DNA from: Candidatus Methanomethylicia archaeon
Lineage (GTDB): Archaea > Thermoproteota > Methanomethylicia > Nezhaarchaeales > B40-G2
DNA: 64,000 nt
Direction of reading: 5' to 3'
Assembly: GCA_029259155.1 (NCBI GenBank)
Contig: JAPDJI010000004.1
Span: forward strand, 1-64,000
How positions within the stretch are numbered: the stretch's first letter is position 1; each line of letters starts with the position of its first letter. The notes under the pieces are model-generated. The model searched no databases, was not told the DNA's origin, and worked only from the letters and a program-made list of their open reading frames with translations. Below are positions 1-64,000 of this stretch, piece by piece. The translations under genes and the position numbers were made by a program.

Positions 1-26
1 GAGCTCTTCAACGTACCACGCCATGA

Positions 27-710
27 CTACCTTAACCCCTTGCCTGTCATCTCAGCCTCGATTACCCATCCTTCCAGATGCGGAGGTCCCTTCTCCACCG
101 TTATCCTTCTCCACTTTAATCTCTCTAGCTTCTCGATCCTAATTATGGTGTTTGCCCAATACTCCAGCAAACTAGAAGCTTCTGGCTCCAAATCCTCTGC
201 AAGCCTTCTAGCCCTACTAGTCAATATTATGTTTAGGTTGAAGCTGTTTGCAAGCTCAGCGAGCATGGCTAACTGTTGGTTTAACAACTTGCTAGCCTTT
301 AAGGGGTTTTTTGTTTCAGCCACAAAGGATCTATAAAGACCAGTGAAAGTATCAAAAACTGCTACCTTTAACTTCTCTCCCCTACTCCTGTAGAGGGCAT
401 CTACAGCTCTATCTTGATCATCGAAGTCGACTAGCCTTATCAAGATTAACAGGTGACGTAGGTTTTCCAGCTTTTTTTGAGCCAAAGACTTGAATCTTTT
501 CGAGCTGAGCCTACCTGTATATGCATATAGTGACCTCCAACCCCTCGTCAAGGCGCTCAATAGAAGCTGCAAGGCTAGTGTCGTCTTCCCTGTTCCTCCT
601 CCCCCATAGATTAGGAGGAGTCCTCCTCGCCTTGTCAAAGCTCTGATAAGCTCTTCTATGTTTTTCAGCTTTCTCCCCATTAGGTGATGCGCTACGTTTA
701 TATTTAGCAT
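27..710 (-). CDS. RadB-like RecA-superfamily ATPase (RadA paralog)
   Basis: Walker A GGGGTGKTT, Walker B AVFD; lacks the RadA N-terminal domain; start uncertain. Confidence 0.75.
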   Translation of the reverse strand: MLNINVAHHLMGRKLKNIEELIRALTRRGGLLLIYGGGGTGKTTLALQLLLSALTRGWRSLYAYTGRLSSKRFKSLAQKKLENLRHLLILIRLVDFDDQDRAVDALYRSRGEKLKVAVFDTFTGLYRSFVAETKNPLKASKLLNQQLAMLAELANSFNLNIILTSRARRLAEDLEPEASSLLEYWANTIIRIEKLERLKWRRITVEKGPPHLEGWVIEAEMTGKGLR

Positions 711-731
711 AGTTGCCTTCCTTTAGGTTTC

Positions 732-1382
732 TTGAATGGTGGTGGAATGCTGAGCCGTATCGGAGTATACGCTACTCGAGCAAAAGACTACTATGAAATA
801 ATATCAGAGTTGAGAAGGTTAAACCTGGATTTTGTTAGCCTTGATCCAGATAGCCCTCTTCCCAAGGAGATTAAAGTGGTATTGGTAGCTAAGGAAGACG
901 CCCTTAAAATGCAGGGTTTAAATGGAGTTAAAGTGGTGGAGGTTAAAGACAAAGGGATATCGTTACTTAGTGCTAGGATAAGGCTTGCTCTTCAGGGTAG
1001 AGATAAGTTTGGTGAGCTTATCGTGGGTATTGATCCAGGCGAAACCTATGGCTTAGCTGTAGTGGCGGATTCAGCTCTCATAGATTACCGGGTCTTTAGG
1101 GAGGTGGATGATCTACTTAACTATGTTAAGGATGTCGTAGAGGCTAAGTTGGCAGTAAGAACATTATTAAGGATAGGTGATGGCTCGCCTAAACATAGAG
1201 ATAAGGTTTTATCCACGTTCTCTATTGGGCTTGAAGGGGTTGAGGTAGAGGTGGTGGACGAAGCTCTCGCCTCCCTTACCTCCATCCCTTCCCTGGACCC
1301 TCCCATACCTAAAGACGCGGCTTCAGCCTTACACATAGCCTTAAAGGAAGGTCATAGAGTGAAGGGTGGGCTTCATGTCTAA
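732..1382 (+). CDS. Uncharacterised protein with C-terminal RNase H-fold (YqgF/RuvC-like) domain
   Basis: IVGIDPGETYGLAVV motif, IGDG, VVDE and C-terminal DAxSA; overlaps the next gene. Confidence 0.6.
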   Translation: MNGGGMLSRIGVYATRAKDYYEIISELRRLNLDFVSLDPDSPLPKEIKVVLVAKEDALKMQGLNGVKVVEVKDKGISLLSARIRLALQGRDKFGELIVGIDPGETYGLAVVADSALIDYRVFREVDDLLNYVKDVVEAKLAVRTLLRIGDGSPKHRDKVLSTFSIGLEGVEVEVVDEALASLTSIPSLDPPIPKDAASALHIALKEGHRVKGGLHV

Positions 1383-2673
1383 CTCAAGGGTCACCATTCC
1401 AAAAGGATCATCCTACAAAGTAGAAGGACCAGCCTCTATAAGGCTGCTTGAAGGCTCACTTTCAGTATTAGGGAAACCTGTAAAGATCAAGGAGTCCTTA
1501 ACTGTACCCAGGTCTAGGTCTCTGCCTTTAGAGGCTATTGAGAACTCCGTCGTGGAGGTTAAAGCTGGTCCTGAAGCCAAAATAGAGCCTCTTTCTTCAG
1601 CTACCATACCTAGAGAGTGGTACATAACAATTGATAGAATAATTGGAGCTGGTGCTCCTCTCAGGGTTATGGTGTTTGGGGACATAGATAGCGGTAAGAC
1701 GACGTTCTGTACATACTTGGCCAATCGCTTCATTGAAGCAGGTTTTAAAGTAGGCGTCTTGGATTGTGATCCAGGCCAGGCAGAAGTCTTTGTACCCACC
1801 ACCATTAGCTTAGGTTTAATTAAAGATTATGTGACCAGCCTCGACAAAGCGGTGCTTAAGAGCGCCTACTTCATAGGAGCTACTTCTCCCTCAGGCTTAA
1901 CAGATCGCGTTATAGTCGGAGCTAAAATACTCTTTGAAGAGGCTGTGAGGGAGGGTGTAGAAGCCTTAATTATAAACACAAGTGGCTGGACAACTGGTCG
2001 TGGAGCAAGGTTTCTTAAAGCAGGCCTATTGGGGGCGTTGAAGCCTAGCCATCTTGTACTAATACAGCGAAGCACTGAGGTAGAACACTTGGCTAAGCCT
2101 TACATAAACTTCAAGGAAGTTGAGGTGCTTAGAGTCCCGGTCTCATCAGCTATTAAGGCCAGAAGCAAGGAGGATAGGAGAGTGAAAAGGGAACTGGCAT
2201 ACAAGGGATACTTTGCTAGGGCCAAGATAAGAAAGTATTCGCTCGATGTCACCGGCTTGATGTATACACTTTACACCACAGGTTTCAAGATGAGCAAGGA
2301 GCGTAAAAGCGAAGTAGAGTCTATCTTAGGCTTAGAGGTGATCTACGGAGAGGAAGGCCCAGACTCGATGTTTGTGGTGGTTGATAAACCTATTTCGAAT
2401 TCTTCGGAGGCAGCTTTAAAGCTGAAGGAGGCCTTTGGGAAGGAAGAAGTGTTAGTTATTCATCGAGGAGCCGAGAAAGGACTAATAGCTGGTCTTATAG
2501 GTCAAGCCTCAACGTTGCTAGGCCTAGGCATAATAGAGGAGATAGACTACGAGGAGAGGACCATAAGCCTCTTGACCCCATTTGAAGGGCAGGTAAGCAT
2601 TATACAGGTGGGTCAACTAAAGCTGGATGAAGAGGGCAGAGAACTGGCAAAAATTGAAGGATGGCCCCTATAA
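1366..2673 (+). CDS. Clp1/Grc3-family polynucleotide 5'-hydroxyl kinase
   Basis: GDIDSGKTT, DCDPGQ, INTSGW and RRxxR lid motifs; ATG at 1375 is the likely start. Confidence 0.9.
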   Translation: MGFMSNSRVTIPKGSSYKVEGPASIRLLEGSLSVLGKPVKIKESLTVPRSRSLPLEAIENSVVEVKAGPEAKIEPLSSATIPREWYITIDRIIGAGAPLRVMVFGDIDSGKTTFCTYLANRFIEAGFKVGVLDCDPGQAEVFVPTTISLGLIKDYVTSLDKAVLKSAYFIGATSPSGLTDRVIVGAKILFEEAVREGVEALIINTSGWTTGRGARFLKAGLLGALKPSHLVLIQRSTEVEHLAKPYINFKEVEVLRVPVSSAIKARSKEDRRVKRELAYKGYFARAKIRKYSLDVTGLMYTLYTTGFKMSKERKSEVESILGLEVIYGEEGPDSMFVVVDKPISNSSEAALKLKEAFGKEEVLVIHRGAEKGLIAGLIGQASTLLGLGIIEEIDYEERTISLLTPFEGQVSIIQVGQLKLDEEGRELAKIEGWPL

Positions 2674-3690
2674 TGTAAAGGGGGGCCTCAATATCCCCTT
2701 CTCAGTTATATACCCTGTTACCAAGTAAGGAGGTGTTACATCAAAGGCTGGATTTAACGCCTCTACGCCTGAAGGGAGTATCGGGAAGTTTGCAATGGAA
2801 GCTACCTCCTCTCTTCCTCTCATTTCAATGGTTACGTCCTCTACGTTTAAAGTTAGATCGAAGGTTGAGGTAGGAGCTGCTACGTAGAAAGGTACATTAA
2901 AGTGATTGGCCACCACCGCGATCGTCAAGGTGCCCACCTTATTAACCACGTGTCCATCCTTAAACACCCTATCAGCTCCTACAATCACCTTGTTGACCAT
3001 ACCTTCCCTCATCACGTAGCCGACCATCCCATCGGTTATCACCTTAACCGGTATTCCTTCAATCTTCAACTCTAAAGCTGTTAGCCTAGCGCCTTGAAGC
3101 TTAGGCCTCGTCTCGGTAGCTATGACCTTCACTCTCAACCCTCTCTTCACAGCTTCCCTTATTGGAGCTAATGCTGTGCCGTAACCCACCGTGGCCAAAG
3201 CGCCAGCGTTGCAGTGCGTTAATACTACGTCCCCGTCTTCAAGGATAGAAACACCTGTTTCACCTATTTTCCTATTAACCTCAACGTCCTCATCAGCTAT
3301 CCTTAAAGCCTCCATCAAAACTTCTCTGCGTACTTCCTCTACTCCTTCCTTCATCTCCAACACTTTGAGAACCCTCTCTATAGCCCAGAAGAGATTGCGA
3401 GCAGTAGGCCTAGTAGACCTTAAAACTTCAGCTGCTTTTACCACCGCTTTTACCATTTCCTCTTTTTTCTTAGCCTTGCAGTGGTAAGCTGCCAAAGCTA
3501 GACCCATAGCTGCCGCTGCCCCTATGGCAGGAGCACCTCTAATTGTCATATCTTTAATGGCTTCAGCTACTTCCTCAACACTACTACAGACTTTAAAGGT
3601 AAACTCCCAAGGAAGCTTGTTCTGATCGACCATGAAGACTTTGCCGTCTTCCCACCAAATGGTCCTAAGACCGCTAATCAACTCAACCAT
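2668..3690 (-). CDS. mtnA: S-methyl-5-thioribose-1-phosphate isomerase (eIF-2B alpha-like family)
   Basis: IRGAPAIG, TRPTARNL, THCNAGALAT, ETRPKLQGARLTA, NPAFDVTP. Confidence 0.9.
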   Translation of the reverse strand: MVELISGLRTIWWEDGKVFMVDQNKLPWEFTFKVCSSVEEVAEAIKDMTIRGAPAIGAAAAMGLALAAYHCKAKKKEEMVKAVVKAAEVLRSTRPTARNLFWAIERVLKVLEMKEGVEEVRREVLMEALRIADEDVEVNRKIGETGVSILEDGDVVLTHCNAGALATVGYGTALAPIREAVKRGLRVKVIATETRPKLQGARLTALELKIEGIPVKVITDGMVGYVMREGMVNKVIVGADRVFKDGHVVNKVGTLTIAVVANHFNVPFYVAAPTSTFDLTLNVEDVTIEMRGREEVASIANFPILPSGVEALNPAFDVTPPYLVTGYITEKGILRPPFTL

Positions 3691-3817
3691 CCTTAAATCG
3701 AAGGGTTAGATACATAAAAGTTGCTGCTTGGCATGGCGAGTTTTCGTAGTGTTCTCTCTTTAAGCTATGTACGAAAAGATTATTTCACGCCTCAACAAAC
3801 ACTTCTTCCAAAGCCTT

Positions 3818-3931
3818 GCGGGGGTTCCCGAGCCAGGACAAAGGGGCAGGACTTAAGATCTCGGCTAAAAGAGGCCGGTATGGGGTATCCTGTGGCATAG
3901 GCCTTCGTGGGTTCAAATCCCACCCCCCGCA
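3818..3931 (+). tRNA. tRNA-Leu(UAA) with 29-nt intron at 37/38 (3858-3886)
   Basis: Acceptor GCGGGGG/CCCCCGC-A, anticodon arm CAGGA-CTTAAG^A-TCCTG, long variable arm, GTTCAAATC T-loop; relaxed BHB. Confidence 0.92.
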
Positions 3932-4009
3932 TCATTTATGACCTACTTTGTATGACGATAAAGAGCTTTATTTTAAGTAAGCTTAGAGACTATTGCTTTG
4001 ACTTAGCAT

Positions 4010-4174
4010 TTACTCTATGCTTGTTAGAGTTTCTTGGCTGCCCCGTTGGCTCCAGTACCTTAAACATTCTTCTCTCCATTTACATAGCTTACATTGACCA
4101 TCAACGTTGAAGTACCGATAAAAGCCGAAGCAATAAGGTTTATTGATTGATGTTAAGCCTTCAAGGCTTTGCAA
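4010..4174 (-). CDS. Putative 54-aa Cys4 metal-binding microprotein, absent from the ORF track
   Basis: Hand translation from TTG: MQSLEGLTSINKPYCFGFYRYFNVDGQCKLCKWREECLRYWSQRGSQETLTSIE; TATA-like TTTAATAA about 30 nt upstream on the - strand. Confidence 0.55.
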   Translation of the reverse strand: MQSLEGLTSINKPYCFGFYRYFNVDGQCKLCKWREECLRYWSQRGSQETLTSIE

Positions 4175-4227
4175 AGAGCCCTGCTTAACCTTTCCAAGCT
4201 CCTTATTAAACTTGACGTTTCAAGTAG

Positions 4228-4339
4228 CGCCGGGGGTGGGATTTGAACCCACGCGCCCCGTAAAGGGGCACCGGCTTTCCTGGCCTCTTTCCTCATAAGA
4301 TCTCGAGGCCGGCGCTTTAGACCGCTCAGCCACCCCGGC
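4228..4339 (-). tRNA. tRNA-Ser(CGA) with 25-nt intron at 37/38 (4277-4301)
   Basis: Reverse complement GCCGGGG...CCCCGGC-G, arm CCGGC-CTCGAG^A-GCCGG, long variable arm. Confidence 0.92.
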
Positions 4340-4389
4340 TTCTTGGGTAACGTAGATGAGTTCCACTTAACCTTAACTCCTTTGCTTCT

Positions 4390-5382
4390 TTAAGGCTTTA
4401 CTACGAGATCAGCGATATCTATGCAGTTCTCCTTTACCCTTCTGAGGCTATTAGCTATCTCGTTAAGGTAGAAGGCCATAGTAGAAGGCAGTTCAAGTAT
4501 ACGTTGATTAAGCTGCTCCATTAGCGAATGTACTTTAGAGCCAAGCTCGCGCTTCACACAGTTTTCAGCATGTTTTGTGTCGAGTTTAAAGAGGGCGGTT
4601 AATGCTTCATCTTGTATCTTTCTAATAAGTTCACTTAAACTCATTAACCCCTCTACTATGTCTGGAGGAGGGTCGTAGGGCCGTAAAGCTATGGCACTCT
4701 TAGCAATCGTCACCGCTTGGTCTCCGTTAGACTCCAGCGCTCTAGCTACGAGCCTGTAGTCAAGGCACTCAACTAAGCTTATCCCTGCTTTTTCTGAAAG
4801 CCTGGGGTTTTGTACGATAGATCTCAGCTGCCTAACGATGAGGAAGTATAGACGGTTGAGATCATCATCCCTCCTAACCACGCTTTTAGCTAAATCTTCG
4901 TCCTTATCTCTGAAAGCAGTTATAGCGTCTATATGCATCTGTAATGACAGTATGTGAGCTCTTCTAAGCAAAGTTTTGATCGGTATGGCTAGTGGAGACA
5001 ATAAGCATTGTACTATTATTTCGTTAGGTTTCTCCTCTATGATCTCTGTCCCTACAAGGGCGGTTAATGTATTCTTAATCTTCTCCCTCTGATCTAAAGT
5101 TATGCGCTTTGAAGCCTTAATATGGATGATGTCGGCTCCTATCAAGTACTTCCCTAAAATCTCTCTTCCTACGTTTTCGTCTAGCTCCACCACCGCTATG
5201 TTTAGTTTTTCTACATCCTCTATACCACCTGACCTTATGATTATGGTTCCATCGCTCTCCTCCATTAAAGCTACCGTAGCGCCTCCTTTAAGTCCCATCC
5301 TAGTTACCCATCCTTTGGGTAAAGAGATCAAGTAGGAGCCACTCTTAGTCTCTTGCAGCTTCCTATACTCGACGCTGCTCAT
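4390..5382 (-). CDS. Phosphate uptake regulator (AbrB-like N-terminal domain plus PhoU domains)
   Basis: RKLQETKSGSYLISLPKGW N-terminus; DDDLNRLY and RALESNGD PhoU-type helices. Confidence 0.88.
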   Translation of the reverse strand: MSSVEYRKLQETKSGSYLISLPKGWVTRMGLKGGATVALMEESDGTIIIRSGGIEDVEKLNIAVVELDENVGREILGKYLIGADIIHIKASKRITLDQREKIKNTLTALVGTEIIEEKPNEIIVQCLLSPLAIPIKTLLRRAHILSLQMHIDAITAFRDKDEDLAKSVVRRDDDLNRLYFLIVRQLRSIVQNPRLSEKAGISLVECLDYRLVARALESNGDQAVTIAKSAIALRPYDPPPDIVEGLMSLSELIRKIQDEALTALFKLDTKHAENCVKRELGSKVHSLMEQLNQRILELPSTMAFYLNEIANSLRRVKENCIDIADLVVKP

Positions 5383-5429
5383 TATACCTCAAAGTTATTA
5401 GCTAGGCTTAAGGATATATGTTTTCAGCC

Positions 5430-6026
5430 TTAACCGTGAAGACCTAATGTTTTAAAGAGACTCCTCGAAGCGCCCTTGGCAATGATTTCAGCTACTCGTA
5501 GAGGTTCCGGGAGTCTTCCCCACTTCAGGAATGCTTTGATGGTTTTTTCGGCTTCTTCGCCGCTTATTGAAATGGCCTCAAGATATACGGGGTTGCCTTC
5601 CTCCACCTTTACATGACGTATAGGTGCTTTCTCAGCTAGTTCCTCAAATACTCTCCAACGCTCCTTCCAGTCCGGGAAATGCTTAATCAACGCTGAGTAA
5701 ACAGCTTCATTGTTAGGCTTTTCTTTAACCACCACTATTACCGGTACGCCTAGCTTTTCATTTAGCTTAAAGGGGTTAAGGATGTTAAAACCTGCACAGG
5801 TAACACTCCCCAACATTATTAGGTCTGGGGAAGGTAAATCGGATGCTATCTCCATGGCTTTCTCCGTCGCGTCTAGGCCATCTATTTCTATAAGCCTCCA
5901 GGATAGATCCACTACTCTAAACCTACGCATCAATACTCCTACAAGAACGGTTTTTTCCCCTCTAGCTTTGAAGCTCACTGAAGGTAGCCTACCACCCTCT
6001 ACTGCTAGTACCTTAAGCTCCTCCAA
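5430..6026 (-). CDS. DUF99-family protein (endonuclease V-like fold)
   Basis: IDGLDAT, GSVTCAGFN, LPEPLRVAEIIA motifs. Confidence 0.82.
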   Translation of the reverse strand: MEELKVLAVEGGRLPSVSFKARGEKTVLVGVLMRRFRVVDLSWRLIEIDGLDATEKAMEIASDLPSPDLIMLGSVTCAGFNILNPFKLNEKLGVPVIVVVKEKPNNEAVYSALIKHFPDWKERWRVFEELAEKAPIRHVKVEEGNPVYLEAISISGEEAEKTIKAFLKWGRLPEPLRVAEIIAKGASRSLFKTLGLHG

Positions 6027-6027
6027 C

Positions 6028-7233
6028 CTATTGGAGTAGGGCGCTAAGCCTATCGTCCTCCCTCAACCCTTCACGCAGTATCTCCTCATTAATGTTAAGT
6101 TTAACTATCTTGGTTAACCCTCTTCTACCTCTACTCACTACTCTCGCTGTTACGAGACCAGCTACGTCAAGCTCGTTAATAAGGTCGCTTACTCTACGCT
6201 GAGTGAGCTCATCTAATCTCAACATCTTACAGACTTCCTTATAGAGGCTGTATATTTCCCCTGTAGTTTTTTCCTTGACTCCTTTACGTTCTAGGAGGTA
6301 GACGGCCATTAATGTTAGCTTTCCGTGGAGCGGCATCGACCTTAAGACTTCCACTACTCTATCGCGCTCCAACTCTTTCTGCGCTTTCCTAACGTGAGCT
6401 TCAGTAACCTTAAAGCCACCCCCTCTCTCCGCTACTTCACCTGCTACCCTTAGTAGGTCAAGGGCTCTTCTAGCGTCTCCATGTTCACGAGCAGCTAGGG
6501 TGGCGCAGAGCGGTATGACCCCTTCCTCTAAGGCGCCTTCCATGAATGCTAGTTTAGCTCTCTGTCTAAGAATATCTTCAAGCTCATCGCTATCATAGGG
6601 CTTAAAAACTAGTTCTTCCTCCCCTAATGCGCTCTTAACCCTAGGATCAAGGCTTTCTGTGAATTTAAGGTCGTTGGTCACCCCTACGAGCGCTACTCTC
6701 GACTTGGAGAGCTCGGAGTTTATCCGCGTTAACCTATAAAGCAGGTCGCTGCTGCTATGCCCTGCTAAAACGTCTATTTCATCGAGCACAATTATTACAA
6801 GCCTACTGCTGCTTTCCAGCGCTTTCATAAACCTCCTGAAAAGTTCAGGTATAGATAGCCCAGTAAAGGGGACTTTGACCCCAAGCTGTTCACATAATGA
6901 GGCAAAGACCCTATAACTCGTATTGTCATATTTACAATTAATGTAACAATTAGCCAGCCCTGAGCCTAGGTCAAGCCTAGCCGCTGCTTTAGAGAGTTTC
7001 TTGAGAACATACTTAGCCACCGCCGTTTTACCCGTGCCAGGTAGACCATAAATGAATACGTTTGAGGGCCTAACACCCTTAATGGCAGGAGCTAGAGTCT
7101 CGCCCAGCCTTTTTATCTCATATTCACGGTGAGGAAGTTCTTCAGGAACATAGTCAGGTCTAAGTTTTTCTCTATCTTTGAAGACTCTAGCGGTTAAGAC
7201 ACGCTGAAATATATCCTCTAGAGCAGTGGACAA
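6028..7233 (-). CDS. cdc6: Orc1/Cdc6 replication initiator
   Basis: LPHRE, GLPGTGKT, LDEID, GDARRALDLL, C-terminal wHTH (RRVSDLINEL). Confidence 0.96.
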   Translation of the reverse strand: MSTALEDIFQRVLTARVFKDREKLRPDYVPEELPHREYEIKRLGETLAPAIKGVRPSNVFIYGLPGTGKTAVAKYVLKKLSKAAARLDLGSGLANCYINCKYDNTSYRVFASLCEQLGVKVPFTGLSIPELFRRFMKALESSSRLVIIVLDEIDVLAGHSSSDLLYRLTRINSELSKSRVALVGVTNDLKFTESLDPRVKSALGEEELVFKPYDSDELEDILRQRAKLAFMEGALEEGVIPLCATLAAREHGDARRALDLLRVAGEVAERGGGFKVTEAHVRKAQKELERDRVVEVLRSMPLHGKLTLMAVYLLERKGVKEKTTGEIYSLYKEVCKMLRLDELTQRRVSDLINELDVAGLVTARVVSRGRRGLTKIVKLNINEEILREGLREDDRLSALLQ

Positions 7234-7432
7234 GGCTCAGACACCGTACCACCCTTAATTAGCTTAATACTTAGCTTATAAGTGGATGAGGGAGTTGGTT
7301 TTCTTCACCTCCAACCTGAGGGGTGAAGGAAGCCACCTTTGAGGGTTATGTAGCTCCTCTGCATGTAGCTCAGTTTTCCGAGGAGTGTTGAAAGGTAATA
7401 TGGGTGTGAATGTAGGATGTTTGGGTTAAGGC

Positions 7433-7450
7433 GCAAAATCTTTATAAAAA
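7433..7450 (+). promoter_or_regulatory. BRE/TATA box of tRNA-Ala
   Basis: CAAAATC-TTTATAAAAA about 25-30 nt upstream of the tRNA. Confidence 0.65.
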
Positions 7451-7470
7451 GCACCTTGATACGCTAAGCT

Positions 7471-7559
7471 CGGCCGGTAGTTCAGCGGTAGAATGCCCGC
7501 TTGGCAAGCCTTAGGGCCTGAAGTGCGGGAGGTCGCGGGTTCGAGTCCCGCCCGGTCCA
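7471..7559 (+). tRNA. tRNA-Ala(GGC) with 17-nt intron at 37/38 (7507-7523) and C1:C72 mismatch
   Basis: G3:U70 identity pair, A73, arm CCCGC-TTGGCA^T-GCGGG with BHB, GTTCGAGTC T-loop. Confidence 0.9.
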
Positions 7560-7573
7560 TTATTTATTATTTT

Positions 7574-7765
7574 CTATCTTAGCCTTGAAGAGCGGTTAAG
7601 CTTCTTTGTCTGCCAAGAGTATCTTCGCAACCTACTGCTTCTACCAAACCCGCAGGCTGCGCAGTAACGTTTAGTGACATTAAAGGAGTGTCTACCGCAC
7701 CTTCTACATCTGATGTGGGTTTTTCTGCCTCCTCGTTTACCGAAGGAGGTAGTTCCTTTAACCAA
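7574..7765 (-). CDS. rpl37e: 50S ribosomal protein L37e
   Basis: KGTTSFGKR...[13 protein letters not shown]...CAACGFG. Confidence 0.96.
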
Positions 7766-7786
7766 AGCTAACCACCATGAAGACCT

Positions 7787-8017
7787 CTATTTAGGCGCAG
7801 GCGACACTAATACTACGTTATCTCCTCTTATCAAGACTAGTCCTAGTTTCTTGACTTCTCCGTCGTGTCGTACCTCTTCAGCCTCATCGAGGACGATGTT
7901 GAGGTGCTGGTCGAAGCTCCTTAGCTTACCTCTAAGCTCTCTTCCACCCTTAAGCTTAATTAATATCATGTTCCCTAAAGCTTCATTTAGTAAGTTTGCT
8001 GTTGCTAGCTCGGCCAT
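7787..8017 (-). CDS. Sm-like (LSm/SmAP1) RNA-binding protein
   Basis: GKLRSFDQHLNIVL and IRGDNV Sm motifs; classic linkage to rpl37e. Confidence 0.94.
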   Translation of the reverse strand: MAELATANLLNEALGNMILIKLKGGRELRGKLRSFDQHLNIVLDEAEEVRHDGEVKKLGLVLIRGDNVVLVSPAPK

Positions 8018-8121
8018 AGCCTCTTCCCTTGCCAGTGCTCTGAAGCTTCAGGCCTCTCGATATATAGCTTTTGGTCTCCTTAGGAAGACTTTATATTATT
8101 CTCTTTCCTTAACGTCCTCTA

Positions 8122-8610
8122 ATGTCTAAGATACAGCGACATTACCTAAGTAAACGCGATGTTAAAGGTCTGGTGGAGAAGGCTTCAAGACTCTACCCCT
8201 CTCTTGAGGATAGGTTAAGGGAGAAGGTTAGGAGTGTGTGGGAGCTCGTGAAGGTGAAGGAGATAAACATTTACTTCGTAGATGGCCTTCCCCTCCTTTT
8301 GGAAGTGGAAGACAGACTTATCCCTTCTATTCACCTCGCTGAAGCTGCCCCCTTCCCCAAAGTAGTGGTGGATATGGGGGCGGCTCCTAGGATACTGAGG
8401 GGGGCTGACGTAATGGCCCCTGGCATTAGGCAGGTTCCTGACTCCATGAATCCTGGAGATGTAGTTGCGATAGCTGAAGAGAAATTAGGCAAAGTTTTAG
8501 CCATAGGGGTGGCTCTCATGTCGGGAAGGGAAGTGATGGAGGTTAGGAGAGGTAAAGCGTTGAAGGTTCTACATAGGGTGGGCGATGAAATTTGGAAGCT
8601 AACTAGGTAG
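8122..8610 (+). CDS. PUA-domain RNA-binding protein (MCT-1/DUF1947-like)
   Basis: VVVDMGA...GADVMAPGI, GKALKVLHRVGDEIW. Confidence 0.9.
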   Translation: MSKIQRHYLSKRDVKGLVEKASRLYPSLEDRLREKVRSVWELVKVKEINIYFVDGLPLLLEVEDRLIPSIHLAEAAPFPKVVVDMGAAPRILRGADVMAPGIRQVPDSMNPGDVVAIAEEKLGKVLAIGVALMSGREVMEVRRGKALKVLHRVGDEIWKLTR

Positions 8611-8627
8611 CATTGGACCAAAACCCG

Positions 8628-8642
8628 GAAAAGCTTTAAATA
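8628..8642 (+). promoter_or_regulatory. BRE/TATA box upstream of the psmB-aCPSF1-egsA cluster
   Basis: GGAAAAGC-TTTAAATA consensus-like. Confidence 0.55.
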
Positions 8643-8678
8643 AAACCCGTCCGTGAAGATGTACGATTTACCTCTTTT

Positions 8679-9356
8679 ATGACCAATTTTAGGTGCTGGA
8701 TCATGTTCCGTGAACTGGTGGAGAATAGGGCATGGAATCTTGGACTTAGGCTAGGGACTACTACTATCGGAGTGGTCTGTAGCGATGGAGTAATATTAGT
8801 CACGGATAGGAGGGTTACGTCGGGCTTCTTCATAGCTAATAAAAGAGGGAAAAAGATCTGTAAGATAGATGATCATATAGCAGCCACTATAGCTGGCGTA
8901 GTGGCTGATGCCCAAATGCTCATTGACCGCATCAGCGCTCAGGCTAGGCTATATAAGTTAATGAATGGGAGGCCCATAGGTGTAAAGGCAGCAGCTACCT
9001 TGGCCTCTAACATTCTCTTTAGCGCTCGATACTATCCCTTCATTCTCCAAGCTATAGTTGCAGGTGTAGACGATGAGGGATCTAGGATGTTTAACTTGGA
9101 TCTTTTCGGCACAATGACAGAGGAGCGCTACATAGCTACAGGCTCAGGCTCGCCTATGGCTCTAGGCGTCCTTGAAGGCGCCTACCACGATGGCATGACT
9201 GTGGCTGAAGCCATCCCAGTAGTAATAAAAGCTGTGTCCTCCTCTATGAAGTGGGATCCAGCTAGCGGTGAAGGTTTCGATGTGGCTATCATAACCAAGA
9301 AAGGAATCGAAGAGAAACCTGGAGAGACCTTGATTAAGGAGCTAGGTAGCCTTTGA
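8679..9356 (+). CDS. psmB: Proteasome beta subunit (catalytic type)
   Basis: G/TTTIG processing site with Thr1, GSGS, WDPASG; the start may lie a little downstream. Confidence 0.93.
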   Translation: MTNFRCWIMFRELVENRAWNLGLRLGTTTIGVVCSDGVILVTDRRVTSGFFIANKRGKKICKIDDHIAATIAGVVADAQMLIDRISAQARLYKLMNGRPIGVKAAATLASNILFSARYYPFILQAIVAGVDDEGSRMFNLDLFGTMTEERYIATGSGSPMALGVLEGAYHDGMTVAEAIPVVIKAVSSSMKWDPASGEGFDVAIITKKGIEEKPGETLIKELGSL

Positions 9357-9376
9357 ACCATAAAAGGTAGTTTTCT

Positions 9377-11284
9377 ATGCAGAGACCTAGTGGACCTTCA
9401 GCAGTTAGGGATGGTATCCTTCAATTAATCCCCAAAGAGGCTAAGGTTACAAAAGTAGAGTTTGAAGGACCTGAAGTAGTGGTTTATGCTCAAAACCCGT
9501 CGGCGTTAATGGAAGACGGTAACTTGATGAAGACCTTAGCTAGAATGATAAGAAAACGCGTAGTTTTAAAGACCGACCCTGAGATAAGGCTCCCTGAAGA
9601 GGAGGCTAAGAAAATAATCAAGGAGCTTGTCCCTGAAGACGCTGGGATTACAGAGATTATGTTTGATAAAACCATGGGAGAGGTATTAATAGAAGCCAGG
9701 AAGCCTGGCTTGGTTATAGGGAAAAGCGGCTCTCTTCTTCGCCAAATACTAATGAAGACACTCTGGAGACCTGTGGTTCTGCGAACTCCACCTCTCCATT
9801 CTCATATAGCGTATCAGGTTGCTCGCTTCATATATAGGAATAGCAGCTATCGTCAAAAAATATTGAAAAATATCGGCCTACGTATCCATAGACCTATGTT
9901 AACCAAGAAAGGCAGAGTGAGGATAAAGGCTCTAGGAGGCTTCTTAGAGGTAGGTAGATCTGCTCTTCTCTTGGAGGCGGATGAAACCAAGGTGCTTTTG
10001 GACTGTGGGGTTAAACCTGGTGCCTTCTCACTCTCAGAGGAGTTTCCTAGCTTATGGGAGATCGACCTCGACAACCTTGATGCAGTGGTCATAACTCACG
10101 CTCACTTAGATCACTGCGGCGCTCTTCCATTCCTCTTTAAGTACGGATATCGAGGACCCGTATACTGTAGTAGGCCTACTCAGATGCTTATGGCCCTCAT
10201 CCTACTTGACTACTTAGACGTTGCTTCAAGGGAAGGTAGAACCCCTCCCTACGATATAAAGGATATCAAGACTGCCCTCCTACACACTATTCCTCTTAAC
10301 TATGGAGAGGTTACAGACGTAGCCCCTAATGTTAGATTAACCCTACATAATGCTGGTCACATCTTAGGCTCGGCTATAGTCCACCTCCATATAGGCGACG
10401 GCCTTCACAACGTAGTCTATACAGGTGATTTCAAGTTCGCTAAAACTAGGCTTCTTGAAGCATCAACCTACGTTTTTCCTAGGCTTGAAACCTTAATCAT
10501 GGAGAGCACTTACGGCGCTCCCGATGACGTTATGCCCGCCCGTCAACAAACTGAGGAAACTTTCATTAATGCAATCAACAGAACTCTCAGTAGAGAGGGG
10601 AAGGTACTGATACCCGTGCTATCAGTGGGTAGAGCCCAAGAGATGATGTTGGTGCTTGTAGAAGCCATTATGCAAAACCTGATTCCTTCAGTCCCTATAT
10701 ACATAGAAGGGATGGTACAAGAAGCTACTGCTATTCATACTGCTTACCCTGAAGAACTTGCCAGAGAAGTTAGGAACAAAATTTTCTACGAAGAGCAAAA
10801 CCCCTTCCTCTCTGAGAACTTTATAACTGTCAAGAGCCGCAGCGCTAGGCCTGATATTGTAGAGGGGGAACCCTGCATAATTATGGCTACCTCTGGCATG
10901 CTAAATGCAGGTCCTGCCGTAGAGTACTTCAGGCTATTGGCCTCTGACGAGAAGAATAGCTTGATTTTCGTAAGCTACCAGGCTGAAGGTACCCTTGGTA
11001 GAAGGGTGCAGAGCGGTGTTAGAGAAGTTACCGTTAGCGGACCTGAAGGTAAACCTGAAGTGGTTAAAGTGAATTGCGAAGTGGTGAGTATTGAAGGTTT
11101 CTCGGGCCATAGTGACCGAAAACAATTATTAAAGTTTGTTCAACGAGTCGTCCCTAAGCCTTCAAGGATCCTGGTTTGCCACGGAGAAGAGACTAAGAGC
11201 CTAAACTTAGCGAATACTATACAGAGATTTTTCAAGGTTCCCACGATAGCTCCTATGCCGCAGGAAACCATTAGGTTGAGGTGA
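9377..11284 (+). CDS. fttA: aCPSF1/FttA KH-domain beta-CASP ribonuclease (transcription termination factor)
   Basis: N-terminal KH domains (PGLVIGKSG), HAHLDH, AGHILGS, FSGHSD; adjacent to psmB as is typical. Confidence 0.95.
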   Translation: MQRPSGPSAVRDGILQLIPKEAKVTKVEFEGPEVVVYAQNPSALMEDGNLMKTLARMIRKRVVLKTDPEIRLPEEEAKKIIKELVPEDAGITEIMFDKTMGEVLIEARKPGLVIGKSGSLLRQILMKTLWRPVVLRTPPLHSHIAYQVARFIYRNSSYRQKILKNIGLRIHRPMLTKKGRVRIKALGGFLEVGRSALLLEADETKVLLDCGVKPGAFSLSEEFPSLWEIDLDNLDAVVITHAHLDHCGALPFLFKYGYRGPVYCSRPTQMLMALILLDYLDVASREGRTPPYDIKDIKTALLHTIPLNYGEVTDVAPNVRLTLHNAGHILGSAIVHLHIGDGLHNVVYTGDFKFAKTRLLEASTYVFPRLETLIMESTYGAPDDVMPARQQTEETFINAINRTLSREGKVLIPVLSVGRAQEMMLVLVEAIMQNLIPSVPIYIEGMVQEATAIHTAYPEELAREVRNKIFYEEQNPFLSENFITVKSRSARPDIVEGEPCIIMATSGMLNAGPAVEYFRLLASDEKNSLIFVSYQAEGTLGRRVQSGVREVTVSGPEGKPEVVKVNCEVVSIEGFSGHSDRKQLLKFVQRVVPKPSRILVCHGEETKSLNLANTIQRFFKVPTIAPMPQETIRLR

Positions 11285-11289
11285 ACTAA

Positions 11290-12339
11290 ATGTCCATTCA
11301 CCTCATAAACTTGCCTAGACGCATAGTTGTAGGCGACGGCGTACTAAAGATGCTTGGTAACACTTGTAGAGAGCTAGGTTTTCATGGTAACTTAATGGTG
11401 GTCACTGGAGACATGACTCTTCAAGCGGCTGGTAATGAAGCTCTGTCAGCTCTCTCCTCAGCCAAGATAGATTATGACCTCGTGGTGATAGACGACCCTG
11501 ATGCAGGGTGGGTGGAGAAGGTTGTTAAGCTAGCTCAGGATAAACGGCCTTCTGCCATTATAGGTGTAGGCGGAGGTTCCATCATTGATGTAGCTAAGCT
11601 AGCAGCAGCGAAGACTGGATTAAACTTTGTGAGCGTCCCAACATCAGCCTCACATGACGGGATAGCTTCCCCCAGAGCATCGGTTAAAGGTCTAGGCACT
11701 TACGGGTCGGTGGAGGCCCAAACTCCATCAGCTATTATAGCCGATGTCTCAGTCATAAAGAGGGCGCCTCGACGCCTCATCATAAGCGGGTGTGGAGATG
11801 TTGTGGCTAAGATAACAGCTGTGAGCGACTGGCTCTTGGCTCACAGACTTAAAGGTGAATATTACGGCGAGTATGCTGCTTCTTTGGCTAGGATGTCGGC
11901 CCACCTAGTTATGAAAAGTGCTAGGGAGATAGCAAACCTAACTGATGAAGGTATACGTACACTCCTCGAGGCTTTAGTGTCCTGTGGCGTAGCTATGTGT
12001 ATAGCAGGCTCCTCTAGACCATGCTCAGGCTCGGAACACCAGTTTAGCCATGCTCTCGACATAGTGGCTTCAAGGCCAGCTCTACACGGAGAACAGTGCG
12101 GCGTAGGTACCATAATGATGGCCTATCTTCACGGCCTTGATTGGCGTAGGATAAGATCGGTGTTAAGGTCCATAGGTGCCCCCACCAACGCTGAAGGGCT
12201 GAAGGTGTCATCCAAGATGGTGATAAAGGCGCTCACGATGGCCCATAAGATAAGGGACCGCTACACAATTCTCGGCGAGACAGGGTTAACAGAGTCAGCT
12301 GCTGAGAGGCTTGCTAGAGTAACAGGTGTAATAGAATAG
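11290..12339 (+). CDS. egsA: sn-glycerol-1-phosphate dehydrogenase
   Basis: GVGGGSIIDVAK, PTSASHDGIASP, GSEHQFSHALD, HGEQCG. Confidence 0.95.
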   Translation: MSIHLINLPRRIVVGDGVLKMLGNTCRELGFHGNLMVVTGDMTLQAAGNEALSALSSAKIDYDLVVIDDPDAGWVEKVVKLAQDKRPSAIIGVGGGSIIDVAKLAAAKTGLNFVSVPTSASHDGIASPRASVKGLGTYGSVEAQTPSAIIADVSVIKRAPRRLIISGCGDVVAKITAVSDWLLAHRLKGEYYGEYAASLARMSAHLVMKSAREIANLTDEGIRTLLEALVSCGVAMCIAGSSRPCSGSEHQFSHALDIVASRPALHGEQCGVGTIMMAYLHGLDWRRIRSVLRSIGAPTNAEGLKVSSKMVIKALTMAHKIRDRYTILGETGLTESAAERLARVTGVIE

Positions 12340-12373
12340 GAGGTAGGTCTCAACGGAAGGTAAAGATCGAATC

Positions 12374-12814
12374 GTGACTTTAGTGGGCGAGCTTCAAGCT
12401 AGGGTAGGCTACCGCTTCATTAATGGTGAACCTCCTCAAGCCTGTAGAGGCTGTAATCTATACCAGGTTTGTGTGGGAAGGCTTGAGCCAGGCGTGGTTT
12501 ACGAAGTGGTAGCAGTTAGGGAGAAGAAGCATCCATGTAAAATACATGAAGGAGGAGTAAGGGTAGTGGAAGTAGTGGAGGCACCTATCGAATTAGCTCT
12601 GCCTCCAAAATTAGCCTTAGAGGACCTGGTGGTGTGGTTCCGTCCACAAAAATGTAGTGAAGTCACCTGCCGCTTCCATCGTTTATGTTCTCCACCAATG
12701 ATAAGTAAGGGTGAGAAGTTCAGGGTAATTAAGGGTGATCTAGGTAAGCTTCCTTGCCCTAGAGGGCTAGGATTGGTTAAGGTTCTTGTGAAGCGGGAGC
12801 CTCGCTCTTCTTAA
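12374..12814 (+). CDS. UPF0179-family Cys-rich protein
   Basis: TLVG start, CxxCx5C, HPCKIHEGGV; typical position after egsA. Confidence 0.8.
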   Translation: MTLVGELQARVGYRFINGEPPQACRGCNLYQVCVGRLEPGVVYEVVAVREKKHPCKIHEGGVRVVEVVEAPIELALPPKLALEDLVVWFRPQKCSEVTCRFHRLCSPPMISKGEKFRVIKGDLGKLPCPRGLGLVKVLVKREPRSS

Positions 12815-13502
12815 TAGTGTAGGTTTCGTGGAACCTCACTGCCTGGATTTGAGGCATATACCTCTGAATATCGATAACTAGGCCTCGTTTAGCGTACTGC
12901 AAGTCTTCAAGCGTAAAGGCTTCTTCAGGCACTTCTATGTCCAGCACGTTTTCCTCAAGTTTGATCTTAAACCTGTCTTTAGGTATCCTCCTAAATCTTC
13001 GGTGGAGAAGCTCTAACACTTTGTCTTCGTTTCCCTCGATCTTCGACACTACTTTTACCTCATACACTATGGAGTGACCTGCTAGTGGATGATTAAAGTC
13101 TAGTATTACTCTACCTCCACCTATGCTTCTAACAAGGCCTAATCTTCCATCAAATTCTATGCGAGCCCCAAGCCTAGGTGTTATACCTCTTCGCGCTAAC
13201 TCTCTAGCTGGAACCGTCCTAACCTTGCTGGGATCCCTCTCTCCGAAGGCTTTCTCGGGCGGTATCTCTACGGTCTTCTCTTCTCCTACCTCCATCTGGG
13301 TTAAGGCTTCATCTAAGCCTTCAAGTACCCATCCTTCACCTACGATGACCAGCTGCGGCTCGTAAATACCATCTTCACGGTAGAACCTGGCTTCCTTAGC
13401 TACATCTTCTTTAGTTAAGTCTATGATCTCGCCGGTTTCCTTTACTTTTGCGACGTAATCTATCAATACATAGTCTCCCTTTTGAATCGGCACTTTAAGC
13501 AC
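12777..13502 (-). CDS. Long-type FKBP peptidyl-prolyl isomerase (SlyD-like)
   Basis: IPPEKAFGERD, DFNHPLAG. Confidence 0.92.
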   Translation of the reverse strand: MLKVPIQKGDYVLIDYVAKVKETGEIIDLTKEDVAKEARFYREDGIYEPQLVIVGEGWVLEGLDEALTQMEVGEEKTVEIPPEKAFGERDPSKVRTVPARELARRGITPRLGARIEFDGRLGLVRSIGGGRVILDFNHPLAGHSIVYEVKVVSKIEGNEDKVLELLHRRFRRIPKDRFKIKLEENVLDIEVPEEAFTLEDLQYAKRGLVIDIQRYMPQIQAVRFHETYTIKKSEAPASQEP

Positions 13503-13538
13503 CCTCGCCCCCTTTAGGGGTAAGCGTATTATATTTTT

Positions 13539-14621
13539 TCAGCTCTCTTCCATCTTCCTCCTTAAACCTACTCCTCTACATAGGATGTTGGAGGTTTTCC
13601 CTAATCCTCCTTCCACCTCTACAGTAACTCCTAGCAGGATCTTAACTACTTCCATACACGTCAAGGCATGAAGAGTTAATTCGCTAACCCTTACCTCAGA
13701 TTTCCCGTCGGCTAAAGCCATGTAGACTATGAGTTGATCACCCATATATCGATCTATTGAAGCTCCCGAGCTCAACTGTTTTATTAAGGATTGAGCAGCC
13801 TCTAAACCGACCTTCTCAGCAGGTTTACCTCTCTCGCCTAGGCTATCGGCACCAAGTAAAGCCCCCTCATTAGTTTCAGCTCTAAGCAGTATCCCGCATC
13901 CAGGGTCTAAGCTACACTTAGGGTGCTCTGGCTGTAGCACTTCATGCTCTATTTCTACATCACCATATCCAGCTTCAGTTAAAGCCTTCTCGGCACTTTT
14001 TGCCATCCTCTCAACGATGTGTCCAGGTAGCTTACAACTATAAGCTATGCCTGTTATCTTAACTACCTTACCTGGCTTAAGCATAGATATGGTCCTCAGC
14101 TTGTCCACAGGCTCCATAACTGCTCTCACTACGCCTCCTCCTCTAGGGTAAAACCCTCTTCTAAGTAAGGAGACTTGGCAATGGTAATTCATCTTCGCTA
14201 GGATGGGCAAAAGTAAGCGCTGAAAGTAATCGATGGGAGGAGCCATAGGGTTATTAGTACCTCCCTTAACCTCTACCATCACCCTTTTAGGGGAGAAGGC
14301 CGAAGCTGGTAATAGACTCTGCAACACTAGCGTAGTTGCACCAGCCGTTCCCACGTCAAAGTAAAATCTACCTCCACGAGGCCTACCTGGAGTAAAGATT
14401 AGCTCCCTTGAACCTACCCTTAACCCTTCAACCTTAGCTCCTACAAGTTCAGCTACCGCCTTAATTGCCGTTAAGTGTTGCGGCCTTAACCCCGGGTTGC
14501 TTCTCTTAGCTCGTATGTTGTATATCCTGAGAGGTACTCCTGATACTGCCGACAATGCTATGCTTAGTCTAAGTATCTGTCCTCCCCCTTCAAGCATGCT
14601 ACCATCGATATCTATCCTCAT
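13539..14621 (-). CDS. rtcA: RNA 3'-terminal phosphate cyclase
   Basis: EGGGQILR, GLRPQHL, RRGFYPRGGG, DQL, TLHALT (catalytic His). Confidence 0.95.
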   Translation of the reverse strand: MRIDIDGSMLEGGGQILRLSIALSAVSGVPLRIYNIRAKRSNPGLRPQHLTAIKAVAELVGAKVEGLRVGSRELIFTPGRPRGGRFYFDVGTAGATTLVLQSLLPASAFSPKRVMVEVKGGTNNPMAPPIDYFQRLLLPILAKMNYHCQVSLLRRGFYPRGGGVVRAVMEPVDKLRTISMLKPGKVVKITGIAYSCKLPGHIVERMAKSAEKALTEAGYGDVEIEHEVLQPEHPKCSLDPGCGILLRAETNEGALLGADSLGERGKPAEKVGLEAAQSLIKQLSSGASIDRYMGDQLIVYMALADGKSEVRVSELTLHALTCMEVVKILLGVTVEVEGGLGKTSNILCRGVGLRRKMEES

Positions 14622-15631
14622 CCTTCTCCCCTCCTCGCAGCTTTCACTGCTTCTACTAATACTTCCTTCACTCCTAAACAGCGTAAAGCAACCATTTTAG
14701 GCAGGTTCCTTAATCCAAGCTCATCTTCCACTTCCTTGATCTGCCTCTCCGAGGCTAAGTCCACCTTATTAAGAACAGGGAGGTGAGGTATATCCTTGAG
14801 AACTTCCACCGCCCCTCTATAGATGTTTACCTGCTCCTTAATGGTGTACCCAGAGGTTTCAGATGGATCTATCATGAATATCACTGACTTAGCTAAATGT
14901 CTAAGCGCAGCTATAGCTTGCTGCTCCGCCCTATTACGCTTATAAATTGGTCTATCAAGGAGGCCGGGTGTATCTATGATCTGTACTCTAACTCCTCCAA
15001 GGTCAAGGTGTCCTACAAGAACCTGTCTAGTGGTAAATGGGTAGGATGCTATGTCAGGCTTGGCTGTGGACACGCATTTGACGAAGCAGGACTTTCCCAC
15101 GTTGGGTGCGCCAGCTACTACTACTGTTAGTCCTTCAGGATCTATGGATGGTAGCTTTCTAAGCTTAGCTCCAGCCTCCTTTACTAAGGCTAAGTCTTTA
15201 TCAAGTTTCTTGAGCACTGAGCTTAACCTACCGTAAAAGGCCTTCCTTATCCTAGCTGCTTCATGAACCTCCCTAGCCCGCTTAACCATCCTAAGATGGT
15301 CCTTCAATAACCTCTTCACGATAGTTTCAGCTCGCTTTATTCTGGCTAAGGCTTTCCTTAGGTTATCTACCCCTACCACGGCATCAGCTACTTCTCTGTA
15401 AAATGGATGCAGGTCACTAATCCTCGGTGTCTCCGTTACTACTTTATGTAACCTATTGATAACGATGTTACCAGCGGAGGTAATTCTTGTCTCTTCCTTA
15501 ATCTTAGCCTTCAAATCCTTAGGTGTTCTTCTTGGAATTTTCACCTCTCTTTTCCTAGCTCTTCTAAAGGCTAAGTCTATAAGTTCACGGCTTCTAAGGG
15601 GGTCAGGCATGGAGGAGAAGGGTTGTTCCAA
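14618..15631 (-). CDS. NOG1-family GTP-binding protein
   Basis: LHPFY, GAPNVGKS, YPFTT, DTPGLLDRP, NKVD. Confidence 0.93.
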   Translation of the reverse strand: MEQPFSSMPDPLRSRELIDLAFRRARKREVKIPRRTPKDLKAKIKEETRITSAGNIVINRLHKVVTETPRISDLHPFYREVADAVVGVDNLRKALARIKRAETIVKRLLKDHLRMVKRAREVHEAARIRKAFYGRLSSVLKKLDKDLALVKEAGAKLRKLPSIDPEGLTVVVAGAPNVGKSCFVKCVSTAKPDIASYPFTTRQVLVGHLDLGGVRVQIIDTPGLLDRPIYKRNRAEQQAIAALRHLAKSVIFMIDPSETSGYTIKEQVNIYRGAVEVLKDIPHLPVLNKVDLASERQIKEVEDELGLRNLPKMVALRCLGVKEVLVEAVKAARRGEG

Positions 15632-15632
15632 T

Positions 15633-15875
15633 TTACCTCCTCCTAAATAGAACCTCTCCTTCTACGCTACGTACCTCGAGGACTCTATGATAAGGTATTT
15701 GTACTTCAACACCGTTCTCCTCATACACGAAAAAGTACCTTCCAACCTCCTTGATGGAAGACCCTGCAATAACTTTTACATCTCCTGGAGCCCCTCGATG
15801 TACGATGACGACTTGATAACCGCCTAAACCGAGGCTCCATTTAAGCTTGTTTAACATTTCCCTTACGGTAACCAT
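15633..15875 (-). CDS. DUF504/MJ1316-family (UPF0248) RNA-binding protein
   Basis: REMLNKLKW, HRGA, IPYHRV motifs. Confidence 0.85.
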   Translation of the reverse strand: MVTVREMLNKLKWSLGLGGYQVVIVHRGAPGDVKVIAGSSIKEVGRYFFVYEENGVEVQIPYHRVLEVRSVEGEVLFRRR

Positions 15876-15940
15876 TTTGATTCACTACTGCATCCCCTGC
15901 TATAAAGCGTTGGCTGGGAAATCTTAAAAGGTGGAGGGAT

Positions 15941-16588
15941 ATGGAATGTGTGCTTGGAGGCGTACTTATGGAGGCTTCGTTTCCTAACAGGATACCCTTG
16001 GCTGTAGGAGCTACTACTGTAGGAGTAAGGTGTAGTGAAGGGGTGGTGTTAGCATCTGAAAAGCGGGTCTCATATGGGCTAACAGTGACAAGCAAATCTG
16101 CTAAGAAGGTTTTCAGGGTTACCGATAGGATGGGGATAGCGTGTGCTGGCCTAATAGGAGATATGCAGGCGATTGCAAGGACACTGGCTGTGGAAGCTAG
16201 CCTCTATGAACTTAACTTCAATCGTAAGATGGCTATTAGGTCAGCAGCCAAGCTGTTGGCAAATATCCTGTTTAGCCAGCGCTACATGCCTCTATTCAGC
16301 GAAACCTTACTTGGAGGCATAGACCTTGAAGGCCCCCATCTCTTCATCTTAGATCCTCTTGGCTCTCTAATAGAGGATGACTATGCTGCCATAGGCAGTG
16401 GAGCCTCAGTGGCCATAGCTATCCTTGAGACCGAGTATAAGCGAGACATGAACCTAAAGCAGGCTGAAGATCTGGCAGCCAAGTCTATTAAGGTGGCCAT
16501 CGAGAGGGATGCCTTGTCTGGCGATGGCATAGACTTGCTATCCATATCAAGTGGAGGAATTGAGGAGCGCTTTACACCCTTAAAGTAG
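15941..16588 (+). CDS. psmB: Second proteasome beta subunit, probably non-catalytic
   Basis: Ntn-hydrolase motifs, but GATT instead of GTTT; likely start ATG at 15968. Confidence 0.9.
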   Translation: MECVLGGVLMEASFPNRIPLAVGATTVGVRCSEGVVLASEKRVSYGLTVTSKSAKKVFRVTDRMGIACAGLIGDMQAIARTLAVEASLYELNFNRKMAIRSAAKLLANILFSQRYMPLFSETLLGGIDLEGPHLFILDPLGSLIEDDYAAIGSGASVAIAILETEYKRDMNLKQAEDLAAKSIKVAIERDALSGDGIDLLSISSGGIEERFTPLK

Positions 16589-16605
16589 AGCATAGTGGAG
16601 GAGAC

Positions 16606-17556
16606 ATGTACCTCTCTCCTCAAGTAAAGTCTCTTCTTGTTAAGCAACGTTACCACCTCGTTGGCCGCCACGAGCATGCCGCGGTTAAGAAGTGCCATTG
16701 GCTTCACAAGGCTTTAACGGAAGATAAGCTATGCTATAAGAGCTGGTACGGCATACAGAGCCATCGTTGTGTACAGTTTACACCTATGCTCTCATGCCCT
16801 AACGCCTGCCTCCACTGCTGGAGGATTGAACGATCAGACCCAGGAGTATCATGGGATGAACTGAGGCTGCCTCCTATCGATAAACCTGAAACTTTAATCG
16901 AAGGAGCGTTGAAGGAACAGCGCAGGATTGTCAGTGGTTATAAGTCAAACCCGAAGGTGGATAGGAAACGCTTTGAAGAGGCTTTACATCCTAGACACTT
17001 TGCCATATCGTTGGCTGGTGAGCCCACGCTTTACCCTTACATAGATGACCTTCTAGGCCTATTACGATCTAAGGGTTTCACTTCTTTCCTAGTGACCAAC
17101 GGCCTATACCCTGAAGTGCTCTCTTCTCTGAGCAATGAACCTTCACAGCTCTACGTGTCTATCAACGCTCCTAACGAGACCCTATACAGGAAGGTCTGTA
17201 GACCTTCCATGAGCGATGCCTGGCAGAGGCTTAATGAAACCTTAAGCCTACTGAGCACTTTCAAGTGCCCTACAGCGTTAAGATTGACCTTAATAAAAGG
17301 CGTTAATGACGTTGATATAGAAGGCTATGCTTCGCTCATTGAAAAGGCTAATAGCCATTACGTAGAAGTTAAAGCCTACATGTACTTAGGTTTCTCGAGG
17401 TATAGACTCAAGCTTGGAAACATGCCTAGACATAGCGAAGTGGTCAGGTTTGCCCATCTTCTATCTCAACATATAGGCTATGAGGTCCTAGAGGACTCTC
17501 TACACTCAAGGGTAGTGCTGCTCTCCAGGCTTCCTAAACCAATTGAGGTAGCGTGA
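16606..17556 (+). CDS. taw1: 4-demethylwyosine synthase TYW1/Taw1 (radical SAM)
   Basis: VKKCHW, CYK, SHRC, CPNACLHCWR, SLAGEP, EVKAYMYLG. Confidence 0.95.
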   Translation: MYLSPQVKSLLVKQRYHLVGRHEHAAVKKCHWLHKALTEDKLCYKSWYGIQSHRCVQFTPMLSCPNACLHCWRIERSDPGVSWDELRLPPIDKPETLIEGALKEQRRIVSGYKSNPKVDRKRFEEALHPRHFAISLAGEPTLYPYIDDLLGLLRSKGFTSFLVTNGLYPEVLSSLSNEPSQLYVSINAPNETLYRKVCRPSMSDAWQRLNETLSLLSTFKCPTALRLTLIKGVNDVDIEGYASLIEKANSHYVEVKAYMYLGFSRYRLKLGNMPRHSEVVRFAHLLSQHIGYEVLEDSLHSRVVLLSRLPKPIEVA

Positions 17557-17569
17557 AGAGGCTTTCTCT

Positions 17570-17845
17570 ATGTCCAAGGAGCTTAGAGAAAGGTTAGATA
17601 GGTATCTAAATTCGCTAAAAAAGACATTAAGCCAGGTTAAACTTGCCGAGCTCGAAGTGAGCGTGGATGGCAACAAGGTTAGGACGGTGCTCGACTTAGT
17701 GGAAAGGTATTATCGTGATGCTCTACATTATTTGGAGGAGGGGGACTTAACAACTAGCTTGGTATGCGTAGTATATGCTGAAGGCCTTCTTGATACCCTA
17801 AGAGTTTTAGGTTTAGCCTCCTTTAAATGGCCCTTTGAAGCTTAG
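17570..17845 (+). CDS. DUF357-family protein
   Basis: YYRDALHYL...YAEGLLD. Confidence 0.85.
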   Translation: MSKELRERLDRYLNSLKKTLSQVKLAELEVSVDGNKVRTVLDLVERYYRDALHYLEEGDLTTSLVCVVYAEGLLDTLRVLGLASFKWPFEA

Positions 17846-17855
17846 GTGAGGTGTC

Positions 17856-18317
17856 ATGGTTAAGAAAGTAATGGTTGCAGGCGTGTTCGACCTAATTCAT
17901 CCTGGCCACCTATACCTCTTATGGAAGGCTAAAGAGATGGGCACAGTAGTCGTCGTAGTAGCTCGCGACTCTACTGTAGAGAGAGTTAAGGGTAGGAAAC
18001 CTATTGTACCGGAAGATCAGCGCCTAGAAGTAGTTAGTAACTTGAAGCCTGTGGATCAGGCGGTCTTAGGTCATGAAGGTGATTTACTCAGGGTGGTTGA
18101 AGAAGTTAAGCCAGACGTGATCCTCCTAGGCCCAAATCAGCCTTTTAATGAAGAGTGGTTAGAGGAGGAACTTAATAGGCGAGGTTTAAACGTAGAAGTG
18201 GTCAGGTTGAAGGAGGCTTATAGAGGCTGTCGCTTTTATAGCTCATCCCAAATAATAGAAGAAGTGTTGGCTAGGGCTGAGCGCAGGTTTAATGAACCAA
18301 CCGGATCTCGGCCTTGA
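17856..18317 (+). CDS. ribL: FAD synthase (cytidylyltransferase family)
   Basis: GVFDLIHPGH, VARDS, SSSQI; convergent with ribK. Confidence 0.85.
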   Translation: MVKKVMVAGVFDLIHPGHLYLLWKAKEMGTVVVVVARDSTVERVKGRKPIVPEDQRLEVVSNLKPVDQAVLGHEGDLLRVVEEVKPDVILLGPNQPFNEEWLEEELNRRGLNVEVVRLKEAYRGCRFYSSSQIIEEVLARAERRFNEPTGSRP

Positions 18318-18969
18318 TCCTATCCCCATCCTTGAGGCTTAAAGCTCTCCTCACGTTAATGGGGGCGATGAATTCCAAGGTATCTTTACCGTAATGAGTT
18401 CGCCTTGCTATAACTATTGCACCCTCTACTGTTCCATTTATCGTAGCTCTAAAACACTTGACGGGGCCGTATGTTCTATCCCCATCGCTAAACCCTTCAA
18501 TTTCTATTCCTCTAAAATGTTCCAATGTTTCTCTGGCTCTGAGGCTTTTAGTATCGCTTAGCTTTACGTTCAGAGTCCCTGGATAAGGATCGAAACCTAG
18601 CTTAGCGATGAACTGTCTTCTGTAACCTTCACGGCTCACGTAGTAAGCTCCTTCACCCAATCCCGTGAATATCTCTCCTTCAACAGTAAGCTCACCTACC
18701 TCTTCCTCAAACAACCTCTTCAACTCCGCATAAACCTCCTTTAAAGCCTCTACGCCTTTCTCTGTCAGCATCACCGTCTGTCCTCTACGTAAAACCTCCC
18801 TTTTAACCAATCCCTGCTTTTCAAGCTCTATCAACCTCCTTGAGGCTGTCTGTTGAGAGATACCTAGAGCCTTACCGAAGGCGGCGCTATTGATCGCTAC
18901 TGGATGCTTAGTTGCCCCCAACACTGCTAGACGGTATAGTGAATCCCAAAGTTCAGGGGCGATGTTCAT
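18289..18969 (-). CDS. ribK: CTP-dependent riboflavin kinase with N-terminal HTH
   Basis: SQQTASRRL HTH; GLGEGAYY, PYPGTLN, RTHY. Confidence 0.93.
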   Translation of the reverse strand: MNIAPELWDSLYRLAVLGATKHPVAINSAAFGKALGISQQTASRRLIELEKQGLVKREVLRRGQTVMLTEKGVEALKEVYAELKRLFEEEVGELTVEGEIFTGLGEGAYYVSREGYRRQFIAKLGFDPYPGTLNVKLSDTKSLRARETLEHFRGIEIEGFSDGDRTYGPVKCFRATINGTVEGAIVIARRTHYGKDTLEFIAPINVRRALSLKDGDRIKAEIRLVH

Positions 18970-19655
18970 TCAGCCACCTCTTTAGCCATTTTTGAAGCTA
19001 AAGCGTGAGCAGCTAGGATAGGTTCAGGTAGTCTTTTCCCAGGCAAAGTGGCTTCCAACACGAGTCTCACAGCAGTTTCTAAGCTTATCTTGTGTCCTAT
19101 GCTTACGTACACAGGTCTGGACCCCTTTTTCGTCCAAACGGCTGCTCCTATTACTTTTCCGTCTCTTGGATCTATCAAAGGGGCTCTATTTCCTTCAAGA
19201 GCCCCCTCTTCACCCCACAGCCTTTTCTTAGCTACTCCTATGGTAGGTAAATCCAATACTACACCTATATGAGTAGCTAAACCGCAACGGTATGGGTGGG
19301 CTAAGCCTTGTCCATCGATGAACATGAGCTGTGGCTTAACTTTAAGCTTGCTGAAGGCAGCAAAGATCACGGGAGCTTCTCTAAATGATAGGAGGGTAGG
19401 TATGTAGGGGAAGCGTTCCTTAAGCACGACGCTACTTTCCTCCGCTGCCTTCCAGTCACGGTATCTAAGCACGACTATGGCCCCTATCACTCGGCCTTTT
19501 CTAAAAGCTGCATCGGCACCGGCTATGTAGGTTAATTGACGTGGGAGTTCATCAACCTCTATGGTTTTCGAAGCTATTAGTTGTTGAGCCTTCCTAGCCT
19601 TGGAGATATCAAAGTTTTTAGGTACTTTTACACGTCTATCGTCAAGGCTGTACAT
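18966..19655 (-). CDS. nfi: Endonuclease V
   Basis: AGADAA, FPYIPTLLSFRE, DGQGLAHP, GVAK, VSIGH, PEP. Confidence 0.95.
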   Translation of the reverse strand: MYSLDDRRVKVPKNFDISKARKAQQLIASKTIEVDELPRQLTYIAGADAAFRKGRVIGAIVVLRYRDWKAAEESSVVLKERFPYIPTLLSFREAPVIFAAFSKLKVKPQLMFIDGQGLAHPYRCGLATHIGVVLDLPTIGVAKKRLWGEEGALEGNRAPLIDPRDGKVIGAAVWTKKGSRPVYVSIGHKISLETAVRLVLEATLPGKRLPEPILAAHALASKMAKEVAE

Positions 19656-21237
19656 TTATCTTAACACCTATAAACACAGGACCTCTAATATCTATCCGGC
19701 CACCCTTACTTTGCACATACCTCCTGGCTGTTTCCTCGATGTAAATGTTCACGTCGCTAGGTGTGCGCGCAATTTTCACTCTGATATTTACTTCACCGCC
19801 AGTGGGGGTTTTTTTCTCTGCTTCGGCAGCTGCTTTAGCTGCTATTGCGTAAGCGTAACTTAACCCTGAGTCCACACCCTCCTTTCTGGCATCCATTACC
19901 TCTGGTTTTTCATCCATCCCTGTGGGTGGTAATCCGAGAATGTTTCCTTTATATACATAGACCTTATTGAAGGCGGCTGGGCCTGTCAACTTGACGCCTG
20001 GGTCATACTCATACACCTTAGCTTCAACCTTCATTCCCCAAGCTTCTCCTTTAAACGCTTGAAACTCGCAAGGACTAGATGCGTCGCGATATTTCTGTAA
20101 AGTATCAGTTATGGAGATGGCTAGGAGCTTGCCTTCACGGGTAGAGGGTTCCTCTTCTAAGCGAATCATGGAGGCCAGTTCTTCGTCACTTAGCGACCAC
20201 TCCTCGTAAAACTGAGGATAGACTAGCTTCCTTACGTCGTCATAGCCGTAAAGTATCATTGCTATCCTTTCTACCCCGATTCCTAAGTTCAACACTGGGT
20301 ACTCGAGCTTGTAATGTGCTAGAGCAATAGGGCTGTAGAGCCCAAAGTTAGCTACCTCTACCCACTCGCCTCGATATTTGACGTAGGTCTCATGCTCTGT
20401 CTCAGGCGCATAGTATTTAGCTGTAACCTTCTTCCGCACATGTTTAAACTCCTTGAAACCGAACTGTCTAAGCACCGCCTCTGCTAGCTCTATTCCTTCC
20501 TCTACGTCCAGCTCCTCATCCATGACTACGCAGGAGGCAGCATGATGGGTTCTAAGATGAGTCTCATCTTCACGTTGCTCTCTCCTGAACCTTACCCCTA
20601 CGCTGAAAAGCTTAATGGGTAAGGTCTTTTTGTGTTGTAAAGCCGATAGGGTGAGGAACCAAGACGTGGTCATGTGAGACCTTAAAGTCAATAAGGTAGG
20701 TTCAGGCCTGAGTTCTTTAAACTCAGGGAGTGCCTCGCTTAGAATTCTCGTCGCTATAACATCGCTTACTGCTAAGGCTTCAGCAATGCGTTCTACGAGG
20801 TCGTCTGAGCCTACTTCGCCTTTCTTGTAGGCATGTAAGACTTCTTGGAGCTTCCTCACTTTTGACTCATCGATCTCGATCCCTAAAGCTTGAAGAAGTT
20901 TAAGTTTATCTTTACCTATTCCTATATCAGGCCTGGGCAGTACAGCAAGATAGTAACATCTATCGAGAATAGCTAGAGCCTCAGGGCCATACTGCTTCTT
21001 TACATCTTCCTCCTCCACAATAACCGGGTTAAGAATTTCTTCGAACCCTAAACGTAGGTAGGCTTCTCGAAACTTTTGGAGGATCTCCATCAATGGATGA
21101 GGCTTACCTTTAACGTAAGCTATCAAGGGCTTTCTTCTAGCGAAACGTTTACCAACAAGCTTCCCGGTCTCAAGCCAAGTTTCCTCAAAGTTCTGCTCGG
21201 CTTTTTCAAGTATCTCGGTGAACCTTAACCTAACCAT
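19642..21237 (-). CDS. sepS: O-phosphoseryl-tRNA(Cys) synthetase SepRS
   Basis: GPEALAILDRCYYL, LRSHMTTSWF, FRREQREDETHL, YSPIAL, NLGIGVER, IDIRGPVF. Confidence 0.95.
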   Translation of the reverse strand: MVRLRFTEILEKAEQNFEETWLETGKLVGKRFARRKPLIAYVKGKPHPLMEILQKFREAYLRLGFEEILNPVIVEEEDVKKQYGPEALAILDRCYYLAVLPRPDIGIGKDKLKLLQALGIEIDESKVRKLQEVLHAYKKGEVGSDDLVERIAEALAVSDVIATRILSEALPEFKELRPEPTLLTLRSHMTTSWFLTLSALQHKKTLPIKLFSVGVRFRREQREDETHLRTHHAASCVVMDEELDVEEGIELAEAVLRQFGFKEFKHVRKKVTAKYYAPETEHETYVKYRGEWVEVANFGLYSPIALAHYKLEYPVLNLGIGVERIAMILYGYDDVRKLVYPQFYEEWSLSDEELASMIRLEEEPSTREGKLLAISITDTLQKYRDASSPCEFQAFKGEAWGMKVEAKVYEYDPGVKLTGPAAFNKVYVYKGNILGLPPTGMDEKPEVMDARKEGVDSGLSYAYAIAAKAAAEAEKKTPTGGEVNIRVKIARTPSDVNIYIEETARRYVQSKGGRIDIRGPVFIGVKINVQP

Positions 21238-21904
21238 GATTACTCGTCCCCCTAAGCCTCTCCTCCAACCTTCTCAAGTCTTGTCGTAGTCTATTGCGCT
21301 GGGTAGCTAAGGCGACATCTCCTCTTGTAACTTCCGTGAGTCTTCTTACCTGGTCAACTTTGTGTTTAATATCAGGCAATGCGCTTCTATAAAGCTCAAG
21401 CTCCCTTAACGCTCCGTAGAAAGCTTCCATGATCTCAAGCCATCTCTCAGCCTCTTCAATCTTATCTTTCCTAAGCGAATCAATCACCCTTCTCCTAGCC
21501 TCTCCCACCACCTCTGTCAAGCCGTATATGTAGGGCTTAAGAGGTACATTGAGCTCAGCTGGACTTGGCGGGCTCTGCCCTTGGTATACCCTATAAAACG
21601 TCAAAGCTTCCACGTACTCCTTTAAGGCTTGGGGTAAAGGTCCTTCATAGAGGTACTCTATCTGTCCTTCAATTTGCTTCAAAGCCTCATTAAGTAGACT
21701 GCTGGCTTTCCTTATCAGTTCATCAGCTTCCTCTAACCGCTCAGAGTGTATTGAGATCACCGCGTCTCCAGCTGCCTTTATGATCCTTCTCGACGTAGAT
21801 ACTAAGTAGTCCTTTAGCTTCTCTTTTCGTTCAAGGTCTTCACTCAACTTAGAGAGGAGCTTCCTGAGTTCGACCTTAAGCTCCTTCATCGTCAACCTTA
21901 CCAC
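21230..21904 (-). CDS. Translin/Trax (C3PO)-family protein
   Basis: SRRII, KEYVEA, YIYGLTEVVGEARR, KHKVD. Confidence 0.88.
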   Translation of the reverse strand: MVRLTMKELKVELRKLLSKLSEDLERKEKLKDYLVSTSRRIIKAAGDAVISIHSERLEEADELIRKASSLLNEALKQIEGQIEYLYEGPLPQALKEYVEALTFYRVYQGQSPPSPAELNVPLKPYIYGLTEVVGEARRRVIDSLRKDKIEEAERWLEIMEAFYGALRELELYRSALPDIKHKVDQVRRLTEVTRGDVALATQRNRLRQDLRRLEERLRGTSNHG

Positions 21905-21977
21905 TAGCTTAAGCTACTATGCAGCGTTACGCTGAGGCAAGCTTAATTTCTTCGCCTCTATCAAGGCGGTGAGGTAG

Positions 21978-22063
21978 CGGGCCCGGCGGGATTTGAACCC
22001 GCGACCACTCGGTTAAGAGCCGAGCGCTTTCGGCTTTCCTCTACCGTGCTAAGCTACGGGCCC
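21978..22063 (-). tRNA. tRNA-Lys(CUU) with 12-nt non-canonical D-arm intron at 22/23 (22029-22040)
   Basis: GGGCCCG/CGGGCCC-G, CTCGG-CTCTTAA-CCGAG; insert AGGAAAGCCGAA forms CGGT/GCCG helix with 3-nt bulge. Confidence 0.9.
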
Positions 22064-22105
22064 ACTTGGTGGGGTGGGAAATCCCTTATAAAAGCTTTCC
22101 ATGGT

Positions 22106-23176
22106 TCAACGCACCTTAACGTCAATGACCACTTGCCACTCTCTCGGAGCTACTTGTCTGACGAAGCCTCGATGAAGTATACCGTACACTCTTCTACCTG
22201 CCTCTCTAATCTTCCTTGCAAGGTAGTCCTCGATATCCTCAAACGCGTGAGCGAAGGTATAAACATGAATAACCCCTCCCTCTGGCTTTAAAGCAAGACA
22301 CGCTGCGTCGAGGAAGTCTAGAGCTTGACTTGGATGGTTCATGATAACTCGGTCAGCTATGCCTCTAAGGATCGTGGAGGCCACTTGACGAGCATCACCA
22401 TGAACAGCTTCGACCCTGTCTTGAACTTTATTGACTCTGATGTTTTCTAGTAGAAGCTGGTAGGCTCGAGGATTTATGTCTACGGCATAAACTTTGGCTC
22501 CTCGAAACTTAGCGATCTGTATGGCGTAGGGCCCTACACCGCTGAAGAGATCTACTACTACTTCTCGGCTATTAACCAGCTCTACCACTCTCCTTCGTTC
22601 AGTAGCTAACCTGGGGCTGAAGTAAACTTCCTTTAGATCTACTTTGAAAAGGCAACCGTGCTCCTTATGTACAGTTACAGGCTTATCTATACCACCTATG
22701 AATTTAAGAGGTCTTACTCTAAATTCCCCCTCCACCGCTCCTGCTTTCTTGTAGATGGATTTGACGTGAGGATGTATCCTCATGATTCCCTCTGCTATCA
22801 ACGCTTCTTCTCCTTCAAGCTCTGGCGGGATCTCTATCACAACTATGTCACCTATGATGTCGAAGGAACCTGGTAATGATGCCAGCTTATAAGGAGGTAG
22901 AAGGTCTTTTAGGGCTTCCATTAGGTCTTTAGGTCTATGAGGGGCGGCTTTAAAGAGAGTTTTGACAACCTCTATTTGAGGATACACTGCTTTTAGCTCT
23001 TCTAACTCCCTCTCCTTGATTGCCCTGCTCACAGGGATTAGGAGATGTTCACCCTCCTTCTTAATGAGGACATCTCTGTTTAAGAGCTCTAACCTTGCTA
23101 AACACTTTCTGATCTCCTCTCCTTTCTCTTTGACCACCTTTACCCCTATGCTCTCAATGAGATGTTTGGTCAACAC
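22106..23176 (-). CDS. trm5: Trm5-family tRNA G37 methyltransferase
   Basis: SFDIIGDI, VYFSPRLATER, DLFSGVGPY, DINP, IMNHP. Confidence 0.9.
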   Translation of the reverse strand: MLTKHLIESIGVKVVKEKGEEIRKCLARLELLNRDVLIKKEGEHLLIPVSRAIKERELEELKAVYPQIEVVKTLFKAAPHRPKDLMEALKDLLPPYKLASLPGSFDIIGDIVVIEIPPELEGEEALIAEGIMRIHPHVKSIYKKAGAVEGEFRVRPLKFIGGIDKPVTVHKEHGCLFKVDLKEVYFSPRLATERRRVVELVNSREVVVDLFSGVGPYAIQIAKFRGAKVYAVDINPRAYQLLLENIRVNKVQDRVEAVHGDARQVASTILRGIADRVIMNHPSQALDFLDAACLALKPEGGVIHVYTFAHAFEDIEDYLARKIREAGRRVYGILHRGFVRQVAPREWQVVIDVKVR

Positions 23177-23185
23177 AAGGCCCCT

Positions 23186-23875
23186 TCAATACAGAGCCTT
23201 GTCTGGGAAGCCGTATCTCCCTCTTAGAGGGACAAAGACACATCCTCCTAGACTTCTCATCTTAACTTCCCCTTCCTCATCTTTCTCCACGAGGACTAGA
23301 TCCTGGTAAAAGCCTGGGCCACCCACAGGTATGACAAGTCTACCTTTAGGCTTCAGCTGGTCTATGAGCGGTTTAGGCACATCGGGTGAGGCGGCAGTTA
23401 CTATTATGGCATCGTATGGTTTAGCTGGTTCATAGCCGAGGCTTCCGTCGCCATGAATCACTGTGACTCGATCGGCATAGCCAAGTCGCTTTAGGTTCTC
23501 TTCAGCCATCTTGGCCAGCTCCTCTATGAGCTCCACGGTGTAGACGTGTCCTTTGATCTCTGAGTCTTCTGGGGCTACCATCTCGGCGTAAACAGCAGCC
23601 ATATAGCCGCAGCCACCGCCAACCTCCAATACTTTGTCTCCTGGCTTCAATCGGACAGCTTCTATTAGCCAAGCGGTCATGTGTAAGGCGCTGGTGGTCT
23701 GTCCATAGCCTATGGGCAGAGGACTATCTATATAGGCGTGCCTTCTATGCTCAGGAGGGAGAAATTCCTCTCTGGGAACCTTTAACATGGCTTTGGCTAT
23801 TGCTTGACTTTTAATTACCCCTGCCTCTATCAGCCTCTTAATGGCTGCTTCGCGCTCCTTCCCAGTACTCGACAA
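23186..23875 (-). CDS. pcm: Protein-L-isoaspartate O-methyltransferase
   Basis: VPREEF, GQTTSA, VLEVGGGCGY, PYDAIIVTAA, FVPL. Confidence 0.93.
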   Translation of the reverse strand: MSSTGKEREAAIKRLIEAGVIKSQAIAKAMLKVPREEFLPPEHRRHAYIDSPLPIGYGQTTSALHMTAWLIEAVRLKPGDKVLEVGGGCGYMAAVYAEMVAPEDSEIKGHVYTVELIEELAKMAEENLKRLGYADRVTVIHGDGSLGYEPAKPYDAIIVTAASPDVPKPLIDQLKPKGRLVIPVGGPGFYQDLVLVEKDEEGEVKMRSLGGCVFVPLRGRYGFPDKALY

Positions 23876-23924
23876 CCTTTCTCCCTGAGAGTGCTTTTAA
23901 TAAGGGGTTATTTGAGCTTAGGGA

Positions 23925-24359
23925 TTGATGAGGACCGCTGAAGTTTTTAAGGCAAGGGGGCATCCTAACGTTAAGGCTACTCACAGATCAACGTTAGAGA
24001 TCACTAAAGACCCTTATTTGTCTCCTAGAGGTGACTGTATCGTAGCCATAGCTGCGGAGAAGGCAGCTCGGGACTTATCGTTAGAGTTTAAAAAGTTGGC
24101 TTCGAGGGAGGGGAGCGTTATTACTTTGATGATTGAGGCTGAGGGGTTATCTGACGTAGTGAGGGGCTATGGCTCAGCTATGATGGTTTTTAACGACGAA
24201 AGAAGCATTGTGTTCAGGAAGAGCAGCTATATATGCGGAAGGACGGTGATGGTGAAGGCTGATAAGGCTGCAGCCGATCTAGACAGAAGGTTAGTGGAGC
24301 TTCTAAAAGATCCCTCCGTGGAGGTTATGGTTATAATCGAGGCAGAGTCTGTAGGTTAA
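23925..24359 (+). CDS. DUF371-family protein
   Basis: [36 protein letters not shown]. Confidence 0.9.
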
Positions 24360-25393
24360 AACTTAAAGTAGGCCTCTAAAGTAACCCTACCTTTCCCTGC
24401 CTTAAACGCTTTAATCGCTCTCTCCACCGCATTCATTACCCTATCCTCTGAGAAATCGTGTTCTCTACAGAGGAACCTTACAACTTCTCCTTTATCCGGT
24501 TCTCTCCACTCTAGCTTATAATCGGAGGTTACGTCAGGGCTCAAGAAAAGTTTCTTTATTTCCTTGGGATCAAAAGGAAACTCTACGTCTTTCAGCGTGG
24601 AAAGCACGTTTTCAAGCGAGCCTTGTTCCTTTACTAGTTTAAGGGCTTTCTTAGGCCCTATCCCTTTAACACCCTCAGGGTTATAGTCAGTGCCTACAAG
24701 TATACCTACGTCTACCAATTGCTCTCTTGTTATCTCTAGCTCTTTGAGTAGCTGCTCTAGCTCTATGAGTTCAGGTTTAACCTCTATGTAAACATCCTTC
24801 CTGGGTAGCTTCCTCCTCCCCGTGATCGTTACGTTTCTCACCAATCTTGGGGCCCCAAACAGGAGAGAGTCATAGTCCTGGCTGGCTGCCGCGTATACGT
24901 CTCCCTTAGCAGCCATGTAAGCTGCTTGGGCTTCTCCTTCTGACGGTGCTTGAATCCAAGGTACGCCCATGGTGTCTAGGAGCTTCTTGGCATCTTCAAC
25001 CATCTCCTCGGTTAATTTGCCTGTTTGTTGAGCATAAGTTTTAGCTGCTTTAAGGTCTCCTCGAGCTAAGGCTTCTTCATATTTGCGCTCAGCTTCCTCC
25101 TTATGCATCTTCCTCCTTAGCACTTCTAGCTCTTTGATCTCGGGAGGCTTACCGTCGAAGACGTACACAGGCTTAATGCCCATCTCCAACAGGTTAACGG
25201 TCCTATAAAATAAGCCTGATAGGTGGCTGGTTATTCTTCCTTGACTATCCATGAGGAGGGTGCCATCGGGCTGACGTATAATAGCCAAGAACTGGTGCAA
25301 CGTATTGTAGGCATCTATAGCTATAGCTCTACCGTTAAGGTCTTGAAGAGTGATCTCTCTCTTAGGTACAAGATCCTTTAAATCTACGCCCAA
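24356..25393 (-). CDS. fen: Flap endonuclease 1
   Basis: MGV start, [32 protein letters not shown]-terminal PIP-like TLEAYF. Confidence 0.97.
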
Positions 25394-25396
25394 GTT

Positions 25397-25636
25397 TTAG
25401 CCCTCTTCAGGTTTCTTTATTAAGGTCACCGATTTTAGGTTCTTCTTTATCGTGGAGACTCTTACCACATCACTAAGCTCCAATTTAAGTAAAGCTTTAA
25501 GGACCTCTCTCTGCGAAACATCGCCGAGCATGGCTTTAAGCATGGTGTAGAGCTCTTTATCCTTCGCTACCCCTCCTCTCCGCCTAAGTAGATCTACTAT
25601 TATTTCCTCGAGAGGAATGGACATCCATGCAGACAA
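25397..25636 (-). CDS. Small winged-helix protein
   Basis: 79 aa with helical/wing pattern (KALLKLELSDVVRV); between cdc48 and fen. Confidence 0.65.
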   Translation of the reverse strand: MSAWMSIPLEEIIVDLLRRRGGVAKDKELYTMLKAMLGDVSQREVLKALLKLELSDVVRVSTIKKNLKSVTLIKKPEEG

Positions 25637-25647
25637 GGTTGGGCCCT

Positions 25648-27873
<2,226 letters not shown>

Positions 27874-27922
27874 CTAACGTTAATGTGAGAAGGCTCAAAC
27901 TAATACTTAATCCTACCCTCTA

Positions 27923-28189
27923 TTAAACCCTCGTAACCATTTCGACTTCAACTTGGCTTACGCCTTTCACCTTAGAGATGGCTTCCTCAACTTGATACGT
28001 ACCACCTTCCTCTTCTGGGAGGAGGAGCACCAACTTAAGCACCTTTATCCCAAAGGCTACCTCTTCGACCGCTGATTTCTGAAGGCTTACACCCTCAGGC
28101 AAGCTTTTTTGTATATCGTCTTTTAATTGCTCTAAGTTGATTCCTACGTCCTCAGGCATTACTTTCACTACAGCCATTACTTTGGCCAT
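27923..28189 (-). CDS. ef1b: Translation elongation factor aEF-1beta
   Basis: VKVMPED, EEVAFGIKVL, GVSQVEV. Confidence 0.93.
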   Translation of the reverse strand: MAKVMAVVKVMPEDVGINLEQLKDDIQKSLPEGVSLQKSAVEEVAFGIKVLKLVLLLPEEEGGTYQVEEAISKVKGVSQVEVEMVTRV

Positions 28190-28199
28190 GCTTCACCAC

Positions 28200-28379
28200 C
28201 TAGGGCCCCTCAAAACCACACTTAGGACACTTATATGGGTTGACCTGTTTTCGACAGTGCCAACACCGCCATATCAAGAAGCCTCCACACTGAGGACAAT
28301 AAAATTTAGCTCCTTTTACATCTGGTGTTATTGGTCTCTTGCAGGAGGCGCATAGTGGGAAGTTTATTTCTCTAGACAT
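28200..28379 (-). CDS. Small double Zn-ribbon protein (DUF1610/HVO_2753-like)
   Basis: CASC, FYCPQCG, RCWHCR, YKCPKCGFEGP; start moved to MSREINF; conserved linkage to ef1b. Confidence 0.88.
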   Translation of the reverse strand: MSREINFPLCASCKRPITPDVKGAKFYCPQCGGFLIWRCWHCRKQVNPYKCPKCGFEGP

Positions 28380-29625
28380 TCTCCACCGCCGTTGAAGAGT
28401 CTTCACCTCTAACCTCTGAGCTGGTTTTAAAAGTTTCTATGGCTAAACCCATGGCTACTCTAAATAGTAAAGGTGCTAGTCTAGGGGCTTTCAGGAGCTT
28501 TTTCATGGTTAATGCCTGGAAATCCATATCTCCCTTTATGGCTAATTCTTCTTCTAGCTTGAGTTTTAAAGCGGAGGCGAATAAATGGTCAAGTTCTCGG
28601 TCATCTAATGATGATAAGTAAGTCCTTAATCTACTCATCCACTTTAATTCCCCACCAATAATCTTTCTCCACCTTCTTTCATACCTGGCAAAGGCTTCTC
28701 TATCTCCACGTAGAGCGGCCATGGCTGCTTCTTCTCCAGCTATTTTAGCGGAGAGCCCTCCGAATACGACTCCTCCTCCTGTAGTAGGCTTAACGTGGCC
28801 AGCTGCATCCCCCACAGCTAAGAAGCCTTCTTTGTAGGTGCGTGGGGCAGGGCCTCCAAGAACCAGCAACCCGCCTGATACTTCCTTAACTTTGACCCTT
28901 CTGAGCTTCGTGGATGCCTCTGGATGTTTCTTGATGAACCGTTCAAGGAGTGTTTTCGCCATGCCTACTTTAGAGGCTAACCCTACTCTACATCCTTCTC
29001 GATGGGGTATGATCCAGGCGAAGAAGCCAGGCGCCCATTGTTCACCGAAGAAGAGTTCTACCATGTTCTCCTCTACGTCGGCTCCTTCCACCTCTACTTG
29101 GGCTGCAGGGTAGAGCAAGCTAAGCTTAGGAGGGTTTAACCCAGCTTCACGCAAAAGTTTAAACCTAGCTCCTTCAGCGTCTATCGTCACTTTTGCTTTA
29201 ATTTCAACTCTAACTCCGTTAAGCGTAACCTCGATTCCGGCCACCCTCATCTTTTCCCATAGAATTTTTAATGCTTTAGCTCTACACGCTAATTCGGCAC
29301 CAGCCTCTATTGCCCTTTTAGCTAAGGTTTGATCAAACTTAGCACGGTCGATTACATACGCAACGTCCCTCCTTGCTTCGATCCGAATTTGCAAACCCGA
29401 TGGAGAATGCAATATAGCTCCTTTGGCGCTCCCCTGTATGTAATCTCCATGTAGGTTTAGAAGGCTAAGACCTTTCACACTAACTAAACCAGCGCAATGA
29501 ACGGGTTTTCCAACAACGCTGTCCTCCTCTAAGATAAGTACGTTAGCTCCTCTTCTCGCTGCCTCGAAGGAAGCTATTAAACCACTAGGACCAGCCCCTA
29601 CTACCACTATGTCGTGCTGGCTCAC
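28372..29625 (-). CDS. Geranylgeranyl reductase-family flavoprotein
   Basis: GAGPSG, HCAG, IDRAKFD, WIIP, VGDAAGHVKPTTGGG. Confidence 0.88.
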   Translation of the reverse strand: MSQHDIVVVGAGPSGLIASFEAARRGANVLILEEDSVVGKPVHCAGLVSVKGLSLLNLHGDYIQGSAKGAILHSPSGLQIRIEARRDVAYVIDRAKFDQTLAKRAIEAGAELACRAKALKILWEKMRVAGIEVTLNGVRVEIKAKVTIDAEGARFKLLREAGLNPPKLSLLYPAAQVEVEGADVEENMVELFFGEQWAPGFFAWIIPHREGCRVGLASKVGMAKTLLERFIKKHPEASTKLRRVKVKEVSGGLLVLGGPAPRTYKEGFLAVGDAAGHVKPTTGGGVVFGGLSAKIAGEEAAMAALRGDREAFARYERRWRKIIGGELKWMSRLRTYLSSLDDRELDHLFASALKLKLEEELAIKGDMDFQALTMKKLLKAPRLAPLLFRVAMGLAIETFKTSSEVRGEDSSTAVENV

Positions 29626-29678
29626 TTAGGCTTCCCTCACGTAAACCTTAATGGGAAGTTAATACGTCTTAAGTTTAC

Positions 29679-30038
29679 ATGTTTAAAGATTACAAGCAGG
29701 TGATAGCGGTTAGAGAAGACCTTAAGATGAGTAAAGGTAAGCTGGCTGCTCAAGTAGCTCACGCTGCTGTTATGGCTGCGGAGGAAGCCAGAAAGATGAG
29801 AGGGGACTGGTGGCGCATGTGGCTCATCCAGTCGCAGAAAAAAGTGGTAGTTAAAGTTTCAAGTGAAGAAGAGTTATTTAGACTTGAAGCGGAAGCTAAG
29901 CGATTAGGCTTACCGGCTATGGTAGTTAGAGACGCTGGTTTAACAGAGCTTCCTCCAAATACCCCCACGGCTGTAGGAATAGGGCCTGCACCAAGCCGCC
30001 TCATAGATTTAGTCACAGGTAACCTTAAACTACTTTAA
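29679..30038 (+). CDS. pth2: Peptidyl-tRNA hydrolase Pth2
   Basis: KMSKGKLAAQVAHA, DAGLTE, GIGP, TGNLKLL. Confidence 0.96.
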   Translation: MFKDYKQVIAVREDLKMSKGKLAAQVAHAAVMAAEEARKMRGDWWRMWLIQSQKKVVVKVSSEEELFRLEAEAKRLGLPAMVVRDAGLTELPPNTPTAVGIGPAPSRLIDLVTGNLKLL

Positions 30039-30039
30039 G

Positions 30040-31362
30040 GTGTACTTTTTGCCCTTATCTTCAGCCTCCTCCTTGGATAAGGAGCTTGGCATGTTATTCT
30101 ACGCCTCCACTGTAGAAGGGATAGGAGGGAGGATTAAGTGGAGGTTGGAGGATTTTGTGGTAGAAGAGCTCGCAGCTCCAGGAAGGTTACTAGATCCTCC
30201 TTTAGGAGGAGGTTACACCCTTTTCCTTGTAGAAAAGAAAGGTATAGATACGTTCACGGCTGCAAGGAGATTGGCTAAAGCCTTAAAGGTACCTTTAAAC
30301 GATGTTTCCTACGCAGGCTTAAAGGACGCTAATGCTGTAGCTGTACAGCGATTCTCGATCAAGGGAATGATACCCCTAAGCCTAGAAACAACCCCCCTTA
30401 CTGGTCTGAAGATATTAAAGGTTCAACCTTTCCATAAACCCCTAGCTAAGAAGGACCTTTACGGGAATCGTTTCACGGTGACGGTAAGAGCTATACCCCT
30501 AAATCCTGGCGAAGCCCTCAGCAAGGTTAGGATGGTAATCTATCAGTTAATGAAGCGAAAAGGCTTCCTGAACTATTATGGCTACCAAAGGTTCGGGACC
30601 AAAAGACCTAACACCCATATCGTAGGGAGGTATATTGTCAAGGGTGACTTTGAAGCTGCTGTTAACGAATACCTCTTCCACGCCTATCCTGAGGAAGGTA
30701 TCATTGTACGCAGGGCAAGAACAGCGGGTGATCTTAGAGAATCGTTGCGGCTGATGCCTAAAGGAATGGTGTATGAACGCCGAATGCTGAATTACCTTAT
30801 TCACCACCCCAATGACTATGTTGGAGCCTTGAGGGTACTTCCTAAAGCCTTACTGAGGCTTATAGTGGAGGCTTACCAAGCATATCTCTTCAACAAGACG
30901 CTAAGCTATAGAGTGCGAGCTATGCGTGACTATCATCTACCTATGGAAGGAGATTACGTGGTAACTGAAGATCGCTCCTTTAAGGTTAAGGATACTAGTA
31001 TGGTCGAGAAGTTCTCCTCGATGGTTGAGGAAGGCTCGGCATGCGTAGCTATCCCTCTACCTAGTTATGAGCTTAGGCTTCAGCCTCCACTTCCTCCTTT
31101 CTTAGAGAAGGTCTTGAAGGAGGAAAAGGTTTCATTAGAGGATTTTAAAGTCGAAGAGTTCCCCTACGCTAGTCTTCTTTCAAGGCCTAGAAAGATTGTT
31201 TGTAAACCTGAAGGCTTTACGATAATTGAGGTAGACAAAGACGAGCTTAACCCTCCCTTAACTAAGTTGACTTTACGCTTCATTTTAGAGAGAGGAACCT
31301 ACGCTACATCGCTGCTAAGAGATATATTGAAGCCTATCGATCCTTCTAGCTCTGGCTTCTAA
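30040..31362 (+). CDS. truD: tRNA pseudouridine synthase TruD/aPus7
   Basis: EDFVVEE, YAGLKD, GNRF, NYYGYQRFG, AYQAYLFN, GTYAT. Confidence 0.94.
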   Translation: MYFLPLSSASSLDKELGMLFYASTVEGIGGRIKWRLEDFVVEELAAPGRLLDPPLGGGYTLFLVEKKGIDTFTAARRLAKALKVPLNDVSYAGLKDANAVAVQRFSIKGMIPLSLETTPLTGLKILKVQPFHKPLAKKDLYGNRFTVTVRAIPLNPGEALSKVRMVIYQLMKRKGFLNYYGYQRFGTKRPNTHIVGRYIVKGDFEAAVNEYLFHAYPEEGIIVRRARTAGDLRESLRLMPKGMVYERRMLNYLIHHPNDYVGALRVLPKALLRLIVEAYQAYLFNKTLSYRVRAMRDYHLPMEGDYVVTEDRSFKVKDTSMVEKFSSMVEEGSACVAIPLPSYELRLQPPLPPFLEKVLKEEKVSLEDFKVEEFPYASLLSRPRKIVCKPEGFTIIEVDKDELNPPLTKLTLRFILERGTYATSLLRDILKPIDPSSSGF

Positions 31363-31401
31363 AAAACACCGTGCTTTTTACTTGGAAGCTCCTCAACGTT
31401 A

Positions 31402-31998
31402 TTAAAAAGACTGCAACTTTTTAAGAATGTGCCTTACGGCTTTCCTAACTTCTACATGGACTTCTTTAACGCTTTTACTGGCATCGACGAGGACATAGCC
31501 TTTTTCAAGAGCTCTCCTTCTAAGAATTTCCCTAACCTTTTCTAGGAAGCTTTCTTCTTCGAATACTTCCCTTCTTTCATGCTTTCTCGATAGGGCAAGC
31601 CTAGGTTCTAGGTCCAGAACCACCGTTAAAGCCGGTTTTGGGGCAAAGCTATTAATAGCTTCAATCCACTCCACCTCTGCTCCTTGGGCTCCTTGATATG
31701 CTATTGAGGATTCAAAATACCTGTCCGTAACCACTATGGCCCCTTCCCTTAGGGAAGGAGCTATGACTTTTGCTACGTGCTCGGCCCTATCGGCAGCAAA
31801 AAGGAGGGCTTCTATGTTTGCATCAACTCGTCCTTCCTTAAGTCTCCTTCTAATGAGCTTACCCACCCAGCCGCGGGTCGGCTCCTTGGTCAATATTACC
31901 TTAAACCCCTTTCTCTTGAGCCAGGATGACAATAACTTAGCCTGTGTAGTATTTCCTGCTCCATCGATGCCTTCAAGAGCTATGAGTATACCCTTCAC
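31402..31998 (-). CDS. tmk: Thymidylate kinase
   Basis: LEGIDGAGNTT, EP, LFAADR, DRY..SSIAYQ. Confidence 0.93.
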   Translation of the reverse strand: MKGILIALEGIDGAGNTTQAKLLSSWLKRKGFKVILTKEPTRGWVGKLIRRRLKEGRVDANIEALLFAADRAEHVAKVIAPSLREGAIVVTDRYFESSIAYQGAQGAEVEWIEAINSFAPKPALTVVLDLEPRLALSRKHERREVFEEESFLEKVREILRRRALEKGYVLVDASKSVKEVHVEVRKAVRHILKKLQSF

Positions 31999-32014
31999 GT
32001 TTTCATCACCACAG

Positions 32015-33304
32015 CTAGACTGAGATCCTAGTCAACCCCTCTTGTCCAAAGATCTCCTTACAGGCTTTCTCCACTGCTTCCCTATGTTCATGAAGAGTGT
32101 ACACCCTAATAACATCGGTGAACTTGGAGAGCGAGGAGAGCAGCTGCGAAACATCAGTTAACCTATGTATCTCACGCTCCCCCCTCTGTGTCCTTTTAAA
32201 AACTAGGATTTCTGCTCCATCTTTTGGGTGGACTGGGACTGATAACACTGTAGGAACATCGACCACCACGTAATCCGGATCAACACAGGCCACTGCTCCA
32301 ACTTCCTCCTCTAACTTTTTCCTTAGACTAGCTTTTCTGAGCAGACCGGCTAATGGGTCATCGCCTCTATGTACAACTGCCTCGTATGTACTCTTCAATA
32401 ATTTACGTTGACTGAACATATATGCTAGCCTTCTAGCCACCTCGGCTTTCCCGCCTCCTTGAAGTGAAAGAAGCGCGTGAAGCACTGAGTAGTCGTCCAT
32501 TGAAAGAAACTCTTCTACATCACTAAACTTAGTTAGTCCTAGTTCTTCATCTGCATAGTTCATGGCCCTAGAGAGCATAACGTTAGCTGCTCTCACCGTC
32601 CTATGAAAGTATACAGCGTTGAACAATTCCAGCCTAGCTATGATGAAAGCTTCTAGGACATAGAAGGCACCTGGATAATCTACGGCTACTGAACCCTCTA
32701 TCACGTCTATCGAATCTATCAGCCTATGGATATCAACTTCTCCAAATCCTACACCAGCAAAGTAAGAGTCTCTGACGATGTAATCCATGGTATCAGGTGA
32801 TAACCTACCAGAAACTACTTGGTTTAAGAAGGCGGTGTCTTTACTTGTCAGTTTACCTACGCTTAAATCGGCTATCTCTTCTTTTGAGTAACCAGCTTCA
32901 CTAAGTAAGTCTCCAACTTCACTTTCCTTTATGATCCAATTAGTGAGGTCTTCATGGGTTAATCCTTTATGTTCGTTTAAGACCTCCTCGTATACATGGC
33001 TAAAAGGGCCATGGCCTAGATCGTGCAACAATCCAGCTATCCTAAGTTTCTGAACTTCATCACTGCTTATGTAGCCTAGATAGTTTAGCCTTTCGGCTAG
33101 GAGCCCCGATAGGTGCATAACTCCGAGGGAGTGTAGAAACCTAGTGTGGCAAGCTCCAGGATATGTAAGGTCAGAGCCTGCAAGCTGCTTAATTCGTCTA
33201 AGCCTTTGAACTGGGCTTGAATCTATTAACGCCTTTTCTACCTCTGTAAAGTATATGTAACCATGTACTGGATCCTTGATCTCTCCTACCCTCTTCAAAC
33301 GCAT
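32015..33304 (-). CDS. HD-domain phosphohydrolase (dNTP triphosphohydrolase/SAMHD1-like)
   Basis: DPVHG, QRLRRIKQL, HTRFLHSLG, HDLGHGPFSH, VYFH. Confidence 0.9.
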   Translation of the reverse strand: MRLKRVGEIKDPVHGYIYFTEVEKALIDSSPVQRLRRIKQLAGSDLTYPGACHTRFLHSLGVMHLSGLLAERLNYLGYISSDEVQKLRIAGLLHDLGHGPFSHVYEEVLNEHKGLTHEDLTNWIIKESEVGDLLSEAGYSKEEIADLSVGKLTSKDTAFLNQVVSGRLSPDTMDYIVRDSYFAGVGFGEVDIHRLIDSIDVIEGSVAVDYPGAFYVLEAFIIARLELFNAVYFHRTVRAANVMLSRAMNYADEELGLTKFSDVEEFLSMDDYSVLHALLSLQGGGKAEVARRLAYMFSQRKLLKSTYEAVVHRGDDPLAGLLRKASLRKKLEEEVGAVACVDPDYVVVDVPTVLSVPVHPKDGAEILVFKRTQRGEREIHRLTDVSQLLSSLSKFTDVIRVYTLHEHREAVEKACKEIFGQEGLTRISV

Positions 33305-33377
33305 GGTTCAACTCCTAACCTAGAGACGCTAAGCGATGCTATAAGTCGCTTCCCACTTAAATGAGTAGCTATGTTGC

Positions 33378-34646
33378 TTAGCTTTTCGTGGATCTAAGCT
33401 TCTTTGTAGCGTCCACCCCTACTTTACAGGTTATTCCCTGCTTACTACTTGAAGGATCGAGGCTTGACCCTCTAGCACCCTTAATCATTATCAAGTCCTC
33501 GTCACCCTGCACGTTTAAAGCGATAGCTCTTTCCACTTCTATTGGATCATCTACGTTTACGTCCCAGTCGACGATCACGACATGCTTAAGACTGGGGTGG
33601 CCTGTAAAGGCTGCTAACGCAGCGTTCTTCCCATCGCCCTCCCATTGTTTCCTTATAGCTACCACGGCGTGAAGCCAGTTGCAGCCGCCAGGTGTTAACC
33701 TCACTGCTTTAACTTCAGGTACTACGTTGCTCACAGCCTCCCAGATAGAGACTTCCCTTGGCATGCCCATGAGTAGCCTATGCTCACACCCTCCTGGGAG
33801 GATGGCGTGATATAGAGCTCCTCTCCTCATGCTAACCCTTAACACCCTGATGATAGGTTGTTGTCTAGCTTCGTCGTAAGTGCCTGTAACGTCGAGAAAG
33901 GGCCCTTCCAGTGCCGTCTCTCCGGGCTTTATCACACCTTCGATCAAGAGCTCTGCATCAGCTGGAACTAATAAGTCCACCTTGTTACACCGGGTCAATC
34001 TCAGTCTTCCTCCAAGTAACCTATTTGCTACCCAAAGCTCATCAACACCTAATGGAGGATTACAGCAAGCCGCGAATAACACCGCTGGGTGTATGCCTAC
34101 CACTATAGCTACTTGAAGGTCAACTTCCCTCTCCACAGCTTTCTTGTAAAGGGCATAGAGATGGCGTGGAACCATCCTAATTGCCATTCTTTCCCGGTCA
34201 AGTACAAGTAGCCTATGTACTGAGGCGTTTTGGAAACCCTCATCTATGTCCTTAGCTACGACCATCCCAGCCGTTATGTAAGGCCCGGGGTCCTTTTCAT
34301 AATACGTCAGTACGGGGAGTTTCTCAAGGCTTGAGCCTAGATCTACTTCATTAACAGGGGCATCGTCTACCACTACTGGTTCAATAGGGTTCCTTAAAGC
34401 CTCGCTCACTACTCTAAAATATGAAGCCTCCCTAACCCCCAAAGCTCTATAAATTCTCTCTCTAATGCCACATATCCCTCCAACCACTGTTAGCCCCTTG
34501 CCTTCAACATCCTGAAGCATCACCACGGGCCCTCCATCATATTTAGCTAACAGCGAGGCGGCCTCCAGCCTTGACGATACCTTACCGCTAACATTCACCA
34601 CTTCCCCTTTAGCCTCGCAATCTTTCAGGAAGTCTCGAAGGCTCAT
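33378..34646 (-). CDS. UbiD-family decarboxylase (candidate anhydromevalonate-phosphate decarboxylase)
   Basis: DPGPYITAG, EGPF, GGCNWLH, GSSLDPS; exact substrate is inference. Confidence 0.88.
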   Translation of the reverse strand: MSLRDFLKDCEAKGEVVNVSGKVSSRLEAASLLAKYDGGPVVMLQDVEGKGLTVVGGICGIRERIYRALGVREASYFRVVSEALRNPIEPVVVDDAPVNEVDLGSSLEKLPVLTYYEKDPGPYITAGMVVAKDIDEGFQNASVHRLLVLDRERMAIRMVPRHLYALYKKAVEREVDLQVAIVVGIHPAVLFAACCNPPLGVDELWVANRLLGGRLRLTRCNKVDLLVPADAELLIEGVIKPGETALEGPFLDVTGTYDEARQQPIIRVLRVSMRRGALYHAILPGGCEHRLLMGMPREVSIWEAVSNVVPEVKAVRLTPGGCNWLHAVVAIRKQWEGDGKNAALAAFTGHPSLKHVVIVDWDVNVDDPIEVERAIALNVQGDEDLIMIKGARGSSLDPSSSKQGITCKVGVDATKKLRSTKS

Positions 34647-34714
34647 ATCCTAACTCTCCAGTTTAATATGAGAGAAGGTTGCCCCTTAAAAGGGAGGCTG
34701 TTAGGCTAGTAATC

Positions 34715-34793
34715 GGGCCCGTAGCTCAGCACGGACTAGAGCGGCGGCCTTCGGAGCCGTAGGTCGGGGGTTCGAATCCCCCCGGGCCCGCCA
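34715..34793 (+). tRNA. tRNA-Arg(UCG), intronless, CCA encoded
   Basis: GGGCCCG/CGGGCCC-GCCA, GCGGC-CTTCGGA-GCCGT. Confidence 0.95.
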
Positions 34794-35061
34794 TTGCGGT
34801 GGCAGCTATGTTCCTCTCAAGCACTTGTCGCCCATCGTGAGGTCTCCAGGTGTTCACGGAAAGTCTTCCTCTGATCTACACATAGGTATTGTAATAGGTG
34901 TAATAATTTGTAGAGCGCTGCGTTGCTTTGGAGGTCAATAAAGGTATACATGATCATAGGAAAACTATGTTTGCTAGGCAGAATGGTGGGAGGCGACGAT
35001 AATTTGACGGAGAAGTACTTGTCGACAGGTGAAAATTTCGTTATACTAAGGTTTAAGTATT

Positions 35062-35751
35062 ATGATAATACGACTTATTCGTGAAAAAATGAGAAAGGTA
35101 ATCGTAGCATCGACGATTATGCTACTTCTGCTATTTCCTATAGCAACCGTGCGAGCCACACCAGGCACTATTCAATTAATAGGGAAGGAGTGGGATCATG
35201 ACAACTTAAAGGTCTACATAAAAGTATCACCTAAATTACAGGACTACATTTCTGACGTCCTAGTAGCTCTCAACGATTGGTCTACAGCTTTAGAAGGTGC
35301 AAGCGAGAACACGGTAGATAATAGCGAGATAGGTGGCGAAGTAGATGGCATCTTTGATTTTCAGTTGGTCGACTCTTCTAGAGAAGCTGACATAGTCATT
35401 ACCCTACATCGTGGCACCTTTGCCGGAGTTTTAGGCATGGCTATTTTGCAGGATAAAGATAATGATGGCTACTTCGATAAGGTCAAGATATCTGTAAAAG
35501 TAGGAAGTGGTGTAGCTACAAGGGAGGACGTTAGAAACGTGCTTCGTCACGAGTTAGGACATGCATTAGGTCTAGGTCATAGCGACGATCCAGGCGACCT
35601 AATGTATCCAACCTATGATGCGTCGAGCGTTAATGTGGATGTGCTTCCATCATCCCTAGACGTGAATGCTTTGTTACACATATACTATAATGATGGTTTT
35701 GGCTTGCCAAACTTACCTCCTGAAATGATCCCACCAAGCTATTCTGAGTAG
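35062..35751 (+). CDS. Secreted matrixin-like (M10) zinc metalloprotease
   Basis: Signal peptide; HELGHALGLGHS and Met-turn LMYP; start may be ATG at 35089. Confidence 0.9.
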   Translation: MIIRLIREKMRKVIVASTIMLLLLFPIATVRATPGTIQLIGKEWDHDNLKVYIKVSPKLQDYISDVLVALNDWSTALEGASENTVDNSEIGGEVDGIFDFQLVDSSREADIVITLHRGTFAGVLGMAILQDKDNDGYFDKVKISVKVGSGVATREDVRNVLRHELGHALGLGHSDDPGDLMYPTYDASSVNVDVLPSSLDVNALLHIYYNDGFGLPNLPPEMIPPSYSE

Positions 35752-35848
35752 CTTCAGTAAGCATCACTCACCTTTATTTTTCCTTGTGAAATCATTGGGA
35801 AACAGCATATCTGTAGTCTGTCCTAGTTTTTGAAAAATCCAGATAGAT

Positions 35849-36130
35849 CTAGAGGGCCCACTTTAAGAGCTCTTTCACCTGGTTAAAGATAAAGGTCTTA
35901 TCGGGAAGTTGAACCTCAATTTTCTCAATGGGCATAGAGCTTAGTAGCTCCTTGGGTGTAAGTGAGCCGAAAGCCTTGCTCCATTCCACTTTGCTTGAGT
36001 CCCTGTCTTCAGCCTTAATAAAGCCGTTTATGACCATGGCGTAGCGAAGCCCCTTGAAGGTAACTACTATCCTTGCTGAAGCTTCACGTGCTCTCTTCGT
36101 GATAGCTGCAACCTCGGCCTGGGTTACCAT
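35849..36130 (-). CDS. Hypothetical protein
   Basis: 93-aa ORF overlapping the hisS stop; genome-typical composition. Confidence 0.7.
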   Translation of the reverse strand: MVTQAEVAAITKRAREASARIVVTFKGLRYAMVINGFIKAEDRDSSKVEWSKAFGSLTPKELLSSMPIEKIEVQLPDKTFIFNQVKELLKWAL

Positions 36131-37422
36131 GAGGCCTCCTCCTTCAAGATCTTTATGGCATCTTCAAGCCTTACCATTTTCTCTAACCTCTTCTCCATGT
36201 CTCTGAGCCTTAACATGCCTTGACTTAGCTCCTTCCTGCCAACTATGAGGGCATACGGTATGCCTTTGGTATCAGTGTACTTAAGCTGGCGGTCAAGCTT
36301 TCGAGACATTAGGTCTACTTCAGCTGTTACACCTTCTTCTCTTAGCTTTGAAGCTATTTTAAGCGCTTCAAGCTTCACATCTTCGCTCACCGCTGCTACA
36401 AAGACTTTAGTCCTTGTTTTGATGCTGGGTAGTTTTCCTTCGATTCTCAAAACTTCCACAAGCCTATCCATACCTAGCGAGATCCCGGTAGCTGGTGTAT
36501 GCGGCCCCCCCAGTAACTGGATTAACTCGTCGTACCTTCCTCCACCTGCCACGCTCCCTAGTTTTCCAGTCATACCTTCAACTACTACTTCAAAGATGGG
36601 TCCAGTATAGTAATCTAAGCCTCGAGCTAAACTAAAGTCGAGCATGAGCTTATCGGCATAGCCATAGACCTCAGCTAGGCGGTGAATGGTCTCGATTTCC
36701 TTTAACCCTTCAATACCTACGTCATCTCCCTCCACAACTCTTCGCGCCTCTTCTGCTACTTCGTCTACCTTACCCTTTATGGATATGAAAGACAACAGTT
36801 TCTTTGCCTGCTCCTTAAGCCCTCTAGTTTCAAGCTCAGCCTTTACCCCCTCGAGACCTATCTTATCCATCTTATCTATCGCTCTGAAGGCATCAAGAAA
36901 TTTTTCTTCAGGCACCTCTGAGAGACGTGCTAAGGCCTCTAGGATCTTTCGGTTGTTTATTTTTAGTTCAAACTTCTCCAACCCTAGCCTCCTCAAACAT
37001 TCAACAGCCACTGCTAAAACCTCGGCGTCAGCCTCCATGGATGCTACGCCTACTATATCGGCGTCAGCCTGCCAAAACTCTCTTAACCTGCCGCTCTGAG
37101 GCTCCTCATGTCGCCAGGCTCTAGATATGCAGTATCTCTTGAACGGTTTAGGCAACGTAGGGTTGCTAGCCACTACCCTAGCTAGCCCTACTGTCAAGTC
37201 AAAGCGTAACCCCAGCTCTCCTCCCTCTAACCTAAAGATCTGTTTTTCAACTTCTTCTCCGCATTTAGCTATCAAGATTTTCCAGAGCTCTAAGACGGGG
37301 GTTTCAGCTTCGTCGAAGCCAAAGCTCTCAAAGACTTTCTTCACGGTATCTATTACATGCCTATACCTCAACGCATCTTCAGGTAGCAGGTCCCTTGTCC
37401 CTCTCGGCCTCTTAGGCTCCAC
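36124..37422 (-). CDS. hisS: Histidyl-tRNA synthetase
   Basis: PRGTRD, LRFDLTV, GRLREFWQAD, RGLDYYTG, GGGRYD. Confidence 0.97.
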   Translation of the reverse strand: MEPKRPRGTRDLLPEDALRYRHVIDTVKKVFESFGFDEAETPVLELWKILIAKCGEEVEKQIFRLEGGELGLRFDLTVGLARVVASNPTLPKPFKRYCISRAWRHEEPQSGRLREFWQADADIVGVASMEADAEVLAVAVECLRRLGLEKFELKINNRKILEALARLSEVPEEKFLDAFRAIDKMDKIGLEGVKAELETRGLKEQAKKLLSFISIKGKVDEVAEEARRVVEGDDVGIEGLKEIETIHRLAEVYGYADKLMLDFSLARGLDYYTGPIFEVVVEGMTGKLGSVAGGGRYDELIQLLGGPHTPATGISLGMDRLVEVLRIEGKLPSIKTRTKVFVAAVSEDVKLEALKIASKLREEGVTAEVDLMSRKLDRQLKYTDTKGIPYALIVGRKELSQGMLRLRDMEKRLEKMVRLEDAIKILKEEASW

Positions 37423-37433
37423 GAAGCTTCACC

Positions 37434-37979
37434 TCATAGCGATACCAGCGCTACTTCATAGTAACATACTTCGCCTTGTCTATTAACAATGGCCAGCACG
37501 GGCTCTTTACGTAGCGCTCTGGCAGTCTTTGTCATATTGTAGATGTTGTTTAGATCTAGAGGCTCACCTTCAATCACGCCGTAAACCAGGTACTTAGCTC
37601 CCTCCGAGCCTACTTCAGCTCCTCGCCTGTACACCCTAAATTCTACGCGGTCACTAAACCCCTCCTTGACCACATACCCCCTCCTTCTCAGGTCCGAGTA
37701 TACAAGGTATTTAAGCCAGGTTTGAGGATCCTTCTTCATCAACCTCTTTGCCACTTCATCGAACTCGAGCTCCTTTCCACTATCATCATAAACCCTTATC
37801 CTGCCCCTTTCAAGTAAATGGAGGACTTCGGCTGGGGATAGCTTAAGCTTCCCAGATACGTATTCACCGTAATAACCTGTAGAGTAAAGTTCCCGAGCTT
37901 CCTCCTCGTCCTCCACTGTGAAGTCGTCCTCCTTGAAAAGGACCTTTAGCGGTTTTCGTTCCTGCTCCTCTCTGCTCAT
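37434..37979 (-). CDS. tRNA-splicing endonuclease, probable structural (beta) subunit
   Basis: LSPAEVLHL, VYSDLRRRGYVVKEG, RK..LAIV; catalytic His absent; start moved to MSREE. Confidence 0.85.
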   Translation of the reverse strand: MSREEQERKPLKVLFKEDDFTVEDEEEARELYSTGYYGEYVSGKLKLSPAEVLHLLERGRIRVYDDSGKELEFDEVAKRLMKKDPQTWLKYLVYSDLRRRGYVVKEGFSDRVEFRVYRRGAEVGSEGAKYLVYGVIEGEPLDLNNIYNMTKTARALRKEPVLAIVNRQGEVCYYEVALVSL

Positions 37980-38022
37980 AGCTTTTAAACTAGGCGTGGC
38001 CGCGTGATTTAAACCTTGACCG

Positions 38023-39219
38023 CTAAGCGAAGTCTGGCAGCTTCTCGAGCTGTCGTAACACATAATTCCTTATCTCTTTAGGTTTAGGTAGTTCTCTGAC
38101 AAGCTTTCCTTGCTTCAACAGCGGCTTTAGCATGCCTTCCATGACCTTGCCGCAGCGTGGACAAGTGGGTGGAGGCTCCTCTAAGGGCTTCACGGCTCTC
38201 TCCATGCAGTCAAAGCATCGGTAGACCTGTTTCCGTCCTGGCATTTTCCCTCTCTTCGAGATGGGTTTGCCTTCGACCTCAACTATGTCGAAAGCTAGAT
38301 CTATGGAAGGTGGAAACATGATAGATGTACCTACACCAAACACATCTACCACGTCTCTAAGCCTAGCTATCGCGTATTCGTCGAGCCCTGCGCTTAACAC
38401 TATCTTTACATGGCGATAACCGTGCAGGTTTAAAGTCCATCGGGCTTCCTCAACGATTCTCCTAATATCTCCTCTCCTCGACTTTGGGGTGTCGAAACGA
38501 ACTCCGTAGAGCTTTTCACCAAGAGCTTGGGCAGCCATTAAAGCCTCTACCCTTTCATCAAACCAAGTGTCGCATAACGCTATGCGTAGAACGTTAGGTG
38601 GCATTACTTCATCGAAGGCTTTCCATGCCTCTACCTGGTTACCAATGATTATAATCAGCTCATGAGGTATAGTACCTACAGGCTCTTCACCTATTAGCTT
38701 TGCTCCCGCTACTCCTGAGACAGCGTCGCACCCTCCGATGAAGGCTGCCCTATCGGCCATGGGGGCTATGGCTGGATGTATAGCCCTCACTCCAAAGGAG
38801 ATTACCATTCTATCTCCGGCTGCTTTTTTACACCTAGCTGCTCTAGTAGCGATGCTCGAACTATGTCGAAGCAGTCCAAGAATGGGGGTCTCGTAGATCC
38901 CAAACTCGCTGTAAGGTCCTTCGACCCTGAGTACGGGTTCGTATAAGTTGAAGATGGAGCCTTCATCCATGGCGTAAACATCGACTTTTAATCCTTCGAG
39001 AAGCTTAACTGCCTCCTCAACGCCAGCAAATACTGCCCACTCATAACCTTGAGGAAAGGAGTAAGCGTGGATATCCATGGCCACCTTCGTCTCTGCTATT
39101 CCTTTTTTCGCTAAGATCTCCCTCGTCCTAAGGTAGTAGATGTCAGTAGTTGATCCTCGTTTAATCTCTTCACTGGTTGCTACGAAGAGTTCTCCGTCCA
39201 CATCCTCGCCCCCCGTCAC
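38023..39219 (-). CDS. pncB: Nicotinate phosphoribosyltransferase
   Basis: TDIYY, SFGVR, GTIPH, VRFDTP, SAGLDE, FGVGT, KRGK, C-terminal Zn ribbon. Confidence 0.92.
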   Translation of the reverse strand: MTGGEDVDGELFVATSEEIKRGSTTDIYYLRTREILAKKGIAETKVAMDIHAYSFPQGYEWAVFAGVEEAVKLLEGLKVDVYAMDEGSIFNLYEPVLRVEGPYSEFGIYETPILGLLRHSSSIATRAARCKKAAGDRMVISFGVRAIHPAIAPMADRAAFIGGCDAVSGVAGAKLIGEEPVGTIPHELIIIIGNQVEAWKAFDEVMPPNVLRIALCDTWFDERVEALMAAQALGEKLYGVRFDTPKSRRGDIRRIVEEARWTLNLHGYRHVKIVLSAGLDEYAIARLRDVVDVFGVGTSIMFPPSIDLAFDIVEVEGKPISKRGKMPGRKQVYRCFDCMERAVKPLEEPPPTCPRCGKVMEGMLKPLLKQGKLVRELPKPKEIRNYVLRQLEKLPDFA

Positions 39220-39253
39220 CCTTCAAGGGACATTCACGCTATAAAAGGAGGAG

Positions 39254-39472
39254 CTATTTCACGCTTCCTCTCCTACGCCTAATAGCCTTAATGAGGCTAT
39301 AGGCGTGGTACCACATCAATAGGGTACCTACCAGTATACCTAGCCCAATTCCCAGTGCCTCGTTTCCCAAGACGTGTTTACCGGCGAAGTAGCCCACCAA
39401 AGCAAAGACTAGGAGGTCTAACCCCATGCCAAGGGCGTACGCTGCCTCCCGCATGGAGCCTTGGCTTGACAT
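39254..39472 (-). CDS. Small 2-TM protein, AtpZ/AtpI (ATPase gene 1)-like
   Basis: GYFAGKHVLG...GIGLGILVG two-helix pattern, basic tail, downstream of the proteolipid gene. Confidence 0.6.
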   Translation of the reverse strand: MSSQGSMREAAYALGMGLDLLVFALVGYFAGKHVLGNEALGIGLGILVGTLLMWYHAYSLIKAIRRRRGSVK

Positions 39473-39555
39473 ACACCTTAACTAAGTCCTAGAAACCTTA
39501 AATAGGTATTCTTAGCCAGCCAACCTGTAGTGGAAATCTCTGCTGTGGAGGGAGT

Positions 39556-39939
39556 TTGATGGCAACCAAGCTTAAGCCTCTCTCAAGTATAGGTGCAGGT
39601 ATCTGCCTGTTCATATACGGAGTGCTTATGTTAGGGTCAAGTATTCTCTTGGCCTCTTCAGGAGCTGGAGGAAGCTTCTTAGTCGTAGTCTTAGTAACAG
39701 GCCTCTTCGGCATACTAGCGCTAGTAGCAAGCGTAGGGCTATTTAATAATGCTAAGTGGGGTAAAATACTAGGTTTCGCGATACCAGCGCTGAGCGTTAC
39801 TTTCAGCTTAATCTTCGCCGCGGCCACCATGGCTGGGTCTGGAATCCCCTTCATCGGATTGGCTGGTCTGCTACACGGAATGGCTACGGCCTTCGCTGCT
39901 TGGCTAATACTGTCCTCTGGAGCCTGGGCTTTTAAGTAA
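39556..39939 (+). CDS. Hypothetical 4-TM membrane protein
   Basis: Four hydrophobic Gly/Ala-rich segments; GGAGG before the start. Confidence 0.65.
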   Translation: MMATKLKPLSSIGAGICLFIYGVLMLGSSILLASSGAGGSFLVVVLVTGLFGILALVASVGLFNNAKWGKILGFAIPALSVTFSLIFAAATMAGSGIPFIGLAGLLHGMATAFAAWLILSSGAWAFK

Positions 39940-39985
39940 GGCTCCCTCTTTTCTCTTAAAGTAAAAAAGTTGCTGGAACGTTGTT

Positions 39986-40324
39986 TTATAACATTATCAA
40001 CATGAACGAGATTACCAGACCATAGATAGCGATAGCCTCGATGAACACGATGTAGATCAGCGTTCTACCGAAGACCTCAGGTTTCTCCGCCATAGCTCCA
40101 ATAGCAGCAGCAGAAGCTGTACCCATACCTACACCTGCTCCTAAACCTGCGAAGCCTATAGCCATTCCTGCTCCTAGCAGTTTACCCATCTCTCCAAAAC
40201 CGGCATTGCCTTCCGCAGCTGCCTCAGCCGCGGACGCGAAGCTGATAGTGGCTGTGGCCAATACCGCTAATGCTATTAGCGCGAAAAGCGCCGCCTTCAC
40301 CGCCTTCATGGTAAACCCCTCCAC
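39986..40324 (-). CDS. atpK: A-type ATP synthase proteolipid subunit K (c)
   Basis: GxGxGxG helix, AEKPE loop, FIEAIAIYG with the carrier Glu; signal-like N-terminal extension. Confidence 0.93.
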
Positions 40325-40360
40325 ACTTTTCCATCCCTCTGTTTTTAACCTTTGTGGCAG

Positions 40361-41374
40361 CTAATGCAGTATCAACCGTGACATTATATCTTCAGCTGGT
40401 AACCCTTCACTTTTACCTATCAGGAGCGCTTTGAGGTTGCGTACTTCGAAGAACTTAAGGTTGAGGAGGGCCTGGAGGATACCTACGTGAAACCCGTAGT
40501 GAAGGAAGATCGCGGCGTTTACCTTAGCTAGCCTCCTCAATAAGTGAGCTTCAACCTCAGTCAGACTAGTTGCTTTAGGCACCTCTCCCCAAAGGTCTTT
40601 TACGACCGTCAAAGCCTCGCTCAGTGTAGGGGCTGACATTGCCTTGCTAGCCATTTCAACTGTAAACCTAAACTTATAGGGTAGTAGATAGTTCTTGTAA
40701 TCCTTAACGCCCATGGACTTAAGCCTCAGGCAAACCATGAAATTCTTTAAGTCCACCTCTTCTCCTAATAACCTCCTCACCCAGTCTCTATCTAGGCCTT
40801 TAAGCTCCTCCACCGCCTTGCCTAATAGGCCGTAAGCGTAGCGGTCTACGGCGAGTTCAAGTGGGTAAGGGCTCTTTAGCTCCTCTGCTTCCTTTAAAGC
40901 TACGTGTAATCTTCCTTTTAGTTCCTCGTCCTGAACCATAAAGATAGCTGTTGAGGTATCCCGCGCCCCTATTAGCTTCTCACAAACTTCAGGGCCGTAT
41001 CGGCCTACTGGGACTATTAGCCTCAGAGCCTCGGTTTTAGGTACATTAGAAAACTTAGCTCGTAGTATAGCCTTCAATACCTCAAGCTCATGCTTATACT
41101 TGGACAACTCTATGTAAGCCTTGGCTTTACCGCTTACGAGCCTGGTCAGCTCCTCGAAGAGATCGTTATAGCTCTGCGCGAGCCCCCTATCAACATCCAT
41201 GACCTCTTCTGCTGAGGCTATATATGGTCCATAGCTTGTAGAGGCTAAGTACCTCAATGCTTGCTGGTAGCTTATAGCTCTGGCCATGTTTTCGAAGTCT
41301 TCAGCCTTAAGCATATAGGAGCGCTTAGCATATACTCTAGCGAGCGCATAAGCGTACGCATCAGGCCGCCTCAT
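40361..41374 (-). CDS. atpC: A-type ATP synthase subunit C
   Basis: YAYALARV, EVDLKN, EVRNLK motifs; start moved to MRRPDAY. Confidence 0.88.
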   Translation of the reverse strand: MRRPDAYAYALARVYAKRSYMLKAEDFENMARAISYQQALRYLASTSYGPYIASAEEVMDVDRGLAQSYNDLFEELTRLVSGKAKAYIELSKYKHELEVLKAILRAKFSNVPKTEALRLIVPVGRYGPEVCEKLIGARDTSTAIFMVQDEELKGRLHVALKEAEELKSPYPLELAVDRYAYGLLGKAVEELKGLDRDWVRRLLGEEVDLKNFMVCLRLKSMGVKDYKNYLLPYKFRFTVEMASKAMSAPTLSEALTVVKDLWGEVPKATSLTEVEAHLLRRLAKVNAAIFLHYGFHVGILQALLNLKFFEVRNLKALLIGKSEGLPAEDIMSRLILH

Positions 41375-41441
41375 CCTGCCTCGAACCCTATAAATCCGCA
41401 ACAGTATATGAGTATTAATGCTGATCTCCTTGGACAGAGCC

Positions 41442-41669
41442 ATGTACTTCAGAATGGCCTTAAGAGGATTGTTACTAGGCTTAATATTGCCCTTACTGGT
41501 GGTCTTAGGTATGGTTTTAGGCTACTCTTTTGGGCAAAGATTAAGCATCCTACATCAAATCCTCCTATCTCTCATAGGAGGCTTAGTGGGGTTAGCGGTA
41601 GGCACCATCATCGTAGTGAAGATGATTGAAAGGATGTACTCGGGCTCCAATAAAAGAAGGCGTGGTTAA
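41442..41669 (+). CDS. Small 2-TM protein (AtpZ/AtpI-like pattern) antisense between atpI and atpC
   Basis: GMVLGYSFG...GGLVGLAVG two helices, basic tail; fills the atpI-atpC gap; start at 41418 or 41442. Confidence 0.6.
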   Translation: MYFRMALRGLLLGLILPLLVVLGMVLGYSFGQRLSILHQILLSLIGGLVGLAVGTIIVVKMIERMYSGSNKRRRG

Positions 41670-43402
41670 GTTAATGATAGGTACCTGATGGGGAAGGTAA
41701 AGGGTTCATATTTCTTGCCCGTCCCTTGATAGAACTTGAGGAACCATTCTACCCAGTGAAGCCTCAGGGATTGCATGAAGGTCGCTAGTAGCTCAAGGGT
41801 CATGATGAGGGTGGTGGCGAGGACAAAGATTATCACTGCCATTCCAGCAGTGCCGTAGCTGCCGACAGCCATCCAGTGTCCAAGATCTTCGATGCCTGCC
41901 GCTAACCCGAGCTCGGCTACAGCGTGGTGCACTAGGAAGAACGCGAAGATCCTAGCGTAGGACACGGTGTTAGAGATGGAGGCTGCTAGGGCTTCTAGGC
42001 TTGAGCCGAAGCCTTCGATAGGCTCTTCGAATAACATCCTCGCTAGTATCATTACTACGAAGGGTAGCAAGAACAGCATTAGCGGGGGTATGGGGAGTGG
42101 TATGTGAAGCTCGTTTACGTTAAACGTGAAGAGGTCCTTTAGGAATGTGTTAATCCTAGTGGTTGGGGTGACGTCATATAGTATGAAGAGGGCGGCTAGC
42201 GTACCATACAGCCACAGCCACATTAATGGTCCGAGTACTGCGTGTTTTACTTCCCCGCTGGAAGCCTTGTTAATGGCGTCAAGCAATAGACCAAGTATTA
42301 TCTGGAAGAATGCTATGTATATGCTCATCTTTAATATGAAGAGTGGGTGGTGGAGTGTGCCTAAAGGTATGGGGCAATGTATCTCGTGTGTTAAGTATTC
42401 ATAGCCTGCTGGAACCGCAATGACGCCACCATGGTAAATTGCCTCATACCACTCATGACTACCGAAGACCACTCCATAGAATAGGTAGCCTATCACGATG
42501 GATGAGATAGCGCACATAATTAGAAGCTCGGAGCCTTTAACTATAGGGTCTAGCAGGTCTGGCACCTTGATCCCTGAGCGCTTAAGCCAGTAGAAGTAGA
42601 GTCCTCCTATGAGGAGTAATAGACCGTGTCCTACGTCGCCGAACATGAAACCGAACCATATCGGGAAGGTTATGGCCATGATTATCGTTGGGTCTATCTC
42701 TTTATAGGAGGGATAGCCGAAGGCTGTTACGAAGGGTTGATAGTTTCGTGTAATGAAGCTTCTATGCTCAATGAGGGTCGGCGGCATCGCGGCTTGCTCT
42801 TCATGTGCATGGTGAGCCTTAACCTCAGGCTTAACCTCTTCGAAGAAGTAGAAGCCTTCAGACGCTTGTTCCACCGTCTTCCGGGTTTCTGCTGCTTTAG
42901 CTTCAGGGACCCAGCCTTGAATTATGAATAGCTTACCTGCCTTACCGCTGGAAGCCTTGACATCGTGAACCCTACGCTCCACCTCAACCATATCTTTAAG
43001 TGCATACAATTCCACGCCCTTTTCTTCAGCAAACTTCTTGAGCTCCTCAGGATCGTCTTTTACCTTTTCATACTCAGCCTTAAGTTCCTCTAGCCTTTTC
43101 TGAATTTCGTCCAGTACCTTGAGCGAAGGTCCGAGCTTAACTGGCACCTCCTTAACCTTAGCCTCTCCCTTAGTGGCGGCTGCCGAAATCAAACTTTCAA
43201 TTCTCGAAGAGAGCGACACCACCTTCGATACGAACTCCTCGGAAACACCTACAGGTGTAGCTAAGCCTTCAAACTCCTCCATGGCTGAGCTAAAATCAAT
43301 GAACTGAATTACGCCTAGCTTACCTAGAGCCCTTATCACATCATCGACGTAGTCTTCGAGCACAGCGAAACGTAGCTTAACCATCTTGGTAGGCCTTAAC
43401 AA
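41666..43402 (-). CDS. atpI: A-type ATP synthase subunit I (a)
   Basis: LRPTKM, QGWVP, EIDPT, FGFMFGDVGHG, SYAR (essential Arg), LRLHWVEW..KFY. Confidence 0.93.
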   Translation of the reverse strand: MLRPTKMVKLRFAVLEDYVDDVIRALGKLGVIQFIDFSSAMEEFEGLATPVGVSEEFVSKVVSLSSRIESLISAAATKGEAKVKEVPVKLGPSLKVLDEIQKRLEELKAEYEKVKDDPEELKKFAEEKGVELYALKDMVEVERRVHDVKASSGKAGKLFIIQGWVPEAKAAETRKTVEQASEGFYFFEEVKPEVKAHHAHEEQAAMPPTLIEHRSFITRNYQPFVTAFGYPSYKEIDPTIIMAITFPIWFGFMFGDVGHGLLLLIGGLYFYWLKRSGIKVPDLLDPIVKGSELLIMCAISSIVIGYLFYGVVFGSHEWYEAIYHGGVIAVPAGYEYLTHEIHCPIPLGTLHHPLFILKMSIYIAFFQIILGLLLDAINKASSGEVKHAVLGPLMWLWLYGTLAALFILYDVTPTTRINTFLKDLFTFNVNELHIPLPIPPLMLFLLPFVVMILARMLFEEPIEGFGSSLEALAASISNTVSYARIFAFFLVHHAVAELGLAAGIEDLGHWMAVGSYGTAGMAVIIFVLATTLIMTLELLATFMQSLRLHWVEWFLKFYQGTGKKYEPFTFPIRYLSLT

Positions 43403-43575
43403 CCTACTCCCCCGCCTTATTTGCTGCTTTAAGGCGCGGACATAGACGCATAAAATAAGCTATTTAGCTTTTTCTCGCCCTAGGGACCTTAAACCATAGC
43501 GACGTTTAGTAGATGTGAAGCCTTACCCATTAACAGAGCTAAGTATTCATTAAGCTGGGCAAAAATCCTTAATCC

Positions 43576-43588
43576 AAAAAATTTAAAG
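43576..43588 (+). promoter_or_regulatory. BRE/TATA box of tRNA-Tyr
   Basis: AAAAAA-TTTAAAG about 30 nt upstream of the tRNA. Confidence 0.6.
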
Positions 43589-43615
43589 CCTCTCTCCAGA
43601 GTCTTCCATCATGAA

Positions 43616-43765
43616 CCCCGGGTAGCTCAGAGGTAGAGCGCTCGGCTGTAGGTGTTGGCCGGCGGGTGAGGGCGTAAATGCGCGCGGTGACCCCTGCTCA
43701 GCCGAGCGGTAACCGAGAGCTGTGAAGGCCGGGAATGGTCGAGGGTTCAACTCCCTCCCCGGGGA
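43616..43765 (+). tRNA. tRNA-Tyr(GUA) with two introns: 60 nt at 37/38 (43652-43711) and 18 nt at 43/44 (43718-43735)
   Basis: C1:G72/A73 Tyr identity, CTCGG-CTGTAG^A-CCGAG^TGGTC-GAGGG-TTCAACT-CCCTC; BHB-like motifs at both inserts. Confidence 0.9.
43652..43711 (+). ncRNA. Candidate intron-encoded H/ACA-like (K-turn) guide RNA for Psi35 of tRNA-Tyr
   Basis: K-turn (GA at 43668-69 and 43689-90); CAGCCGAGCG (43699-43708) is perfectly antisense to tRNA nt 25-34; TTGGCC is antisense to nt 37-42; no canonical ACA box. Confidence 0.6.
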
Positions 43766-43935
43766 TTTTCATGATCTTTAACTCCACCAACCCTGCTTCA
43801 CTTATGTTATAGGGTAGGTTCATCCTTAGCGTAATCCCAAGCTACATAGGTGTTTGGAAAACTGCTCCGACATAGCGTTATAGAACTTCTTTACGATAAC
43901 CTTCAAAGCCACGTGTAAAAAGATGGTGGACTTAG

Positions 43936-44382
43936 TTACATTTCTTCGCTTGGTTCTCCCCTAGTTAATTCTTCTCGGCTTATAGAGGCCTTATCAAATA
44001 CGTCCTCAGCTACATAAATTGGGACTCTAGCCCTCAAAGCTAAAGCGATGGCGTCGCTAGCTCGACTTTCCAACTCCCTCTCTGCTCCATTTGACTCAAT
44101 AGTTATGTTGGCCTGAAACCTATCGTCAACTAAAGCATATATTGTGGCTTTCTTGAGGGTAACAGCGGCTTCCTTCATAACCTTCATCAATAGGTCGTGG
44201 GTGTTTTCCACTTCACCTACCTCTCCTTCCATTGCTGCCCTTATCGATGAAGCTTGATAGGGGTCTACTAGGATAGGCATTATTCTTCCATCGCTTTCCT
44301 CCAATAGCACAGCTGAGGTTAAGCCATAAGGCGTTTTAGCTACCACCACATCGAAAACTTTTACTTCAATAAGATTTGTCAT
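43936..44382 (-). CDS. Bifunctional nuclease-family protein (DUF151)
   Basis: MPILV, THDLL, SRASDAIALALR..VPIYV. Confidence 0.88.
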   Translation of the reverse strand: MTNLIEVKVFDVVVAKTPYGLTSAVLLEESDGRIMPILVDPYQASSIRAAMEGEVGEVENTHDLLMKVMKEAAVTLKKATIYALVDDRFQANITIESNGAERELESRASDAIALALRARVPIYVAEDVFDKASISREELTRGEPSEEM

Positions 44383-44425
44383 TCAAACGCTCTCCTAAGA
44401 CTACAGGTTGGAGCTACACGTGGTT

Positions 44426-45208
44426 TTAACTGTAAAAAAGCTTTCGCTCAATATCTGCTGTCGGCTTCTTTAAGCTGCACGGTAGGCCACAGGCACATTT
44501 ACCACATACATCGGCTAATCCTAAGTCAATATACAGTTTGGCGTTGCTCAAACAAACTTCATAGCACTTTTGTTTATTCAGCTTCGTAGCTGTCAATGCT
44601 CCAAACTGGCAATGAGCCACGCACTTGAGACATTCAAAGCCAAGCTTATGTAGGCAAGCTTCCTCCAAGGGCTCAGTGCGGTGGTTAAGCAGAGCTTCTG
44701 TAACGATACTTACGAGTCTTCCGCAACAGCCCTCCTCGGTTATAAGCATATGGTGTACACCTAAACTACCAAGCCCTGCAACATAAGCAGCATGTTTATG
44801 CGACCAATTGCTTATCAGGGCTTCCTCATCGAACTCGCCAGTTGGAGCTATTGGCTTTGACTTAAAACCTTTCATTTCTAAGGTCTCTGCCAACCAATCG
44901 GCTAAGTTTGTTAGCAGCTGATTTGCCTCAAGGTATGCTAGTGCCCATTCTCTGGAAGCAGGACCAGGGTTAAGGTTGCTTTCTACTATCCATTCCGCGA
45001 AGGGTAGGAAGATCACCACTACGCTCCTCGCACTGTTCACAATCTCTTCAGGTAAAAGAAAGCCATGCTTTCTCTTCAGCACCCTAAACAGAGGGTCTTG
45101 GGCTTCTGCGACGCCTACTAAAGGCTTCCTCCACCACGAGGTTAAGCTGCCACCTCTATACTCTGAAATGAACTGTTCAACTAATGCTTGAAGGCTATTA
45201 GCTTTCAA
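44426..45208 (-). CDS. QueG-like 4Fe-4S protein (epoxyqueuosine reductase/reductive dehalogenase superfamily)
   Basis: WSHKHAAYVAGLG, GCCGRLVS, CLKCVAHC, CGKCACGLPCS. Confidence 0.8.
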   Translation of the reverse strand: MKANSLQALVEQFISEYRGGSLTSWWRKPLVGVAEAQDPLFRVLKRKHGFLLPEEIVNSARSVVVIFLPFAEWIVESNLNPGPASREWALAYLEANQLLTNLADWLAETLEMKGFKSKPIAPTGEFDEEALISNWSHKHAAYVAGLGSLGVHHMLITEEGCCGRLVSIVTEALLNHRTEPLEEACLHKLGFECLKCVAHCQFGALTATKLNKQKCYEVCLSNAKLYIDLGLADVCGKCACGLPCSLKKPTADIERKLFYS

Positions 45209-45573
45209 CTTTGACCCTTAAACCTGGCCTTCAGCCACTTGGCAATCCGCTTAAGCGAAGGGTTATGGCTCACATCTATCACAGGCACTTCGGCAGCATC
45301 TATCTTCAACACTTCTTGGTAGGTGGGCATGAGAGTGAACATGATCGTTGACCAATAAACTCGCCCATCAAAGTACTCCTTAACTAAGCTTTCTGTCGTG
45401 AGGGGTAGCGGAAAGTAGCAGAACAATACGCCCTCAGTCCAGTTGGGTACGATGAGCTGGCCAGCTTTAAGGTAAGCTCCCAGAAACCTGGCTAAGCTAT
45501 CAGGTGACGGGTATTCTACTATTTCCTTAACCACTATTTCCTTGAAAGGCTCGTATTTTATCTTGATGACCAA
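45205..45573 (-). CDS. Hypothetical protein
   Basis: 122-aa ORF coupled to the QueG-like gene; IKYEPFKEIVV, NWTEG, VPVID. Confidence 0.75.
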   Translation of the reverse strand: MVIKIKYEPFKEIVVKEIVEYPSPDSLARFLGAYLKAGQLIVPNWTEGVLFCYFPLPLTTESLVKEYFDGRVYWSTIMFTLMPTYQEVLKIDAAEVPVIDVSHNPSLKRIAKWLKARFKGQS

Positions 45574-45650
45574 CTCCGTCCACCTTAACCAAAACTTGAG
45601 GTAAGCCCCTTTAACCTAATAAGCCTACATTAGCCAAGTCCAGGTTCCAA

Positions 45651-45662
45651 GAAAAATTTAAG
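45651..45662 (+). promoter_or_regulatory. BRE/TATA box of tRNA-Asp
   Basis: GAAAAA-TTTAAG about 28 nt upstream of the tRNA. Confidence 0.6.
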
Positions 45663-45687
45663 AACAGCCCAGCCTCTCCACCATAAG

Positions 45688-45762
45688 GCCCCGGTAGTAT
45701 AGTCCGGTCTAGTATATCGGCCTGTCGAGCCGGTGACCCGGGTTCAAATCCCGGCCGGGGCG
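45688..45762 (+). tRNA. tRNA-Asp(GUC), intronless
   Basis: GCCCCGG/CCGGGGC-G, TCGGC-CTGTCGA-GCCGG. Confidence 0.95.
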
Positions 45763-45789
45763 TTCAGTTTCCATTAATTCCTCATCGAT

Positions 45790-46900
45790 TGAAAGAGGTG
45801 CTTCCTCCTTAGACCTTGCTATGGGCTCTCACAAGGAGCTATGATCTTTCAAACATTCTGATAGAACTACCTCCAAAGCCGATAACTACTCTACTTGAAT
45901 CCTCGGTGATGTTAACATTCGTCGCTCCAATCAGCTTTCATCGTTAAGTGGGTTTGAAGGCGTATCGTAACTCCAAAGGATCGTTCTATATTTGTTTAGG
46001 ATTGATGCTTTGTTGCTTTCCGTCGTGGCTATGACTTTAAAGTCCATCGAGGTGTCGATGGGTGAAACTATACTGGTTGCGCGATTTTCTCCAAATGATC
46101 CTTCCATCCTTTGATATGTAATATATCCATCCCCAACCGTCCCGGCTACTAAGCTTCCATCGGGCAATACCTTGCCATTACTGATTGCGTGATTCATATT
46201 TGAAGCTTCCACTTTAAAGTTCCATTGTAGTGAAAGCCTAATAACGTGTGGCTCTTTCCTTCCGCATAGATCGATCCGTTCCTTGCTTTCAAGAGCATTG
46301 GGAGCCCCTCAGTATATTCATGGCATGCTGCATTTACATTCTTGTCAAAGGCTACTAGATGGCCATTCCTGAAGCTGCCGTTCAATAGAGAATAGTTTTC
46401 AGCGAAGGTCATACTTCTCAGTCTCTACAGACTTGAGCGCCTCAAACCTTTCTATTAATGTTTACATCCATGAGCGCTATGTCTGAGTCCTCTAAGGGAC
46501 CGTAGCGAGTTTCCTTTAGATTCTACTAAGCTTCACTACTCTAATTAATGTTGCTCAGTTATCTTAAATAGTAATTACTCCCTGCTAAATAGGTAGACGT
46601 TTCCATCATGGCTCCCCGCTGCGAATAAGTAGTTTGAAGATTTTGAAGAAATTCATCTATAATCTCTCCCTTAATTAAGTTTAGGCCTATGGAGCCGGAG
46701 ATAGTCTTTATTGCGTCTAGGAGTGGCGGTATGGAGGCTCCAACAACTGGCCCTAGTGCTTTTAGATATAGGTAGAGAAAAGAATGAAAGAGTATTTGAG
46801 CATGTAAATCCTTATTTGCATCTCCCTTAAACAACTCTTTACTCCGATGTCGTGCTACGGCTTTAAAACCTTTTCACACCGCGGCATCAGGCGTATGGGT
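45790..46900 (-). pseudogene. Decayed gene fragments downstream of tRNA-Asp (include PQQ-type beta-propeller-like pieces)
   Basis: Short broken ORFs 45931-46212, 46194-46412 and 46559-46834; GHLVAFD, NGTLKWK, DGSLVAGT, ILWSY propeller-like motifs; atypical composition; boundaries approximate. Confidence 0.5.
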
Positions 46901-46948
46901 ATCACTTAGCTAACCAAGCTATGTTAGGCATAGGCTAAAGAAAGTCTA

Positions 46949-48736
46949 TTAAGCCTCTTGATGACCATCAGTGTAAGTTTCACTATGAGGTCTTAGGGCT
47001 TCTTTCATGGCCTTCCAGAGCCCTCTATGGAAGATGTATGTTGCGTCGAAGACTAGAATGAGGACGGTAGCAGTTATGAGGAGAGTAGTTAAGATTGAAA
47101 TGTAGGGGAGGTCTGATACTCCGCTTATACCTGGTGCGAGAATTATTGATACCCCAAGTAACACTACTGCAAATGATAGATTACGGGTAACTCTTCTCAC
47201 TCTTCCGCTTTCAGCCCTAAGCCTTGGAAATCTAGTCAAAGTTTGCGTCATCAACATTCCGGCTACCTTGTCTGTATCCATTAACAGGTCCGCCAGGGGA
47301 TAGGCTATGATGGCTAAGGCTATAAGTAGAGTGAAGGTCTCTTTGCCGAGTAGGTGTAGTTGTGGAATGTTTTCATAGAGGAGGAGAACGTATGGTCTAA
47401 GCATGGATAGCAGGCTGAGGGCGATGAACATGAGGAACACGTTGAAGAGCATTCCTTTAACCCTGTTCTTAAACTTAGTTAAGTGGACGTGGCTTTGAAG
47501 GATGTTCTTAAATGATCCTCCAAGCCCTCTTCTTAAGAAGGTGGACATGGCCTTTAGGGGAGCAGGTTGTCTCTCCAACATTTTGGCGAAGGTGCTGGGC
47601 ATACGGTTAATGAGTGGAGGGGAGATTATGGTGGTTGCCACGCACATGAGCGCTAGTGAAGGGAATACCGTTTCTGGAAGAACCCCTAGCTCTACTCCTT
47701 GCTTCGCTATGATGAAGCTGAACTCGCCTATTGGGATTAACATAGCTGCTACGCCCAGCGAGCTCTCCTCGCTTAGGCCTCCCATCAATCCTCCCATGGA
47801 GCATCCGATCACTCGGCTTGCTAATATTATCAGTATTAGGGGCACGGCTAGTAGTGCTGCTTGGACGGCTTCTTGAAGGTCGATGTAGATGAGCGTACCT
47901 ATGCTCACGAAGAAGATGGTCATGAAGAAGTCCTTTAAGGGCGAGACTACGTCCCTAACAAGCTTAGCGTTTGGAGAGTAGGCTATGGTTAAGCCTGCTG
48001 TGAAAGCTCCTACCGCCTTCGAGACACCTAACTCACCGGCCAAGAAGGCTACGAGGAATGCTAAACTGAGCGCTGTCAGTAGTGGGGCTTCGGTCATTTT
48101 CATTTTAGCCACTTTATCGAGGACAAAGGGAATGGCTTTTACTCCTAGCGCTATGGAGAGCACGATGAAAGTTATGGTTTTCGTCAGCGTGACGGCAACT
48201 ACATCTAATGAGGCTCCACCGCTGGTCGTGGCGTTAAGTAGGATTATGAGAAGCATTACAGCCATAGCGTCTTGAAGTACAAGAACCCCAACGCTAGTTT
48301 CATACTCTGAGCTACCACCTAACCCCATATCTTTAAGCATCTTAACTATGATAGCTGTGCTACTGAACATCAAAGCTCCTCCTAGATACATAGAGGACAA
48401 TGTTGTCCATCCCATAGCTGCGCCGGCTAAGTACCCTAGGAGAAAAGCTATGGAAGTTTGAAGAAGCCCTATGGTGATTATTGCCGGCCCGAGCCTAGAT
48501 AGCTTCTCGACCTCGAATTCCACACCTACAATGAATAGAAGAAGGATTATTCCGATCTCTGCAAATAGGTCGAGTAGTGGGCCCTTCGTTATGAGATTTA
48601 GGCCTGAAGGCCCTATCAATGCCCCGACAGCTATGAAGCCCACGATGGGTGAAAGCTTAGCCTTGAGTGCTAGGGCTCCAGCTACCGCGGCGGTAGCAAA
48701 TATCAGGCCCACGCCTAGGAAGAAGTCGGCTTCCAA
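46949..48736 (-). CDS. CPA2-family cation:proton antiporter with extra C-terminal TM domain
   Basis: LIGPSG, GIILLLFIVGVE, FSSTAIIVK, LQD, GAFTAG, FFVSIG, IGEFSFII. Confidence 0.9.
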   Translation of the reverse strand: MEADFFLGVGLIFATAAVAGALALKAKLSPIVGFIAVGALIGPSGLNLITKGPLLDLFAEIGIILLLFIVGVEFEVEKLSRLGPAIITIGLLQTSIAFLLGYLAGAAMGWTTLSSMYLGGALMFSSTAIIVKMLKDMGLGGSSEYETSVGVLVLQDAMAVMLLIILLNATTSGGASLDVVAVTLTKTITFIVLSIALGVKAIPFVLDKVAKMKMTEAPLLTALSLAFLVAFLAGELGVSKAVGAFTAGLTIAYSPNAKLVRDVVSPLKDFFMTIFFVSIGTLIYIDLQEAVQAALLAVPLILIILASRVIGCSMGGLMGGLSEESSLGVAAMLIPIGEFSFIIAKQGVELGVLPETVFPSLALMCVATTIISPPLINRMPSTFAKMLERQPAPLKAMSTFLRRGLGGSFKNILQSHVHLTKFKNRVKGMLFNVFLMFIALSLLSMLRPYVLLLYENIPQLHLLGKETFTLLIALAIIAYPLADLLMDTDKVAGMLMTQTLTRFPRLRAESGRVRRVTRNLSFAVVLLGVSIILAPGISGVSDLPYISILTTLLITATVLILVFDATYIFHRGLWKAMKEALRPHSETYTDGHQEA

Positions 48737-48867
48737 GGTTTTCCTTTATGCTAAAGGAAGAGGACGTATATTAAGGTTAAAGATGAAGGCCACTCACTTA
48801 GATTAGAAAGTGAGCTTTTTTTCGTAATGCTGATGCTAAGTTATCTTTTAAGGACGAAGCTTTTAAG

Positions 48868-50367
48868 TTAGATATTGAACTTACTTAGATCAACGATTTT
48901 ATCTTCGACTCTAGACAGTTCTTCAGCTAAGCAATAAGCTATATTAAGTGCTTTTTCTCCCACCTTCACTGTCAAAGACCTCTTCTTCACCATTTCTTTC
49001 AACTCTTCTTCGTCTATTACCTTAACACCTTGTTTAGGACTCCATACGACGTCTATGCATAGATCCACGTACTTGATCTTCCCTGGCTTAATTTCAGGCG
49101 GTGTAGATATGTTGTAGTAAACCCCTTTCAGGACCATGTTTCGAGAGTAATAAACAGTACGAGATACCCAGCATCCTTCCTTAAACAAGGTGATGCCGTA
49201 ATCCCCTTCCTCTTTTACTTCACCCAACCCGTCATAAACTCCTCCTCCCTTAAACCTCCTCTCCACCATAACTTCTCCGTTTTTCACCTCAATGGTCTTG
49301 CCTGGTCTTAAGCTGTAAGCCCTCCCGTCAGGTTTGATGTGGATTATTTCCATGAACCTGCCAGGCTTTATGGCTTTTTTGAACATATAGTCAGAGGCTT
49401 TTACGAAGTTTTCTCTAGATAGAGCTTCATTCAAGGCTTCAAGGAGATCAACTGTGAGGGAGTATGGTTTACCCCAAGTTTTGAATAAGTGGTGTCTAGG
49501 TATAGTGGTACAAACTTCGCTTCTCAATTCATCAAGCTTTTTTTGTGAGCCTCCAGGGAACATTAGCTCAGCTACTTTATCGCCCTCAAATATCAATGAG
49601 GGCGCTTGTTGTTGTTCAGCTATCTTTAGAGCCTCCTCAGCTCGATGTTTGAGCTCTTCTACTTCTCTCATCAACTCCTCCATACTGGCATATTGAGCGC
49701 TCCGCCTCCACCTGAGGCCCCATCCTTCAGGCTTAATCATCCTTCCTAGAGCCAACAACTCCATAGCTTTACCTCTTTTCTTGATCCCGGCGCTCAGGGT
49801 GATTTCCTGTCCTGGTAATAACTTAGCGTAGCGGCCTACCACCCTTAGCCCTAGGGAGAGGATGGGTTTGTTAGGTAAACACTTAACGACTGTAACCAAT
49901 ACTTCCTGCCCAGGGCTTAGATGATGTTTAGGTAGTAGTCCTTTGTCTTCACCTAAGTTTACCCAGCAGCCTTCGTCCACCTTCTTCTCAGCTACGCCCT
50001 TATAAACAGCGTTAACGCATGGTTTAAGTTCCCTTACGATGACGTCTGGGAGCTCCTCCACTAGGAGCTCAGTTATTTTCTTAATCCCTTCTGCCTTACC
50101 TTCCAATGTTACGCCTTCCTTGCTGGGGAGGTCATAGATGTCAATATCAGGAGGTTCCACTAGCTTCTCGAGTTTAAACCTCGACATGATAGTCTCTGAG
50201 CACTGCGTAGGGTAGAAGCCTCTGGAGATTAGGAGCTTCGTCAAAGCTGTAGAATATATCCCCCTAATCCTGAAAAGCAGCGGCGTGGAAAGCACCCCTG
50301 TCATCTTTGGAAGGTTAAAGGAGCAGAGCCCTATGTGCTTAACGCTTATAAACTTGAACGTGTACAT
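48868..50367 (-). CDS. fau-1: FAU-1 AU-rich RNA-binding ribonuclease (DUF402 C-terminus)
   Basis: RIRGIYSTALT, YDGL, YYNISTP, YVDLCIDV; true start probably near 50304. Confidence 0.88.
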   Translation of the reverse strand: MYTFKFISVKHIGLCSFNLPKMTGVLSTPLLFRIRGIYSTALTKLLISRGFYPTQCSETIMSRFKLEKLVEPPDIDIYDLPSKEGVTLEGKAEGIKKITELLVEELPDVIVRELKPCVNAVYKGVAEKKVDEGCWVNLGEDKGLLPKHHLSPGQEVLVTVVKCLPNKPILSLGLRVVGRYAKLLPGQEITLSAGIKKRGKAMELLALGRMIKPEGWGLRWRRSAQYASMEELMREVEELKHRAEEALKIAEQQQAPSLIFEGDKVAELMFPGGSQKKLDELRSEVCTTIPRHHLFKTWGKPYSLTVDLLEALNEALSRENFVKASDYMFKKAIKPGRFMEIIHIKPDGRAYSLRPGKTIEVKNGEVMVERRFKGGGVYDGLGEVKEEGDYGITLFKEGCWVSRTVYYSRNMVLKGVYYNISTPPEIKPGKIKYVDLCIDVVWSPKQGVKVIDEEELKEMVKKRSLTVKVGEKALNIAYCLAEELSRVEDKIVDLSKFNI

Positions 50368-50417
50368 GTGGTCTGAATACGACTCATCCTTATAAGCCTC
50401 TTAGGAGGTGCTCCTAA

Positions 50418-50702
50418 ATGTCCACGGTTCCTGAAGGATTAAACCCTGAACAAAGAATACAACAAGCTATTGCCGTGTTGCAACGCATTGCTGACGATTT
50501 AGGGGTTCCACGTAACATTAGGAGAGCTTGTAGCGAGTCTATTAAGATTCTTCAGTCAAAGAAGGATAGTCCTGCTCTTCGAGCTTCTAATGTCATAAGC
50601 GTGTTGGATGAGTGTAGCCAAGACCCTAACATACCGCTTTTCGCTCGAACCGCTATTTGGCAAGCCGTCTCTCTCCTTGAAGGAATAAGGGATGAGGGGT
50701 AA
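50418..50702 (+). CDS. UPF0147-family protein
   Basis: DLGVPRNIRRA, DPNIPLFARTAIW. Confidence 0.92.
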   Translation: MSTVPEGLNPEQRIQQAIAVLQRIADDLGVPRNIRRACSESIKILQSKKDSPALRASNVISVLDECSQDPNIPLFARTAIWQAVSLLEGIRDEG

Positions 50703-50735
50703 GGACTAGGTATAGAACCATCAGGGGTTTAGGAT

Positions 50736-51104
50736 TTGGGACAGGGACGTAAAGATGACGTGTCGAGAATGGTAGACTTGCTTAGAAGCGGAGCTGTAAT
50801 GTTAGCTGAGACTTGCCCAGTTTGCCATACACCTCTTTTTAAGTTGAAGAGCGGCGATGTATACTGTGCTGCCTGCGAGAAAAAAGTCTTAATAGTGAAG
50901 GAGGGGGAGGCAGGGGAGTTTAAGGTTCTCCAGCTTTCTACTATAATGGATTTAGATAGGACAATATTTGCTAAGCTAGCTGAGCTTAACGATATGATCA
51001 GGCATGAAAGCGATGTAGATAGGCTCTATGAGCTGGCGAGATGTTTGATCGCTTGGCTTGAAGCCCTAGATAGGGTCAAGAAGCTCAAGGAGGACCTCAG
51101 CTAG
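50736..51104 (+). CDS. UPF0148/autoantigen p27-family Zn-finger protein
   Basis: LRSGAVMLAETCPVCHTPLF...YCAAC. Confidence 0.88.
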   Translation: MGQGRKDDVSRMVDLLRSGAVMLAETCPVCHTPLFKLKSGDVYCAACEKKVLIVKEGEAGEFKVLQLSTIMDLDRTIFAKLAELNDMIRHESDVDRLYELARCLIAWLEALDRVKKLKEDLS

Positions 51105-51441
51105 GCAAGCTATATTCTATTTTTAAGCGTTTGGCCCCTTTAACTTCTATTACTGTCCAAGGATTCTGTCTCCTAAACTTCCACTTGACGGCTATGAACG
51201 GCTTTAACCCGAAGGCCTGGCAAAACTCTAGGAGCGCTTTCACTTCTCCCTCACTTAGGTATATGCGGTTAGCCTTGGTTTCCTTGACTTGATACCCTCT
51301 ACGGTCTTCTCCCTTAGCGGCCAGTATATCACAAGGTAGACCTCTGCCACCACTGATGGGTATTCTTACAACATAGAAGCCTTCTTTACGAAGGTTTTCC
51401 ATTAACTCTACTTCGGCTCTATAACCTTTGCGGAAAGCCAA
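51097..51441 (-). CDS. hjc: Holliday junction resolvase Hjc
   Basis: KGYRAEVEL, GFYVVR.P.SG, PCDILA, YQVK (Q in place of the usual E). Confidence 0.85.
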   Translation of the reverse strand: MAFRKGYRAEVELMENLRKEGFYVVRIPISGGRGLPCDILAAKGEDRRGYQVKETKANRIYLSEGEVKALLEFCQAFGLKPFIAVKWKFRRQNPWTVIEVKGAKRLKIEYSLPS

Positions 51442-51456
51442 GCCTTGACAACCTCC

Positions 51457-52758
51457 TCAAGGAGTTAGCCTCCATTTATCTCTTGGATATAGGACTACTT
51501 CCCTTATGTTTTCACGTCCCGTTATTATCATTAGTAGTCTTGCTAGTCCTAGTCCCCATCCTGCGTGGGGTGGCATGCCGTAGTCGTAGCATTTAAGGTG
51601 GTGTTTGAAGTTTTCTGGGTTTAGTCCTTGTTCTTCTAGGCGTTTTATTAACTGGTCTTTGCGGTGTATGCGTCGCCCGCCGGAGGCTATCTCGAGCCAG
51701 CCGTACATTAAGTCGAAGCTATAGGAAAGCTTAGGATCATCCTCCCTAGGCATAATATAGAAAGGCTTAAGATGAGTAGGCCAATCAACGATGAAGAAGG
51801 GCTCGTTAAAGAACTCTCCTAGGATTCTTAGAGCAGGAGTTGAAAGATCTTCACCCCACCCTATTTCTAGCCCTTTCCTTCTTAAGACTTCAAGTGCATC
51901 ATCATAAGTTAGCTTCTTAAACGGAGGAGCTAGGTCTTCCAACCTCCTACCAAGTGTTTTTAGTTCATCGGGACACCTCTCCTTCACACCTCTGAAGATG
52001 AATGTTAAATACTCCTCGAGAAGCTTCATGACGTCTTCCTCATCAGCAAAAGCCTCCTCTATGTCTAGAGATAGGAACTCGTTTAAATGATAAGTAGTGT
52101 TGGATTCCTCGGCTCTGAAAAACAAGCCTATTTCAAAAACCTTCTCTAGCGACCCTGTTAACTCCTCCTTATAGAGCTGAGGGCTTTGCGCTAAGTAAGC
52201 CTTAGAACCGAAGTAATCGATGGAGAAAAGCGTTGCTCCTCCCTCTGTAGCAGTAGCTAATATTCTAGGTGTCACTACCTCTATGAAGCCTCTTGACGAG
52301 AAGAATTCCCTTGTCAACTGGATCAAGTGGTGATGTATAATGAACACAGCCTTTTCTTCAGGTCTTCTAAGATCTATGAAACGTGAATCTAACCTAGTGT
52401 TAAGCTCTGCAGGTATCTTACCTGTAGGGTCCAAGGGGAGAGGGCTGAGAGCTTCGTTTATAACTTCCACTTTGTATGGAATAACTTCGACCCCTAACTT
52501 GGCTTTACTGCTTTTTTTAACTACCCCCTCTACTGCTATGACGCTCTCCTTGGTAAGTTTCCCTATGGTCTCAAAGATTTCTTCGGGGATTTCCTTGGCC
52601 TTAGCTGTTACTTGAACTACGCCTTCACGATCCCTTAAGAGAAGGAACCGTATGCCTCCTAGGTCTCTTACCTCGTGAACCCATCCCACTAACCTAATCT
52701 TCGTGTCTTCAAGCTCAGCGTTAACCTGAGATGTGTAGTGTGTCCTCTTAAAGGACAT
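51457..52758 (-). CDS. aspS: Aspartyl-tRNA synthetase (archaeal type)
   Basis: RLDSRFIDLR, ATEGG, LAQSPQLYK, FRAE, EIASGG, GMPPHAGWGLG, YPRD. Confidence 0.96.
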   Translation of the reverse strand: MSFKRTHYTSQVNAELEDTKIRLVGWVHEVRDLGGIRFLLLRDREGVVQVTAKAKEIPEEIFETIGKLTKESVIAVEGVVKKSSKAKLGVEVIPYKVEVINEALSPLPLDPTGKIPAELNTRLDSRFIDLRRPEEKAVFIIHHHLIQLTREFFSSRGFIEVVTPRILATATEGGATLFSIDYFGSKAYLAQSPQLYKEELTGSLEKVFEIGLFFRAEESNTTYHLNEFLSLDIEEAFADEEDVMKLLEEYLTFIFRGVKERCPDELKTLGRRLEDLAPPFKKLTYDDALEVLRRKGLEIGWGEDLSTPALRILGEFFNEPFFIVDWPTHLKPFYIMPREDDPKLSYSFDLMYGWLEIASGGRRIHRKDQLIKRLEEQGLNPENFKHHLKCYDYGMPPHAGWGLGLARLLMIITGRENIREVVLYPRDKWRLTP

Positions 52759-52851
52759 CTTCCTCAGCCATTTCGCCTTAAGGCTTGTTAGGCTTAAGTA
52801 GGTGGCCGCTTATATAAACCCTCATCTAGTAGGTCGTGGGAAGGGGTTGGT

Positions 52852-53286
52852 TTGTCGATAGTTAGCGATGCGACCCGCAGGTTTGCCATGGAGTTCTCTT
52901 CGCTATTAGGTAAGAGCGTAGAGGTTAGGACTGTACAGGGTAAGGTCTATGAAGGTAAACTGTTGGCCTATGACCATTCTAACCTAAACTTATGCTTAGC
53001 CGATGCTAAGGATGAGTCAGGGAAGATTTTCTCGAGGGTCTTTATAAGCGGAGGGACCGTGGCTGAAATCATTAGGAAGGAGGAACCCTTTGATCTTAGA
53101 GGACTGGCTGAAGCCCTTGAAAAGACGTTTCCCAGAATGGTAACGCTACACGAGGAAGCAGGTGTTATAACCATCATGGATAGGGTTAGAATAACTGAAC
53201 AGGGCGTAGTTGAAGGTTCAGGACCAGTGGCTGAGAGGGCTAAGAAGATTTTTGAAGAGTTTGTTAGCTCTAAGCGAGCTGGCTAG
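52852..53286 (+). CDS. SmAP3-type Sm-like protein with C-terminal domain
   Basis: N-terminal Sm fold (GKLLAYD..NLNL) plus VKI/GVEGSGP-type C-terminal domain. Confidence 0.85.
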   Translation: MSIVSDATRRFAMEFSSLLGKSVEVRTVQGKVYEGKLLAYDHSNLNLCLADAKDESGKIFSRVFISGGTVAEIIRKEEPFDLRGLAEALEKTFPRMVTLHEEAGVITIMDRVRITEQGVVEGSGPVAERAKKIFEEFVSSKRAG

Positions 53287-53300
53287 GTGTAAATAACATC

Positions 53301-54938
53301 CTAAGTTTTTTCCTTAATTTTGTTTAAAAGTTCCATGACTGACTTGGATAGTTCTTCTATACTTTGTCTGCTCCAAGGTTTTTCATCCATGGAAGTAGCC
53401 TTAAAAATCAAGTTTTTGTTTAAACAGGTTTTAAGGACAGCAAGGTAAACCGTTGTACCCCATTCTATTGATGGGTCGTGGTGATAGAGCACCGCCTTAT
53501 AATGAGCCTTACCTATATAGTCAGCTATGTCATTAGCTATGCGAGTTGCTAGCTCTTTATCTATGAAGGGTGGCCCCTCATGTTGAGAAGCAGGGTAGAC
53601 TTCATCTAGCTCTAAGGGCACTATACCTAGAGCTGTATAGATACATAAATGCACTCTTCCTAGATCCTCTTCCAACTCTCTGCTTAATCTACTTAAAACG
53701 TTCCTGACTTTCTTGTTCCTTGTGTATGGCTTGGAGCTTGCTGGCGGGAGGAGTAATAAAATGCTGGCTTCGCGAGGAGGTTTGAAACGTTCCTTAACCC
53801 TCCTCCTAAACCTTTCAGCTTCGGGGCGAGTTAATGAGAAATTATCATAAAAGAATAGCCCTCTCCTCTTTGAGAGTGGAGTAAACCTCTCGAAGATCTC
53901 TACATACTTGTTTAGCTTTGCGAGAGCTGACTTCATAGAGGGATGCGTCCTTGCTCTAGCTTCTAGTAGCTCCCAAAGTCTTCCTTCGGCTATCGCCTGC
54001 TTAACTCTCCTAATTTCTGCTAAACAGGCGTAAAGGTTGTGTCTAGCTAAGTTCCTCTCAGCCTCTTCATCGGGCATCTCTCGAAGCTCTTCGGGACTAA
54101 GCTTTGAACAAACAGGACATGAACAGGGGAGATAGTCAAGGTCTTCAAGCCTTAAGGTCCCTCCCTCATACATATACCTTCTCTGCTTAGCGTAAATGGC
54201 ATAGGAAGCAGAGTCGAAGGTATCACATCCTAGAGCAGCAGCTAGAGGAAACATCATGGGGTGTCCAGCTCCAAAAAGGTGGAAAGGCTTGGTTATCGGT
54301 AGACAAGTTTTAGCCGTCAATATCATGTCGACGAGAAGATCGAACATATATTGTTCCATTACCCTCGTGGGGCTTCCTAAAGCATACATATGAAAAGGCA
54401 ACTTAGCTATTTCTTCAGCACTTCTTTTAACTAGATCTAGCCAAGTCCCTCCTTGAACAGGGCCTACCCAGAGGGTCTTCTTCTTTTTCTTTACGAGGAA
54501 TAGTTCTCGAGCTCTACGTAGGGTTTCCTCCACCGTCTGCTCTGCTTTGGCTCTATTTACCTTGAAGCCTGTGGGCACATCCAATATCACCGCTATGTCT
54601 GATCCTATCTTTTCCTGGAACTCAATTACCTCCTCAGGGGTAGTCTCCACCCTTCCATAGACTAGTAATTGGTAGGCGCCGGAATCTGTCATCACCACGC
54701 CTGGGTAGTCCAGCAGTTTATGTACCCCTTTCTCCTCAGCTTCCTTCTTCTTTCTCCTTAGTAGGACGTAAGCATTCGTTATCACTGACCTAAACCCCAT
54801 TTCGTAGAGTTCTCTGGGCGTAATGATTTGTTGAACTGGATTTACGACGGGTAATAGAGCTGGTGTTTCAAAAGTACCTGTCTTGGTTTTTATGTACCCT
54901 ATCCTCCCAAGTAGGTCATGGTGTTTAACCTCGAACAT
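53301..54938 (-). CDS. tgtA: Archaeosine tRNA-guanine(15) transglycosylase, lacking the PUA domain
   Basis: ETPALLPV, MTDSGAYQ, PVQGG, HLFGAGHP, FDSASY, CSCPVC, HNL. Confidence 0.95.
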   Translation of the reverse strand: MFEVKHHDLLGRIGYIKTKTGTFETPALLPVVNPVQQIITPRELYEMGFRSVITNAYVLLRRKKKEAEEKGVHKLLDYPGVVMTDSGAYQLLVYGRVETTPEEVIEFQEKIGSDIAVILDVPTGFKVNRAKAEQTVEETLRRARELFLVKKKKKTLWVGPVQGGTWLDLVKRSAEEIAKLPFHMYALGSPTRVMEQYMFDLLVDMILTAKTCLPITKPFHLFGAGHPMMFPLAAALGCDTFDSASYAIYAKQRRYMYEGGTLRLEDLDYLPCSCPVCSKLSPEELREMPDEEAERNLARHNLYACLAEIRRVKQAIAEGRLWELLEARARTHPSMKSALAKLNKYVEIFERFTPLSKRRGLFFYDNFSLTRPEAERFRRRVKERFKPPREASILLLLPPASSKPYTRNKKVRNVLSRLSRELEEDLGRVHLCIYTALGIVPLELDEVYPASQHEGPPFIDKELATRIANDIADYIGKAHYKAVLYHHDPSIEWGTTVYLAVLKTCLNKNLIFKATSMDEKPWSRQSIEELSKSVMELLNKIKEKT

Positions 54939-54948
54939 CCCTAGCCCC

Positions 54949-55716
54949 TTAGATATAGGCCTGGCTCTCTGCTCTTCTTTCTGCCTCTCTTCTCTCTAAG
55001 AACTCCTTTACTTCCTGCTCAATTCTTTCAGCATCCTTTACTAGCTCTGTATAGTCCACGTTGAGTCCGTAGAGTTCATTAAGCAAAGCTATGGAATTGG
55101 CTGCCGCTAAAGGATCAGGCCTACTCATGTTGGCGTAGGGAAGCAGAGCTACAGCGGGAAAGTCTCTAACCTCGAAGCGGTGGAGCATCATAGCTAGGGG
55201 TCCTGTTATTAGAAGACCTTTCTCTATCACTGGGACTCTTAATCCTCTCGCCTTAACATAAGCTTCTGTGGCAGCACACCTCATTTTATCATCACCTCTC
55301 TTAAAACGTTGATCGAGTCCACCTATCAATACAGCTTCTTCGAACCCACCATCTACAACCCAGTCGACGATCGACCTGAAAAGACCATACTGATCCTTAG
55401 AGGGAGGGATAGCTTCAGCTATAAAGAACATGAAGTTTTCGTGTTCATAGAGCTGAAGAGGTGAGATAAGTCTCTCGCCATCCATCCAGACTAGAGGCGG
55501 TAGTGAAGGAGTCTCGATGACCCCTATTGGGCGTGCTTTAAGGGAGGAGACCAGGTGTTTGAGAGCTATATACCCTGTAAAGCCTACTCCTTGGAATCCT
55601 GTTATGAAAACCTTCCATTTTTTGCCTTCAACCTCCTTCTTCAAAGAGACCTTCACTTTCAAGACCACCACCTGCCTCAATGGGGAAAGTTTATTAACGA
55701 ACCTCTCTAAACCCAC
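54949..55716 (-). CDS. PAC2-family proteasome assembly chaperone
   Basis: ITGFQGVGFTG, IGGLD, ITGP, RPDPLAA; real start probably downstream. Confidence 0.88.
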   Translation of the reverse strand: MGLERFVNKLSPLRQVVVLKVKVSLKKEVEGKKWKVFITGFQGVGFTGYIALKHLVSSLKARPIGVIETPSLPPLVWMDGERLISPLQLYEHENFMFFIAEAIPPSKDQYGLFRSIVDWVVDGGFEEAVLIGGLDQRFKRGDDKMRCAATEAYVKARGLRVPVIEKGLLITGPLAMMLHRFEVRDFPAVALLPYANMSRPDPLAAANSIALLNELYGLNVDYTELVKDAERIEQEVKEFLERREAERRAESQAYI

Positions 55717-55740
55717 TGGGCTAAAAAGTATAGAGCGCTG

Positions 55741-57021
55741 ATGGTCTTGGATAACGGGAACGTTAAGCTAGCCTTCCTCGGTGGAGGAAGAGAAGTAGGC
55801 AGATCTGCTGTGTGGGTTAGGGGTGAGAAGGCTTCAATACTTTTAGATTACGGTGTACGGGTCGGTGACCCTGAGCCGCTCTTTCCGCTTCATGTTCCTC
55901 CAAAGGAGCTAGACGCTATTGTCCTGAGTCACGCTCACCTAGACCACTCAGGCGCTCTCCCCCTACTCTACGTTAGTTACCCCCGTCCCCTCTACATGAC
56001 TAGCTTGTCTGCCAAGATGCTTGACTTCCTTCTTAAAGACTTTATGAACTTATCCAAATACTACATACCTTATGAACAAACTGACGTAAATCGTATGTTT
56101 AGGCATATGCGTGCTGTTAAGCCTGGAAGCAAAGTAAAGGTTGGGAATGTTAAGCTAACCTTTGCCGATGCTGGCCATATCCCTGGCGGTCTGCAAGTAT
56201 TGGTAGAGGTAGATGGTAAGAGGATCCTGTACACAGGCGATATAAACACTATTGACACCAGACTCCTAAAGGGAGCTAAACCTTTCAATGAAGAGTTAGA
56301 CGTGTTAGTGGTTGAAGCTACATATGCCGGTGTAGATCACCCTGATAGGGAGGAGCTTGAAAAAGAATTCGTAGAGTCAGTGGTCGAAGTCGTAGAGGAT
56401 GGAGGAGTGGTGCTCGTACCTGCTTTCTCTGTGGGTAGAGCCCAGGAAATTTTATGTGTCCTTACTGCTTACTCGTTCAACCACACTATCTACCTTGACG
56501 GTATGGCTAGGGCTATAAGCCAAGTTTTCTTAGATCATCCTCGCTTCTTCAGGGACTATGGCTTGCTTAAGAAGGCTTTAGAAAAAGCCATATGGATTAA
56601 TGGGAAGGGGGATAGAAAGCGAGCTTGCCGCAAACCGGGAGTTATCATAGCACCTGCTGGCATGTTGAAAGGTGGCCCTGCGGTACAGTATCTTAAGAGG
56701 ATGGCGGAAGATGAGCGCAATGCCGTCTTCTTGGTAAGCTACCAAATACCTGGAACTCCGGGACACATCTTGCTAAATACAGGTAAGTTTCCGTTCAACA
56801 ATGAACTTAAGCCTATCAAGGCTTCGATTAAGTGGTTCGACTTCTCTTCTCATGTAGGAGATAGGCAGCTTTGGGAAGTTTTGAAAGCAGTTAAAGGAAA
56901 TCCAAGGGTATTTGTTATTCACGGCGAGGATCAAGCCTGTACAATGTTGGCTGAGAGAGTTTCCTTAGAGCTTGGATTAGAAGCTATGGCACCTAGGAAT
57001 GGGGAGGTATTCAAGGTTTAA
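55741..57021 (+). CDS. beta-CASP metallo-beta-lactamase ribonuclease (aCPSF2-like)
   Basis: GGGREVGRS, SHAHLDH, AGHIPG, YTGD, FSSH, IHGE; no KH domains. Confidence 0.9.
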   Translation: MVLDNGNVKLAFLGGGREVGRSAVWVRGEKASILLDYGVRVGDPEPLFPLHVPPKELDAIVLSHAHLDHSGALPLLYVSYPRPLYMTSLSAKMLDFLLKDFMNLSKYYIPYEQTDVNRMFRHMRAVKPGSKVKVGNVKLTFADAGHIPGGLQVLVEVDGKRILYTGDINTIDTRLLKGAKPFNEELDVLVVEATYAGVDHPDREELEKEFVESVVEVVEDGGVVLVPAFSVGRAQEILCVLTAYSFNHTIYLDGMARAISQVFLDHPRFFRDYGLLKKALEKAIWINGKGDRKRACRKPGVIIAPAGMLKGGPAVQYLKRMAEDERNAVFLVSYQIPGTPGHILLNTGKFPFNNELKPIKASIKWFDFSSHVGDRQLWEVLKAVKGNPRVFVIHGEDQACTMLAERVSLELGLEAMAPRNGEVFKV

Positions 57022-57830
57022 TGGAGAAGGTTAATCCCTCAGCACTCATTGTTCCTCTACTTTTCCTCTTTCCTCTTTCAACACTTTTTTTATGGCTACT
57101 TCAGCCGCTTGGAGATCTATTCATCGTGGACGAGGCTCCTACAACCCTCACAAGTACATCTCTACTGATCGGGATCTCTGTGGGCTTAGCCTTGGCTGTA
57201 TGCTTCCTCAAAGCTGCTCCGCGTAAAATGTTCTTTCTTAAGGTTCTTCTCTGTGTCAGCTGGTCTCTTCTCTACATGGGACTTTTCACTCTTTACTTTA
57301 CAGCTCTGTTCTTGAAACTCTGGCCTCTTGACTTAGCCTTGCTCTATGCTATGCCTTTGGCCTTGGCTTCTTTCATAGTCCTATTTCTCTTAAACCGTAG
57401 GCTTGGCGGCTTTTTCTCCCGTTTTTCGGTTGTTCTGATGGCTTCCTTGACTGGTCCCTTTTTAGCCATCGTGCTCCCTATACTTTGGTTTATGTTATTG
57501 GCATCGATAGCCGTTATTTACGATGTCTTAGCTGCTAAGAGAGGCTTCTTAGGTACTTTAGCTGAAGGTGTTGTCAAGGAGGGTGTTGTAGGCTTGACTT
57601 ACCCTACAGGGAAGGTCCATATAGGTTTAGGAGACCTTATACTAGCTTCAGCTATTTTCTCTGCTAGTTTATGTTTAAATTGGCTCTTAGCCTCTACGGT
57701 CGCGTTTATGCTCCTCCTTGGCATGTACCTTAACGCGCTTCTCTTAAGATACTGGAAGGTTCTGCCGGGGACGCCGCTAACGATAGGTTTAGCTCTGGTG
57801 GTTATGGCTATCTTCTTTATGTTGGCTTAA
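57021..57830 (+). CDS. Presenilin/SPP-like (GxGD) intramembrane aspartyl protease
   Basis: Multi-TM; YD (VIYDV), GLGD and PAL-like LPGTP in the expected order. Confidence 0.78.
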   Translation: MEKVNPSALIVPLLFLFPLSTLFLWLLQPLGDLFIVDEAPTTLTSTSLLIGISVGLALAVCFLKAAPRKMFFLKVLLCVSWSLLYMGLFTLYFTALFLKLWPLDLALLYAMPLALASFIVLFLLNRRLGGFFSRFSVVLMASLTGPFLAIVLPILWFMLLASIAVIYDVLAAKRGFLGTLAEGVVKEGVVGLTYPTGKVHIGLGDLILASAIFSASLCLNWLLASTVAFMLLLGMYLNALLLRYWKVLPGTPLTIGLALVVMAIFFMLA

Positions 57831-58018
57831 AGCTCCACAACGGGACATTTCAACCTGGCAGTCAACTCTTTAGCTTCTTCCTCCTTTACCTTAATAACGA
57901 AAAGCTTTTTGGCTCTAAGTTTAAGCTTAACCATCCCTGCCCTCTTGACTACTCTACATTCCTTTGCTTTCGCTGAGAGAGTTATGAATTGATCCTTATC
58001 GAATACTTCAACTGGCAT
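57827..58018 (-). CDS. rpl38e: 50S ribosomal protein L38e
   Basis: MPVEVFDKDQF...KECRV...VKLKLRAKKLF; start moved out of the tRNA. Confidence 0.8.
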   Translation of the reverse strand: MPVEVFDKDQFITLSAKAKECRVVKRAGMVKLKLRAKKLFVIKVKEEEAKELTARLKCPVVEL

Positions 58019-58044
58019 ATACTCGGCCTCCATACTTGGCTTAG

Positions 58045-58118
58045 TGGGCCGGCCCGGATTCGAACCGGGGACCAACCGCGTGTGAGGCGGTTATCCTAGC
58101 CAACTAGACCACCGGCCC
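58045..58118 (-). tRNA. tRNA-Val(CAC), intronless
   Basis: GGGCCGG/CCGGCCC-A, ACCGC-CTCACAC-GCGGT. Confidence 0.95.
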
Positions 58119-58151
58119 GTCAAGGTGGAGGTAGTGGGGCTTTAATAAAAC

Positions 58152-58313
58152 CTACCTCTTTAAGGCTCTATGCTTCCACCTTAAATTATGGCTTTTGCAT
58201 CTTCTACACTTCTCGGCTGAGGGAGGGTTGCGGGCGCCACACTCCCTACATATCTTAACGAATAGAAGTTTCTGTTGCGCGATTTGTAGTTTTTCAGGAT
58301 CGGTGATGGGCAT
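58152..58313 (-). CDS. rpl40e: 50S ribosomal protein L40e (53 aa, absent from the ORF track)
   Basis: Hand translation MPITDPEKLQIAQQKLLFVKICRECGARNPPSAEKCRRCKSHNLRWKHRALKR. Confidence 0.93.
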   Translation of the reverse strand: MPITDPEKLQIAQQKLLFVKICRECGARNPPSAEKCRRCKSHNLRWKHRALKR

Positions 58314-58361
58314 CCTTTCTCACCATGGTCTCCTCTACTCGAGGAGTAGTTCGATTTAAGC

Positions 58362-58826
58362 TTACTCCTTTATGGTCTCGATAACTATATGGGACGAAGT
58401 ATGTATAACACCTTCCATTTTTGAGAGCTCCCTTAACACGCTCGCCAGTAGGTTTTGCTCTAGAACTAGGACAAGGTCCACTTCACCTGTCACTCTGTAC
58501 ACCTGCTCTATCGGCATCTTCAGTATTTTCTCGTATACTTGTTCTCTTAGTCGAGGCTCGATCTTGACGAAGATGAAGGAGTTTGCCCTCTCTACACCTA
58601 GAAATTCCAGCGCCTTAGTGGTTAGCTCAATGAAACCTCGACCTGTCCTCACAAGCTCTTCCTCTCTTAAACGATGTAGATGCATGTTCAAGGCTTGACG
58701 AGTGATACCAAGTTCCTTTGCAAGCTCGCTTTGAGGCTTGTCCACGGTATATACCTTAATTCCACGGCTCATTAAGTATAGCTTGTACAGGATCTCTCGT
58801 TGTCGTTGGGTTATTGCCTCCTCCAA
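58362..58826 (-). CDS. Lrp/AsnC-family transcriptional regulator
   Basis: QSELAKELGITRQAL HTH; RVTGEVDL...GVIHTSSHIV RAM domain. Confidence 0.88.
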   Translation of the reverse strand: MEEAITQRQREILYKLYLMSRGIKVYTVDKPQSELAKELGITRQALNMHLHRLREEELVRTGRGFIELTTKALEFLGVERANSFIFVKIEPRLREQVYEKILKMPIEQVYRVTGEVDLVLVLEQNLLASVLRELSKMEGVIHTSSHIVIETIKE

Positions 58827-58969
58827 GCCTCTCCTCCGTCCTCAGCCTTGACTTATGGTTTTCCGTCAATTAAAACCTTGTCCTACCTCCAAGCCTCTAA
58901 GCCTTAAAGGCTAAGCTTTTTTAACCTAGTGGGCGGCCTGCTACACTCCGTAGAAGAGAGGTGGTAGTC

Positions 58970-59251
58970 ATGCCGACTTCAAGTAGGGGAAGTGTACTGG
59001 TTGGGGCAAAGCCTGTGATGAATTATGTATTGGCTTGCTTAACGCTCTTTCATCAAGGTTTTAACGAGGTGGAGATAAAAGCGAGGGGCAGGTCGATAAG
59101 CAAGGCTGTCGATGTAGCACAGTTGGTGTTAAACCGCTTCATGAGCGGAGCTAAGGTGAAAAAGGTGGAAATAGGGATGGAGCGTTTAACAACGAGTGAC
59201 GGTAGAGCTGTAAATAAGAGTACCATAACCATAATCCTTTCAAAGGCTTAA
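58970..59251 (+). CDS. albA: Alba chromatin/RNA-binding protein
   Basis: [24 protein letters not shown]; ATG start chosen (GTG at 58961 possible). Confidence 0.95.
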
Positions 59252-59365
59252 TGACTTGGCTAAGGCTTGAAGTCTAGGCCGTTTTCCTCTCTATGGAGTG
59301 TTACAAACTTTTTAAGGAACCTGCTTATAAGGGAAAGGAAGGTGTGTTGGGTAGGGAGGGAGCCC

Positions 59366-59872
59366 TTGGATATACCAGTGTGCTACTTTTGCCTCAAAAG
59401 CGGATTCCTTTGTCAAAGCTGCAGTGACAAGTTGAAAAGAGGGGAAATTACTCAGCTTGACTTAGAGGTAGCTAGGAGCCTATTAGACCTAGAAGTTCGT
59501 TTCCCTCAATTAAAGGACTGTACTTTCTATAAAGCTGTGGAGGTTCCTGGACTAATTTTCATCATGGTTGGCTGTCGAAGAAGAATCCCTCGCGTCATAT
59601 GGCGAAAGATCAGTAAGGCGCTAAGTGATGAGAAGAAAATGGCGGTTAGGATCATAGAAAAGACGCCCAGCTTAAAGGCTTTTCTTACTCAGATATTATC
59701 TCCTGCCCGTATTTCTAGCATCAATACGATATGGCTCCCTGACGGTACCTGGGAGAGTAACGTTAAGATCTCGCCGGGAGATTTGAGAAAACTTCCTGCC
59801 GAGCCCAAGATACTAGAAGCGTTAATTAAGGACCTTATTAACGAGAAAGTTACCATAACTCAGGCGGGCTGA
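59366..59872 (+). CDS. NusA-like KH protein with N-terminal Cys cluster
   Basis: IPVCYFCLKSGFLCQSC, INTIWLPDG; TTG start after a purine-rich SD; GxxG loop degenerate. Confidence 0.8.
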   Translation: MDIPVCYFCLKSGFLCQSCSDKLKRGEITQLDLEVARSLLDLEVRFPQLKDCTFYKAVEVPGLIFIMVGCRRRIPRVIWRKISKALSDEKKMAVRIIEKTPSLKAFLTQILSPARISSINTIWLPDGTWESNVKISPGDLRKLPAEPKILEALIKDLINEKVTITQAG

Positions 59873-59877
59873 CTTGT

Positions 59878-60267
59878 TTGTCGTCGCTTGAAAATGTTAA
59901 AGCGGTCATGATGGTAGATAAGGTGGAGCCTAGCGAGGTTGCAGGAGTATTTGTTGTATACTTTAAGGGACTTGAAGGCTCCCCGTTGGTAGAAATGAAG
60001 TTGGAATTACCTAGACAACTACTCATGTTTAAGAAAGGAGACAAAGTAACGTTGGAATTAGCTGAATCTCCTATTTCTTGGGGAGAAAAGTCTGATTTGC
60101 ATTTAAGAGCTAGGATCTTCGGGTTAAAACCTATAGAGGGTGTTAGTATTCTCTATGCATCAGCTGGCGGCCTTCAGCTTAGGCTGTCGTTCAAAGAAAG
60201 TTCTCAGCGTTTCCAATCTTTAAGTAAGGTATATATTGCTTTCAAGATAATGAAGGAAACAGGGTAA
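59878..60267 (+). CDS. rpo8: RNA polymerase subunit Rpo8 (RpoG/Rpb8-like)
   Basis: OB-fold pattern with LYASAGGLQLRL (cf. Rpb8 SFGGLL) and VYI C-terminus. Confidence 0.75.
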   Translation: MSSLENVKAVMMVDKVEPSEVAGVFVVYFKGLEGSPLVEMKLELPRQLLMFKKGDKVTLELAESPISWGEKSDLHLRARIFGLKPIEGVSILYASAGGLQLRLSFKESSQRFQSLSKVYIAFKIMKETG

Positions 60268-60423
60268 CTCACTTTCGCTCTACTCTCTCACCTTCGCAAA
60301 CACGTCCACTTTATTGACCCTCACCGGCGCCTATCAAGTATCTTCTTACCTTCCCAGAGGAAGCTACCTTACCATAAAGGTTAATTAAAACCCCTCTTCA
60401 GCGCCACCGAGGTTGAAGAAGCT

Positions 60424-61416
60424 ATGGACACTTGCAATGAATGTGGAGGTCTCTTGATATGTAACGACCGGAAGGAATGGGTTTGTAGTAGTTGCGGCCT
60501 CGTTTACACCTATGAAGACTACACGCCACCCATATTTGTTCTTCAAAATGAGGATAGGGGAGGGGTTGAATCAAGGCAGTACGTCTCACCTCTACGCCGT
60601 TTAGGGCTTCAAGCACTTGGAAGCTATGTAGGATATGAAAACTCCTTAGGCTTACTGGATCCTTTAGGTCATCCTTTAAATCCAAGGCTGAGAGAGGCTT
60701 TCATTAAACTTAAAAGGCTCCATGATTTTCAGCCAAGATCCGGTAGGAGCGGATCCATCGTTCAGGGCGAGAGGGCTCTCTTAAGGGCCTGTTCTCAGCT
60801 CAACGTTACAAACGCTGTAGTAAGAAGAGCCCTTCTCCTTTATAGGAAAGCCGTTAAAACTCAGGCTTGTTCTGGGCTCAGCCGCCCTTCACTGGCCGCT
60901 GCTTGTCTTTTCTTAGCCACGGGTACGTGGAAAGATAGTCGACCAGCTGGCGCTAAAAAGCTCCTTACCACCTTTAATGCTTTAAGGTATAGAGTGACCT
61001 TCAACAGTTTGTCAAAGGCTGTAGTGGCTGTGAGGAAAGCTTTAGGCATAAAAGTAGCTCCTCGAAGGCACCTAGACTATGTACCGTACATAGTAGAAGA
61101 ATTACTATCTCGTGAAGAGATCCTAGGGAGGTTCGAAGAGGAGCGCGTTAAGCTCGGGGAATACAAGGTCAAGTTGATCCACTTATCACAACGGCTACTT
61201 CAGAAGCTTGATAGAAAACTTCTTGGAGGTAGAGCTCCACATATACTTGCAGCAGCTGCAATATATGCGGCTTCTAGGCTGCTATCTCGTCAACTTAACT
61301 TAAAGAACTTCATTACTCAACGTGTTCTAAGTGAAGTGATAGGGGTTGCGGAGTTTTCCATTAGGGACCATTACTCTAAACTCTTCAAACAGCTTTCCGG
61401 AAGGGGGTATGGTTGA
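60424..61416 (+). CDS. Divergent TFB/TFIIB-family paralog
   Basis: Zn ribbon CNECG...VCSSCGLV, two cyclin repeats (LAAACL, LAAAAIY), HTH ITQRVLSEVIGVAEFSIRDHY. Confidence 0.85.
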   Translation: MDTCNECGGLLICNDRKEWVCSSCGLVYTYEDYTPPIFVLQNEDRGGVESRQYVSPLRRLGLQALGSYVGYENSLGLLDPLGHPLNPRLREAFIKLKRLHDFQPRSGRSGSIVQGERALLRACSQLNVTNAVVRRALLLYRKAVKTQACSGLSRPSLAAACLFLATGTWKDSRPAGAKKLLTTFNALRYRVTFNSLSKAVVAVRKALGIKVAPRRHLDYVPYIVEELLSREEILGRFEEERVKLGEYKVKLIHLSQRLLQKLDRKLLGGRAPHILAAAAIYAASRLLSRQLNLKNFITQRVLSEVIGVAEFSIRDHYSKLFKQLSGRGYG

Positions 61417-61820
61417 AGTATTCTGCGAAGGAAGTAGCTGAAGCTATGGCCTCTGAAGGCCTTGAACCCGCCCTCATAAAAAGGGTCTTAATTAACTTAG
61501 GTTTCTCTAATGACGAAGCTGTCAGGGCGGTGGCTAGAGCATGCATAATTATGGGTAGAAAAATTGAACAAGACCGTTCGCAGGATTTTCCTCAATTAGC
61601 TGAACTGGTCAAGAAATATGATACTACGTTGTCCTCTTTAACTAGGGACGTAGAGGAGATTAAGGCGTCATTGACCCTACCGACGGTAAAAGACGTTGAA
61701 ACTATTGAGCGTAGAGTATCGGTGCTCGAGAGTAAGGTCAACGCTTTGATCGATTTGCTCTCTGATTACGCCCCTATGATCATCGAAAAAGTCAGGGCTC
61801 GGGGGCAGTATGATACGTGA
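61413..61820 (+). CDS. Hypothetical coiled-coil protein
   Basis: Heptad pattern IERRVSVLESKVNAL; 4-nt overlaps with both neighbours. Confidence 0.75.
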   Translation: MKYSAKEVAEAMASEGLEPALIKRVLINLGFSNDEAVRAVARACIIMGRKIEQDRSQDFPQLAELVKKYDTTLSSLTRDVEEIKASLTLPTVKDVETIERRVSVLESKVNALIDLLSDYAPMIIEKVRARGQYDT

Positions 61821-63970
61821 AGTGTAACGGGAGATGTACCGCGTTATTCAAGAGACATGGACATAAACTGGTCATTAAGTGTCCATTAAACTGCTTAGGC
61901 GCTGATCTAGCTGATAATCCACTTTGTCGAGCCAAGACCATTTATTGGCTCAGTAGGGCGAAGGTAAATGAACTTGTAATTAAGACGTCTTTCCTCACTA
62001 AGCTCTATGAGGGAAGAACTGTTAAGCTCCTATCTGACTATGCTCGACGGCTCGTTAAGGCAAGAGCTGAAGTATTAGATACGAAGCTCTTAACAAGTTG
62101 TCAAGGCGCTCTCGCCTGTTTTGAAGCTAAGAAAGGTTTTCTCGTGGATCTGTTCTCTCTCCATCCATCTCCAGGCCTTCTCTATACTGATCCCTTAACC
62201 GCCTTGCTAAGGGTTGATGAAGAGCTCAAAAAATTATCGATGTCTCCAGCTCAAGGAAAAGGATGTAAAGAATGTGTCGATGAATATACTGCAGCTCTCA
62301 AAAAATTAAGAGGTAGACTTAGATCCTCGGACTTGATCAAGGAAGGACTTAAGTTAGTTCCCCGTTCTCCTTCCACTACTTTGGTTTATACCGCTTTATT
62401 GAAGCCTTCTAGGACTTTAATTTCTCCCTACTCTCGAGAGAAGGCCCCTTCTTCTATGGCTGTGCGTGGAATTCTCCTTGATGAATACTTGGTACCGCCC
62501 TTTAAAATAAAGATCTTTCACCTGAATACACTTGAATCTCTTTATGTGGTTTCATTAACTCTTAATCCTTGGGAACGCTTAGTGGTCAACGAAGTAGTTA
62601 AGAGACTTAACATGTCTTCTACCTATATTCACGGCCTTGGAAAAAATAGGCTCTCTTTTTTAATTGATGTTAGGAGGCGCGATGTGGAGAACGTGCTAGA
62701 GGCACTTTGGTTTGAAGGTTTCGAGCAGACCAAGAATTCCAGAGCCGTGACTGAAGCTTCGGTGTTTAAGTCTCTTGGTCTTCTCAAACTCGCTCCCTTT
62801 CTTCTCGATGAAATGGTTGAAGAGTTCTTCTTGGACAAGCCTTCCTCCCATATTTACCTGATACATTCAAAGTGGGGCAGGTGTAGGTCCAACGTAATAC
62901 TTAACGAACGTGATGTAAACAGGATAATTACGCACCTCAAGATCGATAGTGGCCTTCCACTAGATTATGAGAATCCTTCATTAAAATGCGAACTCATAAC
63001 TGAGGCTTTCCATGTGAGAGCTTCAGTTGACATTCCTCCCCTCGCTGTTGATGGGCCTACGCTGGACTTTAGGAAATTGAGAAAGAAGGTTTGGACCCTA
63101 CCTGACCTCGTAAATAATGGAACTTTAACTCCTGAAGCTGCTGCTTACCTACTTTTCTGTCTTTTTAGGCGTAGAAACATCACGGTTGTCGGGGAACCAA
63201 ACACTGGTAAGACGACTCTCATTAACGCCCTAGACCTCTGTTCCCCTCCTCACTGGAGGAAAATCTACGTCGAAGACGTAACTGAAAGTATTCCGCAGTT
63301 AAAATTAGGTAAGCACCAGGTAAGGCTTAAGGTATCTCCTTTCGAAAGTCGGAGGCAGACTTTCCTTAAGAGCCTTGAAGTACTACGTCTTCTCCACAGA
63401 TCGCCTGACTTCGTGATACTCTCTGAAATCCAAACTCCTGAACACTCTAAAGCCCTATTCCAAGCTTTAACTTCTGGCTTACGTGGTCTTCAGACGTGTC
63501 ACGCCTCAACGCTTGAAGGGCTTTTAAGAAGATGGATTCTCCACCATGGTATTTCCCCCATCAACCTCTTGGACCTTGACCTCCTCGTTCAGATGAAAAC
63601 TGTCCTCATCGATGGGAGAGAGGTTAGAAGGATGGTGAGGCTTAGTGAAGTAAAGGTTTCTGAAGAAGTTTCAGAGGTTTCTGAGGCACTGGCCCCAGTT
63701 AAACTGGTAGATGTGTTTACCTGGATCCCTAACTTAGGTTTAGTCAGGCAGGTTGATCTGTATGAAACACCCACTTTATCCAAGATAAAGGAGCTAGAGT
63801 TTCTTTCGAGGAAAAGGTTCGAGGAGGAAATAAGAGCCTATCAGGAACTTCTACTGAGACTTTCTTCTAGCTCAATTGACCCAGCAACTTGTTCAACCAA
63901 GCTTAGCCAACTGTACTTCAGGTATGTAGCCGGACTCGAGGAGGCTTCAACCATTGTTGAAGACATTTAG
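61817..63970 (+). CDS. Type II/IV secretion (VirB11/CpaF/FlaI-like) ATPase with Cys-rich N-terminus
   Basis: GEPNTGKTT, Asp box VEDVTE, RSPDFVILSEIQ, His box TCHA. Confidence 0.88.
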   Translation: MKCNGRCTALFKRHGHKLVIKCPLNCLGADLADNPLCRAKTIYWLSRAKVNELVIKTSFLTKLYEGRTVKLLSDYARRLVKARAEVLDTKLLTSCQGALACFEAKKGFLVDLFSLHPSPGLLYTDPLTALLRVDEELKKLSMSPAQGKGCKECVDEYTAALKKLRGRLRSSDLIKEGLKLVPRSPSTTLVYTALLKPSRTLISPYSREKAPSSMAVRGILLDEYLVPPFKIKIFHLNTLESLYVVSLTLNPWERLVVNEVVKRLNMSSTYIHGLGKNRLSFLIDVRRRDVENVLEALWFEGFEQTKNSRAVTEASVFKSLGLLKLAPFLLDEMVEEFFLDKPSSHIYLIHSKWGRCRSNVILNERDVNRIITHLKIDSGLPLDYENPSLKCELITEAFHVRASVDIPPLAVDGPTLDFRKLRKKVWTLPDLVNNGTLTPEAAAYLLFCLFRRRNITVVGEPNTGKTTLINALDLCSPPHWRKIYVEDVTESIPQLKLGKHQVRLKVSPFESRRQTFLKSLEVLRLLHRSPDFVILSEIQTPEHSKALFQALTSGLRGLQTCHASTLEGLLRRWILHHGISPINLLDLDLLVQMKTVLIDGREVRRMVRLSEVKVSEEVSEVSEALAPVKLVDVFTWIPNLGLVRQVDLYETPTLSKIKELEFLSRKRFEEEIRAYQELLLRLSSSSIDPATCSTKLSQLYFRYVAGLEEASTIVEDI

Positions 63971-64000
63971 TAGTAAAGTTTATGCAAAGTTCACAAGCTC

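Follow-up and report, generated by a model that had tools for sequence, protein, structure and literature searches.

Can the intron of an archaeal tRNA-Tyr gene carry a guide for pseudouridylation of the very tRNA that it interrupts? This question was raised by a preliminary description of a 64,000-nucleotide stretch of DNA (hereafter, the window) from a Candidatus Methanomethylicia archaeon, in which a 60-nt tRNA-Tyr intron was read as a self-targeting, H/ACA-like guide RNA for the pseudouridine at position 35 (Psi35). The answer that we favour, with moderate confidence, is that the intron is an atypical H/ACA-like module with a 3' guide only, which would present U35 of its own pre-tRNA to L7Ae and Cbf5.

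The host gene and its intron

The tRNA-Tyr(GUA) gene is located at 43616..43765 on the forward (+) strand, as are all features of the window described below. It matches the Rfam tRNA family (RF00005) with 48.4 bits, has homologous genes in relatives, and contains two insertions. The anticodon and the nucleotide following it (G34 U35 A36 G37) lie at 43648-43651. The first insertion is the 60-nt intron at 37/38 (43652..43711), whose junction was deduced by means of the tRNA model and 12 relatives with the exon 2 sequence ACCGAG; the coordinates originally given for gene and intron were checked and proved correct. The second insertion (18 nt, 43718..43735) is found in the variable region and is probably a second intron. 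Relatives do not have it: the same site in the 12 relatives is a plain 5-nt loop, TGGTC in ten and TGGCC in two. Splicing-motif-like pairing was seen at this insertion, as assessed by eye alone.

With default settings ARAGORN did not detect the gene at 43616-43765; with the -i option the gene was found but mislabelled, because the second insertion sits in the variable region. Such loci matter for annotation, since standard tRNA finders miss or mislabel them. When the gene was searched against Rfam, tRNA was the sole match over threshold and no H/ACA family was found; the score of the Pab19 H/ACA family (16.1 bits, E = 6.3) is at chance level.

A conserved K-turn hairpin and antisense element

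The upper part of the intron has the sequence pattern of a K-turn, with a 3-nt bulge, tandem G.A/A.G pairs, a C-stem, and a non-canonical stem beyond, all of which lie where they had been placed at first. The C-stem is an apical hairpin (43670..43685, strands 43670-75 and 43680-85, loop 43676-79) in which five of six pairs form, with one G.G mismatch and one G.U. The non-bulged K-turn strand of the intron reads GA (43668..43669, positions 2n and 1n). The opposite strand (43686..43690) consists of the bulge GGT (43686-88) followed by GA (43689-90, positions 1b and 2b), and its T-G-A is invariant in 32 aligned sequences. The stem beyond, which corresponds to the GA stem of H/ACA RNAs, is formed by 43661..43667 and 43691..43698. 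It contains five Watson-Crick pairs, one G.U, and one U.C beside the GA pairs, and T43695 is bulged from the 3' strand, whose 8-nt spacing is conserved.

The GA stem is followed by the 3' antisense (guide-like) element CAGCCGAGCG (43699..43708). As claimed, this element is the exact reverse complement, over 10 nt, of 43639..43648, that is, of tRNA nt 25-34, with which it would form helix 1 of the guide fold. This helix stops at G34, the partner of the first guide base, and leaves U35-A36 (43649..43650), the proposed target uridine and its 3' neighbor, unpaired where it meets the GA stem, about 10 nt from the K-turn. Counted from the distal G.A pair to the pocket, two G.A pairs plus 8 nt amount to 10 layers. 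The published ruler of H/ACA RNAs, the "GA stem", is 10 bp long in every crystal structure and in 14 of the 15 productive folds, and a stacked bulge is tolerated in it (PMC4652768). Judged from sequence, the 10 layers predicted for the intron match the GA stem of productive RNPs.

Considered alone, the intron is statistically unremarkable. Its fold energy does not stand out from that of shuffled sequences (z = +0.97), and its stem score was reached by 33 of 200 shuffles. A descriptor scan of the same genome for K-turn hairpins with an 8-nt stem gave 85 matches versus 71 in shuffled sequence, a background rate, under a contiguous C-stem rule that probably leaves out the tRNA-Tyr intron itself. 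The 1330 occurrences of the 8-mer YRGCYGRG in this genome are uninformative as to a separate trans-acting Psi35 guide or other atypical guides. The case for more than chance is therefore made only by comparison, and it is made by covariation, fixed spacing and register, and presence across many lineages.

We examined the distribution of this architecture in sequenced archaea. An exon-1 pattern was present in 49 of the 62 genomes of the class. Of these 49 loci 48 were parsed, and 45 of the 48 introns pass the K-turn criteria; the other three (L042, L065, and L066) fail on the C-stem count alone. All 13 genes of two families (f1 and f3) have the architecture. Outside the class, 20 of 80 named loci pass, which belong to Woese-, Pace-, and Nanoarchaeota, a Thermoproteales MAG, Pyrodictiaceae, Desulfurococcales, and MAGs labelled Methanosarcinales. 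Cultured archaea such as Ignicoccus, a Thermofilum-like species, and Pyrodictiaceae are among the carriers. A model built from the shared architecture, exons included (model R2), was run on sampled genomes; it matched 25 of 151 from the phylum of the present archaeon and 134 of 151 from a DPANN phylum, and had a single match in the genome studied here.

Spacing and register are fixed among these introns. The distance from the K-turn GA to the antisense element is 8 nt in 62 cases, and any other spacing between 2 and 15 nt accounts for at most 19. Similarly, the first guide base faces G34 in 62 introns, U35 in two, and A36, U33, or C32 in none or one. The K-turn itself varies: of the 63 unique introns, 33 have A.G as the 2b.2n pair, 16 have U.G, 8 have A.A, 4 have A.U, and 2 have C.A. 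In general, K-turns with A.A or A.U at this pair still fold as such. Family f5 deviates from the consensus at this pair (U.G, A.A, or C.A) and has a bulge or mismatch at G30 in helix 1.

Covariation was analyzed in an alignment of 36 related sequences that had been fitted to the structure; in this alignment 91.4% of the cells are paired, versus 68.3% in shuffled data (0/500), and both-side changes occur in 160 cells, versus 58 in shuffles (0/500). Slid controls were paired in 24-46%. Both-side changes were observed at all six modelled pairs of the GA stem and all six of the C-stem, and RNAalifold independently predicts the same three helices. MAFFT alignments, which put the 5' half wrongly between lineages, were kept out of the counting. 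In helix 1, relatives maintain the pairing of nt 27-34, and nt 27 and 28 have changed together with their partners. The parser made no selection on nt 30-27, and these nucleotides (30, 29, 28, and 27) are paired with the antisense element in 52, 53, 54, and 46 of 63 introns, respectively; the pair at nt 28 is C-G in 27, U-A in 23, and U.G in 4. On this comparison of sequences, the antisense element tracks changes in the anticodon stem. Thus, both the K-turn hairpin and the 3' antisense element of the preliminary description are conserved and covary in relatives.

The same cannot be said of its 5' guide strand. Allowing one mismatch and one G.U, the stretch TTGGCC (43655-60) is able to pair with nt 37-42, but a conserved 5' guide was not found: by eye, this pairing is absent in the other relatives, of which L003 alone shares a partial GGCC match. 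The 5' linker in which the stretch lies (43652..43660) ranges from 0 to 24 nt across the 63 introns and is 0-2 nt long in 10 of them, many from DPANN. In the minimum-energy fold of the intron alone, 43655-59 pairs with 43701-05 (intron nt 4-8 with 50-54), which fits the intron helix of the splicing motif, and TTGGCC is better read as a strand of this helix (h') than as a 5' guide. This 5-bp helix of the excised intron consumes the guide nucleotides themselves. The guide interpretation is supported for the K-turn, the 3' antisense element, the register, and the exclusive folds described below, and was dropped for the 5' strand.

Other parts of a canonical H/ACA RNA were also looked for. A bipartite guide was not found in the intron, whose 3' guide is conserved and whose 5' strand is not, and the guide fold has no lower stem (5-9 bp in H/ACA RNAs). 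The lack of an ACA box, noticed from the beginning, was confirmed: positions 13-16 past the stem read A|ACC in this gene, and inspection by eye found no ANA at the required distance (ACA/ANA 14-16 nt 3' of the GA stem) in f3 or DPANN examples.

Guide fold and splicing fold

The 3' end of the intron takes part in two structures. In the splicing motif, 43706..43712 provides the 3' strand of the central helix (43706-09), which pairs with nt 32-35 of the tRNA (4/4 pairs including two G.U), and the 3' splice bulge (43710-12). This segment overlaps the guide element, so the guide fold and the splicing fold are mutually exclusive. Constrained folding also found that the two exclude each other, in agreement with the switch proposed earlier, and gave the guide fold a predicted advantage of 2.2-7.1 kcal/mol over the splicing fold at 37-90 C.

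A canonical archaeal bulge-helix-bulge has two 3-nt bulges separated by a 4-bp helix, here at 37/38. The present intron can form a 4-bp helix; its bulges measure 3 nt on the 3' side and about 5 nt on the 5' side, and its intron helix has 5 bp, which makes the splicing motif a relaxed one. Relaxation is typical of the K-turn type: the central helix has 3/4 pairs in 51 of 63 such introns versus 4/4 pairs in 38 of 47 other introns. On the other hand, the guide is not just the splicing helix under another name, because several lineages (L072, L130, and L139) have the two apart: the canonical splicing-helix strand (GCAG at n-5..n-2) occupies a different part of the intron from the guide element.

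A reasonable hypothesis on the order of events is as follows. In the primary transcript, 43699-43708 would pair with tRNA nt 25-34 and open the anticodon stem, so that U35-A36 would be left unpaired below an 8-nt stem with the K-turn on top. The K-turn would be bound by L7Ae, which via Nop10 would set Cbf5 ten stacked layers away, at U35, and Cbf5 would convert U35 to Psi35 in cis. The RNA would then refold into a tRNA-like form, its 3' nucleotides sliding by three positions into the central helix of the relaxed bulge-helix-bulge, and the intron would be spliced. The excised intron could act likewise in trans, as a guide with a 3' strand only. Action in cis on a whole pre-tRNA is without direct precedent.

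Candidate enzymes and related systems

The proteins that this hypothesis calls for are encoded in the genome: L7Ae (108 bits), Nop10 (77.9 bits), and Cbf5 with its TruB_N, TruB_C_2, and PUA domains; the Gar1 match is weak. Nop10 was also detected in 148 of the 151 DPANN genomes used in the model R2 search. However, a rival candidate for the Psi35 synthase is present in the window itself, a TruD/Pus7 gene at 30085..31326 (PF01142, 368 bits) whose product has the catalytic Asp and the motif IIIa Lys. Pus7 occurs in 60 of the 62 genomes of the class. It is possible, and appreciably less probable than the Cbf5 hypothesis, that Pus7 makes Psi35, that the helix ending at G34 presents U35-A36 much as U13-A14 might be presented at the end of a D-stem strand, and that the K-turn and L7Ae only stabilize the fold at high temperature. 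The D-stem comparison is an analogy of our own making, which weakens this alternative.

Several observations are consistent with a role of Pus7. The P. abyssi enzyme makes Psi35, and Psi35 formation in eukaryotes is intron dependent (PMC2651775); the anticodon loop of the present tRNA fits the Pus7 consensus quoted in the same paper. In addition, CAGCC, which is complementary to nt 30-34, is frequent in those tRNA-Tyr introns that have no K-turn; a run of exactly 5 was counted in 25 of 47. The G34-ending helix is therefore not specific to the K-turn module, which favours Pus7. In the present Pus7, motif II is KD-AN-A, in which Ala-Asn replaces an Arg-His pair as in Sulfolobales, and the Pus7 of S. 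islandicus does not make Psi35 (PMC11077068). Against this, the changes R78A/H79N alone hardly altered the activity of P. abyssi Pus7 on tRNA-Tyr at 80 C. In DPANN carriers of the module, the catalytic Asp of Pus7 is followed by K or R (H in one), and the basic residue kept by these carriers again favours Pus7; in Thermoproteota the residue is A, S, or T, whether the module is present or not. The survey of motif II covered 21 class genomes (the present one among them) and 20 outside genomes (21 gene copies), and no clean link to intron type emerged. TruD had no match in 4 of 5 Bathyarchaeota/Aigarchaeota genomes and in 9 of 30 genomes overall, those without a match being MAGs of unreported completeness. 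The K-turn tells against Pus7: this alternative gives no reason for needing one, and it leaves unexplained why it lies at a fixed 10 layers from U35, the distance of the H/ACA ruler.

Another explanation, which we consider unlikely, is that the hairpin is an L7Ae-binding element unrelated to pseudouridylation, which might time or chaperone splicing, protect the excised (possibly circular) intron, or belong to a guide for another RNA. The relaxed splicing motif of most K-turn-type introns (51/63 at 3/4 pairs) favours a splicing role, the competition between the two folds would suit a role of L7Ae in splicing timing, and archaeal L7Ae binds many RNA classes in RIP-seq (PMC5539422). However, the antisense element is aimed at nt 27-34 of its own tRNA and covaries with them, a mere stabilizer or timer would not require a fixed register and spacing, and the intron has no C/D boxes. 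Finally, chance resemblance, or a neutral relic without present function, would agree with an intron no more structured than its shuffles and with the background rate of the hairpin scan, but is contradicted by compensatory changes and by conservation across distant phyla, and is highly improbable.

The Cbf5 hypothesis may also be compared with known systems. Psi35 of pre-tRNA-Tyr is guided by trans-acting H/ACA sRNAs in Sulfolobales (Sso1) and Aeropyrum pernix (Ape7) (PMC2651775), and sR115 of S. islandicus guides it across the intron (PMC11077068). The Tyr module resembles these three in its proposed U35 target, a 3' guide on the stretch 5' of U35, a K-turn, and a proposed action on an intron-containing precursor. 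The three, in contrast, each have a gene of their own, a classic lower stem, an ACA box, and a bipartite guide whose pairing extends to the intron. The Tyr module lies inside the intron, lacks ACA and lower stem, and has a 3' guide only.

Atypical H/ACA RNAs without lower stem or ACA function in vivo, one of them (sR148) with a single 3' guide, and Cbf5 modifies uridines inside atypical guides via short intramolecular duplexes with the 3' guide (PMC11077068). Atypical guides also work with the P. furiosus proteins (PMC11077068). The Tyr module falls within the definition of an atypical H/ACA-like RNA, one K-turn hairpin with single-stranded guide flank(s) (PMC11077068, PMC4652768), and it shares with sR109, sR136, sR148, and sR563 (Pyrobaculum, S. 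islandicus) a single K-turn hairpin, the absence of lower stem and ACA, and a 10-layer GA stem. In contrast, those sRNAs are free-standing and, as far as these papers report, target rRNA sites apart from one predicted tRNA target in Pyrobaculum, whereas the guide in the Tyr intron is part of one RNA chain with its proposed substrate, until tRNA splicing removes the module. In eukaryotes, Psi35 of pre-tRNA-Tyr is made by Pus7 on the precursor and requires the intron (PMC2651775), but the enzyme there is a protein that acts by itself, and neither a K-turn nor a guide ruler is involved. In our literature searches we came across no account of an H/ACA guide borne by a tRNA-Tyr intron.

We tentatively suggest a broader scenario, less probable than the module itself. 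An ancient intron-borne module that predates the split of DPANN and Thermoproteota may recruit L7Ae-Nop10-Cbf5 in cis to U35, in which case the free-standing guides of Sulfolobales might be escaped or replaced descendants and the intron dependence in eukaryotes a relic. If so, no H/ACA-type guide would have been found in a tRNA intron before, nor one that acts in cis on a tRNA, and the module would give a selective reason for keeping the tRNA-Tyr intron. Such a module would be a third route to Psi35 in tRNA-Tyr, beside Pus7 and trans-acting H/ACA sRNAs. It could explain why long tRNA-Tyr introns whose splicing motif is relaxed have been retained, by very small DPANN genomes too, and how one RNA switch could order pseudouridylation and splicing. 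Cbf5 would then need no more of a guide than one guide strand, a 10-layer stem, and a K-turn.

In Euryarchaeota, the tRNA-Trp intron holds a box C/D guide, of which the Tyr module would be the H/ACA counterpart. Both have a K-turn, reside in a 37/38 intron, are aimed at their own anticodon arm, and have a guide fold that competes with the splicing fold (PMC4090602, PMC11408192). On the other hand, the tRNA-Trp intron belongs to another RNP class (C/D, 2'-O-methylation of C34 and U39) and to another tRNA. A box C/D reading of the Tyr intron was rejected, with no C/D box pair and no RUGAUGA near the 5' end; by eye, CUGA follows the antisense element in L002 and L004 only. Elsewhere in the present genome (contig C8), there is a tRNA-Trp-like gene with C/D-like boxes in its intron.

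The tRNA-Tyr gene and its intron

The tRNA-Tyr(GUA) gene is located at 43616-43765 of the window on the plus strand, as are all its parts (Rfam tRNA, 48.4 bits). It was overlooked by ARAGORN with default settings and given a wrong label when introns were allowed. Nucleotides G34, U35, A36 and G37 (43648-43651) are followed at 37/38 by a 60-nt intron (43652-43711), which contains an apical hairpin (43670-75 with 43680-85, 5 of 6 pairs), a K-turn made of GA on the non-bulged strand (43668-69), a GGT bulge (43686-88) and GA after the bulge (43689-90), and a stem (43661-67 with 43691-98) in which one T is bulged and a U.C opposition lies beside the GA pairs. Then comes the antisense CAGCCGAGCG (43699-43708), complementary to tRNA nt 25-34 at every position. 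The preliminary description had placed these elements at the same positions, all of which were confirmed on the sequence. Taken alone, the intron is ordinary: compared with shuffled sequences its fold energy scores z = +0.97, and its stem score was reached by 33 of 200 shuffles.

The variable region of the same tRNA carries an 18-nt insertion (43718-43735), which is probably a second, non-canonical intron; in 12 relatives this site is a plain 5-nt loop (TGGTC in 10, TGGCC in 2). By eye, a CGG in the insertion can pair with nt 39-41 of the exon, positions available only while the guide of the first intron holds nt 27-34. Another tRNA, at 21977-22063 on the minus strand, has the anticodon loop CTCTTAA (Lys CUU), an insertion of about 12 nt in the D-arm and an anticodon stem identical with that of tRNA-Tyr; ARAGORN assigned it a 4-base anticodon and its Rfam match is partial.

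Distribution of the K-turn intron

A BLAST search with the tRNA-Tyr gene against 41 relatives revealed full-length homologues at 70-72% identity in 3 members of its own family; in a sister family, 9 genomes gave matches to exon 1. All 13 genes, our own included, have the same layout: stem, GA, hairpin, NNU-GA, 8 nt, and antisense ending at G34. Within our class, Methanomethylicia, an exon-1 pattern detected tRNA-Tyr in 49 of 62 genomes. Forty-eight of these 49 loci could be parsed (L064 has a larger insertion) and 45 of the 48 were of K-turn type; in L042, L065 and L066 the C-stem (apical hairpin) count alone fell short. The same pattern on named genomes gave at least 120 stretches, 80 of which were listed; 20 of these 80 loci passed the parser outside the class, and 6 more that passed belong to it. 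Among the matches listed, carriers beyond the class are Woese-, Pace- and Nanoarchaeota, a Thermoproteales MAG, Pyrodictiaceae and Desulfurococcales, as well as MAGs labelled Methanosarcinales; the layout did not appear among the introns, short or plain, of Sulfolobales, Desulfurococcaceae, Bathyarchaeota, Aigarchaeota and Micrarchaeota. Ignicoccus pacificus has a looser form, which stays below the parser thresholds. In total, 121 of 129 loci were parsed, and 71 are of K-turn type (63 unique introns).

A covariance model made from K-turn-type tRNA-Tyr sequences, exons included (R2), found matches in 25 of the 151 genomes sampled from our own phylum, Thermoproteota, and in 134 of 151 from the DPANN phylum of genome G064, in which sample 148 of 151 encode Nop10. 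Ten Thermoproteota loci outside families f1 and f5 were inspected: four are true K-turn introns with 8-nt spacing (one of them, L260, from family f4 of our class), one has a spacing of 9, three are false positives caused by exons plus CAGCC, and two received no call by the script. R2 matches two complete genomes from a different class of the phylum (L254 in G171, L257 in G164). L257 is one that the script left without a call; L254 has its K-turn intron inside a tRNA-Tyr with an apparently disrupted T-arm region, which resembles the permuted tRNA-Tyr of Thermofilum pendens. A second match in one DPANN genome (G353:C11:6900-6947) covers model positions 13-60 only, the K-turn hairpin without exons, and may on this basis be a free-standing K-turn hairpin RNA.

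Covariation and spacing

The 36 matches to the covariance model at E <= 0.05, from 52 sources, were aligned by fitting them to the structure, and they are related to each other. In the guide fold (helix 1 formed by the antisense, GA stem and C-stem), 91.4% of cells were paired compared with 68.3% in shuffles, and both-side changes were found in 160 cells compared with 58 (each reached by 0 of 500 shuffles). Sliding the partners by 1-3 columns reduced pairing to 24-46%. Both-side changes occurred at 6 of 6 pairs in the GA stem and in the C-stem; helix 1 had them at 2 pairs, and one-side changes at 4. RNAalifold, unaided, gave the same three helices. Anchor-based counts in the 63 introns were consistent with this pairing: nt 30, 29, 28 and 27, which played no part in parser selection, were paired with the antisense in 52, 53, 54 and 46 introns, the nt 28 pair being C-G in 27, U-A in 23 and U.G in 4. 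The true register gave 457 of 504 paired positions, shifted registers 66-231. Judged from these sequences, the antisense tracks changes in the anticodon stem. Covariation of K-turn and antisense among relatives, proposed as a check in the preliminary description, is borne out by the alignment, RNAalifold and the intron counts; this is a genuine structure, ancient and widely distributed.

Spacing was examined in 104 unique introns, each 35 nt or longer, with all occurrences of TG[A/T/C] and all spacings between 2 and 15 nt considered. Antisense runs of 5 bp or more from G34 began exactly 8 nt past GA in 62 cases, and at most 19 times at any other spacing. At 8 nt, the first antisense base was opposite G34 in 62 introns, U35 in 2, and A36, U33 or C32 in 0-1. 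With the two G.A pairs added to the 8 nt, the stem has 10 layers. PMC4652768 reports a GA stem of 10 bp for every H/ACA RNP crystal structure and for 14 of the 15 productive P. abyssi folds; altering its length at all is deleterious, and a bulged base may stack so that 10 layers are kept. This 10-layer ruler is the one feature that is explained by the H/ACA reading and not by its rivals.

Possible function and competing readings

For the canonical central helix of the splicing motif, in which nt 32-35 pair with intron positions n-5 to n-2, our intron can form all 4 pairs (two of them G.U); 3 of 4 form in 51 of 63 K-turn-type introns, and among the 47 other introns 38 have the full 4 of 4. The guide reaches the very end of the intron in 25 of 63 K-turn-type introns, so a 3-nt slide would let the same bases take part in either fold; others (e.g., L072, L130 and L139) have a GCAG strand distinct from the guide. 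Constrained folding of our precursor favoured the guide fold over the tRNA-like one by 7.1, 4.5, 2.7 and 2.2 kcal/mol at 37, 60, 75 and 90 C. TTGGCC, initially taken for a 5' guide, shows no conservation in that role, and 10 of 63 introns have a linker of just 0-2 nt; in the predicted fold of the intron alone it pairs with 43701-05, which fits the intron helix of the splicing motif.

Our genome encodes L7Ae (108 bits), Nop10 (77.9 bits) and Cbf5 (TruB_N, TruB_C_2 and PUA domains); Gar1 is weak (25.7 bits, under the 29.3 cut-off). The cbf5 gene (contig C2, locus L249, about 1018-2000, minus strand) is seemingly interrupted: one frame holds the N-terminal part through AGHGGTL at the catalytic motif, a different frame the TruB_N/TruB_C_2/PUA part. 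The arrangement is reminiscent of the pre-mRNA intron reportedly carried by crenarchaeal cbf5.

The counter-points that weigh most against the guide reading are the presence of Pus7, the degenerate K-turn in family f5, and CAGCC against nt 30-34, which is also frequent in tRNA-Tyr introns without a K-turn; a helix that stops at G34 may for this reason contribute to making Psi35 in general, whichever enzyme is at work. The TruD/Pus7 gene (30085-31326, plus strand, 368 bits) lies 12 kb upstream of tRNA-Tyr. Its product keeps the motif IIIa Lys, and motif II reads KD-AN-A, with Ala-Asn in place of the P. abyssi Arg-His, a replacement also described for Sulfolobales Pus7 (PMC2651775). Motif II does not track intron type in 21 class genomes (our own included) and 20 outside genomes, and this comparison is neutral between the readings. 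Introns without a K-turn, often with CAGCC antisense to nt 30-34, include L068, L069, L073, L074, L085 and other loci from Bathyarchaeota, Aigarchaeota and Desulfurococcaceae; in some, CAGCC directly follows the 5' splice site and would place U35 in a 4-nt hairpin loop.

On balance we lean, with moderate confidence, toward an H/ACA-like module, borne by the intron and with a 3' guide only, that would target U35 of the precursor containing it, as the best-supported mechanism. Tested as a canonical H/ACA RNA, the intron failed on ACA box, lower stem and 5' guide, and it falls outside that family. The module would work most like the atypical H/ACA-like guides, from which it differs by its location in a tRNA intron. 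Two papers report that Psi35 of pre-tRNA-Tyr is guided by trans-acting H/ACA sRNAs in Sulfolobales and A. pernix, that atypical guides without lower stem or ACA are active in vivo, one with a single 3' guide, and that Cbf5 modifies uridines inside such guides via short intramolecular duplexes (PMC2651775, PMC11077068). The T. pendens tRNA-Tyr intron is termed canonical in PMC3218864. No account of the tRNA-Tyr intron module was found in the literature searched, which covered main texts and few subscription-journal papers; in passages of two tRNA-intron reviews, the tRNA-Trp box C/D intron is the sole intron-borne guide (PMC4090602, 2014; PMC11408192, 2024). Outside the window, contig C8 of our genome (1282-1435) contains a tRNA-Trp-like gene, labelled tRNA-Tyr by ARAGORN, with CCA in the anticodon loop and two insertions; the one at 37/38 has C/D-like boxes (GGATGACGA ... 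CTCTGGAG) and resembles the known tRNA-Trp guide intron.
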